Origin: Oscillospiraceae bacterium
Lineage (GTDB): Bacteria > Bacillota > Clostridia > Oscillospirales > Acutalibacteraceae
NCBI GenBank assembly: GCA_902796055.1
Contig: CADBNM010000073.1
Coordinates: 1-47,404, forward strand
Direction: 5' to 3'
Length of the DNA stretch: 47,404 bases
The translations under genes were made by a program, and so were the position numbers. Shown piece by piece: positions 1 through 47,404 of this stretch (positions within the stretch are counted from its first letter, which is position 1; the number at the start of each line of letters is the position of its first letter). A model generated the notes under the pieces. The model was not told where the DNA came from. It saw only the letters and a program-made list of their open reading frames with translations, and made no database searches.

Positions 1-1
1 G

Positions 2-94
2 GTTATCATTAATGCTAACAACAGCGCTAACGAAGTTAATCTTGCAAAGACCATCTACTTCTATGCACAGGCTGCAGACCTCTATTTTAACTAA
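2..94 (+). CDS. C-terminal fragment of an upstream CDS (product not assignable)
   Basis: Frame open from the window edge to TAA at 92-94 (VIINANNSANEVNLAKTIYFYAQAADLYFN*). Only 30 codons are visible. Confidence 0.25.
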   Translation, partial: VIINANNSANEVNLAKTIYFYAQAADLYFN

Positions 95-119
95 TAGTAA
101 GTGAGGTAGATAGCAAACC

Positions 120-503
120 ATGAAAAAAATATTAATAGCGCTTATCCTTGTTGCTATTGTATTTTCGGTTTGCAGTTGTTCTAAAACCAAAAAGGGTGTC
201 TCGGTCACAACCGAGGCACCCTCTGCCACAGAAATACAGGAGCCGACCGTGACTTTCCCGAGTGACGACAAAACAACTACGGATAAGAACGCTTCCTCCT
301 CTAAAAACGGCAGCAAAGATAAAACCACTGCCGCAGCGAGCGACAGTAAGGATAAAAAGGACAGTAAATCCGAAAAGCAAAACAATAGTAATAAGAAATC
401 GGAGAGCGGCAAAACCACAACCGAAAAGCAAACAACTACAAAGAAGGTTGAAGTAAATACGCCGTCATCAAAAAACGAAACTCCGATTATCCCGATAGAC
501 TAA
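120..503 (+). CDS. small secreted lipoprotein, Ser/Thr/Lys-rich low-complexity
   Basis: N-terminal signal peptide MKKILIALILVAIVFSVCSC with a lipobox-like Cys. The remainder is T/S/K/D-rich with no recognisable domain. A GAGG lies ~13 nt upstream and a hairpin terminator follows. Confidence 0.6.
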   Translation: MKKILIALILVAIVFSVCSCSKTKKGVSVTTEAPSATEIQEPTVTFPSDDKTTTDKNASSSKNGSKDKTTAAASDSKDKKDSKSEKQNNSNKKSESGKTTTEKQTTTKKVEVNTPSSKNETPIIPID

Positions 504-535
504 AAAACCGAGATTTCTCTAATCTCGGTTTTTTG
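504..535 (+). terminator. Rho-independent terminator
   Basis: Stem aaccgagatt (506-515) / aatctcggtt (521-530), followed by a T-run. Confidence 0.75.
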
Positions 536-681
536 CGCTAAAATAAGGAAGATATATATTTGTTTGAATCCGTCTAACTCCCGTTATCTTCGTTAAAAAT
601 GCTCGAAAGGCGCGGTAATTCCGGCACTGTGCAACAAAACAATATGCTTAAAATGTTTACACTTTATTCAAACTTCTTCCA

Positions 682-710
682 TTGAATATTGAAGAACAAT
701 TTGCTATAAT
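682..710 (+). promoter_or_regulatory. sigma-A-type promoter for the 752 CDS
   Basis: TTGAAT (682-687), 17-nt spacer, TGcTATAAT (-10 at 705-710). Confidence 0.55.
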
Positions 711-751
711 AATATTGTAATAAAGATTATAATATAAAGGGAGTGATTCCG

Positions 752-1687
752 TTGAGAAAATTAATATGTGTAACAATGTGCGTTTTAATTTTGCTTTCGG
801 CTTTTTCGTGCATCTTTATTTCGGGTGCGGAAGGTTTCACAACTCCGATTATTAAGATAGGGGATAATACTGCTAACACCAAATCCGGCGCCGGCGAATT
901 TGAAACAGACCCTATACCCTTTGAAGGCGCGGAAGATATTTCTTCAGCAACGGTAAACGGCGTAAAGGCTAAATATTATACCGGCAAGAAGATTACCCAA
1001 AATGTAAGCGTTGTGCTCGGTGGCAAAACTCTTAAAGAGAATAACGAATATTCAGTTAGCTATAAAAATAATGTAAAAGTCGGAACTGCTGTTCTGACAA
1101 TTAGCGGCGAGGGAAAATGTTATGGAGTAATAACAAAGAAATTCCTTATAAATCTCTCTAAGCCTAAAGTTAAGGTGACTAACGGTACTTATAGCATTAA
1201 ACTCTCTTGGGCTAAAGTTCCTGGCGCAAAACAGTATGGCGTTTATCAGTACAATACGAAAACAGGTGAATATAAAGGAATAGCGACTACTTCCTCAACT
1301 TCATATCTTATTAAGAATAAAGCGGCAGGAACTTCTTACTATTTCCTTGTAAGAGCGATTAACGGCAATAATAAAAGCCCTTGTACTACTGCGGATAATG
1401 TAAAGGCACTCACCCTTTGCAAAGCGCCCGGTGTAAAAGCGGCAGTATCGGGCAAAACGGTGGTGCTCAAAATCACAAAGCCCATAGGCGCTAAATATTT
1501 TAGGGTGTATAAATATAATGCTTCCACAAAGAAGTATACGACCTTGGTAAGCAAAACAACAGCAACAAGCGTGAAATTGGCTTCTCAGCCAAAAGGCACA
1601 AATTATTATCTTGTAAGAGCATTTAATGCGAATAACGCAGGCAGCGCATTTACAACCAAAAACCTGACAAAAGCAATAGTGAAATAA
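752..1687 (+). CDS. secreted surface protein with an MBG-like Ig module and three Fn3-like repeats
   Basis: AAGGGAG SD at 738-744 sits 7 nt before TTG 752; the ORF-track GTG 743 overlaps the SD. Signal peptide RKLICVTMCVLILLSAFSCIFISGA. Module YYTGKK..YSVSYKNNVKVGTAVLTISGEGKCYG, then three repeats of the type SWAKVPGAKQYGVYQYN...YYFLVRA. Confidence 0.8.
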   Translation: MRKLICVTMCVLILLSAFSCIFISGAEGFTTPIIKIGDNTANTKSGAGEFETDPIPFEGAEDISSATVNGVKAKYYTGKKITQNVSVVLGGKTLKENNEYSVSYKNNVKVGTAVLTISGEGKCYGVITKKFLINLSKPKVKVTNGTYSIKLSWAKVPGAKQYGVYQYNTKTGEYKGIATTSSTSYLIKNKAAGTSYYFLVRAINGNNKSPCTTADNVKALTLCKAPGVKAAVSGKTVVLKITKPIGAKYFRVYKYNASTKKYTTLVSKTTATSVKLASQPKGTNYYLVRAFNANNAGSAFTTKNLTKAIVK

Positions 1688-1730
1688 AAAAAGAAGGCTT
1701 GAAGGGTGTCCCTTCAAGCCTTCTTTTTTG
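1688..1730. terminator. bidirectional Rho-independent terminator
   Basis: 15-bp stem agaaggcttgaaggg / cccttcaagccttct, flanked by an A-run (left) and a T-run (right). It serves the 752 CDS (+) and copA (-). Confidence 0.85.
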
Positions 1731-1885
1731 TAGCGGCGGGATTGTCGTAAAATCGGGTGCGGGTGGCCCGCCCTTAACTTGCACCAACGGTGCAAACATC
1801 ATTTGCGATTTATCGCAAGCATCACTGCGTATGCAACATCACTTGCCGAAGGCAAACATCACTTGTAAAGTGTCCTCACTTTACA
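1731..1885 (+). repeat. hairpin-array repeat family, copy A (core plus five mini-hairpins with AACATCAYT linkers)
   Basis: Core AAAATCGGGTGcgggtggcccgCCCTTAACTT (1749-1780). Hairpins at 1780-1794, 1804-1817, 1826-1835, 1844-1854 and 1864-1885 are separated by AACATCATT / AGCATCAC / ACATCACT / AACATCACT. Positions 1835-1863 are 28/29 identical to 12655-12683. Confidence 0.8.
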
Positions 1886-4383
1886 ACCTCATATCCTGCT
1901 TGCACAATCGCTTTTTCAAGCACAGCCCTATCAACCTCTGCCGAAAGTGCGATTTTAACTTCATCCGCTTCGTGGTCGGGCGCCGCGTTTTCAACACCCG
2001 CTACTTCTTCAAGCGCCGCTTTAACTCTTGCCTCGCAATGAGCGCACATCATACCGTTAACTTTAATTGTGATTTCTTTCATTTTTTTATCCTCCATTGT
2101 CGGTTCTTTAATAATAACCGATTTTATTTTTTTGTCCCTTTTCGGGTTGTGGATGTTTATAAGATTAAGCCTGAGCGCATTCATTACAACGCAAAAACTG
2201 GAGAGGCTCATCGCCGCCGCCGCAATAATAGGCGAAATGCTGATGCCGAACGGCACAATCAGCGCGCCTGCTGCAAAGGGTATGCAAATAATATTGTAGA
2301 AAAATGCCCAGAAAAGGTTTTGCTTAATGTTCCTGTAACTCGCTCTGCCAAGGCGTATTGCCGCGGGAACATCTTGCAGTTCGTTTTTAATAAGCACAAT
2401 GTCCGCCGCGTCAATCGCAACATCCGTGCCGGCACCTACGGCAATTCCCAAATGTGCTTCGGTGAGCGCGGGAGCGTCGTTGATGCCGTCGCCGACCATA
2501 GCCACCTTGCCGTAATGCATATATTCTTTTATAACTCTTGCCTTGTCGTTCGGCATAACCTCGGCTATTACCTTATCTACGCCGATTTTTTCGGCTATTG
2601 CCTCAGCCGTCGTCCTGTTGTCGCCGGTAAGCATAACGGTGTAAATGCCCATATTTTTAAGTTCGCTTATTGCTTTTTCAGAGTCCTCTTTAGGCGTGTC
2701 CGCGCATCCGATTATTCCCGCACATTTTCCGCCGAGTGCAAAGTATATCGGCGTTTTGCCTTCGCCCGCAAGCCTTTCGCCCTCGGCTTTAAGGGCGTTC
2801 GGAACAGGGGAGTAGTCAGAAACAAATCTTTCGTTTCCGCAAGCAACAGTTCTCTTGCCGATTTCTCCGCTTATTCCGCCTCCCGCAAAGGTTTTATAAT
2901 CGGATATATTGTAAAGCCCCGTATTAAGCTCCTTCGCCTTTTGCACAATTGCTTTCCCGAGCGGATGTTCGCTCTTTGCTTCTGCAGAGTAGGCGAGCCT
3001 GAGCAGGCTTTGCTCGTCAATGCCCTCAGCGCAGATGATGTCAGTTACAACGGGTGTGCCGTTTGTTAGAGTGCCTGTTTTGTCCAGCACTGCAATTTCT
3101 GTTTTGCCCGCCTGTTCCAAGGCTTCGGCAGTTTTAAAAAGTATGCCGTTTTTTGCGCCTATGCCGTTTCCGACTGTTATCGCAACAGGCGTTGCAAGCC
3201 CAAGCGAGCAGGGGCAACTGATAACAAGCACCGAGACCGCTCTTGCAAGCGCAAAGGGAATATCCTTGCCGAGCGCAAGCCAAATTATCGCCGTGATAAC
3301 GGCAACCGCGATTACCGTCGGCACGAATATTCCTGCAACCTTATCCGCAATTTTCGCAATAGGCGCCTTTGTAGCGGCGGCGTTTTCAACCGTTTTAATT
3401 ATTTCTGCAAGACTTGTGTCGTCGCCAACATTTTCCGCTTCGCACTTTAAATATCCGGATTTTACAATCGTCGCCGCCCACACTCTGTCGCCGTTTTCTT
3501 TCTCGGCGGGTATGCTTTCTCCTGTGAGCACCGCCTCGTCAACCGCGCCCGAGCCTTCGGTAATAACGGCGTCCGCAGGCACCTTTTGCCCTGCCTTAAG
3601 TATAAATATATCGCCTTTTCTCAAATCCTCGGCAGGTATCTCGCATTCCTCGCCGTCCTTTAAAACGATAGCTGTTTCGGGCTTTAGCTTAATGAGCGAT
3701 TTTAAGGCGCTTGTGGTTTTGCCCTTGCTTCTTGCCTCTAATAATTTACCTACGCTTATGAGCGTTAGAATCATCGCCGCCGATTCAAAGTATAGCTGCT
3801 TCGAGTATTCGCTTACTGCGGCAAAATCAAAGTGAGTTTGGCAGTAACTCATCATAAACAGCACATATACGCTCCACAAGAACGATACCGCCGAGCCGAG
3901 CGATACGAGAGTATCCATATTCGGTGAGCGGTGAAGCAGGCTTTTTGTGCCGCTTACAAAGAATTTGCCGTTTATTATCATTATAGCCGCGCTGAGTATC
4001 ATTTGAACAAGCGTAAGACCTATAAGGTTTTCCTGTAAAAAGAGCGGTACGGGCAACTCGAACATCATATGTCCCATCGAAAAATACATCAGCGCAAGCA
4101 GGATTATAACCGAAGCGACAAGCCTTTTTGCGATTTTCGGCGTTTCGTTGTCCTTCAAAAGCGTATCGTAGCTTTCGCTTTTTTTGCCCTTTAGCGATGC
4201 GCCGTAGCCCGCCTTTTCAACGGCTGCAATTATTTTTTTCTCATCTGCGTTGCCTTCAACCGTCATTGAATTTGTCAGCAGGCTTACCGCACAGCTGTTG
4301 ACGCCTTCAACCGAGTTTACCGCTTTTTCAACTGCGGCGGAGCAGGCGGCGCAACTCATTCCCGTAACAAAGTAGTTTTGCAT
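1876..4383 (-). CDS. copA: copper-translocating P1B-type ATPase with N-terminal HMA and an in-frame C-terminal CopZ-like HMA domain
   Basis: Motifs GMSCAACS (N-terminal HMA), CPC (VISCPCSLGLATP), DKTGTLT, GDGINDAP and C-terminal GMMCAHCE. Start set to ATG 4383 (MQNYFVTGMSCAAC) with GGAGAG SD; the longer ORF-track start at 4473 would overlap csoR. Confidence 0.95.
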   Translation of the reverse strand: MQNYFVTGMSCAACSAAVEKAVNSVEGVNSCAVSLLTNSMTVEGNADEKKIIAAVEKAGYGASLKGKKSESYDTLLKDNETPKIAKRLVASVIILLALMYFSMGHMMFELPVPLFLQENLIGLTLVQMILSAAIMIINGKFFVSGTKSLLHRSPNMDTLVSLGSAVSFLWSVYVLFMMSYCQTHFDFAAVSEYSKQLYFESAAMILTLISVGKLLEARSKGKTTSALKSLIKLKPETAIVLKDGEECEIPAEDLRKGDIFILKAGQKVPADAVITEGSGAVDEAVLTGESIPAEKENGDRVWAATIVKSGYLKCEAENVGDDTSLAEIIKTVENAAATKAPIAKIADKVAGIFVPTVIAVAVITAIIWLALGKDIPFALARAVSVLVISCPCSLGLATPVAITVGNGIGAKNGILFKTAEALEQAGKTEIAVLDKTGTLTNGTPVVTDIICAEGIDEQSLLRLAYSAEAKSEHPLGKAIVQKAKELNTGLYNISDYKTFAGGGISGEIGKRTVACGNERFVSDYSPVPNALKAEGERLAGEGKTPIYFALGGKCAGIIGCADTPKEDSEKAISELKNMGIYTVMLTGDNRTTAEAIAEKIGVDKVIAEVMPNDKARVIKEYMHYGKVAMVGDGINDAPALTEAHLGIAVGAGTDVAIDAADIVLIKNELQDVPAAIRLGRASYRNIKQNLFWAFFYNIICIPFAAGALIVPFGISISPIIAAAAMSLSSFCVVMNALRLNLINIHNPKRDKKIKSVIIKEPTMEDKKMKEITIKVNGMMCAHCEARVKAALEEVAGVENAAPDHEADEVKIALSAEVDRAVLEKAIVQAGYEVVK

Positions 4384-4391
4384 ATTCTCTC

Positions 4392-4700
4392 CTATCTCAT
4401 CAGTTTCATCATAGTTTCGCAAAGCTCGTCTATAACCTCGTCCTTGCCTTCCCTTATGTCCCTTGCAACGCAAGAGTGAATATGAGAATTAAGCAGCGTT
4501 TTGTTAAATGAATGAATAGCGGAATTTACTGCTGCCGATTGAATTAGTACATCGTTGCAATAAGCGTCGCTTTCAATCATTTTCTTAATTCCTCTTATTT
4601 GACCTTCAATTCTGTTGAGTCGGTTTATTAGCTTTTTCTTTTGTTCTTCGCTTCGCTGCGTGCTTTTTCCCTCACAGCAACATTCGCATTTTTTCTCCAT
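4392..4700 (-). CDS. csoR: CsoR-family copper-sensing transcriptional repressor
   Basis: RLNRIEGQIRGIKKMIE..YC.DVLIQ..AV..A, the typical CsoR/RcnR (DUF156) pattern with Cys/His/Cys ligand positions. Lies directly upstream of copA. Confidence 0.9.
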   Translation of the reverse strand: MEKKCECCCEGKSTQRSEEQKKKLINRLNRIEGQIRGIKKMIESDAYCNDVLIQSAAVNSAIHSFNKTLLNSHIHSCVARDIREGKDEVIDELCETMMKLMR

Positions 4701-4716
4701 TCGCTTTTCCTTTCAT

Positions 4717-4776
4717 ATACTCCCATAGGGTATTTTTCGTTTATATTATTATATACCCCTACGGAGTATTTTTCAA
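4717..4776 (-). promoter_or_regulatory. csoR-copA promoter with two CsoR-type operators
   Basis: Minus strand: TTGAAA (4776-4771), 17-nt spacer, TATAAT (4753-4748). GC-tract inverted repeats ATACCCCTACGGAGTAT (4753-4769, filling the spacer) and ATACTCCCATAGGGTAT (4717-4733, between the -10 and the SD). Confidence 0.7.
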
Positions 4777-4794
4777 GCCCCAAAATTAATTTTG

Positions 4795-4823
4795 TTGAAT
4801 TTGCCTTTTAAATATTATATAAT
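4795..4823 (+). promoter_or_regulatory. sigma-A-type promoter for the 4853 CDS
   Basis: TTGAAT (4795-4800), 17-nt spacer, TATAAT (4818-4823). GGAGG SD at 4843-4847. Confidence 0.6.
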
Positions 4824-4852
4824 GATAGTATATAAACATTTAGGAGGTAAAT

Positions 4853-6364
4853 ATGGATAAGAAAACCGTTTTGCTCACAGGTGCTTCGGGCACTATGGGC
4901 TGGGAAGGCTTTAAGCAGCTTTACCGCAGAAGAAATAAGTTTCATATTGTTCTTTTGCTTAGGGAAAGCCCGAAAAATCTTATTAAGTTTAAAAGATTTT
5001 TAGATGACCCTAATGTAACAATAGTATGGGGCGATTTAACCGATTATAATTCGGTTTTGGAAGCCGTAAGCGGCGCCGATTATATCCTTCATGTTGGAGG
5101 TATGGTTTCTCCCGCAGCCGACTATTATCCCAAGAAAACAATTTATACAAATGTTACCGCTGCCGAGAATATCGTTAAAGCGGTAAAGGCTCAAAAAGAC
5201 CCCGATGCCGTTAAGGTTGTATATATCGGCACCGTTGCCGAAACAGGCGACAGAAATCCGCCTATACACTGGGGTAGAACGGGCGACCCGATTAAAATCA
5301 GCGTCTATGACCACTATGCGATTTCGAAGGTTAAGGCTGAGGCTGTTTTCGCCGAGTCAGGACTTAAATATTGGGTGTCGCTCAGGCAAACGGGTATTCT
5401 TTATCCTGAAATACTTAAAAATATGGATCCGATTATGTTCCATGTGCCGATTAACGGCGTGCTCGAATGGGCTACGGTTGAAGACTCGGGCAGACTGCTT
5501 GCAAATGTTTGTGATTATGATTTGCCGGAAGACTTTTGGCGCGGTTTCTATAATATCGGTTCCGGCGCTTCTTACAGACTTACCAACTTTGAGTTTGAAG
5601 AGTATCTTTTGGGCGCTCTCGGACTTCCGAGCACTAAAAAGTTATTTGAAGCTAATTGGTTCATTCTCAGGAACTTCCACGGTCAGTGGTACACCGATTC
5701 CGATAAACTTGAAGAGTATCTCCATTTCAGATACAATGTGCCTGTTGACAAGTATTTTGAAAACCTTGCTAAGCAGGTTCCCGCTTATTACAGAGCCTGC
5801 CTTGCGCTGCCTAAGTTTATGGCAAACGCCGTAGCGGCAGCAGCAAAACCGTTTATGAAGAAAATCGCTCAAACCGAAATTTACGGTACGCTTAACTGGC
5901 GATTGAAGAAAAATCGTGACAGAATTACCGCTTATTACGGCTCCGTTAAAAACTGGAAGGGCATAGGCACTTGGGAAACCTTCAAGGTTGAAAGACCGAG
6001 CGAAACTCCCACTTATCTTGACCACGGTTACGATGAGGCTAAGCCTATTGAAGAACTCGATATTGAAGATATGAAGAAAGCGGCGAAATTCCGCGGTGGC
6101 GAGTGCGTATCCAAGGTTATGGTTAAAGGTGATATCTATACGCCTCTCGTTTGGAAGAGCGCAAGAGGTAATGTCTTTGAAATGTCGCCGAACCTCGTTC
6201 TTAAAGGCGGTCACTGGTGTCCCGAGGAACTTCCTTGGCCGTGGGATTATGATACCGAGGCTAAGATTAATCCGTTCTTCGCTCAGGTTTGGTATCCGCT
6301 TCACGATAAGAACGAAAATAACTTCTACGATGAGAGAATATTTAAAGGATTTGAGGACTTTTAA
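4853..6364 (+). CDS. NAD(P)-dependent epimerase/dehydratase-fold (extended SDR) protein with a ~190-aa C-terminal extension
   Basis: Rossmann motif LLTGASGTMG and SDR-like YAISK. The C-terminal part (KFRGGECVS...GGHWCPEELPWPWDYD) is not assignable by eye. Confidence 0.8.
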   Translation: MDKKTVLLTGASGTMGWEGFKQLYRRRNKFHIVLLLRESPKNLIKFKRFLDDPNVTIVWGDLTDYNSVLEAVSGADYILHVGGMVSPAADYYPKKTIYTNVTAAENIVKAVKAQKDPDAVKVVYIGTVAETGDRNPPIHWGRTGDPIKISVYDHYAISKVKAEAVFAESGLKYWVSLRQTGILYPEILKNMDPIMFHVPINGVLEWATVEDSGRLLANVCDYDLPEDFWRGFYNIGSGASYRLTNFEFEEYLLGALGLPSTKKLFEANWFILRNFHGQWYTDSDKLEEYLHFRYNVPVDKYFENLAKQVPAYYRACLALPKFMANAVAAAAKPFMKKIAQTEIYGTLNWRLKKNRDRITAYYGSVKNWKGIGTWETFKVERPSETPTYLDHGYDEAKPIEELDIEDMKKAAKFRGGECVSKVMVKGDIYTPLVWKSARGNVFEMSPNLVLKGGHWCPEELPWPWDYDTEAKINPFFAQVWYPLHDKNENNFYDERIFKGFEDF

Positions 6365-6366
6365 TT

Positions 6367-7389
6367 ATGAAGGTGTTTATGATAGGCGGCACAGGTCTTT
6401 TAGGCTGCGAGGCTGCAAGAATATTTATTGAAAAAGGGCATCAGGTAAAGAGCGTTGCATTACCTCCGCTTCCCGAAGGTGCTCCTATTCCCGAAGAAAT
6501 GGAAATAATCTTCGGCGATATTAATAAGAAGAGCGACGATGAAATTTTATCAATGCTTGAAGGGTGCGACAGTTTTGTTTTTGCCGCAGGCGTTGACGAA
6601 AGAGTTGAATTTCCCGCGCCCGTTTACGATTATTACTATAAGTATAATATTGCTCCGCTTGAGAGAATTTTGCCTCTTTGCAAAAAGGCAGGACTTAAAA
6701 ATGCGGTTGTTTTAGGCTCTTATTTCTCCTATCTTTCCAAAAAAAAGCCTGAAATGGGCTTGCTTGAAAGAAATCCTTATTTCAAGAGCCGTATTGAGCA
6801 GGAAAAGGTTTGCGAGTCTTTTTGCGATGATACTTTCTCGGCAACCGTGCTCGAACTTCCTTATATCTTCGGCACTCAAAAGGGCAGAAGACCTGTTTGG
6901 GTAGTGCTTATTGAGCAAATTGCGGGTATGGATAAATTGCCCTTTACCCTCTATCCGAAGGGCGGCACGGCTATGCTTACAGTCCGTCAGGTAGGACAGG
7001 TAATTGTAGGCGCCGCAGAGCAGACAGGCAAGGGCTTCCAAGCAATTCCAATCGGTATGTATAATATGAATTGGAAAAAGTTTCTTTCCATCGTTTACGA
7101 TGCAAGAGGAATGGGCAAGGACAGAAAGATTATCGGCGTTCCGCCTTGGATGATGCGTATGGGTATGTCGGGCATTATTAAAGACTATGAAGAGCGCGGC
7201 ATTGAAAGCGGTATGGATCCGCTTCAGCTTCCGGATATTATGGATATTAATCTTTTTATTCCGCCGAAATATGCTAAAAGTCTCGGTGCCACCGAGGACG
7301 ATATTGAAGCGGCAATCTTCGACTCAATTAAACTGAGCGAGGAGGCATATAAAGGCACAGCCGAGCTTCTTGATATGAAAGGCGAATGA
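6367..7389 (+). CDS. NAD(P)-dependent epimerase/dehydratase-fold protein
   Basis: MKVFMIGGTGLLGCEAARIFIEKGHQV Rossmann N-terminus. Starts 2 nt after the previous stop, so a likely operon. Confidence 0.8.
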   Translation: MKVFMIGGTGLLGCEAARIFIEKGHQVKSVALPPLPEGAPIPEEMEIIFGDINKKSDDEILSMLEGCDSFVFAAGVDERVEFPAPVYDYYYKYNIAPLERILPLCKKAGLKNAVVLGSYFSYLSKKKPEMGLLERNPYFKSRIEQEKVCESFCDDTFSATVLELPYIFGTQKGRRPVWVVLIEQIAGMDKLPFTLYPKGGTAMLTVRQVGQVIVGAAEQTGKGFQAIPIGMYNMNWKKFLSIVYDARGMGKDRKIIGVPPWMMRMGMSGIIKDYEERGIESGMDPLQLPDIMDINLFIPPKYAKSLGATEDDIEAAIFDSIKLSEEAYKGTAELLDMKGE

Positions 7390-7390
7390 T

Positions 7391-7428
7391 AAAAAACAAA
7401 GGGTGTCTCGGACACCCTTTATTTTTTA
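7391..7428. terminator. bidirectional Rho-independent terminator
   Basis: Stem aaagggtgtc / gacacccttt, with an A-run before and a T-run after. Confidence 0.85.
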
Positions 7429-7430
7429 AA

Positions 7431-7665
7431 CTAAGTCGCTTCGCTAATGAAGTTGCCTTTCGGGCTAATTGAGGGCGGGACCCTTGACGAGGGTCGTCCC
7501 TTTTGTCCGCCTGTAGCGACATTTCCCCACACTGTGGGGAATAACCCGCACCCGTTCCGTTCCGCTCTATCAGAAAAAGCGTGGGGACGGTTCTTTCGCT
7601 TTTGCGCATCGGCGGGGAGTTCCTTATCAATCGCAGGGACGGTTGCTTTATTGAATGTGTTTTTA
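7431..7665 (-). repeat. hairpin-array repeat family, copy C (inverted orientation, expanded core)
   Basis: The reverse complement reads GCGGAACGGAACGGGTGCGGG...[~60-nt insert with hairpins ccccacagtgtgggg and gggacgaccctcgtcaagggtccc]...CCCGCCCTCAATTA gcccgaaaggc AACTTCATT agcgaagcgac, and then runs into the 7391-7428 terminator. No credible ORF. Confidence 0.65.
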
Positions 7666-7702
7666 TTAATTGCACCGTTTATTTTTAATTCTCAACTTGC
7701 TA

Positions 7703-7731
7703 TTGAAAAAAATCTTTATAAATTATATAAT
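7703..7731 (+). promoter_or_regulatory. sigma-A-type promoter for the GH3 gene
   Basis: TTGAAA (7703-7708), 17-nt spacer, TATAAT (7726-7731). Confidence 0.55.
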
Positions 7732-7768
7732 AAATATGTATAATTCTTTTTCCCGAAAGGAGAACACA

Positions 7769-10216
7769 ATGAGACATCGCGATATTATCGAAAAAATGAG
7801 TTTGGAAGAAAAGGCTCGCTTCGTTTCTGGTCTTGATTATTGGCACCTTGAAGGCGACGAGGATTTGGGGCTTCCTTCCATTCAGGTTACCGACGGACCT
7901 CACGGACTTCGCAAGCAGGATCCCGACAATAAGACCGTCGGTCTCGGCGGCTCTTTCCCAGCAACCTGCTTCCCGCCCGCTTCGCTTTCTGCCTGCTCTT
8001 GGGATCCCGAGCTGCTCGAGGAAGAGGGAGAGGCGCTTGCAGAGGAATGCTTGCAGGAAAAGGTTTCCGTCATTTTAGGACCCGGCACAAACATTAAGCG
8101 TGCGCCCACCTGCGGCAGAAATTTTGAGTATTTTTCCGAGGACCCCTATCTTGCAGGAAAAATGGCTGCGGGACTTATCAAGGGTGTTCAGTCTAAGGGC
8201 ATAGGTACATCGCTCAAGCACTTTGCGGCTAACAGCCAAGAGGCTTACAGAATGACTATAAACGAGGTTATAGACGAAAGAACGCTGCGCGAGATTTATC
8301 TTCCCGCATTTGAAATCGCCATTAAAGAGTCGCAGCCGTGGACGGTTATGAATTCCTATAACAGAATTAACGGCGTTTACGCTTCTCAGAACAAATGGCT
8401 GCTTGACACTGTTGCCCGTAAGGAATGGGGCTTTGAGGGTTTGTTTGTAACAGACTGGGGCGCTTCTGTTGACAGAATTCCCGGTCTTAAAGCTGGCACA
8501 GATATTGAGATGCCCTCAAGCGGTACGGATAACGATAAAATCATTATCAAAGCCATCGAATTAGGCAAGCTTGATGAAGCGGTGCTTGATGAAAGAGTTG
8601 ATAATATCATTGACTTGATTCTCAAATCCAAGCCCGCACTTGAAAACGAGTTTAAGTATGATATGGACGCTCATCATGCGCTTGCGGCTAAGGTTGCGGA
8701 GAACTCAATGCAGCTGCTTAAAAACGACGATAATCTTCTTCCGCTTAAAGAGGGGCAAAAGGTTGCGGTAATCGGCGAAATGGCTGTAAATCCGCGTTAT
8801 CAGGGTGCAGGCTCCTCCGTTATTAATCCCACAAAGATGGATAATGCTTTTGAAAACCTGCAGAAGCTCGGCGTTGATGTTTCTTACGCTAAGGGCTACA
8901 GAAAAGAAAAAGATGTTATGGAAAACTCTCTTTTTGTTGAGGCAATTAACCTTGCAAGAGAGGCTGATGTTGTGATTGTTTTTGCAGGACTTACCGAGGC
9001 GTTTGAAGGCGAGGGCTATGATAGAAAGAATATCAATATGCCTTCCGTTCAAAACAGGCTTATCTCCGAGATTTGCCGCGTGAACAAAAATGTCGCTGTT
9101 GTTCTTGCAGGCGGCTCCGTTGTTCGTATGCCGTGGGCGCATAAGGTTAAGGCTATACTTAACTCGGGACTTGGCGGTCAGGCAGGCGGTATTGCTGTTG
9201 CAAATATTTTAACGGGTAAGGTTAACCCGTCCGGTAAGACTACCGAAACATATATTAAGGATTATAAGGACAACCCGACTTACGGCAACTATCCTTCAAT
9301 GGCTCAGACCTCCGAGCATAGAGAATCGGTATTTATCGGCTACAGATATTATGATAAGACCAACAAAAATGTTGTATTCCCGTTCGGTCACGGTCTTTCT
9401 TACACTACCTTTAAATATTCGGCGCTTAAGCTTTCCTCTTCGGCTATAAAAGATACCGATGAAGTTACTGTAACTTTCAAAATTAAGAACACCGGCAAGG
9501 TAGCGGGTGCTGAAATTGCTCAGGTTTATGTTGCCGATAAGAAGTCAACTATTTTCAGACCTGAAAAAGAGCTTAAGGGGTTCAAGAAGGTATATCTTGA
9601 AGCAGGCGAGGAAAAGGAAATCAGCCTCACTCTTGATAAGCGTGCTTTTGCTTTCTACAATATCAACATTCACGATTGGTGCGTTGAAAGCGGCGACTTT
9701 GAAATACTTGTAGGCGCGTCCTCAAGAGACTTGAAGCTTAAAGCAAGGTTGAGAGTTAAATCAACCGTTGATTGCGAAATTCCCGATTATTCCAAAACCG
9801 CTCCCAATTATTATAACGATGTTACTGCTATCACGAGGGAAGATTTTGAAGTTCTTTACGGCAGAAAGCTTCCGAGCCCCGTTAGAGATAAGAACAAGAG
9901 AATTGATAAGTATTGCTGTCTTGACGACGCAAGAGACACAAAGTGGGGCGGCAGAATTTGCGAGCTTATCAATAAGGCAATGTCGGGCATGGGCTCCGAC
10001 GCTAACGGAGACGGTGCAATGCTTGCCGCTATGGCAACGCAGATTCCAATGCACAACTTTGTTGCAATGAGTATGGGCGCTTTTACTCCGCAGATGCTCA
10101 ACGGACTTCTTAAACTTCTTAACGATGAAGAATCATCGGTAGACGGCGTTGCAAAGATTGTAGCGGGAATTCCCAATCTTGTCAAAAGAATTCCGGTACT
10201 TTTAAAATCAATTTAA
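7769..10216 (+). CDS. glycoside hydrolase family 3 beta-glucosidase (BglX-like) with Fn3-like domain and extra C-terminal tail
   Basis: GH3 hallmarks: SLEEKARFVSG, GPHGLRK, KHFAANSQE, VTDWGA. Start set to ATG 7769 (AAAGGAGA SD); the ORF-track start at 7670 lies in the promoter region. Confidence 0.93.
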   Translation: MRHRDIIEKMSLEEKARFVSGLDYWHLEGDEDLGLPSIQVTDGPHGLRKQDPDNKTVGLGGSFPATCFPPASLSACSWDPELLEEEGEALAEECLQEKVSVILGPGTNIKRAPTCGRNFEYFSEDPYLAGKMAAGLIKGVQSKGIGTSLKHFAANSQEAYRMTINEVIDERTLREIYLPAFEIAIKESQPWTVMNSYNRINGVYASQNKWLLDTVARKEWGFEGLFVTDWGASVDRIPGLKAGTDIEMPSSGTDNDKIIIKAIELGKLDEAVLDERVDNIIDLILKSKPALENEFKYDMDAHHALAAKVAENSMQLLKNDDNLLPLKEGQKVAVIGEMAVNPRYQGAGSSVINPTKMDNAFENLQKLGVDVSYAKGYRKEKDVMENSLFVEAINLAREADVVIVFAGLTEAFEGEGYDRKNINMPSVQNRLISEICRVNKNVAVVLAGGSVVRMPWAHKVKAILNSGLGGQAGGIAVANILTGKVNPSGKTTETYIKDYKDNPTYGNYPSMAQTSEHRESVFIGYRYYDKTNKNVVFPFGHGLSYTTFKYSALKLSSSAIKDTDEVTVTFKIKNTGKVAGAEIAQVYVADKKSTIFRPEKELKGFKKVYLEAGEEKEISLTLDKRAFAFYNINIHDWCVESGDFEILVGASSRDLKLKARLRVKSTVDCEIPDYSKTAPNYYNDVTAITREDFEVLYGRKLPSPVRDKNKRIDKYCCLDDARDTKWGGRICELINKAMSGMGSDANGDGAMLAAMATQIPMHNFVAMSMGAFTPQMLNGLLKLLNDEESSVDGVAKIVAGIPNLVKRIPVLLKSI

Positions 10217-10218
10217 TT

Positions 10219-10250
10219 AAAAGAAACGGCTTCTTTGCCGTTTCTTTTTT
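10219..10250 (+). terminator. Rho-independent terminator
   Basis: Stem gaaacggc / gccgtttc, then TTTTTT. Confidence 0.8.
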
Positions 10251-10258
10251 GGAGGATT

Positions 10259-11395
10259 ATGATTAAAAAAATTATTGAAAATAAAGAAAAAAAGGTTGAA
10301 TATATAGAACTTATTTATGATTTGATTTTTGTCTATATCATAGGCAGGAACAACTCGCTTTTACATAATATAACAGGCGGATTTTTTGATTTTTCGGCTT
10401 TTGCTTCTTATGTTTTTTGTACCCTCGCCGTTATCCAGATATGGACATTTACAACTTACTATATCAATGTTTACGGTAAAAAGAGCATAAGAGAGCATAT
10501 CAGCCTTTTTATAAATATGTTCTTGTTATATTTTATGGCGCAGGGAACAGGCGAGCATTGGCGCGATTATGTTGTGCAGTACCATATTGCGTGGGCGCTC
10601 ATTCTTGTAAATATAGGAATTCAGTATCTTTTTGAATACTTTAATCATACCGAGCCTGTTCATAAAAAACGAAGCGCAACAATGGCGACTATTCTCTTCT
10701 GCGAGGCAGTTGCGGTTATCCTTTCGCTCGTTGTTTACAGTTTCACATCGCTTACTTATATTTCTATCGGCGCGATTTTATTAGGCGTAACGGCGGTTGT
10801 TATTTCTTCAAAACATAATTGTTCGGCGGTGGTTGATTTTGCGCACCTTTCGGAGCGCATAATGCTCTATGTTGTGTTCACTTTCGGAGAAATGATTATA
10901 GCCGGCGCCTCATATTTTGAAGGAAAAATGAGTTTTAGCAGCGTTTATTTTGCTTTGATGGCATTTCTCATTGTCGCAGGCTTGTTTTTGAGTTACGGAA
11001 TTTTCTATGACAATATCATAAACAAAGAAATGCAAACTAACGGTATAGCGTATATGATTAGCCACATTGTAATTATTTTTGCGCTTAATAATATCACTTC
11101 TTCGCTTGAATTTATGCGTGATGAAGAAGTGGCGCTCATTCCTAAAATTTCATTTCTGATTATTTCTTTTACTCTTTATTATATTTTCCTTTTCATAAGC
11201 GGCGTGTTTGCAAATAAAAAGGGCAAAGCGGATAAAAGACTGCTTATAGTTATAGCGGCAAGCAGCGTAATATTTAGTGCGCTAATGTTGATTTTGAGAA
11301 ATAATATGTATTTTAATATAGCGTTGAGCGTTGTTTATGTGTTCAGTCTGTTTTTGCTCACTTATTATATTGTAAAAAAGAAAAATAACGGATGA
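10259..11395 (+). CDS. LtrA-like (low temperature requirement A family) polytopic membrane protein
   Basis: N-terminal VEYIELIYDLIFVYIIGR resembles the LtrA-family signature, and the protein has many TM segments. ATG 10259 is preceded by GGAGG 10251-10255. Confidence 0.7.
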   Translation: MIKKIIENKEKKVEYIELIYDLIFVYIIGRNNSLLHNITGGFFDFSAFASYVFCTLAVIQIWTFTTYYINVYGKKSIREHISLFINMFLLYFMAQGTGEHWRDYVVQYHIAWALILVNIGIQYLFEYFNHTEPVHKKRSATMATILFCEAVAVILSLVVYSFTSLTYISIGAILLGVTAVVISSKHNCSAVVDFAHLSERIMLYVVFTFGEMIIAGASYFEGKMSFSSVYFALMAFLIVAGLFLSYGIFYDNIINKEMQTNGIAYMISHIVIIFALNNITSSLEFMRDEEVALIPKISFLIISFTLYYIFLFISGVFANKKGKADKRLLIVIAASSVIFSALMLILRNNMYFNIALSVVYVFSLFLLTYYIVKKKNNG

Positions 11396-11412
11396 ATCAT
11401 CCGTTATTTTTC
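11384..11412. terminator. Rho-independent terminator overlapping the stop codon
   Basis: Stem aataacggatg / catccgttatt, then a T-run. Confidence 0.75.
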
Positions 11413-11471
11413 TTTTTTGTGTGAGAGTAATTATATAAAGTGATTAATTCACCTTATTGAATAAATATATA

Positions 11472-11765
11472 TTAAGCAACTTCCTCAATAGCGGAAGAAT
11501 AATCAGCGCTTTTAATAACTCTCAGATTCGGGCGAAGGTCGCAGCCGAGTTCGCGCAGCTCTTTCTCCCTAAGCTCCTGTTCTCTCAAAAAGCGAGCCAT
11601 GCGAAGCTTCTCGCTCCTCTCGTTTTCCCTTTGCTTTTTGCTTATGGATTTTGCAAAAATCTTTTTGAGCAGCTTTCTTTCAAAAAGAGCGATTTTCTCT
11701 TCAAAAATAAAAGCTACTATAAAAGCTACGCCTATAATTAATTCTATTGCAATTCTGGTTGTCAT
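11472..11765 (-). CDS. small single-pass membrane protein (97 aa), putatively SOS-regulated
   Basis: ATG 11765 with GGAGG SD (11779-11775). N-terminal TM segment IAIELIIGVAFIVAFIF, then a charged E/K/R-rich region. LexA-type box abuts the SD. Preferred over the overlapping + strand ORF 11457-11741, which has a TTG start and no SD. Confidence 0.65.
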   Translation of the reverse strand: MTTRIAIELIIGVAFIVAFIFEEKIALFERKLLKKIFAKSISKKQRENERSEKLRMARFLREQELREKELRELGCDLRPNLRVIKSADYSSAIEEVA

Positions 11766-11779
11766 TTTTCATTACCTCC

Positions 11780-11845
11780 CGAACATTTGTTCCTTTTACG
11801 CTTATATTATAGCACGAAAAAAGCATTTGTCAATACATTTGTTCG
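11780..11845 (-). promoter_or_regulatory. SOS-type promoter: TTGACA/TATAAT with two LexA (Cheo) boxes
   Basis: Minus strand: TTGACA (11833-11828), 16-nt spacer, TGcTATAAT (-10 at 11811-11806). Box 1 CGAACATTTGTTCC (11780-11793) lies between the -10 and the SD. Box 2 CGAACAAATGTATT (reverse complement of 11832-11845) overlaps the -35. Confidence 0.65.
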
Positions 11846-12059
11846 ATATTTTTCAAATTTTAGGTACTCAAAAAAGGACTTTGCACTCTTAAAACGCGAA
11901 TTTTGTTTGAAAAAACGCTCGTTTTCACTAAAAACAGGTGATTTTAAGCGAACAAATTAAGAAAAAAATCGAACAAAACCGAACAAATTATAGATTGTTG
12001 AAATAATGAATATAATATGGTATTATAATATTAATAAGAGAAGGGGAGAAAAAAGAAAA

Positions 12060-12371
12060 ATGGATGCATTTTCAAATACAGCAGGAATAATAGTTTTAGG
12101 CTTTGTTGCAATAGCCGCGGGATTTATACCGACATATATGGCGTTTTATAAAAAGAACGCAAACGCCGACTCCGTTTTAAAGTTCAACGCCGTATCTGTT
12201 TTAGGTATCGGCATTATCGGTATGGCACTCGGTCTGATTTTCCAATCTGCAGGCGTGAGCGATAAGGTATGGGCGCTGATAATTCTGATAATAATCGAGC
12301 TTGTCCGCCTCGTCGCGTGGATATACCTGCTAATAAAAACCGTCAAAGACGAGGACTTGTTTATATTCTAA
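12060..12371 (+). CDS. small hydrophobic membrane protein (103 aa, ~3 TM), unknown function
   Basis: ATG 12060 is preceded by AAGGGGAG. Hydrophobic segments GIIVLGFVAIAAGFI, VLGIGIIGMALGLIF and ALIILIIIELVRLVAWIYLLI. A terminator follows. Confidence 0.6.
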   Translation: MDAFSNTAGIIVLGFVAIAAGFIPTYMAFYKKNANADSVLKFNAVSVLGIGIIGMALGLIFQSAGVSDKVWALIILIIIELVRLVAWIYLLIKTVKDEDLFIF

Positions 12372-12407
12372 AAAAGAGGGGCTGTTTTTTTACAGCCCCT
12401 AATTTTA
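12372..12407 (+). terminator. Rho-independent terminator
   Basis: Stem aggggctgt / acagcccct, with a T-rich loop and tail. Confidence 0.75.
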
Positions 12408-12410
12408 ATG

Positions 12411-12683
12411 GGGGGTGCGAATGTGTCGCCCGGCAGCGCTGTGCGCTGAGTGATATTCGCCATCGGCGAGTGATATATTGCTACGCAATGTGATATTGTG
12501 CTTCGCACAGTAATATTCGATTTCTAAGAACTCGAGTTGAGGTGGCGGAACAAAGTTTCGCAATTTAAATCGGGTGAGGGCAGAGCCCTCCATTAACTTT
12601 TGCGAAGCGAAAACATCATTTGCGCTTTAGCGCATACATCATTACACAAACTGTAACATCACTTGCCGCAGGCAAACATCACT
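12411..12683. repeat. hairpin-array repeat family, copy B (two opposed arrays around a GC-hairpin core)
   Basis: Left array: 9-mers AGTGATATT / AGTGATATA / TGTGATATT / AGTAATATT at 12449, 12469, 12489 and 12509 (exact 20-nt phase), separated by 11-nt palindromes. Core AAATCGGGTGagggcagagccctCCATTAACTT at 12568-12599. Right array: AACATCATT / TACATCATT / AACATCACT / AACATCACT at 12612, 12635, 12655 and 12675. Confidence 0.85.
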
Positions 12684-12720
12684 AAAAACGGGTTGATACT
12701 TTGTACCAACCCGTTTTTTT
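12684..12720 (+). terminator. Rho-independent terminator abutting the hairpin array
   Basis: Stem acgggttg..ta / ta..caacccgt, followed by TTTTTTT. Confidence 0.75.
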
Positions 12721-12828
12721 ACGAGATTGCGAGAAAGCGAGATTAGCGGAAGTGCAAAAAACGCTGAACCGAGTTCAGCGTTTCTTTTTTTATTAGTCTG
12801 CACGGTTTTAGCCGCTTTATCACAATCT
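12721..12828 (-). repeat. terminator-associated mosaic repeat module in the yebC 3' region
   Basis: The minus strand reads GGCTAAAACCGTGCAGAC (reverse complement of 12796-12813), then a hairpin, then TTTTTGCACTTCCGCTAA (reverse complement of 12743-12760). The same blocks occur at 26831-26847 and 26953-26970. Confidence 0.7.
12755..12791. terminator. bidirectional Rho-independent terminator (yebC)
   Basis: Stem aacgctgaac / gttcagcgtt, flanked by A- and T-runs. Confidence 0.8.
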
Positions 12829-13560
12829 CTACTCTTCCCAGTTGTGCCAGATATTCTGCACATCATCGTTATCCTCAAACATATCGAGCATTTTCTGCAT
12901 TTTAACCTGATCGTCCTCGTTTTCAAGTTTTGTGTATGTCTGCGGAATGTACTGCACTTCTGCAACGGCGAATTTATAGCCCTTTTCTTCAAGTGCATCT
13001 CTCACTGTGCCGAGGTCGTTAGGCTCTGTGCGGATTTCAAAGATGCCCGCTTCTTCGCTTAAGAAGTCGGAAGCGCCTGCTTCGAGCGCGTCCTCCATAA
13101 CGGCTTCTTCATCGAGCTCTTCGTCCTCGTCCTCAATAACGATAACGCCGGCTCTGTCAAACATAAACGAAACGCAGCCGCTTGTTCCCATATTGCCGCC
13201 GAACTTGTCGAAATAATGGCGAACTTCGCCCGCAGTTCTGTTTCTGTTATCGGTAAGAGTTTCAACGATAACCGCTATGCCTGCAGGGCCGTAGCCCTCG
13301 TACATAATTTCTTCGTAGTTATTTGTATCGCCTTCGCCCGAAGCCTTTTTAATGATTCTTTGAATATTGTCATTAGGCACATTTGCAGCCTTTGCCTTAG
13401 CAATAACATCTTTCAACTTGGAGTTAGAGGCAGGGTCAGGACCTCCCATTTTAACTGCTACTGTAAGTTCTCTGCCGAATTTTGTAAAAATCTTGCCTCT
13501 TGCAGCATCGTTTGCGCCTTTTTTTCTTTTAATCGTGCTCCATTTATTATGGCCTGACAT
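12829..13560 (-). CDS. yebC: YebC/PmpR-family transcriptional regulator
   Basis: [27 protein letters not shown] is the canonical YebC N-terminus, at full length. GGAGG SD. Confidence 0.95.
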
Positions 13561-13604
13561 AATATTACCTCCAATAAATTAAATACTCATATTAATATAA
13601 CACA

Positions 13605-14939
13605 TTATACTAAATTTCTCAACCCTTTAGGATAATGATTTTTCATTTGTCCGCCCGATACTTTTCCGAACCCGAGTGCGATTCCCTCGCAAAAAACAGC
13701 GCACCAGCCTTTATTTACATTAAAATCACTAACGGGTATTTCTTCACCGTGAAGAAATTTTAAAAGCAGGGGAGAGGATAAAGGCAAGTCTATATAGTTT
13801 TTACATTTGCCCATTTCAGCACAAGAAAAGAGGTTGTGGTGCGCAATGAAATTCTTTCCTCTTATCTCGCCTGCAAGAATTCCGGCTCTGATTATGTTAA
13901 TTCCTTCGGTTTTAGGCAAAAGTGAGGGTATTATGTATATGCGAGAGCCTGTATTTGTAATATTTTCGGGTACTTCGGTAGTAAATGTGCTCTCCCAAAA
14001 GTCGCGAAAAACAGGGGGGATTTTGTCGTAGGTAAAGCCTGAAAACTTTACATTTTGGGTGTATTCACCTTTACGGAACTTTACAATGAAGTGACCTTCG
14101 CCGCCATCAGCGGGAAAAATGCGTTTTGCCTGTTTTAGTCCGAATCCGTCGCGTCCAAAATGGTTTTTTATCTCCAAAATCTCAAATTCGGGGTGATTTT
14201 TCAAAAACCAAAGCGCGATTTCTTCATTTTCTTCCCTGTTAAAAGTGCAGGTTGAATAGGTGAGTTCACCGCCGGATTTTAGCATTTTCGCTGCATTATC
14301 TAAAATATTTTTCTGACGATTTACACATATAGAAATATTTTTCGTATTCCAATTATCGTATTCAGCCTTCTCTCGGCGCAACATTCCCTCGCCTGAGCAG
14401 GGCGCATCTACAAGTACCTTGTCAAAGAAGGCTTTAAGCGATTTTGCAAGTGCTTCGGGTGGGGAATTGCTGATTACAGCGTTTTTCACGCCTATTCTTT
14501 CCATATTTGAGAGCAGTGTAAAGCTTCTGGACTTTACATATTCGTTTGACCAAAGCAAACCGCTGTTTTTGAGTGAGTTTGCAAGCCCCACGCTTTTTCC
14601 GCCGGGTGCTGCGCACAGGTCAAGCACCTTTTCTCCTTCTTTTGCGTTAACAACGCTTGCAACACTCATCGCAGAAGGCTCTTGCAAGTAAAAAGCGCCT
14701 GCGTGGTGCAGTGGATTTATCCCTAATTTTTCTATATCACTATCAATATAGAAACCTGCGCCCGAAAAAGGTGTGTTTTTTAGCGCATACGGGAATAGCC
14801 TTTTAAAATTATCAATATCGCATTTTAAGGAGTTTACATACAGTCCTCTAAAGGCAGGCAAGTCCAAACTTTGCTCGAATTCGCCGTAGTTTTCGCCTAA
14901 AAGCGCTTTCATATTTTCCAAAAAATCTTTTTTACTCAT
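13605..14939 (-). CDS. RsmB/RsmF-family rRNA (cytosine-C5) methyltransferase (NOL1/NOP2/Sun) with C-terminal PUA-like region
   Basis: SAM motif DLCAAPGGKS and catalytic VDAPCSGEGMLRR. Confidence 0.9.
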   Translation of the reverse strand: MSKKDFLENMKALLGENYGEFEQSLDLPAFRGLYVNSLKCDIDNFKRLFPYALKNTPFSGAGFYIDSDIEKLGINPLHHAGAFYLQEPSAMSVASVVNAKEGEKVLDLCAAPGGKSVGLANSLKNSGLLWSNEYVKSRSFTLLSNMERIGVKNAVISNSPPEALAKSLKAFFDKVLVDAPCSGEGMLRREKAEYDNWNTKNISICVNRQKNILDNAAKMLKSGGELTYSTCTFNREENEEIALWFLKNHPEFEILEIKNHFGRDGFGLKQAKRIFPADGGEGHFIVKFRKGEYTQNVKFSGFTYDKIPPVFRDFWESTFTTEVPENITNTGSRIYIIPSLLPKTEGINIIRAGILAGEIRGKNFIAHHNLFSCAEMGKCKNYIDLPLSSPLLLKFLHGEEIPVSDFNVNKGWCAVFCEGIALGFGKVSGGQMKNHYPKGLRNLV

Positions 14940-15789
14940 AATTATTAAACCCGCGCCCTAATATTTCTCTTGCATCGACAAGGGTAATAAAGGCGTTCTC
15001 GTCATTTTCATAAATAACCTTGTATATTTTAGATATTTCGTTTGAGCGAACAGCGATAAACAGCATTGAGCGTGAGGCTTTCGTGTATGCGCCGATAACC
15101 GGCACTATGGTAACTCCGCGCTTAACATAACTGTTTATTCTTTCGCAGATAATATCTTTTTTGTCCGTCACAGCCAAAAGCAGTTTCCCGCTTTTTGAAC
15201 CGTAAATTATATAGTCAATAATATTTGCGGAAACAAATATCATAACCACCGAGTATAAAACGCTTTGCGCGCTCTTATAAACTATTGCCGACAGGGCTAT
15301 AACCAAGCCGTCAGCCGCCATAATAACTCTGCCTACGGAAATGTGCTTGAACCTCATTGAGACTAGCTTGGCAATAATGTCCGTGCCGCCCGTGCTTGCA
15401 CCTCTTATAAAAATAAGCGATAACCCTATCCCCGAAATAACGCCGCCTGCGAGCGCCGCAAGCACCGTGTCGCCTTTAAAGTGGGGAAGATAAGGCGCAG
15501 ATAAATCAATTAAAACCGACATTAGCGCAGTTGCTATAGCCGATTTAATTATAAACGCCTTGCCGATTATTTTGTAACCGATAATGAAAAGCGGCAAATT
15601 GAGCGCGAAAATGAGCGCGCCTACAGGCAAGCCGAAAAGATATTTAATTATTATCGCTATGCCCGAAAACCCGCCTATAACGAGTGAATTCGGTTCGATA
15701 AAGCAGTTTAGCGCCACCGAATAGACGGCGCACCCTGAAAGATAAAACAGAAAATCTATCGCTATTTCTTTTGCTCGCTTTTTTGGCAT
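14932..15789 (-). CDS. YitT-family membrane protein (DUF2179 C-terminal domain)
   Basis: Multi-TM N-terminus with GGFSGIAII / GGTDI motifs and a soluble C-terminal domain, typical of YitT. Confidence 0.85.
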   Translation of the reverse strand: MPKKRAKEIAIDFLFYLSGCAVYSVALNCFIEPNSLVIGGFSGIAIIIKYLFGLPVGALIFALNLPLFIIGYKIIGKAFIIKSAIATALMSVLIDLSAPYLPHFKGDTVLAALAGGVISGIGLSLIFIRGASTGGTDIIAKLVSMRFKHISVGRVIMAADGLVIALSAIVYKSAQSVLYSVVMIFVSANIIDYIIYGSKSGKLLLAVTDKKDIICERINSYVKRGVTIVPVIGAYTKASRSMLFIAVRSNEISKIYKVIYENDENAFITLVDAREILGRGFNNYE

Positions 15790-16166
15790 ATCAGGGAGTA
15801 AATCTCCTTTATTCTGTCATATTTGCGCGACAGATATAAATAGCCGAAGAGCGTTTCGAATCCCGTAGCGTAATGATAATCTCTTGAAGAAGCATTTTTT
15901 GGAGTGTGCGATGTTGCGGCATTTCTTCCGCGCTTAAAAACGCTGAGTTCTTCCTGCGTGAGATTATCCATAATGCTTTGTATCGCTTTGTATTGGCTTA
16001 CGGCGCTAACCCTGCCCGCGCAGATTTTATGTAGCTCATTTGCTTTTTTATCGCTTTCGAGCGCAAGCTCCTCGCGCACAATCAGGCTGTAAACCGCGTC
16101 GCCTACAAAAGCGAGCGTTATCGGGCTTAAATTGTCAGGATTAATTTTGGTATCGTCAAAAATCAT
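15762..16166 (-). CDS. mrnC: Mini-ribonuclease 3
   Basis: LAFVGDAVYSLIVRE RNase III-like signature; ~134 aa. Confidence 0.9.
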   Translation of the reverse strand: MIFDDTKINPDNLSPITLAFVGDAVYSLIVREELALESDKKANELHKICAGRVSAVSQYKAIQSIMDNLTQEELSVFKRGRNAATSHTPKNASSRDYHYATGFETLFGYLYLSRKYDRIKEIYSLICQKSEQKK

Positions 16167-16167
16167 A

Positions 16168-18556
<2,389 letters not shown>

Positions 18557-18557
<1 letters not shown>

Positions 18558-18802
18558 TAAAATCTTTTCATTTCCTTTCGGCATTTTTTGCAAACATTTT
18601 TGCCTTTAAAATCAGTTATATCATCTTCGCTGCCGCAGAAAATGCAGTTTGGCGCGTATTTTTTAAGAATTATTTTGTCGCCGTCGGTAAAAATTTCAAG
18701 GCTGTCCTTGTTGCTTACTATATTTAACTGCTTTCTGATTTCCATAGGCAAAACAATTCTGCCAACAGAATCAAGCGGTCTTACAATACCTGTAGATTTC
18801 AT
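18557..18802 (-). CDS. AbrB/SpoVT-family DNA-binding protein with C-terminal CxxC...CxxC tail
   Basis: GIVRPLDSVGRIVLPMEIRKQL swapped-hairpin motif. C-terminal CIFCGSEDD...NVCKKC. Confidence 0.85.
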
Positions 18803-18832
18803 AAAGACACTCCTTTGTAAAAATATGTAAAG

Positions 18833-18861
18833 ATTATAACAGCCTTGTCAAATTTTGTCAA
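18833..18861 (-). promoter_or_regulatory. sigma-A-type promoter for the abrB-like operon
   Basis: Minus strand: TTGACA (18861-18856), 17-nt spacer, TATAAT (18838-18833). Confidence 0.6.
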
Positions 18862-18867
18862 TCAATC

Positions 18868-18896
18868 TTGACTTAGTATGGATTAAAATATATAAT
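18868..18896 (+). promoter_or_regulatory. sigma-A-type promoter for the GH5 gene (divergent)
   Basis: TTGACT (18868-18873), 17-nt spacer, TATAAT (18891-18896). Confidence 0.6.
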
Positions 18897-18925
18897 TATT
18901 CTATATTATTTAAGGATGTTTTGTA

Positions 18926-20179
18926 ATGAATTTCAGAAAAGGTGTTTGCATAGTTCTTATAAGTGCATTAGTATTAAACGGCGTAATGCTTTCAGCCTGC
19001 TCACGCAAGGAGCAATTTGATATAAAAAAAGATACTCCGCGTTCCTTTATTCACGCTCAGGGCAAAAACCTTGTTACAGATGATAAAACAGTAATTCTAA
19101 AAGGCGTGAATGCAGGCGGTTGGCTTTTAACAGAGGATTGGCTCACACCCACTTCGCTGACCGACGATTTATCGGGCGAAAACGGACAGTATGAATTTGA
19201 AAAAGCGCTCATTAAAAAGCACGGCGAGAAAAAGGCAAAGCAATTAATTGATACTTATCGCGATAATTGGTGGAGCGAGGCTGATTTTAAAAACATTTCG
19301 GAACTCGGCTTCAATATGATAAGACTGCCTTTCGGTTGGGAAGATTTTACAGATGAAAACGGTGCCTTTAAAGCTGATGCCTTCAGCCGTGCCGACTGGT
19401 TTGTAAGTAATTGCGAAAAATATAATTTATTAGTCGTTCTCGATTTGCACGGCGCTTACGGCTCTCAGAACGGCAGGCACCATTCGGGCGATACCACTTC
19501 AGGCGGAGACTTGTTCGGCAACGAGAAAAACGAGCGTTTGACCGTGCAACTGTGGAAGGCAATAGCAGGGCACTATAAATACAATAAATATGTAGCGGGT
19601 TACGACCTCTTAAATGAACCCGAGGGCAAGCCTGACGGTCATACCGAAAAGCAACAATGGGATTTTTACGATAAACTTTATAAAGCCATTCGCAGCGTTG
19701 ATAAAAATCATCTTTTGTTTTTGGAGTCGTGCTGGGACGCCGATAATATGCCTGACCCCAAGGATTACGGTTGGGAAAACATAGCGTATGAGTATCACTA
19801 CTATAATTGGGAAAATTCAAATGACTTAAAGTCAATGAAATCCTATTTCGGCTATAAATCGCAACTCGAATTTAAACTTAATACTTTAAAATACAGGGTG
19901 CCCGTTTTTATAGGCGAGTTTACATTTTTTGATAATCCCGATTGTTGGCGTTACGGGCTTGATTTCTTTAAAAAGCACGGTATGAGTTGGGCTATGTGGA
20001 CATATAAAGGCAATGTCAATTCAAATTGGGTGCTTTATTCGGGTGAGGAAAGAACGCCCGACACGGTTGTAACACCCGAAACGGAATATAATAAGGCGCT
20101 TGCAATTTTTAAAAATACAGGCACCGGAAACTTTAAACAAAACACCGAACTTTGTAAAATCATTTCGGAGTATTTATAA
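18926..20179 (+). CDS. glycoside hydrolase family 5 lipoprotein (cellulase / beta-glycanase type)
   Basis: Signal peptide plus lipobox (VMLSACS). GH5 signatures RLPF, LDLHG and catalytic LLNEPEG. Confidence 0.85.
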   Translation: MNFRKGVCIVLISALVLNGVMLSACSRKEQFDIKKDTPRSFIHAQGKNLVTDDKTVILKGVNAGGWLLTEDWLTPTSLTDDLSGENGQYEFEKALIKKHGEKKAKQLIDTYRDNWWSEADFKNISELGFNMIRLPFGWEDFTDENGAFKADAFSRADWFVSNCEKYNLLVVLDLHGAYGSQNGRHHSGDTTSGGDLFGNEKNERLTVQLWKAIAGHYKYNKYVAGYDLLNEPEGKPDGHTEKQQWDFYDKLYKAIRSVDKNHLLFLESCWDADNMPDPKDYGWENIAYEYHYYNWENSNDLKSMKSYFGYKSQLEFKLNTLKYRVPVFIGEFTFFDNPDCWRYGLDFFKKHGMSWAMWTYKGNVNSNWVLYSGEERTPDTVVTPETEYNKALAIFKNTGTGNFKQNTELCKIISEYL

Positions 20180-20190
20180 ACAAGGTCGAA

Positions 20191-20236
20191 AAAATAAAAA
20201 AAGCCGCTGAAACCTCGCAGTTCCAGCGGCTTATCA
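20191..20236 (-). terminator. Rho-independent terminator (strong on the minus strand, for gpmI)
   Basis: Stem gccgctg / cagcggc. On the minus strand it is followed by TTTTTTTATTTTTT. Confidence 0.75.
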
Positions 20237-20248
20237 ATTAGCTTAATT

Positions 20249-21778
20249 TTATTTTATTATCGACTGTCCCGTCATTTCTTCGGGCTGGGGAAGTCCCATA
20301 ACCTTCAACATTGTCGGTGAAAGGTCGCAGAGTTTTCCGCCCTCGCGAAGCTCGCAGTCGCCTGCGCCGAATACTATAAACGGCACAAGGTTTGTCGTGT
20401 GCGCGGTGAAGGGGGAGCCGTCAGCGTCAATCATCTTGTCGGCGTTGCCGTGGTCTGCGGTGATAAGGAGCACGCCGCCCATTTGAGCTACAGCGTCCGA
20501 AAGTTTGCCCACACATTCATCAACAGTTTCAACAGCCTTTACAGCCGCTTCAAATATGCCTGTGTGGCCTACCATATCGCAGTTAGCGTAGTTAATGATA
20601 ATCATATCATATTTACCGCTTCTTACCGCTTCGCATACCTTAACGGTAACTTCGGGAGCGCTCATTTCGGGCTGCAAATCATATGTAGCAACCTTCGGCG
20701 AATTAACAAGAATTCTGTCCTCGCCGGGGTACTGCTTCTCAACGCCGCCGTTGTAGAAGAAGGTTACATGAGCGTATTTCTCGGTTTCCGCAATACGAAG
20801 CTGAGTCATACCGAGGTTCGAGATGTATTCGCCCATGGTGTTTTTAAGGCTTTGAGGCTTGAAAGCTACCTCTACATTGGGCATTGTTGCGTCATACTGA
20901 GTAAAGCAAACATACTTTACAGGGAAGTAAGTTCTTTCAAAGCCCTTGAAATCGGGGTCAACAAGAGTTCTGGTGATTTCTCTTGCTCTGTCGGGGCGGA
21001 AATTGAAGAAAATAACGGAATCGTTTTCCTTAATTGTCGCGCCTTCTTGACAAACCGTGGGGATAACAAACTCATCTGTGATGTGCTTGCCCTCTTCGTC
21101 GATTTTTTCGTAGCTCTCTTTAATAGCGCAAACGGGACATTCTGCCTTTATTCCTTCGCCCAAAACGAGAGCGTTATACGCTTTTTTAACTCTTTCCCAG
21201 CGGTTGTCTCTGTCCATAGCATAGAATCTGCCCATAACGGTCGCAACTTTGCCAATGCCGATTTCCTTGCATTTTTCTACGCACTCGGCAACATAGTCCG
21301 CGCCCGAAGCGGGGGGAACGTCTCTGCCGTCAAGGAAGCAGTGAATATAAACTTCCTTTAAACCTTCGGCTTTAGCCATTTTAAGCAGTCCCCAAAGGTG
21401 AGAATTGTGGGAGTGTACGCCGCCGTCGCTCATAAGTCCCATAAGGTGAAGGGCGGTGCCGTATTTTTTGCAGTTATCCATAGCGTCCTTGAGAACTTCG
21501 TTTTTAAAGAAATCGCCGTCCTCAATGCTCTTGGTAATTCTTGTAAGCTCTTGGTAAACAACTCTGCCGGCGCCGATATTTGTGTGACCAACCTCGCTGT
21601 TACCCATTTGACCGTCAGGCAGACCTACATCCATACCCGATGCGCCGATGTGAGTCATCGGGCACTCAGCCATGAGCTTATCAAGTCTCGGAGTTTTGGC
21701 AGCGTAAATTGCGTTACCCTTGGTATCGGGATTGTAGCCAAAGCCGTCCATTATACATAAAACAACAGGTTTTTTCAT
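20249..21778 (-). CDS. gpmI: 2,3-bisphosphoglycerate-independent phosphoglycerate mutase
   Basis: MKKPVVLCIMDGFG, GNSEVGHTNIGAGR and ADHGNA motifs; 509 aa. Confidence 0.97.
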   Translation of the reverse strand: MKKPVVLCIMDGFGYNPDTKGNAIYAAKTPRLDKLMAECPMTHIGASGMDVGLPDGQMGNSEVGHTNIGAGRVVYQELTRITKSIEDGDFFKNEVLKDAMDNCKKYGTALHLMGLMSDGGVHSHNSHLWGLLKMAKAEGLKEVYIHCFLDGRDVPPASGADYVAECVEKCKEIGIGKVATVMGRFYAMDRDNRWERVKKAYNALVLGEGIKAECPVCAIKESYEKIDEEGKHITDEFVIPTVCQEGATIKENDSVIFFNFRPDRAREITRTLVDPDFKGFERTYFPVKYVCFTQYDATMPNVEVAFKPQSLKNTMGEYISNLGMTQLRIAETEKYAHVTFFYNGGVEKQYPGEDRILVNSPKVATYDLQPEMSAPEVTVKVCEAVRSGKYDMIIINYANCDMVGHTGIFEAAVKAVETVDECVGKLSDAVAQMGGVLLITADHGNADKMIDADGSPFTAHTTNLVPFIVFGAGDCELREGGKLCDLSPTMLKVMGLPQPEEMTGQSIIK

Positions 21779-21801
21779 ACTTTTTCCTCTTATCTAAAAT
21801 T

Positions 21802-21829
21802 ACTGCACTCATAAATTTATGAGTGCAGT
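21802..21829 (-). other. 12-bp perfect hairpin in the tpiA-gpmI intergenic region
   Basis: actgcactcata-aatt-tatgagtgcagt. On the minus strand it is followed only by AATTTT, so at best a partial terminator or processing site. Confidence 0.4.
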
Positions 21830-21948
21830 TTGTTGGTTATTCGAGCAGAATTAATTTGGATTATGAGTCGGTTTTCAAAAATGTATTTTTAAAACCAAAT
21901 AAATAAAAACAAATTTGCTCTTTGAAAACTGCGAAATATTTATTCTGC

Positions 21949-22716
21949 TTATTTGCTTGCAGCAGCAACGATTGTTGCAAAGTCTGCGCTCTTAAGTGAT
22001 GCGCCGCCGATAAGTCCGCCGTCAACATCAACCTTGCCAACGAGTTCTTCAGCGTTCTTAGCGTTCATTGAACCGCCGTACTGAATTGTGATAGCCTCTG
22101 CAGCCTCGTCGTCATAAAGCTTAGCGATAACTGTGCGGATGTAGTGGTTAACTTCCTCAGCCTGCTCGGGAGTAGCGGTTTTGCCTGTGCCTATAGCCCA
22201 AACGGGTTCGTAAGCGATGATGATGTTTTTGAGTTCATCCTTGCTTATGCCGCCGAGAGCAACTTTAGTCTGAAGACCAACAACTTCTTCGGTGATGCCC
22301 TGTTCTCTCTGCTCTAAAACTTCGCCAACGCAAAGGATAACCTTAAGACCGTTGTCGATAGCAGCGCGTGTTCTGAGTTGTACGGTTTCATCGGTTTCGC
22401 CGAAGTATGCTCTTCTCTCGCTGTGACCGATAACTACATATTCAACGCCCATTTCTGCAAGCATGGGGGCAGCAACCTCGCCTGTGAAAGCGCCGTTTGT
22501 TGCCCAGTGGCAGTTCTCAGCGCCAACTTTGATGTTTGAGCCTTTAGTTGCGTCGAGCGCATTCTGAAGGTCAACAAAGGGAACGCAGATAACTACATCA
22601 CAGTCAGCGTCAGCTACGAGAGGCTTAAGTTCAGCGATAAACTCAGTAGTCTCTTTAGGTGTTTTATTCATTTTCCAGTTGCCGGCAATTACTGCCTTTC
22701 TAACATTTTTCTTCAT
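21949..22716 (-). CDS. tpiA: triose-phosphate isomerase
   Basis: AGNWKMN, IGHSERR and AYEPVWAIGTG motifs. Confidence 0.97.
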   Translation of the reverse strand: MKKNVRKAVIAGNWKMNKTPKETTEFIAELKPLVADADCDVVICVPFVDLQNALDATKGSNIKVGAENCHWATNGAFTGEVAAPMLAEMGVEYVVIGHSERRAYFGETDETVQLRTRAAIDNGLKVILCVGEVLEQREQGITEEVVGLQTKVALGGISKDELKNIIIAYEPVWAIGTGKTATPEQAEEVNHYIRTVIAKLYDDEAAEAITIQYGGSMNAKNAEELVGKVDVDGGLIGGASLKSADFATIVAAASK

Positions 22717-22789
22717 TTTGATATCTCCTTAAATTGAATTTAATTACTTTCTTAAAAGGATACAGCTGCCTAATCGCTGTAAAACTTAA

Positions 22790-24004
22790 TTAGTACTTAT
22801 CTGTCATAGCAGCGATACCGGGAAGCTCCTTGCCTTCAAGGAATTCAAGAGAAGCGCCGCCGCCTGTTGAAATGTGGCTCATCTTATCGCCGAATCCGAG
22901 AGTGTTTACTGCCGCCGCACTGTCGCCACCGCCGATTATTGTTGTAGCGTCAGTCTCTGCAAGCGCCTTTGCAACTGCAATCGTGCCTTCTGCGAATGTC
23001 GGGTTCTCGAAAACGCCCATAGGACCGTTCCAAACAACGGTTTTTGCGTTCTTAACCTCTGTCGCAAACATTTCACGGCTCTTGGGGCCGATGTCAAGAC
23101 CCATCATATCAGCGGGGATAGAGTCAATGTCAACCGCCTCGGCGTCAACCTCTGCGTCAATCGGATTCGGGAATTCTTTTGTAATCATAGCGTCAACGGG
23201 AAGCAGAATTTTAACGCCCTTCTTTTGAGCCTGTGCAAGCATATCCTTGCAGTAGTCGAGCTTTGTGTCGTCAACAAGGCTTGTGCCTACTTCGTAGCCC
23301 TGCGCCTTTGCGAAGGTATAGGACATACCGCCGCCGATGATAAGAGTATCAGCCTTTTCGAGTAAGTTTTCAATAACCTTAAGCTTATCTGCAACCTTTG
23401 CGCCGCCGAGGATTGTAACAAAGGGACGAACGGGATTGTTAACAGCGTCGCCCAAGAATTTGATTTCCTTAGCGATAAGGTAACCGTTTGCGCTCTCTTC
23501 AACAAAGGAAGCAACGCCAACTGTAGAGCAGTGCGCTCTGTGAGCGGTACCGAAAGCGTCGTTAACAAATAAATCGCAAAGAGAAGCAAGCTCTTTTGAG
23601 AAGTTTTCTTCGTTCTTTGTTTCTTCTTTTCTGTATCTTGTGTTTTGAAGAAGAACAACATCACCGTCCTTCATTTGTGCTACAGCATTTTTAGCGTTTT
23701 CGCCAACAACATTGTCATCATCTGCAAAAACAACATCCTTGCCTAATTTCTCGGAAAGTCTTACTGCAACGGGAGCAAGTGAAAGCTCGGGCTTAGCCTC
23801 GCCCTTCGGCTTGCCTAAGTGAGAGCAAAGAATAACCTTTGCGTTATTGTCAATAAGATACTGAATTGTGGGGAGAGCCGCAACAATTCTGTTTTCGTCA
23901 GTAATAACTCCGTCCTTAAGCGGAACATTGAAATCGCAGCGAACAAGAACTCTCTTGCCTGCCACATTAAGGTCTTCAACATTTTTCTTGTTTAAATAGC
24001 TCAT
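22790..24004 (-). CDS. pgk: phosphoglycerate kinase
   Basis: [15 protein letters not shown] and GGGDSAAAV motifs. Start set to ATG 24004 (MSYLNKK) with an AAAGGTG SD. Confidence 0.96.
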
Positions 24005-24129
24005 TTGAAAAAACACCTTTCTTTTTAGTTTACTATTTTATTTTATAATATTATTGCGTCTATTTCAAGTTTATATAAAAAATATTATAACAAAATTTTA
24101 TTTCGTTAAATTATTATTTTTAGAACATT

Positions 24130-24627
24130 TTACCATTTATATTTTGTAAGCTCTCCGCTTTCCTTTAAATGCGGATAATCCCACTGCCTTAAAACCTCGT
24201 ATACTCCGACTGCGACCGAATTTGAAAGATTAAGACTTCTGCACTCGGCCTGCATGGGAATTCTTATGCAATTATCCTTGTTTTCTTTTAAAAGCTCTTC
24301 GGGCAGACCTGCGTCCTCTCTGCCGAAAACGAGGTAGCAATTGTCAGGATATTCAATATCAGTGTGGCGATAGGGTGCCTTTGTTGAAAAGAAAAACAGG
24401 TTGGCGTTTTTGTTCTTTTGCGTAAAGTCCGCCCAGTCAAGGTAATAAGTAATATCAAGGTGGTGCCAGTAGTCGAGTCCGGCGTGCTTTAATTTTTTAT
24501 CGTCAACCCGAAATCCCATAGGCTCAATAAGGTGAAGCCTTGCGCCCGTGCAAGCGCAGGTTCTTGCAATATTTCCCGTGTTCTGCGGAATTTGCGGTTC
24601 TAAAAGTACAATGTTAAGCGTTTTCAT
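24130..24627 (-). CDS. trmL: tRNA (cytidine/uridine-2'-O)-methyltransferase TrmL (SpoU family)
   Basis: LNIVLLEPQIPQNTGNIARTCA and SLNLSNSVAV motifs. ATG 24627 with a GGAGG SD; the ORF-track start at 24687 is less likely. Confidence 0.9.
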   Translation of the reverse strand: MKTLNIVLLEPQIPQNTGNIARTCACTGARLHLIEPMGFRVDDKKLKHAGLDYWHHLDITYYLDWADFTQKNKNANLFFFSTKAPYRHTDIEYPDNCYLVFGREDAGLPEELLKENKDNCIRIPMQAECRSLNLSNSVAVGVYEVLRQWDYPHLKESGELTKYKW

Positions 24628-24694
24628 AATTACCTCCGTTCTAATTATTTTAGCACAAAAGGCGATTTCTTTCAACAAACTAAGCATCAGTATA

Positions 24695-24723
24695 TTGAAA
24701 TGCGTTTGTCAATATGTTAAAAT
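24695..24723 (+). promoter_or_regulatory. sigma-A-type promoter for yhaM
   Basis: TTGAAA (24695-24700), 17-nt spacer, TAAAAT (24718-24723). Confidence 0.5.
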
Positions 24724-24755
24724 AATTACATATTTATACAAAAAGGAAAAATTAT

Positions 24756-25736
24756 ATGAAATTTATCGAAGTAAACAGACAACTTAATTTAAAGGATTGC
24801 TACTGCCTTATTAAAAGTCTTGATAAGAAGATGACTAAAACAGGCAAGCCTTATCTTGATTTAACTCTCAGCGACGCAACAGGCGATATTTCCGCAAAGC
24901 TTTGGGATTACGATGAACTTAAACATTCCTCGCTCGAGGTGAATATGCCCGTCAAGGTACGCGGCTCGCTTGAGGAATTTAAGGGCAAAGACCAGCTTAG
25001 AGTAAACCAAATCAGACCTCTTTTGGAGAGCGATGATTTTGATATTTCCGAACTTGTAGCCTCCTCGCCCGAGGACAGCGGCTGGATGCTCAACGAAATA
25101 AAAAGAATCGTAGCCGCTTTTGGGGATGAAGAGCTTAAAAAGATAGTTAATTATCTTTTGGATGAAAGAGGCAAAGCTCTTTTAAGCGCGCCCGCGGCGG
25201 TAAATATGCACCACGCCGTAAGAGGAGGACTGCTTTTCCACACTATTTCAATGCTTAGAGTGGCGCAGAGGATTTGCGAGGTTTATCCTTTCCTTGATAA
25301 AGAGCTGCTTTTGTCGGGCGTTATAATTCACGACCTCGCGAAAATTGATGAAATGGAAATCAACGATTTGGGGCTCGCCAATAAATACACGGTTCAGGGT
25401 GAACTCGTAGGACATCTTGTAAAGGGCGCCGAGCAGGTTGCAAAGGCTGCCGAAAAGCTTAATATATCGCCTGAAACGAGCATATTGCTCGAGCATATGG
25501 TCATTTCTCACCACGGCGTTCCCGAATTCGGCGCGGCAAAGCTGCCGTCCTTCCCCGAGGCGGAAGTTTTATCCGTAATAGATAATCTTGACGCTACACT
25601 GTTTGAATTTATGGCGGCGATAAACGATATTAATGTCGGCGAATTTTCTTCAAGACAATGGGCGCTTGATAACCGCAAAATATATAATCACGGCAGAACC
25701 TTCGGCACGGCGCCGCAGGCTAATGTGAAAGAATAA
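24756..25736 (+). CDS. yhaM: 3'-5' exoribonuclease YhaM (OB-fold plus HD domain)
   Basis: N-terminal OB fold (KTGKPYLDLTLSD) and HD-domain motifs HHAVRGGLLFHT and IIHDLAK. Confidence 0.9.
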   Translation: MKFIEVNRQLNLKDCYCLIKSLDKKMTKTGKPYLDLTLSDATGDISAKLWDYDELKHSSLEVNMPVKVRGSLEEFKGKDQLRVNQIRPLLESDDFDISELVASSPEDSGWMLNEIKRIVAAFGDEELKKIVNYLLDERGKALLSAPAAVNMHHAVRGGLLFHTISMLRVAQRICEVYPFLDKELLLSGVIIHDLAKIDEMEINDLGLANKYTVQGELVGHLVKGAEQVAKAAEKLNISPETSILLEHMVISHHGVPEFGAAKLPSFPEAEVLSVIDNLDATLFEFMAAINDINVGEFSSRQWALDNRKIYNHGRTFGTAPQANVKE

Positions 25737-25767
25737 TTTAGTTATTTATATTCAGGAGGAATAGATT

Positions 25768-26805
25768 ATGAGTATGCAGCACGAAGTCACTAATAAACAA
25801 AAACTGCTTAACGCTGAGGGACACATCGCTGAAGAGGGCTGGGCAAAAAGCCTTGTTTGGGATTACAGCAGGCAGGACATCACAGCGCCGAAATGGCGTA
25901 TTAAGGAGTGGGATTATTACCTTGTAGTCGGCGATAATTATGCTTGCGCTTTCACTATTTCCGATTTAGGCTATATAGGAATGATTAGCGTAACGCTGCT
26001 TGATTTTAACACCGATGAAAACCACACAAATCCCGTTATAACCGTTTTGCCGATGGGTAAATTTGCGCTTCCCACCCATTCCTCGGGCGGCAACATCACA
26101 TTTAAGAATAAAAACCTTAAGCTCAAATTCATTCAGGAAAAGGGCTACAGAAGAATTCTTTGCGATTATAATAATCTTGACGGTAAGCCCTTCAAGTGCG
26201 ACATTCGTCTTGAACAGCCCGAAATGGACTCAATGTGCATAGCAACCTCTTGGGCTGAGAAGAGAGACCACTTCTATTATAACCAAAAGATTAACTGTAT
26301 GCCCGCTAAAGGCAGTGCGTTCTACGGCGATAAGGAATATAAGTTCAATCCCGAAACGGACTTCGGTACACTTGACTGGGGCAGAGGCGTCTGGACTTAT
26401 GATAATACCTGGTATTGGTCGTCGGGCAATCAGAGAATTAACGGCAAGCCCTTCGGATTCAACCTCGGTTACGGTTTTACAGACCGCACACCCGCAACAG
26501 AAAATATGCTTTTCTATGACGGTAAGGCGCATAAGCTTGATGAGGTTACATTTGAAATTCCCGTTAAGGAAGACGGTACAAAGGACTATATGTCGCCTTG
26601 GAAGTTTACTTCTAACGACGGCAGATTTGAATGTGACTTCACACCCGTTAAGGATCGTTCCGATTTCACAAAAATCGGTCCTATCGTAACTGACCAGCAT
26701 CAGGTATTCGGCAGACTTAACGGCACGGCAACCCTCGATGACGGCACAGTGCTCGAAATCAAAGATATGCTGATGTTTGCAGAGGATGTCCATAATAAAT
26801 ACTAA
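25768..26805 (+). CDS. DUF2804-family protein
   Basis: IKEWDYYLV and WYWSSGN-type motifs, as I remember them for DUF2804. AGGAGG SD 8 nt upstream. Confidence 0.75.
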   Translation: MSMQHEVTNKQKLLNAEGHIAEEGWAKSLVWDYSRQDITAPKWRIKEWDYYLVVGDNYACAFTISDLGYIGMISVTLLDFNTDENHTNPVITVLPMGKFALPTHSSGGNITFKNKNLKLKFIQEKGYRRILCDYNNLDGKPFKCDIRLEQPEMDSMCIATSWAEKRDHFYYNQKINCMPAKGSAFYGDKEYKFNPETDFGTLDWGRGVWTYDNTWYWSSGNQRINGKPFGFNLGYGFTDRTPATENMLFYDGKAHKLDEVTFEIPVKEDGTKDYMSPWKFTSNDGRFECDFTPVKDRSDFTKIGPIVTDQHQVFGRLNGTATLDDGTVLEIKDMLMFAEDVHNKY

Positions 26806-26822
26806 GACCGCTTGAGACCGCG

Positions 26823-26961
26823 GAGAAAGAGGCTAAAACCGTGCGACTTAAAATAACGGTATTATAATATTTTAAGCCTGAGTTTAGTTTTAAATCTCAA
26901 TCAACTATTTAATATTCATAAGGGAAAATCCGAAGCCTTTTTTGGCTTCGGATTTTTGCAC
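26823..26961 (+). repeat. 139-nt direct repeat, copy D1 (ends in a bidirectional hairpin terminator 26924-26958)
   Basis: GAGAAAGAGGCTAAAACCGTGCGACT...CAACTATTTAATATTCATAAGGGAAAATCCGAAGCC-TTTTTT-GGCTTCGGATTTTTGCAC. The paralogous copy lies 264 nt downstream. Confidence 0.8.
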
Positions 26962-27086
26962 TTCCGATAACTGAAACTCGGAGTATCGCATACGCCTTCC
27001 GTTTCAGTCAGCAAATTTCATTTCTCTTTCTCTCGGTCTCACACTGCGCCAAATCAAAAAAATCAGCGTAGTGCGATTTATACATC

Positions 27087-27225
27087 GAGAAAGAGGCTGA
27101 ATGCGTGCAGACTAAAAAAATATAGAGATATTATATTCTAAGTATGTGCAAAGTTTTAGTATTCAGCAACTATTTAATAATTATAAGGGAAAAACCGAAA
27201 CCGCTTTGGTTTCGGTCTTTTACAC
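27087..27225 (+). repeat. 139-nt direct repeat, copy D2 (ends in hairpin terminator 27190-27221)
   Basis: GAGAAAGAGGCTGAATGCGTGCAGACT...CAACTATTTAATAATTATAAGGGAAAAACCGAAACC-GCTTT-GGTTTCGGTCTTTTACAC. Confidence 0.8.
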
Positions 27226-27345
27226 CTTGAAAAATCAAAATAACAATAAGCGTATTGCAGTCGATTTTTTGATTTTTCATATTAATATTTGACAATATCA
27301 TAAAAATATTTTATTCTTTTATATATCATTATTAAAGGAATAAAA

Positions 27346-27891
27346 ATGAAAGCATTAAAACATTTTATAACAATAACAAATCATCGCCATAAGGTGATAG
27401 CCAACTGCTTTCGGGCGGGAATAGGCGCGCAGGGGTTAAAACACGACCTTTCAAAATACAGCCCTACCGAGTTTTTGCCCGGCGCAAAGTATTATATCGG
27501 CACGCGCTCGCCGAATGAGCTTGAGCGAGAGGATATAGGATATTCAAAGGCGTGGCTTCACCACAAGGGCAGGAATAAGCATCATTTTGAATACTGGGTT
27601 GATGTCGATGTAAAAACCAAAAAGTATGCGCCTGTCAAAATGCCCTATAACTATCTTGTTGAGATGTTTTGCGACAGGGTAGGCGCTTCAAAAATTTACG
27701 GTGGCGAGAGGTATGACGACGCTTATGCTTTGAATTACTTTTTGAGAGGCAAGGGTAAAAGGGCAATGCACCCCGAAACTTCCGCCGAACTTGAAAGACT
27801 GCTCACAATGCTTTCCGAGCAGGGCGAGGAAAAAACCTTTGCCGAAATAAGAAGATGTGTAAAAAAATACGGCAAGACCGCTGACTATTAA
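27346..27891 (+). CDS. DUF5662-family protein (often mis-annotated as catalase)
   Basis: HFITITNHRHKV..GLKHDLSKYSPTEF..AWLHHKGRNKHHFEYW matches my recollection of DUF5662. Confidence 0.75.
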   Translation: MKALKHFITITNHRHKVIANCFRAGIGAQGLKHDLSKYSPTEFLPGAKYYIGTRSPNELEREDIGYSKAWLHHKGRNKHHFEYWVDVDVKTKKYAPVKMPYNYLVEMFCDRVGASKIYGGERYDDAYALNYFLRGKGKRAMHPETSAELERLLTMLSEQGEEKTFAEIRRCVKKYGKTADY

Positions 27892-27909
27892 TAAAAACAG
27901 GGAGATATT

Positions 27910-29232
27910 ATGAAGTACGATAAATATTGGGGCGAACAAACCGACCTCGCTATCGAGCATTTTGATATAGGCGATGAAAAAATGCCTGCCGAAATCATAA
28001 CCGCTTTTGCTTACATTAAAAAAAGCGCGGCGAAAGCCAACTGCAAAATCGGCAAGTTAAGCGCCGAAAAGTGCAAGGCGATTTGCGAAGTTTGCGATAG
28101 AATAATCGAAGGCGAACTTGAAAATCAGTTTCCGCTTCATGTTTGGCAAACCGGCTCGGGCACGGGTACGAATATGAATGTAAATGAAGTTATAGCAAAC
28201 TTCGCAAACGACATTGCAGGCACAAATATCCTTCACCCGAATGACGATGTCAATATGTCGCAGTCGTCTAACGATACTTTTCCGTCAGCTATGCATATCA
28301 GCGCGGTGATTTCTGTTAAAAGCCGCCTTTTGCCCGAGATTGACGCGCTTATTGAAGCGTTCAAAGCAGTGGAAAAAGAAAGCGAGAGCGTAATAAAAAT
28401 CGGCAGAACTCATTTGCAGGACGCAACTCCGCTCAGGTTTTCTCAAGAAGTCAGCGCTTGGCGCAGTATGCTTGAAATAAATAAAAAAATGCTCCTTGAA
28501 GCGTTGGAGCATTTAAGAGCGCTTGCAGAAGGCGGAACGGCTGTAGGCACAGGCATTAACTGCCCAAAAGAATTCAGGGGCGAGTTTTTAAGTGAACTTA
28601 ATTCGGAACTTGCGGAAAACTTCAAAGCGCCCGAAAATTCTTTCCACGCCATGACTTCGCGTGATGAACTTGTGTTCGCTCACGGCGCCTTGAAAGCGCT
28701 CGCTTCAAATCTTATGAAAATTGCAAACGATGTGCGCTTTCTTGCAAGCGGACCCCGCTGCGGTTACGGCGAAATAACTATTCCCTTTAACGAAAAAGGC
28801 TCGTCGATTATGCCGGGTAAGGTTAACCCTACTCAATGCGAGCAGGTTACAATGATTGCCGTTCAGGTTATGGCTAACGATACGGCGATTGCATTTTCAA
28901 ATTCGCAGGGCAATTTTGAACTCAATGTCTATGCGCCAGTTATCATTTATAACTTCTTGCAGTCGGTTAATCTTCTTAGCGACAGTATTCACTGTTTTAC
29001 CGAATACTGCGCAAAGGGCATAAAGGCAAACGAGGATAAAATGAAAGAAAACTTAAATAAATCGCTTATGCTTGTAACTGCGCTCAATACCAAAATCGGT
29101 TACGATAAAGCGGGCGAGGTTGCAAATAAAGCTTTCGAGAGCGGACTTACTCTTAAAGAGGTTTGCTTAAATGAAAAACTGATGAGTGAAGAAGAATTCG
29201 ATTTACTCACAAATCCCGAAAAATTGGTTTAG
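27910..29232 (+). CDS. fumC: class II fumarate hydratase (aspartase/fumarase superfamily)
   Basis: SQSSNDTFPSAMHIS and GSSIMPGKVNPTQCE signatures are the FumC type rather than the AspA type. The N-terminus is ~15 aa shorter than classical FumC. Confidence 0.88.
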   Translation: MKYDKYWGEQTDLAIEHFDIGDEKMPAEIITAFAYIKKSAAKANCKIGKLSAEKCKAICEVCDRIIEGELENQFPLHVWQTGSGTGTNMNVNEVIANFANDIAGTNILHPNDDVNMSQSSNDTFPSAMHISAVISVKSRLLPEIDALIEAFKAVEKESESVIKIGRTHLQDATPLRFSQEVSAWRSMLEINKKMLLEALEHLRALAEGGTAVGTGINCPKEFRGEFLSELNSELAENFKAPENSFHAMTSRDELVFAHGALKALASNLMKIANDVRFLASGPRCGYGEITIPFNEKGSSIMPGKVNPTQCEQVTMIAVQVMANDTAIAFSNSQGNFELNVYAPVIIYNFLQSVNLLSDSIHCFTEYCAKGIKANEDKMKENLNKSLMLVTALNTKIGYDKAGEVANKAFESGLTLKEVCLNEKLMSEEEFDLLTNPEKLV

Positions 29233-29253
29233 TTAAACTTAAACCGAAAACTT

Positions 29254-29296
29254 GTCCACGCGTTGTAATTCGTAACAACGCGTGGACTCTTTTTTA
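29254..29296. terminator. bidirectional terminator between fumC and the LysR gene
   Basis: 13-bp stem gtccacgcgttgt / acaacgcgtggac, then a T-run. Overlaps the LysR stop codon. Confidence 0.8.
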
Positions 29297-30157
29297 TTGT
29301 TGCTGTATAGTCCGGCTTCTTATTGAATTGAAAAACGAAGAATATTTTTTCTTATAAGTATTCAGGCAGGCAATATAAAATGTGGCGTACGCTTCGGGTT
29401 CCTCAATCGGTATCACGGCTCTTCTGCTTTCGTAAGGCGCAGAGTGAATAAAAGCCTCTGTAGTAAAGCAGGGGAAGTCTGTTCCGTTTATTAGTTCTTC
29501 GAGCGATTCCATTGAGTTCTGAACAAGGAAGTTTGCGCCTTTCATTTTTTCGTTGCAAATGTTCTTCCAAAAACCGATATGCTCAAACAGAAGAAAACTC
29601 TCGCCTTCAAAGTCCTTAAACTTTATATACTTTCTGTTTGCAAGGCGGTGCGTCTTGGGAACGGAAATATATAAATGCTCGCTGATAAAGCGCTGGCAGA
29701 ATAATTCCTCGCTTTGGGTAGGCTTATTTAATATACCTATTTGATAAGTGTTATCAAGCAGTCCCGATTCAATTTCGTCAAGTTCGCTCAGTTCACTGGA
29801 AATAAGCATACCGCCAAAGTATTCCTGTAACAGCGGCATCAGTTCATTCATGGGAAACGGCGCGCAGGAAGCGACCGAAACACTGCGTCTGCTGCGCTCG
29901 AAGGCTTTAATTCTGCGCACCATACCGTTGTTAAGGCTTAACAGTTCGCTTGCAAGCTTCGCCGCAAGTTCACCCGTTTCGTTAAGGCTGATTTTCGCCT
30001 TGTCCCTGTCAAAAAGCGAAACGCCGAGTTCTTCTTCGATTTTCTTAATTGAGCGGCTGAGTGCAGGCTGTGAAATATGTAAGCTCTCCGCCGCCTTTGA
30101 GAGAGTTTTATGTTCAGCAAAGGCGCAAAGCTGTTCGAGTAAATAAATTTCTATCAT
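29294..30157 (-). CDS. LysR-family transcriptional regulator
   Basis: N-terminal HTH LEQLCAFAEHKTLSKAAESLHISQPALSRSIKKIEEELGVSLFDR. Divergent from the redox cluster. Confidence 0.92.
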   Translation of the reverse strand: MIEIYLLEQLCAFAEHKTLSKAAESLHISQPALSRSIKKIEEELGVSLFDRDKAKISLNETGELAAKLASELLSLNNGMVRRIKAFERSRRSVSVASCAPFPMNELMPLLQEYFGGMLISSELSELDEIESGLLDNTYQIGILNKPTQSEELFCQRFISEHLYISVPKTHRLANRKYIKFKDFEGESFLLFEHIGFWKNICNEKMKGANFLVQNSMESLEELINGTDFPCFTTEAFIHSAPYESRRAVIPIEEPEAYATFYIACLNTYKKKYSSFFNSIRSRTIQQQ

Positions 30158-30276
30158 ATTGCCACCTATAAATGAAAGTTATAGTACTATGTGTAATTGA
30201 TATTTTACATTAGCTATATTTTATCATATAATTTAGTTGTAATCAATAGCAAGTGGTATAACTTGGAGGTAACATT

Positions 30277-30765
30277 ATGTCGAAAAATCTTGTATTATAC
30301 TTTTCTGTATACGGAACGGCAAAGGCAGTTGCAGAGGAAATTGCAAAGCAGACGGGCGCTGATATTCAGGAGATTGTTCCCGTCCTTCCCTACGACAGCA
30401 ACCGTGCCAATTACAACGCTCTTGCAAATTATGCGAAGAAGGAACACGACAAGGATATGCGCCCTGCAATAAAAAATGAAATCAATATTGCGGGCTATGA
30501 TAATATCTTTATCGGTTATCCTATGTGGTGGTACACCTTCCCGATGATTATTTATACGCTGTTTGATGAACACGATTTCAGCGGTAAAACAATTATTCCG
30601 TTTAATACGCATATGGGAAGCGGCGACGGCGGAACTTATAAAACTATCGCCGAACTTGAACCGAACGCAAAGGTCTTAAAGGGTTTGCCCGTTGAAATGT
30701 CCGTAGCAGAGCGCGGCAACGAAAAAGCCGTTTCCAAATGGCTTGAGAGCTTGAAAATCAAATAA
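30277..30765 (+). CDS. flavodoxin-like protein (cytoplasmic paralog)
   Basis: LVLYFSVYGTAKAVAE, GYPMWWYTFPMII and PFNTHMGSGDGG motifs. GGAGG SD. Confidence 0.85.
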   Translation: MSKNLVLYFSVYGTAKAVAEEIAKQTGADIQEIVPVLPYDSNRANYNALANYAKKEHDKDMRPAIKNEINIAGYDNIFIGYPMWWYTFPMIIYTLFDEHDFSGKTIIPFNTHMGSGDGGTYKTIAELEPNAKVLKGLPVEMSVAERGNEKAVSKWLESLKIK

Positions 30766-30785
30766 ACAATATAGGAGTATTTAAT

Positions 30786-31625
30786 ATGGAATTTGTAACA
30801 ATGAACAACAACAAAAAATGTCCCGTTATCGGAATCGGTACATTTATGCTTTCACCCGAAGACGCCCAAAACAGTGTAAAAGAAGCCTTGAAAATGGGCT
30901 ATACACTTATTGACACTGCAAATGCTTATGTAAACGAGCGTGCAGTAGGCAGGGGAATGAGAGAAAGCGGCGTTCCCCGTGAAGATATCTTTCTGTCCAC
31001 AAAACTCTGGCCCAGTGAATACGAAAATGAAAATGCTATTGAGGAAACGCTCGAGCGACTTGGCGTTGATTATGTTGACCTTCTTTATATTCATCAGCCC
31101 GCAGGCAACCGACTTGCCGGATACCGTCTGCTTGAAAAAGCGTATAAAGAGGGTAAGGCAAAAGCGATAGGTATTTCCAATTTTGAAGGGAAATATATTG
31201 CCGAACTTGAAACAAAATGGGAAATCGCACCGCAGTTTATTCAAGTGGAAGCACATCCTTACTATACTCAGCAAGAGCTTCGCAAAACACTTGATAAATA
31301 CGGTATTAAACTGATGAGTTGGTATCCTCTCGGTCACGGCGATAAGTCCTTAATGGAAGAACCTGTTTTTGTTTCTCTCGCTGAAAAGTATAATAAAACA
31401 CCTGCGCAGATAATTCTTCGTTGGCACACACAAATGGGATTTGTTGTTATTCCGGGCAGCAAAAATGTTGCACACATTAAGGAAAATCTTGATATTCTCG
31501 ATTTCACTCTGACAGATGAAGAAATGAAGAAAATTGCAGAACTTGACAAAGGGGAACGATATTATCACCGAACGGATGAACAACTTGTTCAGTTTGCGGC
31601 TTGGCATCCCGACTATGAAAAATAA
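30786..31625 (+). CDS. aldo/keto reductase
   Basis: IGIGTF, IDTANAY, LSTKLW and PGSKNVAHIKEN motifs. Confidence 0.92.
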   Translation: MEFVTMNNNKKCPVIGIGTFMLSPEDAQNSVKEALKMGYTLIDTANAYVNERAVGRGMRESGVPREDIFLSTKLWPSEYENENAIEETLERLGVDYVDLLYIHQPAGNRLAGYRLLEKAYKEGKAKAIGISNFEGKYIAELETKWEIAPQFIQVEAHPYYTQQELRKTLDKYGIKLMSWYPLGHGDKSLMEEPVFVSLAEKYNKTPAQIILRWHTQMGFVVIPGSKNVAHIKENLDILDFTLTDEEMKKIAELDKGERYYHRTDEQLVQFAAWHPDYEK

Positions 31626-31641
31626 GTAAGGAGATATGATT

Positions 31642-32265
31642 ATGAAAAAAATATTGAGTATCGTTTTGGTTTTTTCGTTATTATTCGCTTTTAGCGCTTG
31701 CGGTTCCAAAACACAACCGACCTCGCAAGCACAAAGCGAAACCGACGCAACCGACACACAGGCACAAACAAACGAAGCTTCGAGTGGCGGCAAGAAGATT
31801 TTAACCGTCTATTTCTCATGGAGCGGTAATACGGAAACTTTTGCAAATTATATTCATAGTACCGTTGGCGGCGATATAGTAAGAATAAACCCTGTTAAAG
31901 CCTATCCCGATAATTACAATGATGTTGCCGATTATGCGAAAGAAGAAAGAGATAATAAAGCCAGACCGGAGTTTAAAGACCTCGGTGTGAACCCGGAAGA
32001 TTACGATGTCGTTTTTGTCGGTTACCCCATTTGGTGGTACACTATGCCGATGATTATGTTTACTTTCTTTGAAAAATATGATTTTTCGTCTAAAACAATA
32101 ATTCCTTTCAATACTCACGAAGGTAGCGGCGATAGCGGCACTTATGATACGATTAAAGAATTGGAGCCGAACGCTACGGTTCTTGAAGGTCACGCTGTTA
32201 GCGGAGGTTCCATAGGCAGTGCCGAGAGTGAAGTGAAAGATTGGCTTGCCGGCTTAAAATATTAA
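31642..32265 (+). CDS. flavodoxin-like lipoprotein (exported paralog of 30277-30765)
   Basis: Signal peptide plus lipobox (LLFAFSACGS), a T/S/Q-rich linker, then a flavodoxin-like domain (ILTVYFSWSGNTE, GYPIWWYTMPMIM, PFNTHEGSGDSG). ATG 31642 is better spaced from AAGGAGA than ATG 31636. Confidence 0.85.
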   Translation: MKKILSIVLVFSLLFAFSACGSKTQPTSQAQSETDATDTQAQTNEASSGGKKILTVYFSWSGNTETFANYIHSTVGGDIVRINPVKAYPDNYNDVADYAKEERDNKARPEFKDLGVNPEDYDVVFVGYPIWWYTMPMIMFTFFEKYDFSSKTIIPFNTHEGSGDSGTYDTIKELEPNATVLEGHAVSGGSIGSAESEVKDWLAGLKY

Positions 32266-32409
32266 GAACAAAAAATCATTAATATATCCGGCTGTTTTTA
32301 AATTTAAAATATTTGATATAATTGATTACACAGAGCAATAAATAAACCGCTGAATTTATAATATAGGCGTTCGGATTTATCCGGTTCTGCTTAAAGGAGG
32401 AGAGCGTAT

Positions 32410-33165
32410 ATGAATAAAAGAATAACTCAAACCGCAGGAAGAGAGCAACTCGGCGACTTTTCGCCAATGTTTGCGCATATTAACGATGATGTTCTTTTCG
32501 GTGAAGTCTGGAATGAACAAGCGCTTAATATAAAAACAAAATGTATTGTAACCGTTGTTTCACTTATGGCAAGCGGCATTACTGACAGTTCTCTGAAATA
32601 TCATCTGCAAAACGCTAAAAATAACGGCGTAACAAAAGAAGAAATTTCCGCAATAATTACGCACTGTACAATGTATACGGGTTGGCCAAAGGGCTGGGCG
32701 GTATTTCGTCTTGCAAAAGAAATATGGGCGGATGAAAGCACGCGCTTAACCGATAAAGAGCGCTTTCAAAACGAGATAATGTTTCCGATTGGCGAGCCGA
32801 ATCCTTACGGTGAGTTTTTTGTCGGTCAGAGTTATCTTGCTCCTGTTTCATCAGAGCAACTTCCGATTTTCAATGTTACTTTTGAGCCCGGCTGTCGCAA
32901 TAACTGGCATATTCACCACGCAAAAAACGCCGGCGGTCAGCTTCTTATCTGCGTTGGCGGGCGCGGATATTATCAGGAATGGGGCAAAGAGGCTGTTGCT
33001 GTGAATGAGGGAACGCTCATAAATATTCCTGCCGAGGTAAAGCATTGGCACGGTGCGGCAAAGGATTCGTGGTTTGCACACCTCGCCATTGAAATTCCGG
33101 GCGAGCAGGCGAGCACAGAATGGTGCGAACCCGTTTCACAAAGCGATTATAACTTACTTAAATAA
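32410..33165 (+). CDS. carboxymuconolactone decarboxylase-family domain fused to a cupin domain
   Basis: The N-terminal CMD-like region (FGEVWNEQALNIKTKCIVTVVSLMASG) and the C-terminal cupin (NNWHIHH...GG..YY......V..G....IP..VKHWHGA) are both visible. Confidence 0.85.
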   Translation: MNKRITQTAGREQLGDFSPMFAHINDDVLFGEVWNEQALNIKTKCIVTVVSLMASGITDSSLKYHLQNAKNNGVTKEEISAIITHCTMYTGWPKGWAVFRLAKEIWADESTRLTDKERFQNEIMFPIGEPNPYGEFFVGQSYLAPVSSEQLPIFNVTFEPGCRNNWHIHHAKNAGGQLLICVGGRGYYQEWGKEAVAVNEGTLINIPAEVKHWHGAAKDSWFAHLAIEIPGEQASTEWCEPVSQSDYNLLK

Positions 33166-33182
33166 TACTTGAGGTAATGTCT

Positions 33183-33848
33183 ATGAAAACGGCAAGCAAA
33201 AGAAAAATTCAAATAATTGTTGATGTTTTAATGACTGCTGTTTTGCTTGTTTTAATGTCTTACAGTATAGCGGGAGAGCTGATTCATGAAATTTTGGGAA
33301 TATCGCTTTTTATTTTATTTACGGCGCACCATATATTCTCTTTGAATCTCACAAAGGCGCTGTTTAAAGGAAAAATAACGCCAACGAAAATCATAAAAAT
33401 TATTTGCGATATTTTGATGGCTATTTTTATGCTTATCATGCTTTTAAGCGCGCTTTCCGTTTCAAAATATGTTTTTGCTTTTTTAGGCATTAACTTTTTA
33501 TCGGCTCTTGCAAGAAACGCCCACACATTCGGCGCTTATTGGCTTTTTGCACTCATAAGCATTCATATAGGGTTTCACCTTGATTTTATGCTTGCAAAGC
33601 CAATGAAAAATAAAAAGAAAAAAACAGTTGTTTTGCTCACTGTGAGCGCGCTGTTTTTATCGGGTTTAGCTGTATTTTTTAAAGAAGGTATATATAACTA
33701 TATGTTTTTAATAAATAAGTTTGTATTTTTTGATACTCGGAGCGGTATTTTGCTATTTATCTTAAAATATATAAGTATTATGTGTATGTTTTCCATTTTC
33801 GGATTAGCATTATTAAAATTTACAAAAATTAAAAAAGGAGAGAAATAA
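33183..33848 (+). CDS. DUF4405-type polytopic membrane protein (conserved His residues, b-type-cytochrome-like)
   Basis: Four to six TM segments with His in TM regions (IHEILG, FTAHHIF, NAHTFG, IHIGFH). ATG 33183 is 7 nt after GAGGT. Confidence 0.7.
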   Translation: MKTASKRKIQIIVDVLMTAVLLVLMSYSIAGELIHEILGISLFILFTAHHIFSLNLTKALFKGKITPTKIIKIICDILMAIFMLIMLLSALSVSKYVFAFLGINFLSALARNAHTFGAYWLFALISIHIGFHLDFMLAKPMKNKKKKTVVLLTVSALFLSGLAVFFKEGIYNYMFLINKFVFFDTRSGILLFILKYISIMCMFSIFGLALLKFTKIKKGEK

Positions 33849-33850
33849 AA

Positions 33851-34420
33851 ATGAAAAAAGATTTAGGTGTGAAGCCGGCGGTATATCCTATGCCCGTGCT
33901 TATGGTTGCAACTTATGATGAAAACGGAGTTGTTGATGTTATGAACGCGGCGTGGGGAATGATATGCAGTTCGGATAAAATTACTTTGTCACTTACCGAA
34001 ACTCACAAAACAGTAAAAAACATTAAACTCAACAAGGCGTTCACAGTAAGTCTTGCCGATGTTAAAAACATTAAAGAAGCGGACTTTTTCGGTATTGCTT
34101 CGGGCAACACTATGGCTGATAAGTTTGAAAGAAGCGGTATGACTGCAATAAAGAGCGAGCGTGTTAACGCTCCCATTATTGATGAATTTCCTATTACAAT
34201 GGAATGTGAACTTGCAGAAATCATTGATACCGATAACGTTTACAGCATAATCGGCAAAATCGTAAATGTATCCGCCAATGAAGATGTGCTTGATGAGAAG
34301 GGCGGCATAGATATTACTAAAACAGGCGTTTTGATGTTTGACCAGTTCAGAGCAGGCTACTATGTAACGGGCGAAAAAGTCGGTCAGGCGTGGTCGTCGG
34401 GCAAAGAACTTATGGATTAA
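33851..34420 (+). CDS. flavin reductase-like (FMN-binding split-barrel) protein
   Basis: VYPMPVLMVATYDENGVVDVMNAAWG, the typical flavin reductase domain N-terminus. Confidence 0.85.
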   Translation: MKKDLGVKPAVYPMPVLMVATYDENGVVDVMNAAWGMICSSDKITLSLTETHKTVKNIKLNKAFTVSLADVKNIKEADFFGIASGNTMADKFERSGMTAIKSERVNAPIIDEFPITMECELAEIIDTDNVYSIIGKIVNVSANEDVLDEKGGIDITKTGVLMFDQFRAGYYVTGEKVGQAWSSGKELMD

Positions 34421-34423
34421 AAA

Positions 34424-34460
34424 GCAAAAACCCGTGCTTATTAAGCACGGGATTATTTTT
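34424..34460. terminator. bidirectional Rho-independent terminator
   Basis: Stem cccgtgctta / taagcacggg, with an A-run before and a T-run after. Confidence 0.85.
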
Positions 34461-34479
34461 GCGTTAGTTGTAAGAAAAC

Positions 34480-34734
34480 TTATGCGTTCGCCTTCTTAGC
34501 AAGTGCGGACTTTTTGTTTGCTGCGTTATTCTTGTGAATAAGTCCTTTGGAAGCAGCCTTGTCAATCATCTTATAAGTGTCGTTAAGAATTTGGTCTTTA
34601 TCTGCACTGTTTTCTGCGATAGCAGCATTAGCCTTCTTGAGCTGAGTTTTAAGAGCTGAATTTCTTGCCTTGTTTCTCTCGGCTCTGGTTCTGTTTACGA
34701 GAACTCTTTTTTTAGCAGATTTAATGTTTGCCAT
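34480..34734 (-). CDS. rpsT: 30S ribosomal protein S20
   Basis: MANIKSAKKRVLVNRTRAERNKARNSALKT. Start at ATG 34734 with a GAGGAGG SD. Confidence 0.95.
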   Translation of the reverse strand: MANIKSAKKRVLVNRTRAERNKARNSALKTQLKKANAAIAENSADKDQILNDTYKMIDKAASKGLIHKNNAANKKSALAKKANA

Positions 34735-34874
34735 TTCCACACCTCCTCGATTTTTTAATATAAGACTTATAAATAATATCATTAGTTTTCTTAAAATGCA
34801 AGAACTTTTTTAAAAAATGCTTCATTTTCTTTAAAAAGCTCATTTTTAGCGTGTCACAACTCGCCGGAAAGCGC

Positions 34875-35732
34875 CTATAAAAGGTCGTTTATTTCATCTA
34901 TAGTGTAAGCGGGCTGGAGGGCTGCGTTAATGCTTTCGGATATTATTTTAGCCGAGCGCTCAATAATTAAATCAATTTCTCTCGGGGTTACAAACATTTC
35001 GCTTATGCTTTGCGGAAGATTTGCGTTTTCTCCCGCTGCGTCGCCCGCAAGTGTAAGAGCGTCAACAACCGTCGGCACGCCGATTGAAATAACGGGCACG
35101 CCGAGGCTTTCCCCGTTTACTGCCTTTCTGGAGTTGCCGACGCCGGAGCCGGGGCAGATTCCGCTTGAAGCAAGCTGCACCGTTTTTCCGAGCCTTTCGG
35201 CGCTTCTTGCGGCAAAGGCGTCTATAACTATAACTGCGCTCGGCTTTACCGTGTTCACCGCGCCTTTGATTATTTCGAGCGTTTCGATTCCCGTTTTGCC
35301 GAGCACTCCCGGAGCGAGCACCGCCACGGGCTTTAAATCCTCAAAATCGTTCTCAGCCAAAATTTCGCTTCTGATGTGCCTTGTTGCAAGTACATTTTTT
35401 GAAGCAAACGGACCTAAGGCGTCGGGCGTAATGTCCCTGTTGCCGAGTCCCACCACGAGCACCGTACCCTGCTTTTTAGGCAGCAGGTGCCTTAGTCGCG
35501 TGCATATTAGCTTCACCGTTATATTGTCCGTACTGTTCTCCGAGTATTCGGGCAGCGTAAAGGTGTAATATGTGCCCTTAGGCTTACCCAAAAGCCGCTC
35601 GCCGATTTCGTTTTCCACCGTTATTGTGTTTATAATTATTTCGCCGTATTTTTCTTCTTTTGCGCTCACGCCGCCCGTTTTTTTATTCAAATCTGTTTTG
35701 AGCTCGCACGCAAGGTCGGTTCTGAAATTCAT
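34875..35732 (-). CDS. gpr: GPR endopeptidase (spore germination protease)
   Basis: MNFRTDLACE N-terminus and VVGLGNRDITPDALGP motif. Conserved position next to rpsT and spoIIP. Confidence 0.9.
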   Translation of the reverse strand: MNFRTDLACELKTDLNKKTGGVSAKEEKYGEIIINTITVENEIGERLLGKPKGTYYTFTLPEYSENSTDNITVKLICTRLRHLLPKKQGTVLVVGLGNRDITPDALGPFASKNVLATRHIRSEILAENDFEDLKPVAVLAPGVLGKTGIETLEIIKGAVNTVKPSAVIVIDAFAARSAERLGKTVQLASSGICPGSGVGNSRKAVNGESLGVPVISIGVPTVVDALTLAGDAAGENANLPQSISEMFVTPREIDLIIERSAKIISESINAALQPAYTIDEINDLL

Positions 35733-35828
35733 AATATCACCATTAATATATATTTTCAGAATATGCTCACTTATTCTAAAATAATTCATAATTTGTCCGC
35801 CTTTTTCATACTTATTAGCGGTGAGAAT

Positions 35829-36941
35829 ATGAAAAATAAGGATATTTTAATAACTGTAACAGCGGTGGCTTTGGCTCTTTCGCTCATAGCCTTTTTTATT
35901 CCCGATAAAGAGCTTGCGTGCGTAAATTTTTTGGCGGCAACGCTTAAAATTAATCTCAGAGAAAGTCAAACGCAGTTTAAGGAAAGCTACTTAAATCTTA
36001 ATAATTTGGTGCAAAACGAGCTTGGCAATCCCTTAAAAAAAGAAGTAAAACAAACTCCTGAAAAATATACTCAGCCGAGCGAAACAGACCCCGATATCGC
36101 CGAGAGAATCAAGTCCTTTAAAGCGAAAAAGAATAAGAAGGCGGCGGGCAAGGTTTATGAGCGCACATTTACCAATATGAACTCGCAGGTGCAGTACGGT
36201 AAAATCAAGGTGCAAAACCGCACCGAAAAAAAGATAAATATTAAAAAGATACTCGCCGAGGGCGCGCGCCTTAAAATTAAAGATAAATCAAAGCCTACCG
36301 TCTTAATTTACCATACTCACACTCACGAAAGCTTTGTCACTCTTGAGGGTGGCGTTTATTATAAGGGCGAAACCACGCAGTCCTCGGATAAATCGGAAAA
36401 TATAGTAAGGGTGGGCGACGCAATAGTCGAGCGCCTGCAAAAAGCGGGTTATAATGTGATTCACGACACCGCCTTTTATGACGATGACTATAATAACGCC
36501 TATAAACACTCTGGCGTGGGGATTGATAAAATTTTAAAAAAATACCCCACAATAGATGTCGCTATTGATATTCATAGAGACTCCATAGGCGTTGAGGGCG
36601 ATGAAAAAGGCAGAACATCCGCCGTCAATACCATAGCCGGCAAAAAGGCGGCGCAGATTATGATAGTAACGGGCTGCGAGGAGGATTTTATAAAGGATTT
36701 CCCGAATTGGTACGATAATCTTCACTTCGCAATAGGGCTTCAAAATCAGTTGCAACAGGACTTTGAGGGGCTTGCAAGACCTGTCTATTTTGCCGATAGA
36801 AAATATAATATGTATAAGACCAAGAATTCCGTTTTAATCGAGGTCGGCTCGGACGGCAACACCTTGGAGCAAGCCGTTTACAGCGGTAAAATGCTCGGCG
36901 AAAGCCTTGCAAAGTATCTTGATAATTACATTGAAAAATAG
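35829..36941 (+). CDS. spoIIP: stage II sporulation protein P
   Basis: N-terminal TM segment. VLIYHTHTHESF and DIHRDS motifs typical of SpoIIP. Confidence 0.9.
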   Translation: MKNKDILITVTAVALALSLIAFFIPDKELACVNFLAATLKINLRESQTQFKESYLNLNNLVQNELGNPLKKEVKQTPEKYTQPSETDPDIAERIKSFKAKKNKKAAGKVYERTFTNMNSQVQYGKIKVQNRTEKKINIKKILAEGARLKIKDKSKPTVLIYHTHTHESFVTLEGGVYYKGETTQSSDKSENIVRVGDAIVERLQKAGYNVIHDTAFYDDDYNNAYKHSGVGIDKILKKYPTIDVAIDIHRDSIGVEGDEKGRTSAVNTIAGKKAAQIMIVTGCEEDFIKDFPNWYDNLHFAIGLQNQLQQDFEGLARPVYFADRKYNMYKTKNSVLIEVGSDGNTLEQAVYSGKMLGESLAKYLDNYIEK

Positions 36942-36965
36942 CCGTCTTTTTGCTATAATCTAATT

Positions 36966-37901
36966 ATGTTAAAGGAAAAGGTTTTAAAAATTTTAGCTGA
37001 GAATAGAGGCGAATGTCTTTCGGGACAGTCTATTGCCGCAGCTTGCGGCGTGTCGCGAAACGCAGTCTGGAAAGCGGTAAACGCCCTGCAAAAGGAGGGC
37101 GTAGGCATTGTGTCGCTCAAAAATAAAGGCTATGCTTTGAGTGAAAACGCGCTTTTAGAAAGCGACATAACTCTCCCCGAAAATACCCGCTTTTTTCTGT
37201 ATAACAGCGTCGACAGTACTAATAACGAAGCAAAACGCCTGCTTGCAAAGGGCATAAAGGAAAACGCCGTTATTATAGCGAATGAGCAGACGGCGGGCAG
37301 GGGAAGGCTCGGCAGGGATTTTTATTCGCCTAAGGATACGGGACTTTATTTTTCCTATCTTTTTCACCCGAATAAATCCCTCTCCGATACCGTTTTTATC
37401 ACCACTGCCGCGGCGGTAAGCGTGGTAAGGGCGATAGAGAAAATAAGCACTTTAAAGCCCGAAATCAAGTGGGTAAACGATGTTTATCTCGGCGGCAGAA
37501 AAATCTGCGGAATACTCACCGAAGCGATAAGCGACTTTGAAAGCGGCGTTGCCCAGAGCGTAATCGTCGGTATAGGTATAAATGTAAATACCGCCGATTT
37601 CCCCGAAAGCATTGAGAAAACGGCGGCAAGCCTTAATGATAAAAGTATAACAAGACCCAAAATCGCACAGGCGCTTGCAGATGAAATCATAAAAGTAGCG
37701 CATGATTTGTCAGCGCCCGATATTTTGGAGGACTACCGAGCACACTCGCTCGTACTCGGCAAAAAAATAACCTATATCAAAAACGGCGAAACTTTCACCG
37801 CCATAGCCGACTCCATCGGCGATAAAGGTGAACTGATAGTCAAAACCCCAACCGGCGACCACCAAACTCTCTCCTCGGGTGAAATTTCTGTAAGACTGTA
37901 A
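36966..37901 (+). CDS. birA: bifunctional biotin-[acetyl-CoA-carboxylase] ligase / biotin operon repressor
   Basis: N-terminal HTH (SGQSIAAACGVSRNAVWKAVNALQKEG), the GRGRLGRDFYSP ligase motif and KWVNDVY. Confidence 0.93.
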   Translation: MLKEKVLKILAENRGECLSGQSIAAACGVSRNAVWKAVNALQKEGVGIVSLKNKGYALSENALLESDITLPENTRFFLYNSVDSTNNEAKRLLAKGIKENAVIIANEQTAGRGRLGRDFYSPKDTGLYFSYLFHPNKSLSDTVFITTAAAVSVVRAIEKISTLKPEIKWVNDVYLGGRKICGILTEAISDFESGVAQSVIVGIGINVNTADFPESIEKTAASLNDKSITRPKIAQALADEIIKVAHDLSAPDILEDYRAHSLVLGKKITYIKNGETFTAIADSIGDKGELIVKTPTGDHQTLSSGEISVRL

Positions 37902-37940
37902 AAAAAAGAAAAACTTGCGGCTGCAAGTTTTTCTTTTTTG
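37902..37940. terminator. bidirectional Rho-independent terminator
   Basis: Stem gaaaaacttgc / gcaagtttttc, flanked by A- and T-runs. Serves birA (+) and the LRR gene (-). Confidence 0.85.
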
Positions 37941-37941
37941 T

Positions 37942-40917
37942 TTATAGCGTTGTAATTGTCTTAACATCACTCCAAGGACCTACCACTAATTTTCCGCTGA
38001 ATGTGTAATAATATTCTCTTGCTCTTACATAGTATGTTCTTCCGGAGCCCCACTGGTCAGCATGCATTACCGAGCCATTTTTTCGGTAAGTAATGCATAT
38101 GTTATTACCTTTGTTTGAAAATGCTTTATTATCACTTAATTGCATTTGGTGGTTGGTAGAACGGTTAAACTTAATATCGAACTTGCCAAAGTCGAGATTA
38201 ACTAATTTAACTATAGGTTTGTTCGGTTTCGTATACTGCCAGCTCTCATAGTTTTTACTGCCGTCGTTCCAATATACTTTATTGCCCACCTTTTTATAAG
38301 TCCTTATACAGTAGTCAACAAATACATCTGATTTTGACAATCGCGGAATAATCATGGAATTTTTAGTGGTGTTTTTGTATTTTACCCATTTGTGTTTACT
38401 GTTGTTATACCTGTAAACCGCATAACCGCTTACATTTTTAGCCTTAGCCCAATTAACTTTAATTGATGTCGCCGAATAACTGACAGCTTTTGCACTTACA
38501 ACAGGTGCAGGTCTTATCTGTAAAGTCTTTTTAATTGTACCGCTGTAATTGCCTTTAAACTTTATTACTATTGTGTAATTACCCACATTTTTGTGACCGC
38601 CCGAAATAGTTATGTTGTAATCCGTCCCTTTTTTATAGTTTGCTTTAAGATAATAATCTTGCAAACCGTAAGAAGTCATAGCCTGTTTGTGGTCGTAGTA
38701 ATACGGCACCGGCACAATCGCTTTGCCTGTATATGAGCACACAGTATCCAAATAGCAGTTTGTAAGTTTTTTAGGCGAGATTTTAAATGTTTTGCTCATA
38801 CTGCCTTCGTACATATCACCTTTGAAAGTTACTGTCACTTTTGCCGTGCCTGCATTTATATTGTTGCTGTAGGCTACAGTGTAATTTGAACTGTCAATAA
38901 CACTTCCTGTGCTGTCTTTCACAGTAACGGCAGGCTTATTTGCTTTGCCCGAATAAGTGTAAGTGCTCTTAGACAATACAATATTTTTCGGTGCGTATAT
39001 TATTGAAGTCGAGCCTTCTGCGCCACAAACCGAGCATTTGGACTTTATTATTTTGCCGTTTCTTTGGTAAGCCGCTTTTGTTTTAATAATGTTTGTAGAA
39101 TTATAACTGTGCTCCGCAAGCGGCAGGGATTCTGTGTAATAGTTATAACAGCGAGAACAGGTATAAGTATTTTTACCCCTTGTAGTACAAGTTGAATAGG
39201 TAGTGCTCGTTTTTTGGTAGTTGTGACCCAAAGCGGCAATATCTTCATAATAACTATTATCACAACGAGAACAAGTATATTTTTGTTTGCCTTTTGAAGT
39301 GCAAGTGGGATTGGTTGTAACTACAGCATTGTTGTAACTGTGACCTAAAGCGGCAATAGTTTCTCCGCCGTAACTGTCACCACAGCGAGAGCAGGTGTAT
39401 TTATCTGTTTTACCTGTTTTAGTGCAAGTAGCGGCAAAACCCGCAGTTTTAATATAATCGTGACCTAAAGCGGTAATAGTTTCTCCGCCGTAACTGTCAC
39501 CACAGCGGGAGCAAGTGTATTTATCTGCTTTACCGGTTTTAGTGCATGTGGCGGCAGAACCCGCAGTTTTAATATAATCATGACCTAATGAGTTTGTATA
39601 ATCATCTTTGTAAACATCAGAGCACCTTGAACAAGTATAGGTAGTATAGCCTTTTTCGGTGCATGTCGGGGCAGTAATAGTTGATTGATAATCGTGACCT
39701 AATGCTGCTTCGGTTTCTTCTTGCTCTATAAAAATCGTGCCACATGCTTTACAATGACTGCCTTGTGTAAGCCCGCTTTTGGTGCAGGTCGGCTCCGTAG
39801 CAACATCTATTTCTTCAACATGATTGCAAATATAATTGCGGTTGTATTTTTTTGCATATTCATAAACATTTTTCGAACCGTTAATTATAATAGTTGTGTT
39901 TTTGGGAATTGTATCCGCCAAATAATAAATACTGCAGTTTTCGCTTTTAATATCAATGCTTGATAATTTACTGCAAGCGTAAAATACATAAGCACCAATA
40001 CATGTAACAGAATCTGGAATTGTGATGCTTACCAAACTGCTACAATCTTGAAATGCATAATGATTAATGGTTGTAACTGAATTCGGAATCGTTACGGTTG
40101 TCAAACCGCTACACCATTCAAATGCACTATGACCAATGTTTGTGACTGAATTCGGAATCGTTACGGTTGTCAACCCGCTACACCATGCAAATGCACCTTT
40201 TTCAATGCTTGTAACAGAATCGGGAATTGTTACACTTGTTAAACCGCTACAAGCGCAAAATGCATAATCGCCTATACTCGTTACGCTGTCGGGTATTGTC
40301 AATGTTCCTGTGATTCCACTGCAACATCTAAAAGCAGAATCACCAATGCTTGTAACAGAAGCCGGAATAGTGATATTTGTCAAACTCCTGCAACCGTAAA
40401 ATGCATAATTGCTAATGCTTGTGATAGAATCTGGAACCGCTATTTCTGTAACTAATTTTCTATTAAGATATAGGGAGGCTTTGTTAGTATAATAAAAAGG
40501 ATTTGCATACTGCCCGTCAAAATCTATTTTACACCAAGATTCAATGCTACTAATATTTATCTCTGCTAAATCATTATTATCTTCAAACGCATATTTACCA
40601 ATACTTTTTATAGTATCGGGAATGGTGATGCTTATCAAACCACAATCTTCAAACGCACAACTGCCAATATGTGTTACACCGGATTCAATGATTACTTCTT
40701 TAATGTTAGTTCTAAAAAACAGACTACCATATGATGAATAATTATACATTTCACCGCTACCGCTTATTATAAGCGATTTTGTAATGGAATAAAAAGTATA
40801 TGTGACATTATCGCCGCATTTACCACTACTTGACAAAGCATTAGAAGTTATTTGCAGTCCTGCAAAGGTGCTGCAAATCATTACGATTACTAAAATAACA
40901 CTTAATAATCTTTTCAT
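37942..40917 (-). CDS. large secreted surface protein: BspA-type leucine-rich repeats, six to seven Cys/His modules, MBG-like Ig modules and an Fn3-like domain
   Basis: Signal peptide MKRLLSVILVIVMICSTFAGLQITSNA. About nine ~23-aa repeats IPDSVTSIGxxAFxxCSGLTxVT. Modules PTCTxxGxxxYTCSRCxxxY...LGH. YTYSGKANKPAVTV...NAGTAKVTVTFKG. Fn3-like SIKVNWAKAKNVSGYAVYRYN. ATG 40917 with an AAAGGAGA SD overlaps the upstream stop as TAATG. Confidence 0.85.
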   Translation of the reverse strand: MKRLLSVILVIVMICSTFAGLQITSNALSSSGKCGDNVTYTFYSITKSLIISGSGEMYNYSSYGSLFFRTNIKEVIIESGVTHIGSCAFEDCGLISITIPDTIKSIGKYAFEDNNDLAEINISSIESWCKIDFDGQYANPFYYTNKASLYLNRKLVTEIAVPDSITSISNYAFYGCRSLTNITIPASVTSIGDSAFRCCSGITGTLTIPDSVTSIGDYAFCACSGLTSVTIPDSVTSIEKGAFAWCSGLTTVTIPNSVTNIGHSAFEWCSGLTTVTIPNSVTTINHYAFQDCSSLVSITIPDSVTCIGAYVFYACSKLSSIDIKSENCSIYYLADTIPKNTTIIINGSKNVYEYAKKYNRNYICNHVEEIDVATEPTCTKSGLTQGSHCKACGTIFIEQEETEAALGHDYQSTITAPTCTEKGYTTYTCSRCSDVYKDDYTNSLGHDYIKTAGSAATCTKTGKADKYTCSRCGDSYGGETITALGHDYIKTAGFAATCTKTGKTDKYTCSRCGDSYGGETIAALGHSYNNAVVTTNPTCTSKGKQKYTCSRCDNSYYEDIAALGHNYQKTSTTYSTCTTRGKNTYTCSRCYNYYTESLPLAEHSYNSTNIIKTKAAYQRNGKIIKSKCSVCGAEGSTSIIYAPKNIVLSKSTYTYSGKANKPAVTVKDSTGSVIDSSNYTVAYSNNINAGTAKVTVTFKGDMYEGSMSKTFKISPKKLTNCYLDTVCSYTGKAIVPVPYYYDHKQAMTSYGLQDYYLKANYKKGTDYNITISGGHKNVGNYTIVIKFKGNYSGTIKKTLQIRPAPVVSAKAVSYSATSIKVNWAKAKNVSGYAVYRYNNSKHKWVKYKNTTKNSMIIPRLSKSDVFVDYCIRTYKKVGNKVYWNDGSKNYESWQYTKPNKPIVKLVNLDFGKFDIKFNRSTNHQMQLSDNKAFSNKGNNICITYRKNGSVMHADQWGSGRTYYVRAREYYYTFSGKLVVGPWSDVKTITTL
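39340..39579 (-). repeat. two tandem 120-nt near-identical repeats inside the surface-protein CDS
   Basis: 39340-39459 versus 39460-39579 differ at about 8 positions by my count. Each encodes one GHDYIKTAG.AATCTKTGK.DKYTCSRCGDSYGGETI.AL module. Confidence 0.9.
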
Positions 40918-41519
40918 TACTTTTTCTCCTTTTTCCAATTATCAAAGTCATAGGCTAATTTACTGCCTTTGTCTTTTGTTAAAAAACCTATTATTTTTTG
41001 AACATCATTATATTGTTCATTCTCAATAGATGTCCAGTGTATGTCATTTTCTCTGATTGCAATCAATGTTTTTTCTTTAATTCCACATTCTTTAGCGAAT
41101 GAGTTGGGCAAATCTTTAACATCTTCAGCCAAACAGTCTAAAATAGTGCTGTCAAGCGGACAGTCGCAATATTTCTCATCAATGTCAATTATATGCCCCT
41201 CGTATTTGTTCAAAACAACCAAATATTTTAAACTCATATTCACCAATTTTTGAATTGCACCAAATTCAACATTTTCATATTTGGTCTTTAAACACTTAAT
41301 AAATCTTTTTGATGATTTTGTTTGACCATCATTTTTTCTAATTAAATCGCACAGTTTATTTATCAACGCCCTATTTTGCAAAATGTAAAAAGGCAAGTGA
41401 AACCTACCTGTAAGCACATCTCTATGTGCTCGAAAAACACAATCGTAAATCCTATCTTTATCTTTGTGTTTAGGTATGACACTAACTGTTAAAAACTCAC
41501 TCATTTTCTTTTCATCCAT
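40917..41519 (-). CDS. hypothetical cytoplasmic protein (200 aa), no family recognised
   Basis: ATG 41519 (MDEKKMSEF) is preceded by GGAGGTG. No signal peptide or TM segment. Motifs GAIQKLVNMSLKYL and CDCPLDS. Translationally coupled to the LRR protein. Confidence 0.7.
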   Translation of the reverse strand: MDEKKMSEFLTVSVIPKHKDKDRIYDCVFRAHRDVLTGRFHLPFYILQNRALINKLCDLIRKNDGQTKSSKRFIKCLKTKYENVEFGAIQKLVNMSLKYLVVLNKYEGHIIDIDEKYCDCPLDSTILDCLAEDVKDLPNSFAKECGIKEKTLIAIRENDIHWTSIENEQYNDVQKIIGFLTKDKGSKLAYDFDNWKKEKK

Positions 41520-41716
41520 AAAAACACCTCCAAAAATCAAAAATGGCGTACAGCCGAAGCCATACGCCCAAAAACGCAAGCTCGGTTGTCGCCAAACAAT
41601 TACACATATAACGCTACCGATATAGTATGCAAATCAGAGCATGCATTTTTATCAAGATAGATAAAAATAGCATACCTAATCAGTAGCAAAAATATTCACT
41701 TGTGTAATTATTTGGC
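41520..41716 (-). promoter_or_regulatory. structured 5' leader L1 (nested helices P1-P4 plus UUCG-loop intrinsic terminator)
   Basis: Minus-strand pairings: P1 41716-41701 / 41606-41591 (16 bp), P2 gcuacug / cgguagc, P3 gguaugc / gcauacu, P4 auuuuuauc / gauaaaaau. Terminator ggcguauggc-UUCG-gcuguacgcc (41568-41545) plus AUUUUUGAUUUUU lies directly before the SD. Confidence 0.6.
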
Positions 41717-41722
41717 ATTTTT

Positions 41723-41752
41723 ATTCTACCATATATTATTATAATTAGTCAA
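41723..41752 (-). promoter_or_regulatory. sigma-A-type promoter driving leader L1
   Basis: Minus strand: TTGACT (41752-41747), 18-nt spacer, TGgTAGAAT (-10 at 41728-41723). Confidence 0.6.
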
Positions 41753-41789
41753 TAGACCGAAAAGAGTTCACTTTTGTGAACTTAGCAAT

Positions 41790-41818
41790 AAAAAAAGGCT
41801 TCCCCTTGAGGGGAAGCT
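41790..41818 (-). terminator. Rho-independent terminator of bioY
   Basis: Stem gcttcccc / ggggaagc. The minus strand continues with CTTTTTTT. Confidence 0.8.
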
Positions 41819-41849
41819 GTCGCCAAAGGTGACTGATGAGGTGAAAAAG

Positions 41850-42392
41850 TCACTTTATATATTTCCTCAGCCTTTTTGCGAGCAGTATCGCCATCGCCAT
41901 TTTAATAGCGTCGGGCAGGATAAACGGGAAAACGCACCAGCCGAGCACCGTCATTAGCGTTACTGCGCCGTTGGCTTTAATATACAGATACATAAACCAA
42001 GCCGTGCCGAAGGCGTAGCAAATTAAAAGTCCCAAAACAAGCGAGATAATCTGTATATGCAACTTTTCGCCGAAAATCGAAGTGAGCAGCCAATAAATCG
42101 CGCCGAGCAGTATAAAGCCTAAAATGTAGCCGCCCGTGTTGCCTGCAAGCACTCCTATTCCGCCCTTAAAGCCTGAAAAAACCGGAATACCTGCCGCGCC
42201 GAGCGCGATGTAAACCAAAATCGAATAAAAGCCGTTTCGCCCGCCGAGCAGTGTAAGCGAGAGGAAAATGGCGAGCGTTTGCAGGGTAAAAGGCACCGTC
42301 GTCGGTATGCTCACCCAAGAAAAAAGTGCGATTATCGCGCTGAATATTCCTATATATGCAATATCTAAAGGTTTAAATTTTTTCTCTTTCAA
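41850..42392 (-). CDS. bioY: biotin transporter BioY (ECF S-component)
   Basis: Six-TM protein with the GGYILGF motif typical of BioY. TTG start at 42392 after GGTGA. A BirA operator lies upstream. Confidence 0.88.
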   Translation of the reverse strand: MKEKKFKPLDIAYIGIFSAIIALFSWVSIPTTVPFTLQTLAIFLSLTLLGGRNGFYSILVYIALGAAGIPVFSGFKGGIGVLAGNTGGYILGFILLGAIYWLLTSIFGEKLHIQIISLVLGLLICYAFGTAWFMYLYIKANGAVTLMTVLGWCVFPFILPDAIKMAMAILLAKRLRKYIK

Positions 42393-42409
42393 TTTCTATC
42401 ACCGTTAAT

Positions 42410-42463
42410 ATTTTAAGCGCAAAAATAAAAAATGTCAACCAAAATTTTAAATTTAGGTTGACA
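42410..42463 (-). promoter_or_regulatory. bioY promoter overlapped by a BirA operator
   Basis: Inverted repeat TGTCAACC-N15-GGTTGACA (42433-42463). Minus-strand TTGACA (42438-42433), 17-nt spacer, TAAAAT (42415-42410). Confidence 0.8.
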
Positions 42464-42496
42464 ATAATTTTAAGTAATTTGTACTCGGGCAAAGCC

Positions 42497-43012
42497 TTAC
42501 TTCTTTTTTCTCTTAACAAGCCAATTTATCAGAAACACTAAAGCAGTAATACAGCAAGCGTAAGTCAAAATATTTTTCGCCGCGCTTACCGCGCTTGCCG
42601 CTGGAATAAATTTATCCGTCTTAAGCATTATAATACTTAAAACATCCTCTATAACATCAACTGCAAACAGCGCAATCGGCAGAAAAATGAGTTTATATCC
42701 GATTTTATTGAGCTTTATAAACAGCCCTAAAAACAGGTAAGTATAGGCGAACATAAACACAAAGTCAAGCGCAATCGCGGCGTAAAAATATGTTTTTCCC
42801 GTAGCGGTAATATTTTGTATAAACTGCTCGCCGACTGCCTTCGGGTAAGCGAACGCCTGCAAATCAAAAGCCGCTATGCCTCCCGCCGCCGCTTTAACTG
42901 CGGGGAAGAGGAAAATATCCATTCCTGCAAGCGCAACCACGCTTACTATCGCGCTTATTATAAGATATTTTTTTGTGCTCTGTGAGCTGAAATATTCTTT
43001 CATTTTAATCAC
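42497..43012 (-). CDS. hypothetical polytopic membrane protein (about 170 aa)
   Basis: Four to five hydrophobic segments and no recognisable motif. GTG 43012 or ATG 43003 are both possible starts. Confidence 0.6.
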   Translation of the reverse strand: MIKMKEYFSSQSTKKYLIISAIVSVVALAGMDIFLFPAVKAAAGGIAAFDLQAFAYPKAVGEQFIQNITATGKTYFYAAIALDFVFMFAYTYLFLGLFIKLNKIGYKLIFLPIALFAVDVIEDVLSIIMLKTDKFIPAASAVSAAKNILTYACCITALVFLINWLVKRKKK

Positions 43013-43077
43013 CGATTCTTATTATATCATTATTGTTAAAATATGTAAACAGGGGAATACTATTTCAAGGTGGTAAT

Positions 43078-43302
43078 ATGACGAAAAATCTGCTTGTAAA
43101 ATATCAAAGGCAAAAATGCCTGAAGGTGCTCGTTTTAAGCGCGCTTGTTTTTTTCTTCTGCGCTTTTATCGTTTACAGCAATACCCGCTTTAACGGCTTT
43201 GCGGATGTTAAGCCCTTTTCGCATTATATTTGTGTTGCCAAAGCGGTTTTTGAAAAAATCTGCGCAGTGCTGTTTAATTTTTCCAAAAGATTTTTATACT
43301 AA
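43078..43302 (+). CDS. small membrane protein (74 aa) in the position occupied by yqxA upstream of lepA in Bacillus
   Basis: ATG 43078 follows AAGGTGG. One TM segment (VLVLSALVFFFCAFIVY). The assignment is positional only. Confidence 0.45.
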   Translation: MTKNLLVKYQRQKCLKVLVLSALVFFFCAFIVYSNTRFNGFADVKPFSHYICVAKAVFEKICAVLFNFSKRFLY

Positions 43303-43367
43303 CCCTTGCAAGAGCGCATATAAAAATGTTAATATATAATGTATATTAATTTCAGGAGTTTTATTTT

Positions 43368-45179
43368 ATGTCCTTTCCAAAAGATAAAATCAGGAATTTT
43401 TCAATAATAGCGCATATAGACCATGGCAAATCTACCTTGGCGGACAGGCTTTTGGAGCTCACAAGCTCTGTAGCAAAGCGCGATATGACCGCCCAGATTT
43501 TGGACGATATGGACTTGGAGCGCGAGAGGGGAATAACCATCAAGGCGCACGCCGTTACTCTCGATTATACTGCGAGTGACGGTGAGGAGTATATGCTCAA
43601 TCTCATTGATACTCCCGGGCATGTTGACTTTAATTATGAGGTTTCCCGTTCTCTTGCAGCCTGCGAGGGCGCGCTGCTTGTGGTCGACGCTTCTCAGGGC
43701 GTTGAGGCCCAGACGCTTGCTAATACATATTTAGCGCTCGACAACGACCTCGAAATAGTGCCGATTATCAATAAAATTGACCTTCCCGCCGCAGAGCCGG
43801 ACAGAGTTGCCAAAGAAATCGAGGATGTTATCGGCATACCCTGCGACGATGCGCCGAGAGTATCTGCGAAAACAGGTATTAACATCGAGCAGGTGCTCGA
43901 AACCATAGTTACCGATATTCCCGCACCCGAAAATCACGACGATAAACCTCTCAGAGCCTTGATTTTTGATAGTGTTTACGATAACTATAAGGGCGTAGTG
44001 GTTTATGTGAAAATAGTTGACGGTAAAATAAGAAACGGAGATACTATGCGCATAGTATCAACAGGTGCGGAATTCACCGTCGTAGATGTCGGTAGAATGA
44101 GAGCGACCTCAATGGAAAGCACGGGCGAGCTCAGCTCGGGCGAGGTTGGTTATATTACCGCTTCAATTAAAACAATTCACGATGCTAAGGTCGGCGATAC
44201 CGTAACGCTCGCTTCCAATCCCTGCAGCGAACCGCTTGCGGGCTACAAGGAGGTTCAGCCTATGGTTTACTGCGGCGTTTATCCTGCGGACGGCGCCGAT
44301 TATGAAGCACTCAGAGACGCGCTCGATAAGCTCAAGCTCAACGACGCTTCTCTCTCCTTCGAGCCCGAAACCTCGGGTGCGCTCGGCTTCGGCTTCCGCT
44401 GCGGATTCTTGGGACTTTTGCACCTCGAAATTATCCAAGAACGCCTCGAAAGGGAATATAATCTCGACCTTGTAACAACAATCCCGAGCGTTGTTTATAA
44501 AATACATATGACCGACGGCAGCGTGCTTGAAATCGACAACCCCACTCACTATCCCGACCCTGCGGATATTGATTATTGCGAGGAGCCTATAACCGAAACG
44601 CATATCTACAGTCCCGCCGACTGTGTGGGAACCATAATGGATTTGTGTCAGGACAGGCGCGGAACCTATGTAGGTATGGATTATATCACGCCCGACAGAG
44701 TAGATATAACCTATATGATGCCGCTCAATGAAATAATTTATGACTTTTTCGATTCTCTAAAATCGAGAACGAGGGGCTATGCCAGCCTTGACTATGAAAT
44801 AAAGGGTTATGAGCAGAGCAAACTTGTTAAACTTGATGTGCTTTTAAACGGCGATATTGTGGATGCGCTCAGCTTCATTCTGCACGCTGATAAAGCCTAT
44901 CCGAGAGCGAGAAAAATTGCCGAAAAGCTAAAGGCAAACATTCCGAGACAAATGTTTGAAATACCTGTTCAAATTGCAATCGGTGGCAAGATTATCGCAA
45001 GAGAAACCGTTAAGGCTATGCGCAAGGATGTGCTTGCAAAGTGCTACGGCGGCGATATATCCCGAAAGAAAAAGCTGCTTGAAAAGCAAAAAGAGGGTAA
45101 AAAGCGTATGCGTCAATTCGGCAAGGTTGAGGTGCCGCAGGAGGCGTTTATGGCAGTGCTTAAGCTTGATGATGAATAA
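43368..45179 (+). CDS. lepA: translation elongation factor 4 (LepA)
   Basis: [30 protein letters not shown] and NKIDLP G-motifs, plus the LepA-specific C-terminus. Confidence 0.98.
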
Positions 45180-46248
45180 AAATATAGGCGTTTATGTGCA
45201 TATTCCTTACTGTAACTCCAAATGTCCCTATTGCGATTTTTATTCTTTAGCGGATAAGAGTAGGGCAAGGGAGTATGTAGAAGCGGTAAATGTAAAGTTA
45301 AAAAACTTTACCAAAGATAATTTTTGTAAAGCCGATACACTTTACATAGGCGGCGGAACGCCGTCATCGCTGCCTGCCGAAATGCTTTGCAGCATAGTGG
45401 AAAATGTGAAAAAATCCTTTAGATGCGTGCCTGAGGAGATTACTGCAGAGTTTAATCCTTCGGATGCAGACGAGGATTATTTCAAAAAGATTTTTGCAAG
45501 CGGAGTAAACAGGCTCAGCTTCGGAATGCAGTCCGCTGTAGATTCCGAACGCCGTTCGCTCGGCAGAAGGGCGGACAAAAATCAGGTTGAAAAAGCCGTT
45601 TTGCTTGCAAAAAAAGCGGGCTTCAATAACATTTCTCTCGATTTAATGCTCGGTATACCGAAGCAGACGGGCGCTTCGCTGTCAGAGTCGATAGCCTTTT
45701 GCGCAGAACTCGGAGTACGGCATATAAGCGCATACATATTAAAGCTTGAAGAAGGAACATTTTTCTATAAAAACTCTTCTAAGCTTAATTTGCCCGATGA
45801 AGATGAAACCGCCGATTTGTATTTGCAGGCGGTAAGCGAGCTTGAAAAAGCGGGATTTTTGCAGTATGAAATATCGAATTTTGCAAAAGCGGGCGCCGAG
45901 AGTAAGCATAATTTAAAGTATTGGCGCTTGGAGGATTACCTCGGAATAGGCGCCGCAGCCCATTCTTGCATAAACGGTAAACGCTTTTATTATCCGCGTG
46001 ATATAGATTATTTTATAAATGGCGGCGAGCCGATTGCGGACGGCGAAAGCGGGAGCTGTGAAGAGAAAATTATGCTCGGATTGAGACTGAAAGAAGGCAT
46101 AAAAAAAGAGCTTTTAAGCGAAAAATCTCTAAATGAAATACCCGATTTGGAGCAAAACGGATATATAAAAACAACCCCCGAGAATATATCTTTAACCCCG
46201 CAAGGCTTTCTCATATCAAACACAATAATAAATATGTTAACAGAGTAA
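45169..46248 (+). CDS. hemW: radical SAM heme chaperone HemW (HemN-like, oxygen-independent coproporphyrinogen oxidase family)
   Basis: [16 protein letters not shown] CxxxCxxC motif. ATG 45169 overlaps the lepA stop, giving the conserved lepA-hemN/W pairing. Confidence 0.93.
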
Positions 46249-46275
46249 AAAAAGTGTCGGCGCCGACACTTTTTA
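46249..46275. terminator. bidirectional Rho-independent terminator
   Basis: Perfect palindrome gtgtcggc / gccgacac, flanked by AAAAAA and TTTTT. Confidence 0.85.
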
Positions 46276-46304
46276 TTATATTTAGAGAGTTGATACTGGG
46301 GATG

Positions 46305-46916
46305 TTACTCGTGCATTTTCTTTGCAGGGACACCTACATATGTTCCTTTTTGTTCAATGCTTTTAACAACCACTGCTCCGGCTCCTATCATACACTCCTC
46401 GCAAATTTTTACGTCGTTGCTTACGGTAGCACCTGCGCCAATCCAAGTTTTGTTTCCTACAGTAACTGTCCCTGCGCATTTTGCGCCTACTGAAATGTGG
46501 ACAAAATCTCCTATCGAATTGTCGTGTTCAACAAGAGCCGAGGAATTGATGATGCAGTGCTTTCCAATTATTGAGTTAGGATTAATAACGGCATTTGGCA
46601 TTATAACGCTACCTTCACCTATAGAGGTATTAATTGAAGATATTACTGCGCTCGGATGAATGGCTGTATACCATTTTACTCCCTGCATTCTCTCTGAGAT
46701 TGCTTCTCTTGCTTTTGCAGAGCCTATGGCGATTATGAAATAGTTTTCTTTATATTTGCGAAAATCAGTATCCTCTCCTAAAATCGGCAGGCTTAAAAAT
46801 TCGCTTCTTTTGTGGTTAGCTTCAAGAAATCCGACTATATGGTCGCCTGACTTTTGTATTATATCGGCAACAACCTTTGCGTGACCGCCTGCACCTATAA
46901 TTACAACCTTTTTCAT
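46305..46916 (-). CDS. NeuD/PglD-family sugar O/N-acetyltransferase (left-handed beta-helix, hexapeptide repeats)
   Basis: MKKVVIIGAGGHAKVVADII N-terminal Rossmann-like domain, followed by hexapeptide repeats (IGEGSVIMPNAVI..IGKHCIINS..). Start set to ATG 46916; the ORF-track extension to 47072 runs through the leader. Confidence 0.88.
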   Translation of the reverse strand: MKKVVIIGAGGHAKVVADIIQKSGDHIVGFLEANHKRSEFLSLPILGEDTDFRKYKENYFIIAIGSAKAREAISERMQGVKWYTAIHPSAVISSINTSIGEGSVIMPNAVINPNSIIGKHCIINSSALVEHDNSIGDFVHISVGAKCAGTVTVGNKTWIGAGATVSNDVKICEECMIGAGAVVVKSIEQKGTYVGVPAKKMHE

Positions 46917-47092
46917 ATCTATAACCGCCTTAAAGAAAAAATGCACAGCCGAAGCTGTGCAAAAAAACACAATGCTCCGATTGCTGCGACACAAATCAAA
47001 TATACGAGCATAAAAGGTATACCAATAAAGAGCATGCATTTTTATCGAAAATACATACCTTATTATGCTCAAAAAAAATATGATTATGTCGC
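46917..47092 (-). promoter_or_regulatory. structured 5' leader L2 (paralog of L1) with UUCG-loop intrinsic terminator
   Basis: Minus-strand pairings: P1 gcgacauaauca (47092-47081) / ugauuugugucgc (46998-46986), P2 gagcauaa / uuaugcuc, P3 aagguau / auaccuu, P4 guauuuu / aaaaugc. Terminator ugcacagc-UUCG-gcugugca (46961-46942) plus UUUUUU. Confidence 0.6.
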
Positions 47093-47098
47093 AACACG

Positions 47099-47127
47099 AT
47101 TATAACATAGTTGAAATCTTTAGTCAA
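47099..47127 (-). promoter_or_regulatory. sigma-A-type promoter driving leader L2
   Basis: Minus strand: TTGACT (47127-47122), 17-nt spacer, TATAAT (47104-47099). Confidence 0.65.
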
Positions 47128-47159
47128 ACTATAAAAAACGGAAGTTAAGTCCGACTGCT

Positions 47160-47404
47160 ATTGCGCAGAGATTCGGTAAAGAAGTTTTACCTCAAAATTT
47201 TAGAATTTCGCACAAATAGTGCAAGTAAAACCCTCGGCAGGCGTTAGCCTTTCCGAGGGTTCAGCGTGTAGAAAAACCTTTTTCTACACGCTGAGCAGAT
47301 GTTGAAAGAGTGAGATGAAATCCGCCAACTGAAACGCTGAGGCAAGGGATAAAAATTGCTAAGGATAATAAGGTTTTGTTTATTCTTTTTTGCAACTGCT
47401 TCAA
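47160..47404. repeat. ORF-free mosaic repeat region (two strong hairpins plus a 35-nt unit related to 27001-27032)
   Basis: Hairpins ccctcgg...ccgaggg (47231-47259) and a 15-bp perfect stem cagcgtgtagaaaaa-cc-tttttctacacgctg (47262-47293). Unit GTTGAAAGAGTGAGATGAAATCCGCCAACTGAAAC at 47301-47335. Confidence 0.6.

Follow-up and report, generated by a model that had tools for sequence, protein, structure and literature searches.

The closest described relative of the element studied here is the Gut-1 motif (RF01706), which Rfam types as 'Gene; sRNA'. In Weinberg et al. 2010 (PMC2864571) its ratings are 'certainly RNA' and 'probably not cis-regulatory', and no function, host or composite description is given; in their original Stockholm file, arrays of GUGAUAUU and hairpins are followed by arrays of AAUAUCAC and hairpins, after a stop codon and a terminator. 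Our search of the literature on Gut-1 found nothing besides that paper.

Other systems share part of its organisation. The REP/BIME elements of Enterobacteria, with their RAYT transposases, and the REPINs are also high-copy extragenic palindromes at gene ends; they form arrays of alternating orientation with short linkers, fold into larger hairpins, turn over fast and act as stabilisers or attenuators at transcript ends (for the repeat described here, this last role is a proposal). REP sequences conserve the palindrome, however, whereas here the palindromes vary and a linker of 7-9 nt is conserved; the stems differ between units and between copies, and no RAYT/Y1 transposase was found among the flanking genes. 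The BOX elements of Streptococcus pneumoniae (boxA-boxB(n)-boxC) are similarly modular, intergenic and confined to one lineage, with a variable number of tandem units and complementary end modules, but their sequence is unrelated, boxB consists of 45-nt copies of one sequence instead of variable hairpins of 11-18 nt, and BOX does not carry a terminator of its own. Plasmid iteron and centromere arrays (R1 parC/ParR, the WATCACW heptads of omega) place a short repeat in two opposed clusters as well; the present repeat, in contrast, is unphased, chromosomal and multi-copy, has covarying hairpins as spacers and lacks a partner gene. Finally, the hyper-stable d(GCGAAGC) mini-hairpins and the hairpin promoters of the phage N4 virion RNA polymerase appear to resemble its units in their stems of 4-7 bp, C-G closing pairs and GNA loops on one strand, but these are single hairpins with defined flanking bases and not arrays, and no N4-like polymerase context is seen at the repeat.

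The element at 12411-12683 and its match to Gut-1

Within the window, the whole stretch of 47,404 nt analysed here, this element consists of two opposed arrays of mini-hairpins joined by a conserved 9-mer (Table 1). When the sequence was re-read, the left 9-mers (AGTGATATT, AGTGATATA, TGTGATATT and AGTAATATT, at 12449, 12469, 12489 and 12509) proved to stand in exact 20-nt phase with the palindromes cgcc-atc-ggcg, ttgc-tac-gcaa and gtgc-ttc-gcac between them, and the right 9-mers (AACATCATT, TACATCATT, AACATCACT and AACATCACT, at 12612, 12635, 12655 and 12675) to run in the opposite orientation, as the preliminary description had it; the right arm is the reverse-complement orientation of the left. 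The right-hand fillers (tgcgc-ttta-gcgca, acacaaactgt and tgcc-gca-ggca) are all palindromic except the second, which is weak. The central GC hairpin was read directly, and the terminators said to enclose the element are indeed present as terminator-like hairpins on both sides, each bidirectional. The element had further been called ORF-free: no credible gene lies inside, although mechanical ORFs of 46-74 aa overlap it. It is placed between the convergent 121-aa gene and yebC. The octamer RTGATRTT occurs 25 times in the window (5.9 expected), clustered at two loci, and the element has fold z-scores of -8.9 (+ strand) and -8.4 (- strand); two opposed arrays of this kind far exceed chance.

The preliminary description knew of no family with this organisation, a statement that no longer holds, as the left array is a bona fide match to Gut-1. 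The Rfam model matches 12448-12521 (+) with 61.7 bits against a gathering score of 50 (E = 6.9e-12, or 5.9e-10 over the whole window), and our own model of the arm (R1) gives 38.7 bits. With membership defined by a covariance-model score of at least the Rfam gathering score of 50 bits, the left arm belongs to Gut-1, and the right arm and the second locus of the window fall below the threshold; read on the - strand, the right arm gives weak Gut-1 matches of 19.9 bits (Rfam) and 15.9 bits (R1). The element is thus already catalogued in part, its left half being a clear match to Gut-1. The likeness extends to the three consecutive short hairpins with GUGAAAU-type linkers, to the gut origin, to the position after a stop codon and a terminator, and to the inverted AAUAUCAC arm seen downstream in the original alignment. 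The Rfam model, however, covers one arm only. In the window copy the linkers read GUGAUAU, an additional hairpin precedes the arm, the centre spans about 90 nt, and an inverted second arm follows whose score stays under the threshold.

Two further copies had been proposed in the window, and they fared differently. The first, at 1731-1885, is confirmed: the centre box recurs there (AAATCGGGTG-hairpin-CCCTTAACTT), with four AYATCAY linkers after it. It is preceded by the bidirectional terminator of an upstream fn3-domain gene (1689-1729), and its last hairpin, of 10 bp, overlaps the stop codon (1876-1878) of a P-type ATPase gene on the - strand; the genes around the two loci encode an fn3-domain protein, a P-type ATPase, the 121-aa protein and YebC. 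Model R1 gives 24 bits at 1835-1885 (-) with E = 0.003, and the Rfam Gut-1 model 18.7 bits, under the gathering score of 50. The two window copies have diverged from each other, with compensatory changes. The second proposed copy, at 7431-7665, has no 9-mers, no match to the Rfam model or R1 and a fold z-score of -1.4; it was rejected as a third copy. It is a distinct insertion, which the relative whose YebC is 97% identical lacks. Across 1876-12400 that relative has the same gene order, and the idea that this segment is an island, inserted between direct repeats (the copy at 1750-1886 and the right arm of the element at 12411-12683), was rejected on this ground.

Table 1. Coordinates of the features at the two loci of the window
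Feature	Position	Strand	Remarks
Half element (second locus)	1750..1886	+	centre box AAATCGGGTG-hairpin-CCCTTAACTT, a hairpin, then four AYATCAY linkers with hairpins
121-aa gene	12006-12371	+	upstream neighbour; no family match
Left bidirectional terminator-like hairpin	12377..12400	both	immediately behind the 121-aa gene's stop codon
First hairpin (P0), cagcgc-tgt-gcgctg	12434..12448	+	abuts the first linker; counterpart of P0 in canonical elements
Left arm (Gut-1 motif)	12449..12517	+	four linkers in 20-nt phase; three 4-bp hairpins with 3-nt loops
Centre hairpin, GCGGAAC-aaa-GTTTCGC	12545..12561	+	G.T wobble on the + strand
Centre box	12562..12599	+	AATTTAAATCGGGTG, hairpin gagggc-aga-gccctc (12576-12590), CATTAACTT
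Right arm	12600..12683	+	hairpin ttgcgaagcgaa, then four AYATCAY linkers at 12612, 12635, 12655 and 12675
Right bidirectional terminator	12684..12718	both	abuts the last linker
Separate terminator of yebC	12759-12783		

Layout, covariation and spacing of the family

About 100 related loci, nearly all from uncultured Oscillospirales of human and animal guts, have a common layout: a bidirectional intrinsic terminator, an arm of 3-4 GTGAWRT linkers around mini-hairpins of 4-5 bp, a short centre complementary to the 5' edge of the element, an inverted arm of about 4 AYWTCAC linkers with hairpins of 5-7 bp between them and, often, a second terminator. Consecutive covarying hairpins with GUGAAAU-like linkers, which are the Gut-1 trait, are present in this family, and 16 further Gut-1 matches above the gathering score lie in 14 of the related loci. 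At the level of sequence, these comparisons show Gut-1 to be the left arm of a larger polar, multi-copy, terminator-flanked hairpin-array repeat of gut Clostridia. An orphan 'small RNA' of unknown organism in Rfam since 2010, it is now placed in uncultured Oscillospirales; what is new is that it appears as the arm of a dispersed polar repeat that carries a terminator, prefers the 3' flanks of tRNA genes and recurs beside a gene of family PF05635. The question moves from the target of an sRNA to what spreads or maintains the cassette, and to whether transcript ends of abundant gut bacteria are shaped by it.

The window copy is a variant, with its extended centre (about 90 nt), unmatched linkers in the two arms (GTGATAT versus GTGATGT) and no complementarity between the 5' edge and the centre. 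Its centre box is also found in the half element at 1750..1886 and at two related loci (L245 and L387). Across the family, 62% of the elements have a 5' edge complementary, for 9 nt or more, to the centre of the same element, against 8% for the centres of other elements, and the majority linker is the same in both arms of 30 of the 34 composites, where a permutation predicts 14.

Across 98 distinct arrays, 98.7% of the modelled cells are paired and 362 cells have changed on both sides, with such changes in all 9 modelled pairs; shuffled arrays give a covariation score of 0.186, and 0 of 500 shuffles reach the observed 0.968. Within the linkers, T, G, A and the final T are invariant and the first G is kept in at least 90%. 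The proposal that selection acts on hairpin potential and not on the filler sequence is thus borne out by overwhelming covariation over about 100 arrays. At the box homologous to 12545..12561, the relative with 97% YebC identity has GCGAAGC-aaa-GCTTCGC, so that the stem is preserved although both of its sides have changed. GCGAAGC occurs literally in many units. The pair closing the loop is C-G in 96% of the hairpins, and the loops on the AYWTCAC strand are c-GNA-g and c-GNNA-g, the classic loops of hyper-stable DNA mini-hairpins.

Stem length sets the distance from linker to linker, which takes values of 16-26 nt in 2-nt steps; periods of 20-21 nt make up only 34%, so that the earlier argument from two helical turns of DNA fails for the family. 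Since the period follows stem length and not helical phase, a phased double-stranded iteron or centromere array is unlikely, and we infer that the element works as a folded single strand. Likenesses to CRISPR, type III toxin-antitoxin repeats, K-turn/box C, DnaA boxes, parS half-sites and CRP/Rex half-sites were dropped because spacing, partner genes or the second strand did not fit.

Genomic context and turnover

The element sits distal to co-oriented genes, and to tRNA genes especially. A tRNA gene lies at most 200 nt upstream on the same strand for 14 of the 83 arms and on the opposite strand for 0 of 83, and of the upstream ORFs 39 share the arm's orientation while 11 oppose it; in all, 53 upstream genes run the same way as the arm, against 11. 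No orientation bias is seen for downstream ORFs (18 versus 26). The upstream terminator is part of the repeated unit, as shown by two copies of one locus (L065) that are identical, terminator included, and by the hairpin AAAAAAGCACTTGC-N4-GCAAGTGCTTTTTT, found ahead of the arm at at least 11 loci behind different tRNAs. The element starts with a degenerate linker CAAC-GAAAT and ends with an inverted ATTTCAC, which might be taken for terminal inverted repeats of a MITE, but the repeated unit reaches beyond them to the terminators.

The element is multi-copy, and is replaced or lost between close strains. Copy numbers, as taken from the window and from related loci such as those of 8 kb, come to 2 loci in the 47 kb of the window and 2-3 copies in each of several 8-kb loci, and near-identical pairs occur in L065, L089, L020 and L387. 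At the yebC locus, the proximal element is replaced in the relative with 97% YebC identity; at 94% it is degenerate, and at 88% and 81% it is missing. No direct sign of mobility was found: the edges of the copies in L065, L036 and L040 show no target-site duplication, and neither a transposase nor a clean empty site was seen; relatives that lack the element at the yebC locus offer no clean empty site because everything downstream differs as well. Beside the window copies there is no rep, par or integrase gene, nor does one recur among the flanking genes. A phage origin was rejected, as only about 20 of roughly 400 pattern matches in viral contigs are true arrays and most of those have host-like tRNA flanks. 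In practical terms, the element breaks short-read assemblies of its host genomes; it lies at most 260 nt from a true contig end at 18 of the 54 genome loci.

The folded strand, its likely role and the alternatives

In either arm, cells that depart from Watson-Crick pairing are mostly G.T when read on the top strand (about 14 events versus about 4 A.C), and the bias is seen in the right arms too, where model bias would act oppositely. With fewer than 20 events, incompletely independent and read from a model-based alignment that includes terminal pairs, this is a usable but modest signal for the folded strand; a call from internal mismatches alone was dropped, as the events were too few (6 versus 2, then 2 versus 3). 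G.U pairs make up about 1% of the stem cells, and structured RNAs are expected to carry far more; near-perfect palindromic stems fit a DNA-level or two-strand constraint as well. No promoter was found between the upstream terminator and the arm, and promoters made of linkers or located in the centre were rejected for want of consistent -35/-10 elements. The Gut-1 arm may be expressed as an ncRNA in the modelled orientation, for which the co-orientation of 53 versus 11 and the tolerance of G.T give indirect support.

The explanation that we prefer, and to which we would give about an even chance, is that the window locus belongs to an intergenic repeat, multi-copy and specific to the gut Oscillospirales lineage, with Gut-1 as its left arm, working as a folded single strand at transcript ends. 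Our best guess at its role is a transcript-end module like REP or BOX, folded as RNA. The folded strand would most likely be RNA co-directional with the upstream gene, arising where strongly expressed genes are read through or leave 3' trailers. The stable stack of hairpins, together with pairing between the arms, would then give a compact rod that caps the 3' ends of transcripts and shields adjacent transcription units from each other both ways, as for REP/BIME and BOX. The conserved linkers would pair between the arms, be recognised by the factor that copies the element to new sites, or both. Besides the scarcity of wobble pairs, the loops typical of DNA mini-hairpins, the modest strand signal and the missing signs of mobility, two further points count against this explanation: the upstream terminator should block most transcription into the arms, and the window copy departs from the family in its unmatched arm linkers and in the missing complementarity of its 5' edge and centre.

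Gut-1 could instead be a free-standing, trans-acting sRNA whose single-stranded GUGAWAU linkers titrate an RNA-binding protein or an RNA, in the manner of CsrB/RsmZ or the tRNA 3'ETS sponges. Such a function would agree with the classification of Gut-1 as RNA by Rfam and by Weinberg et al., with the multivalent layout of identical linkers between covarying hairpins, with the terminators that bound the unit and with its frequent location in tRNA trailers. We nonetheless regard it as unlikely, in view of the missing promoter from the upstream terminator to the arm and of copy numbers that suggest tens of diverged copies per genome and not one conserved gene. Loss or replacement between close strains would be unusual in a regulator, and the unit is present in both orientations within one element, so that a single-stranded protein site would be shown as two different sequences.

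Equally unlikely, in our judgement, is a single-stranded DNA element of hyper-stable mini-hairpins, copied by an HUH enzyme (REP/RAYT-like, IS200/IS605-like or a rolling-circle Rep) that reads hairpin and linker. The stems are almost wholly Watson-Crick, the c-GNA-g/c-GNNA-g loops stand on the AYWTCAC strand with 96% C-G closing pairs, and there are multiple copies, some genomes having paralogues that are nearly identical. On one phage contig (L195), an array of GTGAAGT and hairpins lies directly upstream of an HUH rolling-circle Rep gene (PF23343, phrog_3584), and the GTGATATT linker resembles what we take to be the phiX174/pC194 nick sequence CTTGATATT, which is a lead only. This Rep association is single, however, and no Y1 transposase or Rep was found among the roughly 100 flanking ORFs scanned, nor by tblastn; the hairpin sequences vary among units, unlike those of REPs, and under this reading each arm should fold on its own AYWTCAC strand, whereas both arms show a wobble bias for one and the same strand.

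Somewhat more doubtful is the speculation that Gut-1, instead of being a conventional sRNA, is the cis part of an undescribed copy-and-paste system, which would place cassettes of terminator and hairpin array precisely behind tRNA and other highly expressed genes, with linkers read by a trans factor; the PF05635 protein and an HUH enzyme as in L195 would be candidates for this factor.

It is quite improbable that the element is specifically the cis partner of the PF05635 protein, an Avd-like ('23S rRNA intervening-sequence') four-helix bundle for which 4-5 linkers would be putative docking sites of an oligomer, copies without the gene being orphans. For 7 of the 83 arms (about 8%), behind different tRNAs, the gene follows the right arm directly, always co-oriented and equally far away; no other family turned up more than twice in the scan of flanking genes, and four further such loci occur in viral contigs. 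More than 90% of the copies, however, including both window loci, have no such gene nearby, and a small gene could simply have hitch-hiked with the element. What lies downstream of the four-helix-bundle gene is variable (DUF4240, cytidine deaminase or unknown proteins) and includes no reverse transcriptase, and a DGR context was rejected for this reason.

A double-stranded array of protein-binding sites (iterons, a centromere-like site, integrase arm-type sites or operators of an adjacent promoter) could draw on the conserved 7-9-mer in two opposed arrays, the exact 20-bp phase of the window's left arm, the resemblance of AYATCAC to what are presumably the WATCACW heptads bound by the omega repressor, the promoters often found directly after the right arm and a placement beside tRNA genes that recalls att sites, but is the least probable reading of all, as the period varies over 16-26 bp with stem length and keeps no helical phase, the fillers covary as hairpins, for which a double-stranded spacer offers no reason, the chromosomal copies probably number in the tens, and rep, par and integrase genes are neither beside the window copies nor recurrent in the flanks, the HUH Rep of L195 being the exception. 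Of the two readings that the preliminary description had left open, the iteron- or centromere-like array is thus unlikely, given its unphased periods and the lack of rep and par genes, and a multi-hairpin single-stranded nucleic acid is favoured.

The Gut-1 element and its copies in the window

The window is bacterial chromosome; its genes include those for YebC, RsmF, YitT, mini-RNase III, LtrA, a GH3 glycosidase and a P-type ATPase, and YebC has its nearest named homologues in uncultured Acutalibacteraceae, Oscillospiraceae and Clostridia. At gathering thresholds, Rfam gave a single match, at 12448-12521 on the forward strand, to the Gut-1 RNA (RF01706; 61.7 bits, gathering score 50), whose consensus has three hairpins separated by GUGAAAU. 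The match covers the left arm of the main element (copy 2). Gut-1 was reported by Weinberg et al. 2010 (PMC2864571); in their Stockholm file, a stop codon and a terminator precede arrays of GUGAUAUU with hairpins, and arrays of AAUAUCAC with hairpins come next. The preliminary description was thus wrong in stating that no described family has such an organisation: copy 2 is a further instance of a motif already known and catalogued. We found no literature on Gut-1 after that report. Its composite structure, its hosts, the terminator it carries, the tRNA polarity, the association with PF05635 genes and its repeat-like dynamics appear to be undescribed in the literature searched. Together they suggest that 'REP/BOX-like element' describes Gut-1 better than 'classical small RNA'. 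This view should be of moderate interest to specialists of RNA and of genome repeats, and any mechanism remains a proposal.

Direct reading of the sequence confirmed the two opposed arrays (Table). The right-arm unit is the reverse complement of the left-arm unit with one base changed (GTGATAT vs GTGATGT). On the forward strand, copy 2 runs in the order 121-aa gene, terminator, first hairpin (P0), Gut-1 arm, hairpin GCGGAAC-aaa-GTTTCGC (with one G.T wobble on this strand), AATTTAAATCGGGTG, GC hairpin, CATTAACTT, hairpin, inverted arm and terminator, and yebC converges on it from the opposite side with its own terminator. There are 25 occurrences of RTGATRTT in the window (5.9 expected), concentrated at two loci, and copy 2 folds with z-scores of -8.9 and -8.4 against shuffles on the two strands.

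Of the two related copies proposed earlier, that at 1731-1885 (copy 1) is genuine; its final hairpin overlaps the stop codon of a convergent P-type ATPase gene. Copies 1 and 2 have a common layout and mostly different stems, with compensatory changes (e.g. tgcga-ttta-tcgca vs tgcgc-ttta-gcgca), and are old paralogues kept under structural constraint rather than recent insertions. The other, at 7431-7665, is not a copy: its fold z-score is -1.4 and it has no match in Rfam. Here a terminator (7395-7425) is followed by about 240 nt with GC hairpins and recurring GGGAC(G)GTT-like boxes, between epimerase and GH3 genes. As these two genes are adjacent, without the spacer, in a relative with 97% identical YebC (L251), 7395-7665 is a strain-specific insertion of another kind than the Gut-1 repeat.

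Features of the window element and PF05635 genes beside related arrays
Feature	Locus	Position	Remarks
Bidirectional terminator-like hairpin	copy 2	12377-12400	flanks the element
cagcgc-tgt-gcgctg	copy 2		immediately before left-arm array; direct reading
Left-arm 9-mers AGTGATATT, AGTGATATA, TGTGATATT, AGTAATATT	copy 2	starts 12449, 12469, 12489, 12509	+ strand; direct reading
Left-arm fillers	copy 2	between 9-mers	11-nt palindromes, 4-bp stem and 3-nt loop; direct reading
Right-arm linkers AACATCATT, TACATCATT, AACATCACT, AACATCACT	copy 2	starts 12612, 12635, 12655, 12675	direct reading
Bidirectional terminator-like hairpin	copy 2	12684-12718	flanks the element
yebC terminator	window	12759-12783	separate from those of copy 2
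Half element, centre box and inverted arm	copy 1	1750-1886	+ strand; behind fn3-domain gene and its terminator
PF05635 gene	L006	237-593	~115 aa
PF05635 gene	L021	4814-5170	~115 aa
PF05635 gene	L030	223-576	~115 aa
PF05635 gene	L083	1046-1390	~115 aa
PF05635 gene	L122	1271-1615	~115 aa
PF05635 gene	L266	878-1222	~115 aa
PF05635 gene	L294	6522-6857	~115 aa
PF05635 genes, further loci	L512, L517, L528, L535

Hairpin covariation, linker spacing and strand

Pattern scans over genomes, metagenomes and viral contigs, in which only matches with hairpin fillers were kept, yielded 128 non-identical arrays in 98 loci, nearly all in genomes of Oscillospirales type assembled from the guts of humans, ruminants and other animals; the short-hairpin arm is Gut-1 by Rfam in 14 of the 18 loci tested. 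A covariance model built on 17 equal-length arms retrieved 104 arrays. In the resulting alignment, which was fitted to structure and with which the raw sequences agree, 98.7% of stem cells are in standard pairs, two-sided changes occur in 9/9 modelled pairs (362 cells), and the covariation score is 0.968 vs 0.186 in shuffles, none of 500 reaching it; sliding the pairing partners abolishes the signal. The selection of the fillers for hairpin potential, proposed from the window alone, is thereby borne out.

The linker-to-linker period is 16, 18, 20, 22 or 24-26 nt, i.e. the sum of 7 nt, the loop length and two stem lengths, and only 34% of periods are of 20-21 nt. Linker spacing is therefore set by hairpin length, not by helical phase, and three 4-bp stems with 3-nt loops account for the exact 20-nt phase of the window, formerly read as two helical turns. 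These results speak against a double-stranded binding array in helical phase and in favour of a probable function as a folded single strand; of the two readings initially offered, the multi-hairpin single strand is favoured, and the phased protein-binding array is disfavoured by both spacing and covariation.

The evidence on strand, and on RNA or DNA, is mixed. Stems are almost perfectly Watson-Crick (G.T in about 1% of cells, internal mismatches still rarer). The loops, which on the GTGAWRT strand are TTC, TGC, TAC and TAAC, TTAC, TGCC, read c-GNA-g and c-GNNA-g on the opposite strand, the closing pair being C-G in 96% of hairpins; c-GNA-g and c-GNNA-g are the loops of hyper-stable DNA mini-hairpins, e.g. 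d(GCGAAGC). The rare non-Watson-Crick cells are asymmetric: left arms have G.T on the top strand (8 events), right arms have A.C in their own GTGAWRT sense, which is G.T on the same top strand (5-7 events), and A.C on the top strand accounts for about 3-4 events. As the wobble direction is the same in both arms, these small and partly non-independent counts are suggestive of one strand, co-directional with the upstream gene, folding across both arms, which would fit an RNA coming from that direction.

Modular architecture and dispersal

The element is a dispersed, modular and polar repeat, with strongly selected hairpins and a terminator that it carries along. On the strand that gives the Gut-1 arm as GTGAWRT, its canonical order is an upstream gene, often a tRNA gene; a bidirectional terminator; CAAC and a degenerate first linker such as GAAAT or TAAGT; hairpin P0; three units of GTGAWRT with a 4-5-bp hairpin; a centre reverse-complementary to the degenerate linker and the P0 5' arm; about four units of AYWTCAC with a 5-7-bp hairpin; and, last, either a promoter followed by a gene or a second terminator. 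The 5' edge is complementary over at least 9 nt to the element's own centre in 62% of elements, vs 8% with the centres of other elements. There are four linker variants (GTGAAAT, GTGAAGT, GTGATAT and GTGATGT), and both arms have the same majority linker in 30/34 composites (14 expected by permutation). Copy 2 is among the 4/34 with unmatched arms; with L387 and L245 it falls into a subfamily of extended centre (box TTTAAAT...hairpin...CC(A)TTAACTT). Some genomes have a second linker class, (A/G)CATCAT / ATGATGT. Its arrays alternate in tandem with GTGAAAT arrays and terminators at L020 (3500-3850), and arms stand back-to-back, not head-to-head, at L036 (950-1250); arms thus behave as shuffleable modules. 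In several genomes (L088, L089, L064) the right arm is followed by a conserved stretch of about 50 nt (…gagttccaacacatacgcaaaaacagcaaaaatatctttttt…), which in L089 is duplicated along with the element.

A tRNA gene lies at most 200 nt upstream of 14/83 short arms on the same strand and of 0/83 on the opposite strand, with at least 10 tRNA specificities (amino-acid identities). Upstream ORFs are co-oriented in 39 cases vs 11 opposed; no orientation bias was found among downstream ORFs. At L065, two copies behind different genes are identical from the terminator A-run onward, and the hairpin AAAAAAGCACTTGC-N4-GCAAGTGCTTTTTT precedes the arm at 11 loci or more, a few nt from the 3' ends of different tRNAs; the terminator is the element's own. 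The element is multi-copy (two loci in the 47 kb of the window, 2-3 copies in several 8-kb loci), and in 18 of 54 genome loci less than 260 nt separate it from a true contig end, a hallmark of assembly-breaking repeats. Independent assemblies of the strain of the window (the Logan contigs L003 and L004, and L001) end about 90-97 nt past the yebC stop codon, or have a scaffold gap there, just short of the element, which fits such a repeat.

The element turns over between strains. Downstream of yebC in the strain whose YebC is 97% identical, the array is another one (ATGAAAT x4), the centre box is inverted, and the sequence departs from that of the window right after the stop codon; at 94% identity there is only a degenerate array, and at 88% and 81% none. 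Compared with window 12372-12828, 3232-3600 of this relative (L245/L251) is unrelated from the first base past the yebC stop codon, and terminator, array type and centre-box orientation all differ; the relative also has an 866-aa fn3-domain gene that the window has not. Where they carry hairpin-array elements, the ends of genes in this lineage seem to be hot spots of recombination.

Neighbouring genes and possible function

We propose that the element is transcribed along with the upstream gene, as read-through or trailer RNA, and that this RNA folds into stacked stable hairpins, which pairing between the complementary linkers of both arms may zip together. This stack would cap 3' ends and insulate neighbouring transcription units, as REP/BIME and BOX elements are thought to do, and the constant linkers might serve inter-arm pairing and/or recognition by a factor that propagates the element. 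Taken as a whole, this package has in our view about an even chance of being right. An autonomous small RNA or sponge is unlikely, given the lack of a promoter and the many copies. A single-stranded DNA element served by an HUH enzyme would agree with the loop chemistry, the perfect stems and one phage locus, but no enzyme gene recurs, and we consider it improbable. That locus (L195 5950-6160, viral contig IMGVR_UViG_3300031555_006911) is on a tailed-phage contig that also has terminase genes; a five-linker GTGAAGT-hairpin array and four or five ATCTCGT-like heptads lie directly upstream of an HUH rolling-circle Rep gene (PF23343, phrog_3584) and may be an origin region, the only array-HUH Rep association found.

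The sole family recurring in more than two of about 100 flanking ORFs is PF05635, the 23S rRNA intervening-sequence protein, an Avd-like four-helix bundle. Its gene accompanies 7/83 arms and four related viral-contig loci, always directly 3' of the right arm and in the same orientation, behind different tRNAs; the window has none. The proteins are 54-60% identical to that of L006, where 15 nt with no visible promoter separate the last linker from the PF05635 ATG. That the element is a docking platform for this protein is very unlikely, as the gene is absent from more than 90% of copies. A double-stranded iteron, centromere or att-arm array, contradicted by the spacing and the covariation alike, is also very unlikely.

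Follow-up and report, generated by a model that had tools for sequence, protein, structure and literature searches.

An apparently undescribed leader RNA family of gut and rumen Clostridia with a relay of four overlapping helices and a putative role in transcription attenuation

The question raised by this locus was whether a promoter, a long rod-like RNA and an intrinsic terminator, all crowded in front of the Shine-Dalgarno sequence (SD) of a gene, make up a leader RNA of an undescribed kind, and what such a leader would do. The window (the whole stretch of DNA analysed, 47,404 nt from an Oscillospiraceae bacterium) carried two copies of this arrangement, both on the minus strand. The original prediction, made without database searches, had proposed a new leader with conditional read-through of a promoter-proximal terminator and belonging to no known class.

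Copy 1 started with a -35 box TTGACT (41747 to 41752, read directly in the sequence) and, after an 18-nt spacer, an extended -10 box TGgTAGAAT (41723 to 41731); the transcript would be expected to start at about the first base of P1, an expectation inferred from sequence alone without transcript data. The rod was composed of three parts: (i) the 16-bp helix P1, in which the 5' strand 41701 to 41716 paired with the 3' strand 41591 to 41606; (ii) P2 (41687-41681/41619-41613) and P3 (41676-41670/41630-41624), which were folded as the variable part of the rod, with 5' strands within 41670 to 41687 and 3' strands within 41613 to 41630; and (iii) P4 (41668-41660/41653-41645), followed on its 3' side by a 14-nt bulge. 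Five segments, designated a to e, were distinguished along the RNA. Segment a was the U-rich 5' strand of P4 (AUUUUUAUC, 41660 to 41668, pairing with 41645-41653), and segment b was the conserved core (AAAAAUGCAUGCUC, 41637 to 41650), the 5' part of which was the P4 3' strand and the 3' part the bulge. Segment c was the linker (GAGCUUGCGUUUUU, 41570 to 41583), which was complementary to b and more weakly to d; b thus had two alternative partners, namely a within P4 or c, and the b:c duplex had a free energy of -14.7 kcal/mol. Segments d (41559-41569) and e (41545-41554), separated by a UUCG loop, formed the 10-bp intrinsic terminator hairpin (41545 to 41569, -15.5 kcal/mol), which was followed by the U-tract AUUUUUGAUUUUU (41532 to 41544), the SD GGAGG (41527-41531) and the ATG (41517-41519). 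The fold of copy 1 had -73.7 kcal/mol (z = -7.6), and none of 200 dinucleotide shuffles was as stable.

Copy 2 displayed the same order of parts from 47127 to 46916: a promoter (47099 to 47127) with -35 TTGACT at 47122-47127 and -10 TATAAT at 47099-47104, a rod (46985 to 47093) with P1 at 47081-47093/46985-46998 and core b at 47030-47043, the linker c GAGCAUUGUGUUUUU (46963 to 46977), a UUCG terminator plus U-tract (46932 to 46961; d 46954-46961, e 46942-46949; -13.2 kcal/mol), and an SD (46925-46931). Its fold had -57.7 kcal/mol (z = -5.2; 0/200 dinucleotide shuffles as stable), its b:c duplex -12.1 kcal/mol and its c:d hairpin -4.5 kcal/mol, and it was matched by the family covariance model (see below) at 46962-47095 with 92.8 bits; no third copy was found in the window by this model with filters off. 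The two copies shared the 18-mer GATAAAAATGCATGCTCT, which occurred in the window exactly twice (41636-41653 and 47029-47046, both minus; 0.12 occurrences expected). Every element of the original prediction for both copies, from promoter, rod, P1 to P4 and linker to UUCG terminator and SD, as well as the 18-mer common to the two, was confirmed at its position. Two complementarities had been overlooked: what had been described as an asymmetric bulge was, together with the P4 3' strand, complementary to the linker over 14 bp, and the terminator 5' strand was complementary to that same linker.

The first gene behind copy 1 (40917 to 41519, minus strand) encoded a 200-aa protein of unknown family, which matched no family in Pfam, NCBIfam or PADLOC and had a confident AlphaFold model, yet no fold match in the PDB; the second (37942 to 40938, minus strand), overlapping the 3' end of the first, encoded a 998-aa BspA-type LRR_5 protein (LRR_5 E-value 6e-72). 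The gene behind copy 2 (46305-46916, minus strand) encoded a sugar acetyltransferase of the NeuD/PglB/VioB family. No NusG or KOW domain was detected in the 20 window ORFs scanned, which included all neighbours of both copies.

Neither copy was matched when the window was searched with Rfam 15 (4227 models) at gathering score, the only match being Gut-1 elsewhere in the window, and at E<=10 only chance matches (snoRNA, miRNA, RyhB terminator and CRISPR-DR) appeared, 60-85 bits below threshold. T-box models gave no match even at E<=10, and the genes behind the leaders were not related to aminoacyl-tRNA; 6S RNA likewise had no Rfam match, and the leader family was multi-copy and tied to a downstream SD. 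The leader RNA therefore belongs to no described family that could be tested. No description of the motif was found in the literature searched, including the 26- and 50-genome surveys of the Breaker laboratory, an absence that is not proof, nor was one found in the text and the part of the supplement of Fremin & Bhatt 2021 that were read.

Homologs of the 200-aa protein led to four further contigs (L006, L013, L014 and L015) with the same leader type, and the P1 sequences of these leaders were unrelated to those of the window, still being complementary over 16-17 bp; orthologues of the 200-aa gene with as little as about 44% identity still had the leader in front of them. From these leaders, the search pattern AAAAATRYAKGCTC N{40,70} GAGCNNNNNNTTTT was derived, and its scan against one genome per species gave at least 120 loci. 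A correctly placed P1 of >=10 bp was present in 113 of the 128 distinct pattern instances (the 120 loci, the earlier loci and the window), giving about 113 true leaders in roughly 105 Clostridia metagenome-assembled genomes (MAGs). The hosts were nearly all gut or rumen Clostridia MAGs of Oscillospirales type, those named being Ruminococcus, Oscillospiraceae, Acutalibacteraceae, Dysosmobacter, Monoglobus and Ruminococcus sp. CAG:563. A covariance model built from 48 copies recognized 132 copies in the loci collected, including diverged copies that did not match the pattern. Core and linker were partly fixed by the search pattern, and their invariance is overstated in the pattern-derived set. 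A collection of 2.9 million viral contigs contained only seven pattern matches, and a phage origin was rejected on this ground. Both copies belong to a real and apparently undescribed family of leader RNAs of about 190 nt, found in more than 100 genomes.

The rods of all 113 leaders were more stable than expected by chance (z < -3 in each, mean -8.7), and the median rod contained 43 bp in 115 nt. From base to tip, a typical rod displayed P1 of about 16 bp, a 5'-heavy hinge loop, P2/P3 of about 16 bp, a bulge of 13-16 nt on the 3' side only, and P4. The variable stems were misaligned in a full-length MAFFT alignment, and a length-restricted seed alignment plus the covariance model was used instead. 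In the MAFFT seed alignment (48 sequences), P1 was 96.9% paired and 8 of its 11 pairs showed compensatory changes, while slid controls were paired at 37-57%; P3 also covaried (seed columns 41-49/93-101). In the model alignment (109 sequences), which was fitted to the covariance model and is biased toward it, compensatory changes were seen at all 11 pairs of P1, 92.3% of cells were paired (38-54% with partners slid), double changes occurred at 23 of 27 pairs, and compensatory cells numbered 392 as against 127 in shuffles. Covariation backs P1, P3, the terminator and the b:c helix (see below for the latter two). Among the modelled pairs, 312 cells were G-U or U-G as against 44 that were A-C or C-A, so that it is the RNA of this strand that is under selection.

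The claims of strand specificity and of compensatory change between the stems of the two copies accordingly held, the one family-wide through these G-U counts and the other once 48-109 relatives were aligned. Of the outcomes named beforehand as refuting the prediction, none materialized: (i) no confident Rfam match, at gathering score or at E<=10; (ii) no lack of homologs, with at least 120 loci and 132 covariance-model matches; (iii) no lack of covariation, which lay well above shuffled and slid controls; and (iv) no random placement or orientation, with a same-strand SD and start codon near most copies (see below). The claim of a new leader outside known classes was supported, its conditional read-through itself remaining an inference, and the options that had been named for the effector (riboswitch ligand, protein or NusG paralog) were not narrowed to one by the analysis.

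The family consensus of core b was AAAAAURCAKGCUC and that of linker c was GAGCyAUGYRUUUUU, the two being complementary over 14 bp, and the resulting b:c helix was 99.4% paired with a mean of -13.6 kcal/mol. Part of this evidence came from places not dictated by the search: at pair 76/150 (core position 7), the linker side of which was left free by the search pattern, GC was found 23 times, AU 18, GU 6 and AC once; and ten divergent copies found by the model only kept a b:c helix of -11 to -15.4 kcal/mol through multiple compensatory changes, as in the core/linker pairs AAAAACACGGACUU with AAGCUUCGUGUUUUU and AAAAGGUGUUUUCUC with GAGGGAUACACUUUUU. In four of six tandem arrays examined, b fitted its own c (-12 to -14 kcal/mol) and not that of the neighbouring unit (-3.6 to -7.5 kcal/mol); the b:c pairing is therefore intramolecular, and pairing in trans between molecules was rejected, since the helix covaried within a unit and was mismatched between neighbouring units.

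The other three helices were weaker or stronger than b:c and overlapped it or one another. P4, i.e. a:b, was 96-98% paired, at 97.9% in the seed alignment, with a mean of -6.4 kcal/mol, and C at one of its positions in a was found only with G in b; a:b and b:c were mutually exclusive because b shares AAAAAUR with P4. Pairing c:d was 91.8% of cells in a single register (59 units with standard terminators) as against 10-53% when slid, and its mean energy was -7.5 kcal/mol for cognate pairs as against -6.2 kcal/mol for non-cognate pairs (p = 3e-6) and -4.0 kcal/mol for shuffled ones (p = 3e-17), with modest covariation; a conserved U in d had A as its partner in c and G as its partner in e. The terminator d:e was 98.1% paired, with compensatory changes at 7 of 10 pairs and a mean of -15.6 kcal/mol plus a U-tract, and UNCG loops capped 55 of 110 terminator hairpins; the P4 loops were not UNCG. 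These comparisons establish that the four complementarities exist, that they are conserved and covary, that they are mutually exclusive, and that they hold a fixed position relative to promoter and SD. Because a:b, b:c, c:d and d:e overlap, the leader constitutes a relay of four helices with the logic of a transcription attenuator, and the alternative pairings found provide the logic expected of an expression platform. A leader peptide was considered and rejected: roughly half of the family had AUA in place of the core AUG, and the AUG found where P1 of copy 1 begins was not conserved.

Placement relative to promoter and gene was likewise consistent across the family. The -10 box lay 4-6 nt before P1 in 65 of 111 copies, extended TG was present in 69 of 111 and a 17-nt spacer in 81 of 111. 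A same-strand SD with a start codon was found within 75 nt of the linker in 73 of 108 copies (median 53 nt from the linker end), these copies ending 5-35 nt upstream of it, while 34 of the 108 had no SD and start codon nearby. The first downstream ORFs (n = 98) belonged to 63 Pfam families in all, led by LRR_5 (15) and XRE HTH (6), and many had no match; other downstream products were signal-peptide proteins, lipoproteins and small, Zn-ribbon, SLOG/DprA-like and antidote-like proteins, and the operons behind the leader were mostly short, with one or two genes. Tandem arrays of two or three units were present at least at ten loci, every unit having its own promoter and terminator, and between tandem neighbours the identity was 0.89 for terminators, 0.76 for promoters and 0.64 for rods. 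A guide or antisense role of the variable arms was rejected, since 12-mers from the distal part of P1 and from P2 did not recur nearby beyond low-complexity chance (12 of 113 loci).

The reading preferred here is that each copy is a promoter-leader-terminator cassette placed before a ribosome-binding site and acting in cis as a transcription attenuator, for which a probability of roughly 0.6 is given; it is inferred, without expression data. Two criteria for an attenuator were met: an intrinsic terminator between promoter and SD, and, weakly, a conserved pairing that sequesters a terminator strand. The RNA would begin at the first base of the rod of about 115 nt, and its five consecutive segments a to e would pair solely with their neighbours, giving two coherent states, {a:b, c:d} against the terminator and {b:c, d:e} for it. 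When core b is held by a or is otherwise masked, c would be free for d, the terminator would be hindered and read-through would follow; when c instead pairs with b, a process that would nucleate on the unpaired bulge and displace a, d:e would form and transcription would stop before the SD. Thermodynamics would favour {b:c, d:e}, while the co-transcriptional order would favour {a:b, c:d}. The linker would find a natural toehold in those core bases that are left unpaired, and masking of this toehold or stabilization of P4 would give more read-through; the decision would thus be made at the P4/bulge end of the rod and relayed to the terminator via the linker. That the relay decides termination, and in which direction control runs, is an inference for which no transcript data exist, and so is the notion that an unidentified trans-acting factor or signal at P4 and the bulge sets the state. 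A protein or another macromolecule is the likelier effector, again by inference, when set against a metabolite, and the great diversity of the downstream genes argues against a metabolite-specific riboswitch.

This attenuator reading has three weak points. The c:d helix is weak (-7.5 kcal/mol as against -15.6 kcal/mol for the terminator) and may delay the terminator rather than prevent it. The rod, of about 32 bp, carries b at its distal end, and c begins just 6 nt after P1; a straight, intact rod would keep b and c apart, so a fold-back pseudoknot or partial opening must be assumed. As a test of fold-back geometry, the lengths of P1 (mean 15.8 bp) and P2/3 (mean 16.4 bp) were compared; the means were equal but the lengths uncorrelated (rho 0.07), a result that favoured neither possibility. 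Lastly, tandem self-promoted units are the layout of small-RNA genes, unlike classical tandem riboswitches, which weakens the attenuator model and keeps a small-RNA reading alive. The 34 of 108 copies without a nearby SD and start codon also count against the attenuator reading.

In that small-RNA reading, which ranks highest among the rivals and still appears unlikely, the unit would be the gene for a stable trans-acting RNA of about 185 nt that binds or titrates a protein, or base-pairs via its single-stranded linker or bulge, and downstream expression would be mere terminator leakage. It is favoured by a small-RNA gene criterion that was met, namely that every unit has its own sigma-70-type promoter and strong terminator, by the arrays of two to three self-promoted and self-terminated units at 10 or more loci, by the lack of a common function among downstream genes, and by the terminated RNA leaving the linker single-stranded between two hairpins, followed by the U-tail. 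Against it, in 73 of 108 copies a same-strand SD and start codon follow 5-35 nt after the end of the unit, a placement not shown by independent small-RNA genes; covariation ties the linker to its own unit's core and not to neighbouring units, so that its engagement is intramolecular; a search near the units revealed no complementary targets; and the linkage of leader and gene is preserved across diverged orthologues. Also improbable, and rated lower, is that the leader serves as the recruitment site of an antitermination factor (a LoaP-like NusG paralog or another RNA-binding antiterminator) making RNA polymerase resist the leader terminator and later ones, with the helix relay being secondary. 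A conserved RNA element ahead of a promoter-proximal terminator, downstream genes with surface, polysaccharide and accessory functions, the UNCG loops in half of the terminator hairpins (55/110) and a conserved core sequence suggestive of recognition by a macromolecule all fit such a factor, and LoaP binds a UNCG hairpin in a leader that also contains a NusA-dependent terminator (PMC12691694). However, none of the 20 window ORFs scanned was NusG-like (genes elsewhere in the genome lay outside the scan), most operons behind the leader had only one or two genes, the UNCG loop capped the terminator itself rather than a separate upstream hairpin, and the many copies with diverse targets contrast with the regulons of one to two operons described for LoaP.

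A true riboswitch, in which a small molecule or second messenger (e.g., a cyclic dinucleotide) would shift the relay by binding at the P3/P4/bulge region and/or the b:c pseudoknot, is doubtful to about the same degree. The conserved internal loop and the pseudoknot-type long-range pairing beside a terminator/antiterminator platform would suit it, and one of its criteria, a conserved structured element with covariation support, was met; many copies in front of surface proteins may also resemble the distribution of c-di-GMP riboswitches in Clostridia. Against it, the four helices account for nearly all conserved nucleotides and leave few candidates for a binding pocket, b:c (-13.6 kcal/mol) is much stronger than typical ligand-stabilized pseudoknots, and the downstream genes (XRE regulators and small, SLOG/DprA-like and antidote-like proteins among them) show no single pathway or metabolic theme. 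An element acting at the DNA level rather than as RNA (a MITE/REP-like palindromic repeat, an inverton, or a hairpin that a recombinase or transposase would recognize) is all but ruled out. Long inverted repeats in many copies per genome, the proximity of some copies to mobile-element genes such as those for TnpV and DUF4368, and a sequence identity between the window and L001 that began exactly at the start codon could be cited for it; yet the arms differ wholly between copies and remain complementary, G-U cells exceed A-C cells (312 vs 44), the copies keep one orientation with respect to promoter, terminator and gene, inversion would not switch the promoter since it sits outside the repeat, and the pattern was matched only 7 times in 2.9 million viral contigs.

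The attenuator reading can be set beside four kinds of known systems. In the PyrR-controlled pyr leader and other Bacillus-type attenuators, anti-antiterminator, antiterminator and terminator helices are stacked. Like these, the new family displays a chain of mutually exclusive neighbouring helices whose last member is an intrinsic terminator shortly before the SD, and along which the state of the first helix would be handed on; unlike them, it has one more layer, a rod of about 32 bp with the sensor hairpin at its tip, an unidentified effector and a regulon of diverse accessory genes instead of one pathway, and no sequence or Rfam relationship links the two. The NMT1/xanthine and folE/THF-II motifs (PMC7373994, PMC6800512) served as rod-like riboswitch comparators; their structures are rod-like aptamers. 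With them and with pseudoknot terminator riboswitches the family shares a conserved internal loop in a variable rod and a long-range pairing whose 3' partner overlaps the expression platform. It differs in having no family match and no coherent gene association, a 14-bp long-range helix that competes with P4, and tandem units that are self-promoted.

In the LoaP-dependent dfn and mln leaders of Bacillus velezensis, a UNCG-type hairpin and an intrinsic terminator form a checkpoint before the first gene (PMC12691694), and the new leaders resemble them in combining such a hairpin and terminator within a 5' leader. The dfn/mln leaders carry a small separate UNCG hairpin upstream of the terminator, while in the new family UNCG caps the terminator (55/110); the loaP gene accompanies long biosynthetic operons there, while here the targets are short and diverse with no NusG paralog nearby. 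The pT181 and pIP501 rep leaders and lambda PR'-tR' have a constitutive promoter and yield a short terminated RNA unless a factor intervenes, and in countertranscript-driven attenuation alternative 'preemptor' pairings decide whether the terminator forms. A short terminated leader with alternative pairings deciding on the terminator would be common to these and the new family; the latter differs in having no identified antisense promoter or Q-type DNA site, in the location of the pairing partners within one molecule, and in its chromosomal, multi-copy units.

What is likely new is thus an RNA family with an extra relay layer, a rod-tip sensor, portable self-promoted cassettes and a diverse surface and accessory regulon, the regulation itself being inferred. 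The anatomy would be unusual for an attenuator, with four comparatively supported helices, a sensor at the rod tip, promoters of its own and tandem stacking. Once its effector is identified, whether a protein, an RNA or a ligand, the family would stand either as a new orphan riboswitch class or as a new RNA-protein antitermination system, and the compact cassette may serve as a genetic part for Oscillospirales.

A bolder reading, no more than possible, is one of a hitherto unknown regulon-wide control in Oscillospirales, with dozens of cassettes per genome answering to one shared signal through a new type of fold-back sensor working by toehold displacement and with unit-specific stems. If this were true, the cassettes would gate variable BspA LRR surface proteins, lipoproteins, small regulators and accessory genes; the linker would capture the distal bulge of the fold-back rod by toehold strand displacement; and the fast-diverging rod stems of tandem units would carry unit-specific information rather than reflect neutral drift. 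Oscillospirales (Ruminococcaceae, Oscillospiraceae and Acutalibacteraceae) are among the most abundant and least tractable bacteria of gut and rumen, and to our knowledge almost nothing is known of how they control their large and variable sets of BspA-type surface and accessory genes. A conserved leader that more than 100 species possess, frequently with several copies each, and that is absent from Rfam would offer a testable handle on the regulation of these surface proteins.

The leader of copy 1 was followed directly by the gene of the 200-aa protein (40917-41519, minus strand), for which the NCBIfam and PADLOC searches gave no match and the Pfam search gave nothing above threshold, with only a single weak sub-cutoff match to DUF4119. 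Its AlphaFold model was predicted with very high confidence (pLDDT 95) to be all-alpha, and comparison of this model with the PDB found no fold match with E<1. The protein had 93 homologs, mainly from metagenomes: (i) closer homologs retained the leader and had BspA LRR genes downstream, while (ii) remoter homologs (35-40% identity; loci L003-L005, L010-L012, and L017-L019 fetched from other genomes or samples, with the homolog gene at position 6001 or 4001) carried no leader, were immediately preceded by a WYL-domain gene or a gene without family match, and in some cases lay near TnpV or restriction-modification genes.

The copy 1 operon was flanked by the BioY biotin transporter gene (41850-42392, minus strand) and a BirA-type biotin ligase/repressor gene (36966-37901, plus strand), and thus this leader operon appears to be inserted between two biotin-related genes. 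A 171-aa ORF (42497-43012, minus strand), located between BioY and LepA, had no match in Pfam, NCBIfam, or PADLOC. Elsewhere in the window, a Gut-1 RNA (Rfam RF01706; 12448-12521, plus strand) was matched at 61.7 bits (E 6e-10), exceeding the gathering score of 50.

Tandem arrays of two to three leader units each were identified in ten fetched loci: L061 (4746-5335), L064 (4513-4937), L045, L048, L074, L089, L092, L107, L110, and L118. Every unit in these arrays had its own promoter and its own terminator; these two elements were nearly identical between neighboring units, but the rod stems were strongly diverged. A 134-aa protein (15762-16166, minus strand), whose sole domain was RNase III (Mini-III type), is probably a housekeeping enzyme and is mentioned here only in view of the rods of the leaders, which form long stretches of double-stranded RNA.

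The sequence comparison of the window with L001, a contig from a different sample, revealed 100% identity over an 805-nt stretch whose first position coincided with the ATG start codon of the acetyltransferase gene behind copy 2 (window 46916, corresponding to L001 343). Upstream of this ATG, L001 was unrelated to the window and contained, in place of the leader, a gene for a membrane protein together with another SD. Unless the short L001 contig is chimeric, this identity edge therefore indicates that the leader cassette or its neighborhood was exchanged precisely at the acetyltransferase start codon.

Follow-up and report, generated by a model that had tools for sequence, protein, structure and literature searches.

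What lies between the promoter and the start codon of a NeuD-type acetyltransferase gene in a contig from an Oscillospiraceae bacterium, and could it control the gene? The window (the whole stretch of DNA analysed, 47,404 nucleotides) had been read in an earlier note as carrying a new cis-regulatory leader RNA, made up of a promoter, a structured domain and an intrinsic terminator and common to two unrelated genes. For the copy upstream of the acetyltransferase gene (copy 2), promoter, helices P1 to P4, terminator, SD and ATG were found base for base on the minus strand where that note had placed them (Table 1). The promoter matched the consensus at 11 of 12 positions, with the TG present, and transcription probably starts at about 47093-47097, directly upstream of P1. 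The MFE fold consisted of P1-P4 and the terminator (-56.7 kcal/mol, z = -5.7), and none of 200 shuffled sequences folded as well. The end of the U-run was separated from the acetyltransferase ORF by 19 nt. An extension of this ORF to 47072 had been dismissed as read-through of the leader, and rightly so, since the NeuD/PglB/VioB profile (TIGR03570) aligned with residues 3-199 of the product translated from ATG 46916.

Table 1. Features of the two leader copies and their downstream genes (positions in the window; X1, X2 and core as used in the text).
Feature	Position	Strand	Basis or remark
Copy 2, -35 hexamer TTGACT	47122-47127	-	sequence
Copy 2, extended -10 TGtTATAAT	47099-47107	-	TATAAT at 47104-47099, TG upstream; 17-nt spacer to -35
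P1 5' strand GCGACAUAAUCA	47081-47092	-	MFE fold and alignment
5' internal loop, P1/P2	47071-47080	-	U-rich in copy 2; conserved unpaired AAUA in the family
P2 5' strand GAGCAUAA	47063-47070	-	perfect 8 bp with 47013-47006
P3 5' strand AAGGUAU	47055-47061	-	partner 47020-47014
X1, P4 5' strand GUAUUUU	47048-47054	-	local partner: A-tract of core
P4 hairpin	~47054-47037	-	MFE fold
Core AAAAAUGCAUGCUC	47030-47043	-	P4 3' strand and 'bulge'; partner of X2 in long-range (pseudoknot) helix
'Bulge' of the earlier note	47035-47021	-	sequence
P3 3' strand AUACCUU	47014-47020	-	family covariation
P2 3' strand UUAUGCUC	47006-47013	-	MFE fold, own-arm pairing energies
P1 3' strand UGAUUUGUGUCGC	46986-46998	-	family covariation
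Linker AGCAAUCG and pivot strand X2 GAGCAUUGUGUUUUUUU	46961-46985	-	partners: core (pseudoknot) or terminator 5' half (antiterminator)
Candidate antiterminator hairpin	46950-46979	-	CGGAGCAUUGUG (46979-46968) with GCACAGCUUCG (46960-46950)
Intrinsic terminator UGCACAGC-UUCG-GCUGUGCA and U6	46936-46961	-	8-bp stem
Terminator hairpin as DNA, TGCACAGC-TTCG-GCTGTGCA, then T6	46961-46942	-	
SD-like AAGGCGG	46931-46925	-	sequence
NeuD/PglB/VioB-family acetyltransferase ORF	ATG 46916 to stop 46305	-	TIGR03570 3.9e-68; PglD_N and Hexapep
Copy 1, element and promoter	41533-41752 (element 41533-41719)	-	covariance model 116 bits
Copy 1, promoter	within 41533-41752	-	TTGACT-18-TAGAAT with TG
Copy 1, P1	41716-41701 with 41606-41591	-	
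Copy 1, core	41650-41637	-	
Copy 1, X2	41583-41570	-	
Copy 1, terminator	41568-41545	-	
200-aa protein downstream of copy 1	40917-41519	-	
998-aa BspA-type LRR protein downstream of copy 1	37942-40938	-	Pfam LRR_5 6.4e-72

Copies 1 and 2 each have their own promoter and a G+C-rich hairpin with a U-run directly 5' of an ORF, and the fold of copy 1 scored z = -7.4 in the shuffle comparison. With a covariance model built from relatives, copy 2 was detected at 125 bits (E = 8e-21) and copy 1 at 116 bits (E = 3.8e-19); a third copy is absent from the window, the next-best match having E = 0.085. The sequences of P1 and P2 differ between the two copies, with pairing kept in both. A recent local duplication without conservation elsewhere, which the earlier note had named as fatal to its proposal, was ruled out as the origin of the two copies by these compensated differences and by a widespread family with strong covariation, of which at least 106 members were aligned at E <= 1e-7 (mean pairwise identity 64%). 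The 200-aa protein behind copy 1 gave no Pfam or NCBIfam match in profile searches; its AlphaFold model is all-helical (pLDDT 92.7) and gave no structural neighbour in the PDB (best E = 3.4).

When the window was searched with the 4227 covariance models of Rfam 15 at the gathering threshold, only Gut-1 was found (12448-12521). At E <= 10 the leader region gave noise only, with a best score of 23 bits against a cut-off of 100 bits. The best-scoring member of the family (L022) gave nothing relevant, and 18 further loci gave tRNAs and, elsewhere, a single unrelated SAM riboswitch, but nothing else; membership in a known RNA family was rejected on these searches. No description of the element was found in the literature by sequence strings and keywords; for the human-microbiome RNA catalogue PMC8040213 this result covers the first 200 of its 408 supplementary files. 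The element is a previously uncatalogued structured leader RNA, and the proposal of a new leader shared by two unrelated genes holds and gained much strength from both the size of the family and the lack of an Rfam match.

The leader pattern gave at least 120 matches in species-representative genomes, almost all of them MAGs of Oscillospirales. Among the matches listed, the carriers are almost all Oscillospiraceae, Acutalibacteraceae, Ruminococcus, 'Eubacterium' and Clostridia MAGs. The family is present in more than 100 gut and rumen Clostridia genomes; within the sampling made here it is restricted to Oscillospirales (Clostridia) of the gut and rumen. A phage origin of the element was rejected, with 0 pattern matches in 2.9 million viral contigs. 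Several copies may occur in one genome (two in the window; L035 and L053 in one MAG), and copies with their own promoters stand in tandem at L065, L069, L035 and L056. Of 108 members, 89-103 carry the TTG of the -35 element at a constant distance from P1, and 92-100 carry the -10 consensus of the family, TGnTAnAAT, at -15 to -7 (counted from the first G of P1). Judged by these elements the promoter is of the sigma-A type with an extended -10 and, since it stands at a fixed distance from P1, the transcript is predicted to start at P1.

In the aligned family, 94.5% of the cells of the nested structure were paired (31-53% in slid controls), and changes on both sides were seen in 26 of the 35 nested pairs, counts of this kind being made without regard to the phylogeny of the members. 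The nested covariation score was 0.425 as compared with 0.204 in shuffles, and 0.425 was reached in 0 of 500 shuffles. P1 was 98% paired, with changes on both sides at 5 of its 8 pairs; P3 showed such changes at 9/9 pairs; the terminator, 99.9% paired, likewise showed them at 9/9. P4 was 91% paired, and the pairs beside the U-tract covary (A-U / G-C and U-A / C-G). P2 is fully variable in sequence and its pairing is always kept, which argues for long-standing selection on the fold; its two arms have a mean pairing energy of -10.05 kcal/mol within a member and of -3.89 kcal/mol when taken from different members, and own arms were superior to foreign ones in 100% of 105 members. In the P1/P2 loop, the unpaired AAUA motif was 89-97% conserved at columns 48 (A), 49 (U) and 52 (A) of the alignment. 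Pairings of this loop with the bulge, the P4 loop or the linker, and of the P4 loop or the bulge with the linker, were no better within members than between members. A conserved domain with compensatory changes is thus combined with conserved unpaired AAUA and core positions, as is expected of a riboswitch.

The 'conserved bulge' and the 'linker', treated as separate motifs in the earlier note, are in fact two strands of one covarying long-range helix. The bulge, AAAAAUGCAUGCUC, is complementary to strand X2 of the linker, GAGC..UGCAUUUUU, which lies outside P1; the helix core:X2 joins an internal loop to the 3' tail and has the topology of an H-type pseudoknot. Across the family this helix was 97.1% paired, a value to be read with the search pattern in mind, which fixed most of the core and the GAGC and made the conservation of those bases partly one of construction. 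At the R7:Y position, G-C was found 67-75 times, A-U 25-27, G-U 10-13 and A-C 0 times, with at most one mismatch. The duplex of copy 2 was computed at -12.1 kcal/mol. Only about six copies were seen independently of the pattern; L069 keeps the helix by a U->C change paired with G, and L056 by CAAAUUCC with GGAGUUUG. An invariant A5 stands opposite two invariant U5 tracts in the family, so that U.A-U triples are geometrically possible; the conservation of these tracts is equally explained by one strand needing two alternative partners.

X2 and the linker are also complementary to the terminator over its 5' half and loop, forming a candidate antiterminator that had been missed in the earlier note. 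In copy 2 the duplex was computed at -12.3 kcal/mol and the local fold that includes it at -16.6 kcal/mol, against -13.1 kcal/mol for the terminator alone. It was present in the MFE fold of the copy 2 transcript ending before the terminator 3' strand, and in that of 99% of such transcripts in the family. The computed stability of the antiterminator is comparable to that of the terminator. Across the family it was 85.9% paired (22-67% with partners slid), and own strands paired at -13.3 kcal/mol as compared with -11.6 kcal/mol between members and -5.8 kcal/mol when shuffled (p = 1e-10). The count of pairs changed on both sides was not above that of shuffles (107/500); conserved complementarity is the main support for the predicted antiterminator, and its covariation is modest.

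Because the core pairs with X2, and X2 pairs with the terminator 5' half, the leader has the look of a pivot-strand attenuator. The reading preferred here, with a probability of about 0.55, is that this promoter-proximal leader of about 165 nt makes expression of the downstream gene depend on conditional intrinsic termination, X2 being the pivot strand between the core and the terminator 5' strand, and a pseudoknot being favoured by an effector. As long as P4 held the core, X2 would pair with the nascent terminator 5' strand, and the resulting antiterminator would permit read-through (ON). Invasion of P4 by X2 from a GCUC:GAGC toehold would instead produce the long-range H-type pseudoknot helix, in whose A-U groove the U-tract displaced from P4 could sit; the terminator 5' strand would then be freed, the terminator would fold and transcription would stop (OFF). 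P4, core:X2 and the antiterminator are of similar computed stability (approximate values, as the pseudoknot is left unscored by RNAfold), so that a modest input would tip the balance. The effector is envisaged as binding the P1-P4 domain and favouring the pseudoknot, with the unpaired AAUA loop and the core as likely contacts, and the leader would act as an OFF switch answering a cell-wide signal common to all copies in a genome.

Of 114 copies among the matches listed, 82 have an SD and ORF start no more than 100 nt from the U-run, mostly at 4-30 nt. Only a few nucleotides separate the U-run from the ORF, too few for a separate promoter, and such genes would therefore be expressed by read-through only. 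The 82 downstream ORFs included 17 with LRR_5, 8 with HTH_3, 7 with a Zn-ribbon and 5 of the 200-aa family, while more than 45 were singletons without assigned function; secreted BspA-type LRR proteins are the commonest cargo, small Xre regulators come next, and proteins with a Zn-ribbon and further secreted repeat proteins follow. The NeuD-type acetyltransferase accounts for 1 of the 82 and is linked to the leader only in this window. Its closest homologue (67% identity, three assemblies) is preceded by a 113-nt intergenic region without the element, and conservation of the leader together with the NeuD gene was rejected on these grounds. Second genes behind the small Xre ORFs showed no common partner, and no shared ligand-related function was found for the 82 ORFs. 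With cargo of no common function, the only riboswitch input that fits would be one of global reach, for instance a second messenger. The two genes of the window may be co-regulated and may share the cell-envelope theme suggested for them, a theme to which the enrichment of secreted repeat proteins in the cargo lends loose support.

The same RNA architecture could also be served by a protein. A dedicated RNA-binding protein (PyrR-, TRAP- or LicT-type) or a NusG-paralogue antiterminator might recognise the AAUA loop, the core or the U-tracts, in which case the leader would be a protein-dependent attenuator and not a riboswitch. Heterogeneous, accessory and surface-related cargo without a metabolic theme, several copies per genome in the manner of a regulon, and a short, highly conserved unpaired motif all agree with such an input, which is nevertheless considered rather unlikely: no candidate protein stands consistently beside the element, the neighbours differing in every locus inspected, and the domain is large and pseudoknotted beyond the needs of most protein-binding attenuators. 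It is clearly improbable that the element is primarily a free-standing, trans-acting small RNA gene of about 165 nt with incidental read-through. The strong and conserved promoter, the strong terminator and the tandem arrays just described would suit such a gene, as would the copies without a same-strand ORF nearby; however, an independent unit without a dependent ORF is found in only about 10 of the 114 copies among the matches listed, whereas 82 have their SD and ORF too close for another promoter, and the conserved antiterminator competes with the terminator. Cis and trans roles are not mutually exclusive, and riboswitch-derived sRNAs exist.

A smaller chance still was given to a promoter-plus-leader repeat spreading before accessory genes, acting as a constitutive 'leaky terminator' or insulator and structured for RNA stability. 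This would account for a multi-copy cassette before unrelated genes with the promoter inside the conserved unit, but P4, core:X2 and X2:terminator-5' exclude one another and yet all three have been kept, two through compensatory changes, which is hard to explain without switching; selection on the fold, as seen in P2, also speaks against it. Least probable is a DNA-level invertible switch of the cwpV/flgB type, in which P1 would represent the inverted repeats of a recombinase and inversion would toggle termination. An inverted repeat does flank some 110-130 bp between promoter and ORF, X2 resembles the core read as its reverse complement, and the targets are often surface proteins. Against this, the mismatches between the P1 arms are almost all U-G (two of the pairs have 37 such cells each, and other non-pairs number 0-7 at any pair), as expected of RNA pairing and not of DNA repeats; P2, P3, P4 and the helix crossing the P1 boundary covary too; and one locus has the same orientation in six independent assemblies. 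Metagenome contigs, scanned for the inverted orientation only, gave 42 matches, and 0 of them were real by the covariance model; the switch was rejected, these being chance matches only, including a tandem repeat in L167.

Conditional termination with X2 as pivot strand has parallels among known systems. The S-box SAM-I, T-box and PyrR pyr leaders are promoter-proximal and have an intrinsic terminator just before the ORF; one of their strands pairs either with the terminator 5' half or with the sensing domain, and its sequestration leads to termination. The same strand-sharing logic appears from the pairing analyses to apply here, but the sequestering helix is a pseudoknot with an apical internal loop in place of the closing P1 stem, Rfam 15 gave no match, and the cargo is not metabolic. 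As in the ZTP (pfl) riboswitch, a 3' strand beyond the linker pairs back into the domain and the terminator competes for this strand or its neighbour; fold and consensus are different, the Rfam model is not matched, and P4 also competes for the core, giving three competing helices. A stem, a U-rich loop and an A-rich strand pairing with a 3' U-rich strand are shared with SAM-II, SAM-V and preQ1-II, classes that, unlike this leader, are of small size and act mostly by sequestering the ribosome-binding site; agreement with them is limited to the topology and the U5/A5/U5 tracts, and the family models are not matched.

A further parallel is offered by the c-di-GMP-I and -II riboswitches. In Clostridia these are terminator leaders before adhesins and surface proteins, with several copies per genome, sometimes in tandem. 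The profile seen here is comparable, but the c-di-GMP covariance models gave no match up to E = 10. In Clostridioides difficile, the cwpV and flgB switches also carry inverted repeats between the promoter and a surface-protein gene, with termination in the leader deciding; here, unlike there, the G-U-specific mismatches of the repeats are those of an RNA helix, and no inverted orientation was found in the metagenome contigs scanned. The downstream genes also differ from those of most metabolite riboswitches in having no coherent function.

The least supported part of the preferred reading is the nature of its input. A small diffusible signal, for example a second messenger, is slightly favoured over a dedicated RNA-binding protein in view of a mixed cargo with many surface proteins. 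It may further be proposed, tentatively and as less likely than not, that the leader belongs to a new riboswitch class specific to gut and rumen Oscillospirales, in which a pseudoknot, possibly triple-helical, would sense a small cell-wide signal (e.g. a nucleotide second messenger) and shut off a dispersed regulon of secreted BspA-type LRR proteins, other surface proteins and small Xre regulators. A small-molecule effector would make this a new riboswitch class; a protein effector would make it a new attenuation system.

For RNA biology, the leader is an orphan class in which, unusually, one strand is the object of a three-way competition, and its family is a good test case for the covariation analysis of expression platforms. 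The Oscillospirales (Ruminococcaceae, Oscillospiraceae and Acutalibacteraceae) are abundant and mostly uncultured fibre degraders in the gut of animals and humans, and to our knowledge almost nothing is known of how their surface proteins are regulated. One recognisable leader before dozens of unrelated accessory genes makes a regulon readable from genome sequence, and so well defined an RNA, with clear mutational predictions for the core, X2 and the antiterminator, offers a handle for finding the controlling signal. If the riboswitch reading is true, the genes of the regulon would be relevant to adhesion and to the colonisation of host and particles.

The leader upstream of the NeuD-type acetyltransferase gene (copy 2) was read on the minus strand, where the promoter, helices P1 to P4, bulge, linker, terminator, SD-like sequence and start codon were found exactly as the earlier note had given them. 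The promoter scored 11/12 with a TG extension in a promoter scan and was the sole such site in 46850-47404. P1 to P4 and the terminator all form in the minimum-free-energy structure predicted for 47097-46925 (-56.7 kcal/mol; z = -5.7), an energy that no dinucleotide shuffle out of 200 reached. Because a NeuD/PglB/VioB acetyltransferase model aligned from residue 3 of the protein starting at ATG 46916 (3.9e-68), the longer ORF reaching 47072 is an artefact, as had been proposed. Two hairpins just upstream of the promoter (GCGTGTAGAAAAAGGTTTTTCTACACGC and CCCTCGG...CCGAGGGTTTT) resemble one or two terminators belonging to the preceding gene, which runs off the end of the window; on that reading copy 2 would be transcribed as an insulated unit.

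Features of the two leader copies and their surroundings
Feature	Position	Strand	Details
Hairpins upstream of copy 2	47220-47310	-	
Copy 2 promoter	47127-47122; 47104-47099	-	TTGACT, 17-nt spacer, TATAAT; TG before
Copy 2 P1	47092-47081 with 46998-46986	-	
Copy 2 P2	47070-47063 with 47013-47006	-	
Copy 2 P3	47061-47055 with 47020-47014	-	
Copy 2 P4		-	apical hairpin, A/U-rich
Copy 2 core	47043-47030	-	AAAAAUGCAUGCUC; P4 3' strand and bulge
Copy 2 bulge		-	on 3' side
Copy 2 linker		-	from P1 to terminator
Copy 2 X2	46977-46961	-	GAGC-n-AUGCAUUUUU
Copy 2 terminator	46961-46936	-	TGCACAGC-TTCG-GCTGTGCA-TTTTTT
Copy 2 SD-like sequence		-	AAGGCGG
Copy 2 start codon	46916	-	ATG
Inverted repeat near bioY	42433-42464	-	TTGTCAACC-N15-GGTTGACA
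bioY	41850-42392		
Copy 1 leader	about 41752-41533	-	
200-aa protein gene	40917-41519	-	behind copy 1
998-aa LRR protein gene	37942-40938	-	
LRR gene repeats	39970-40641		69-nt period
LRR gene repeats	39136-39718		120-nt period
Gut-1 RNA (RF01706)	12448-12521	+	

A second leader (copy 1; fold z-score -7.4) lies behind the bioY terminator. It is followed by the gene for a 200-aa protein and that for a BspA-type LRR protein of 998 aa carrying a signal peptide. Copies 1 and 2 share 76% identity, and P1 and P2 pair in both despite having different sequences. The LRR gene carries long in-frame DNA repeats of two periods, which correspond to the LRR_5 units and to a second repeat type. The inverted repeat just upstream of bioY overlaps a TTGACA-like promoter and resembles a BirA-type biotin operator; the leader covariance model matched it at chance level (16 bits). 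The Gut-1 RNA (61.7 bits, gathering score 50) was the sole Rfam family in the window.

In other metagenomes, too, the leader stands ahead of genes for proteins homologous to the 200-aa one (loci L003, L004-L009 and L017/L018). A search pattern derived from five sequences (AAAAATRCAWGCTC-N30-60-GCRRC-N3-5-GAGC) gave at least 120 matches in one scan of species-representative genomes. Those listed were nearly all from metagenome-assembled genomes (MAGs) named Oscillospiraceae, Acutalibacteraceae, Ruminococcus, 'Eubacterium', Eubacteriales, Clostridia, Monoglobus or Fimenecus, with goat, deer, buffalo, rabbit, horse, mouse and human guts among the hosts. A few matches in Yersinia and Methylocystis were chance occurrences within ORFs, and viral contigs gave 0 pattern matches. 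A covariance model was built on 111 sequences, with members sampled by the fixed pattern; it found exactly two sites in the window (125 and 116 bits), and at least 106 members from other genomes aligned at E <= 1e-7 (mean pairwise identity 64%). A recent local duplication with no conservation elsewhere, which the earlier note had entertained, is ruled out by these members and by the leaders in other metagenomes. No Rfam 15 family matched either window copy, the best-scoring member or any of 18 further loci, and the leader was not found described in literature searched by sequence string and keyword, including about half of the supplement of a human-microbiome RNA catalogue. Good members were also seen on contigs of MAGs labelled Bacteroides/Bacteroidaceae (L036 2469-2658 and L085 6980-7152; 102 and 110 bits), representing either mis-binning or transfer outside Clostridia. 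A decayed remnant (L063 7022-7119) keeps only the P1 3' strand, linker and terminator.

The promoter is part of the conserved unit: among the matches listed, and counting from the first G of P1, 89-103 of 108 members had TTG at -35 to -33 and 92-100 had TGnTAnAAT at -15 to -7. Given this fixed position, the RNA should start at P1. In the model-fitted alignment, with counts that ignore phylogeny, the nested structure was 94.5% paired (slid controls, 31-53%), 26 of 35 nested pairs changed on both sides, and the covariation score was 0.425 against 0.204 in shuffles, a value reached by 0/500 of them. One P1 pair alternates between G-C, C-G, U-A and A-U and another between A-U and C-G; P3 and the terminator covary at 9/9 pairs each, and the P4 pairs adjoining the U-tract also covary. 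P2 is too variable in sequence for alignment, yet is present in every member; arms of one member paired at -10.05 kcal/mol and arms combined across members at -3.89, the within-member pairing being the stronger in all 105 members among the matches listed. Among the unpaired positions, conservation is seen for AAUA, which lies between P1 and P2 in the 5' internal loop (89-97%), and for some of the bulge and linker.

The bulge and linker are present as the earlier note had them, but it missed that they pair with each other. The core is the reverse complement of X2, a strand within the linker, given a 1-3-nt bulge. On the alignment, the 14 core:X2 pairs were 97.1% paired (33-65% when slid), and in the 112 members parsed among the matches listed the core position that varies between G and A gave G-C 75, A-U 27, G-U 10 and A-C 0 times. 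Since most of the core is dictated by the pattern itself, greatest weight falls on the copies that it missed: tandem or nearby copies in L065, L069, L056 and L035, found only by the covariance model, have altered cores with pairing kept (AAAAACGCAAGCUC with GGGGCAAGCGUUUUU in L069; CAAAUUCC with GGAGUUUG in L056). In topology the predicted helix is an H-type pseudoknot. Because P4 and core:X2 share an A-tract, they cannot coexist as Watson-Crick helices. The U5 tract, once displaced, could sit in the groove formed by A5:U5; a need for one strand to pair with two alternative partners would account equally well for the three tracts being invariant.

A second complementarity links the X2/linker strand to the terminator 5' strand and loop (e.g. 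UCGGAGCUAUGC with GCGUAGCUUCGG). This candidate antiterminator was 85.9% paired (22-67% when slid), and its strands paired at -13.3 kcal/mol within members, -11.6 between members and -5.8 when shuffled (p = 1e-10). In transcripts cut just before the terminator 3' strand it was in the minimum-free-energy fold of 99%, alongside P4, which was present in 82%. In the local region the two structures compete on nearly equal terms (means of -16.0 kcal/mol for the terminator alone and -13.4 for the antiterminator alone, from an energy model without pseudoknots), and the unconstrained fold contained the antiterminator in 73% of members. Copy 2 gave -16.6 with the antiterminator vs -13.1 with the terminator alone; in copy 1 the terminator was favoured (-16.0 vs -13.3). 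Since covariation was weaker than in the other helices and pairs changed on both sides were no more frequent than in shuffles, the antiterminator is a well-supported complementarity, not a proven pairing.

The simplest reading is an attenuator in which X2 would act as the pivot strand. P4, P3, P2 and P1 would fold first during transcription, and X2, once out, would face two choices. It could wait a few nucleotides for the terminator 5' strand, form the local antiterminator and let polymerase read into the ORF; or it could dock on the exposed internal-loop GCUC, displacing the P4 5' strand, and the long-range helix would free the terminator 5' strand for its 3' partner, stopping transcription at the U-run. 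Expression would depend on read-through, as in 82 of the 114 copies among the matches listed the ORF starts no more than 100 nt after the U-run, mostly after 4-30 nt. Judging by the cargo and by how large the domain is, we infer an OFF switch in which an effector would stabilise the pseudoknotted P1-P4 domain; on the same grounds a small cell-wide signal is slightly favoured over a protein as input.

A protein-dependent attenuator fits all the leader evidence equally well, nothing here separating it from a small-molecule input, and is slightly less favoured. A pure trans-acting sRNA would leave unexplained the ORFs abutting the terminator, and a constitutive leaky terminator the three maintained competing helices. 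An inverton of the cwpV/flgB type deserved serious consideration, since P1 forms an inverted repeat with a promoter on one side and surface-protein genes on the other. However, departures from pairing in P1 are nearly all U-G, which argues for selection on RNA, helices within P1 and across its boundary covary, and six assemblies of one locus have the same orientation. The inverted orientation gave 42 pattern matches and 0 real elements in metagenome contigs, a count that stands without a forward-orientation calibration; a marine contig (L167 6520-6700) with tandem GAGCATGTATTTTT / GAGCATGCAACATTT units was a chance match unrelated to the leader.

Among the matches listed, 82 first downstream ORFs were surveyed. 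They encode BspA-type LRR proteins (17), the 200-aa family ahead of LRR genes (5), apparently monocistronic Xre-type HTH proteins of 63-68 aa (7-8), N-terminal zinc ribbon proteins (7) and more than 45 singletons. Sampled singletons included a 1809-aa Flg_new/ricin-lectin/dockerin protein, a CHAP+SLH protein, GLUG and M26-like proteins, DUF6273, and AMP-binding and Condensation enzymes; many had no Pfam match. The NeuD-type enzyme was the only one of its kind, and outside the window its nearest homologue lacks the leader. The cargo is accessory and rich in secreted and surface proteins, which loosely supports the suggested link to the cell envelope but gives no clue to a ligand. The 200-aa family (P0121-P0213 among its proteins) forms about 90 clusters, often directly upstream of BspA-type LRR genes, with invariant residues that include an AH.D motif and C.CP.D. 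The window's member had no Pfam or NCBIfam match; its AlphaFold model is confident and all-helical (pLDDT 92.7, pTM 0.90), with no structural neighbour in the PDB (best E = 3.4).

No ORF follows about 10% of the leader copies among the matches listed, and several loci carry a tandem pair of cassettes, each member of the pair having a promoter. Tandem cassettes 25-400 nt apart were seen at L065 6451-6830, L069 4769-5330, L035 7567-8000, L056 7588-7999 and L051 5694-6094, the promoter of each copy being recognisable in L065, L035 and L056. In such an arrangement the upstream copy lacks an ORF, and its sole product would be a terminated RNA of about 170 nt; the terminated leader RNA may have a role of its own.

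The leader shares its proposed terminator/antiterminator/anti-antiterminator logic with the S-box, T-box and PyrR leaders of Firmicutes, and a long-range pseudoknot strand common to the expression platform with ZTP-type riboswitches; its topology recalls the SAM-II and preQ1-II pseudoknots and its cargo that of clostridial c-di-GMP riboswitches. It falls outside all of these families as judged by covariance models alone. On the comparative sequence evidence, we rate it as a putative new class of attenuating leader RNA that is real, widespread and structurally well supported.
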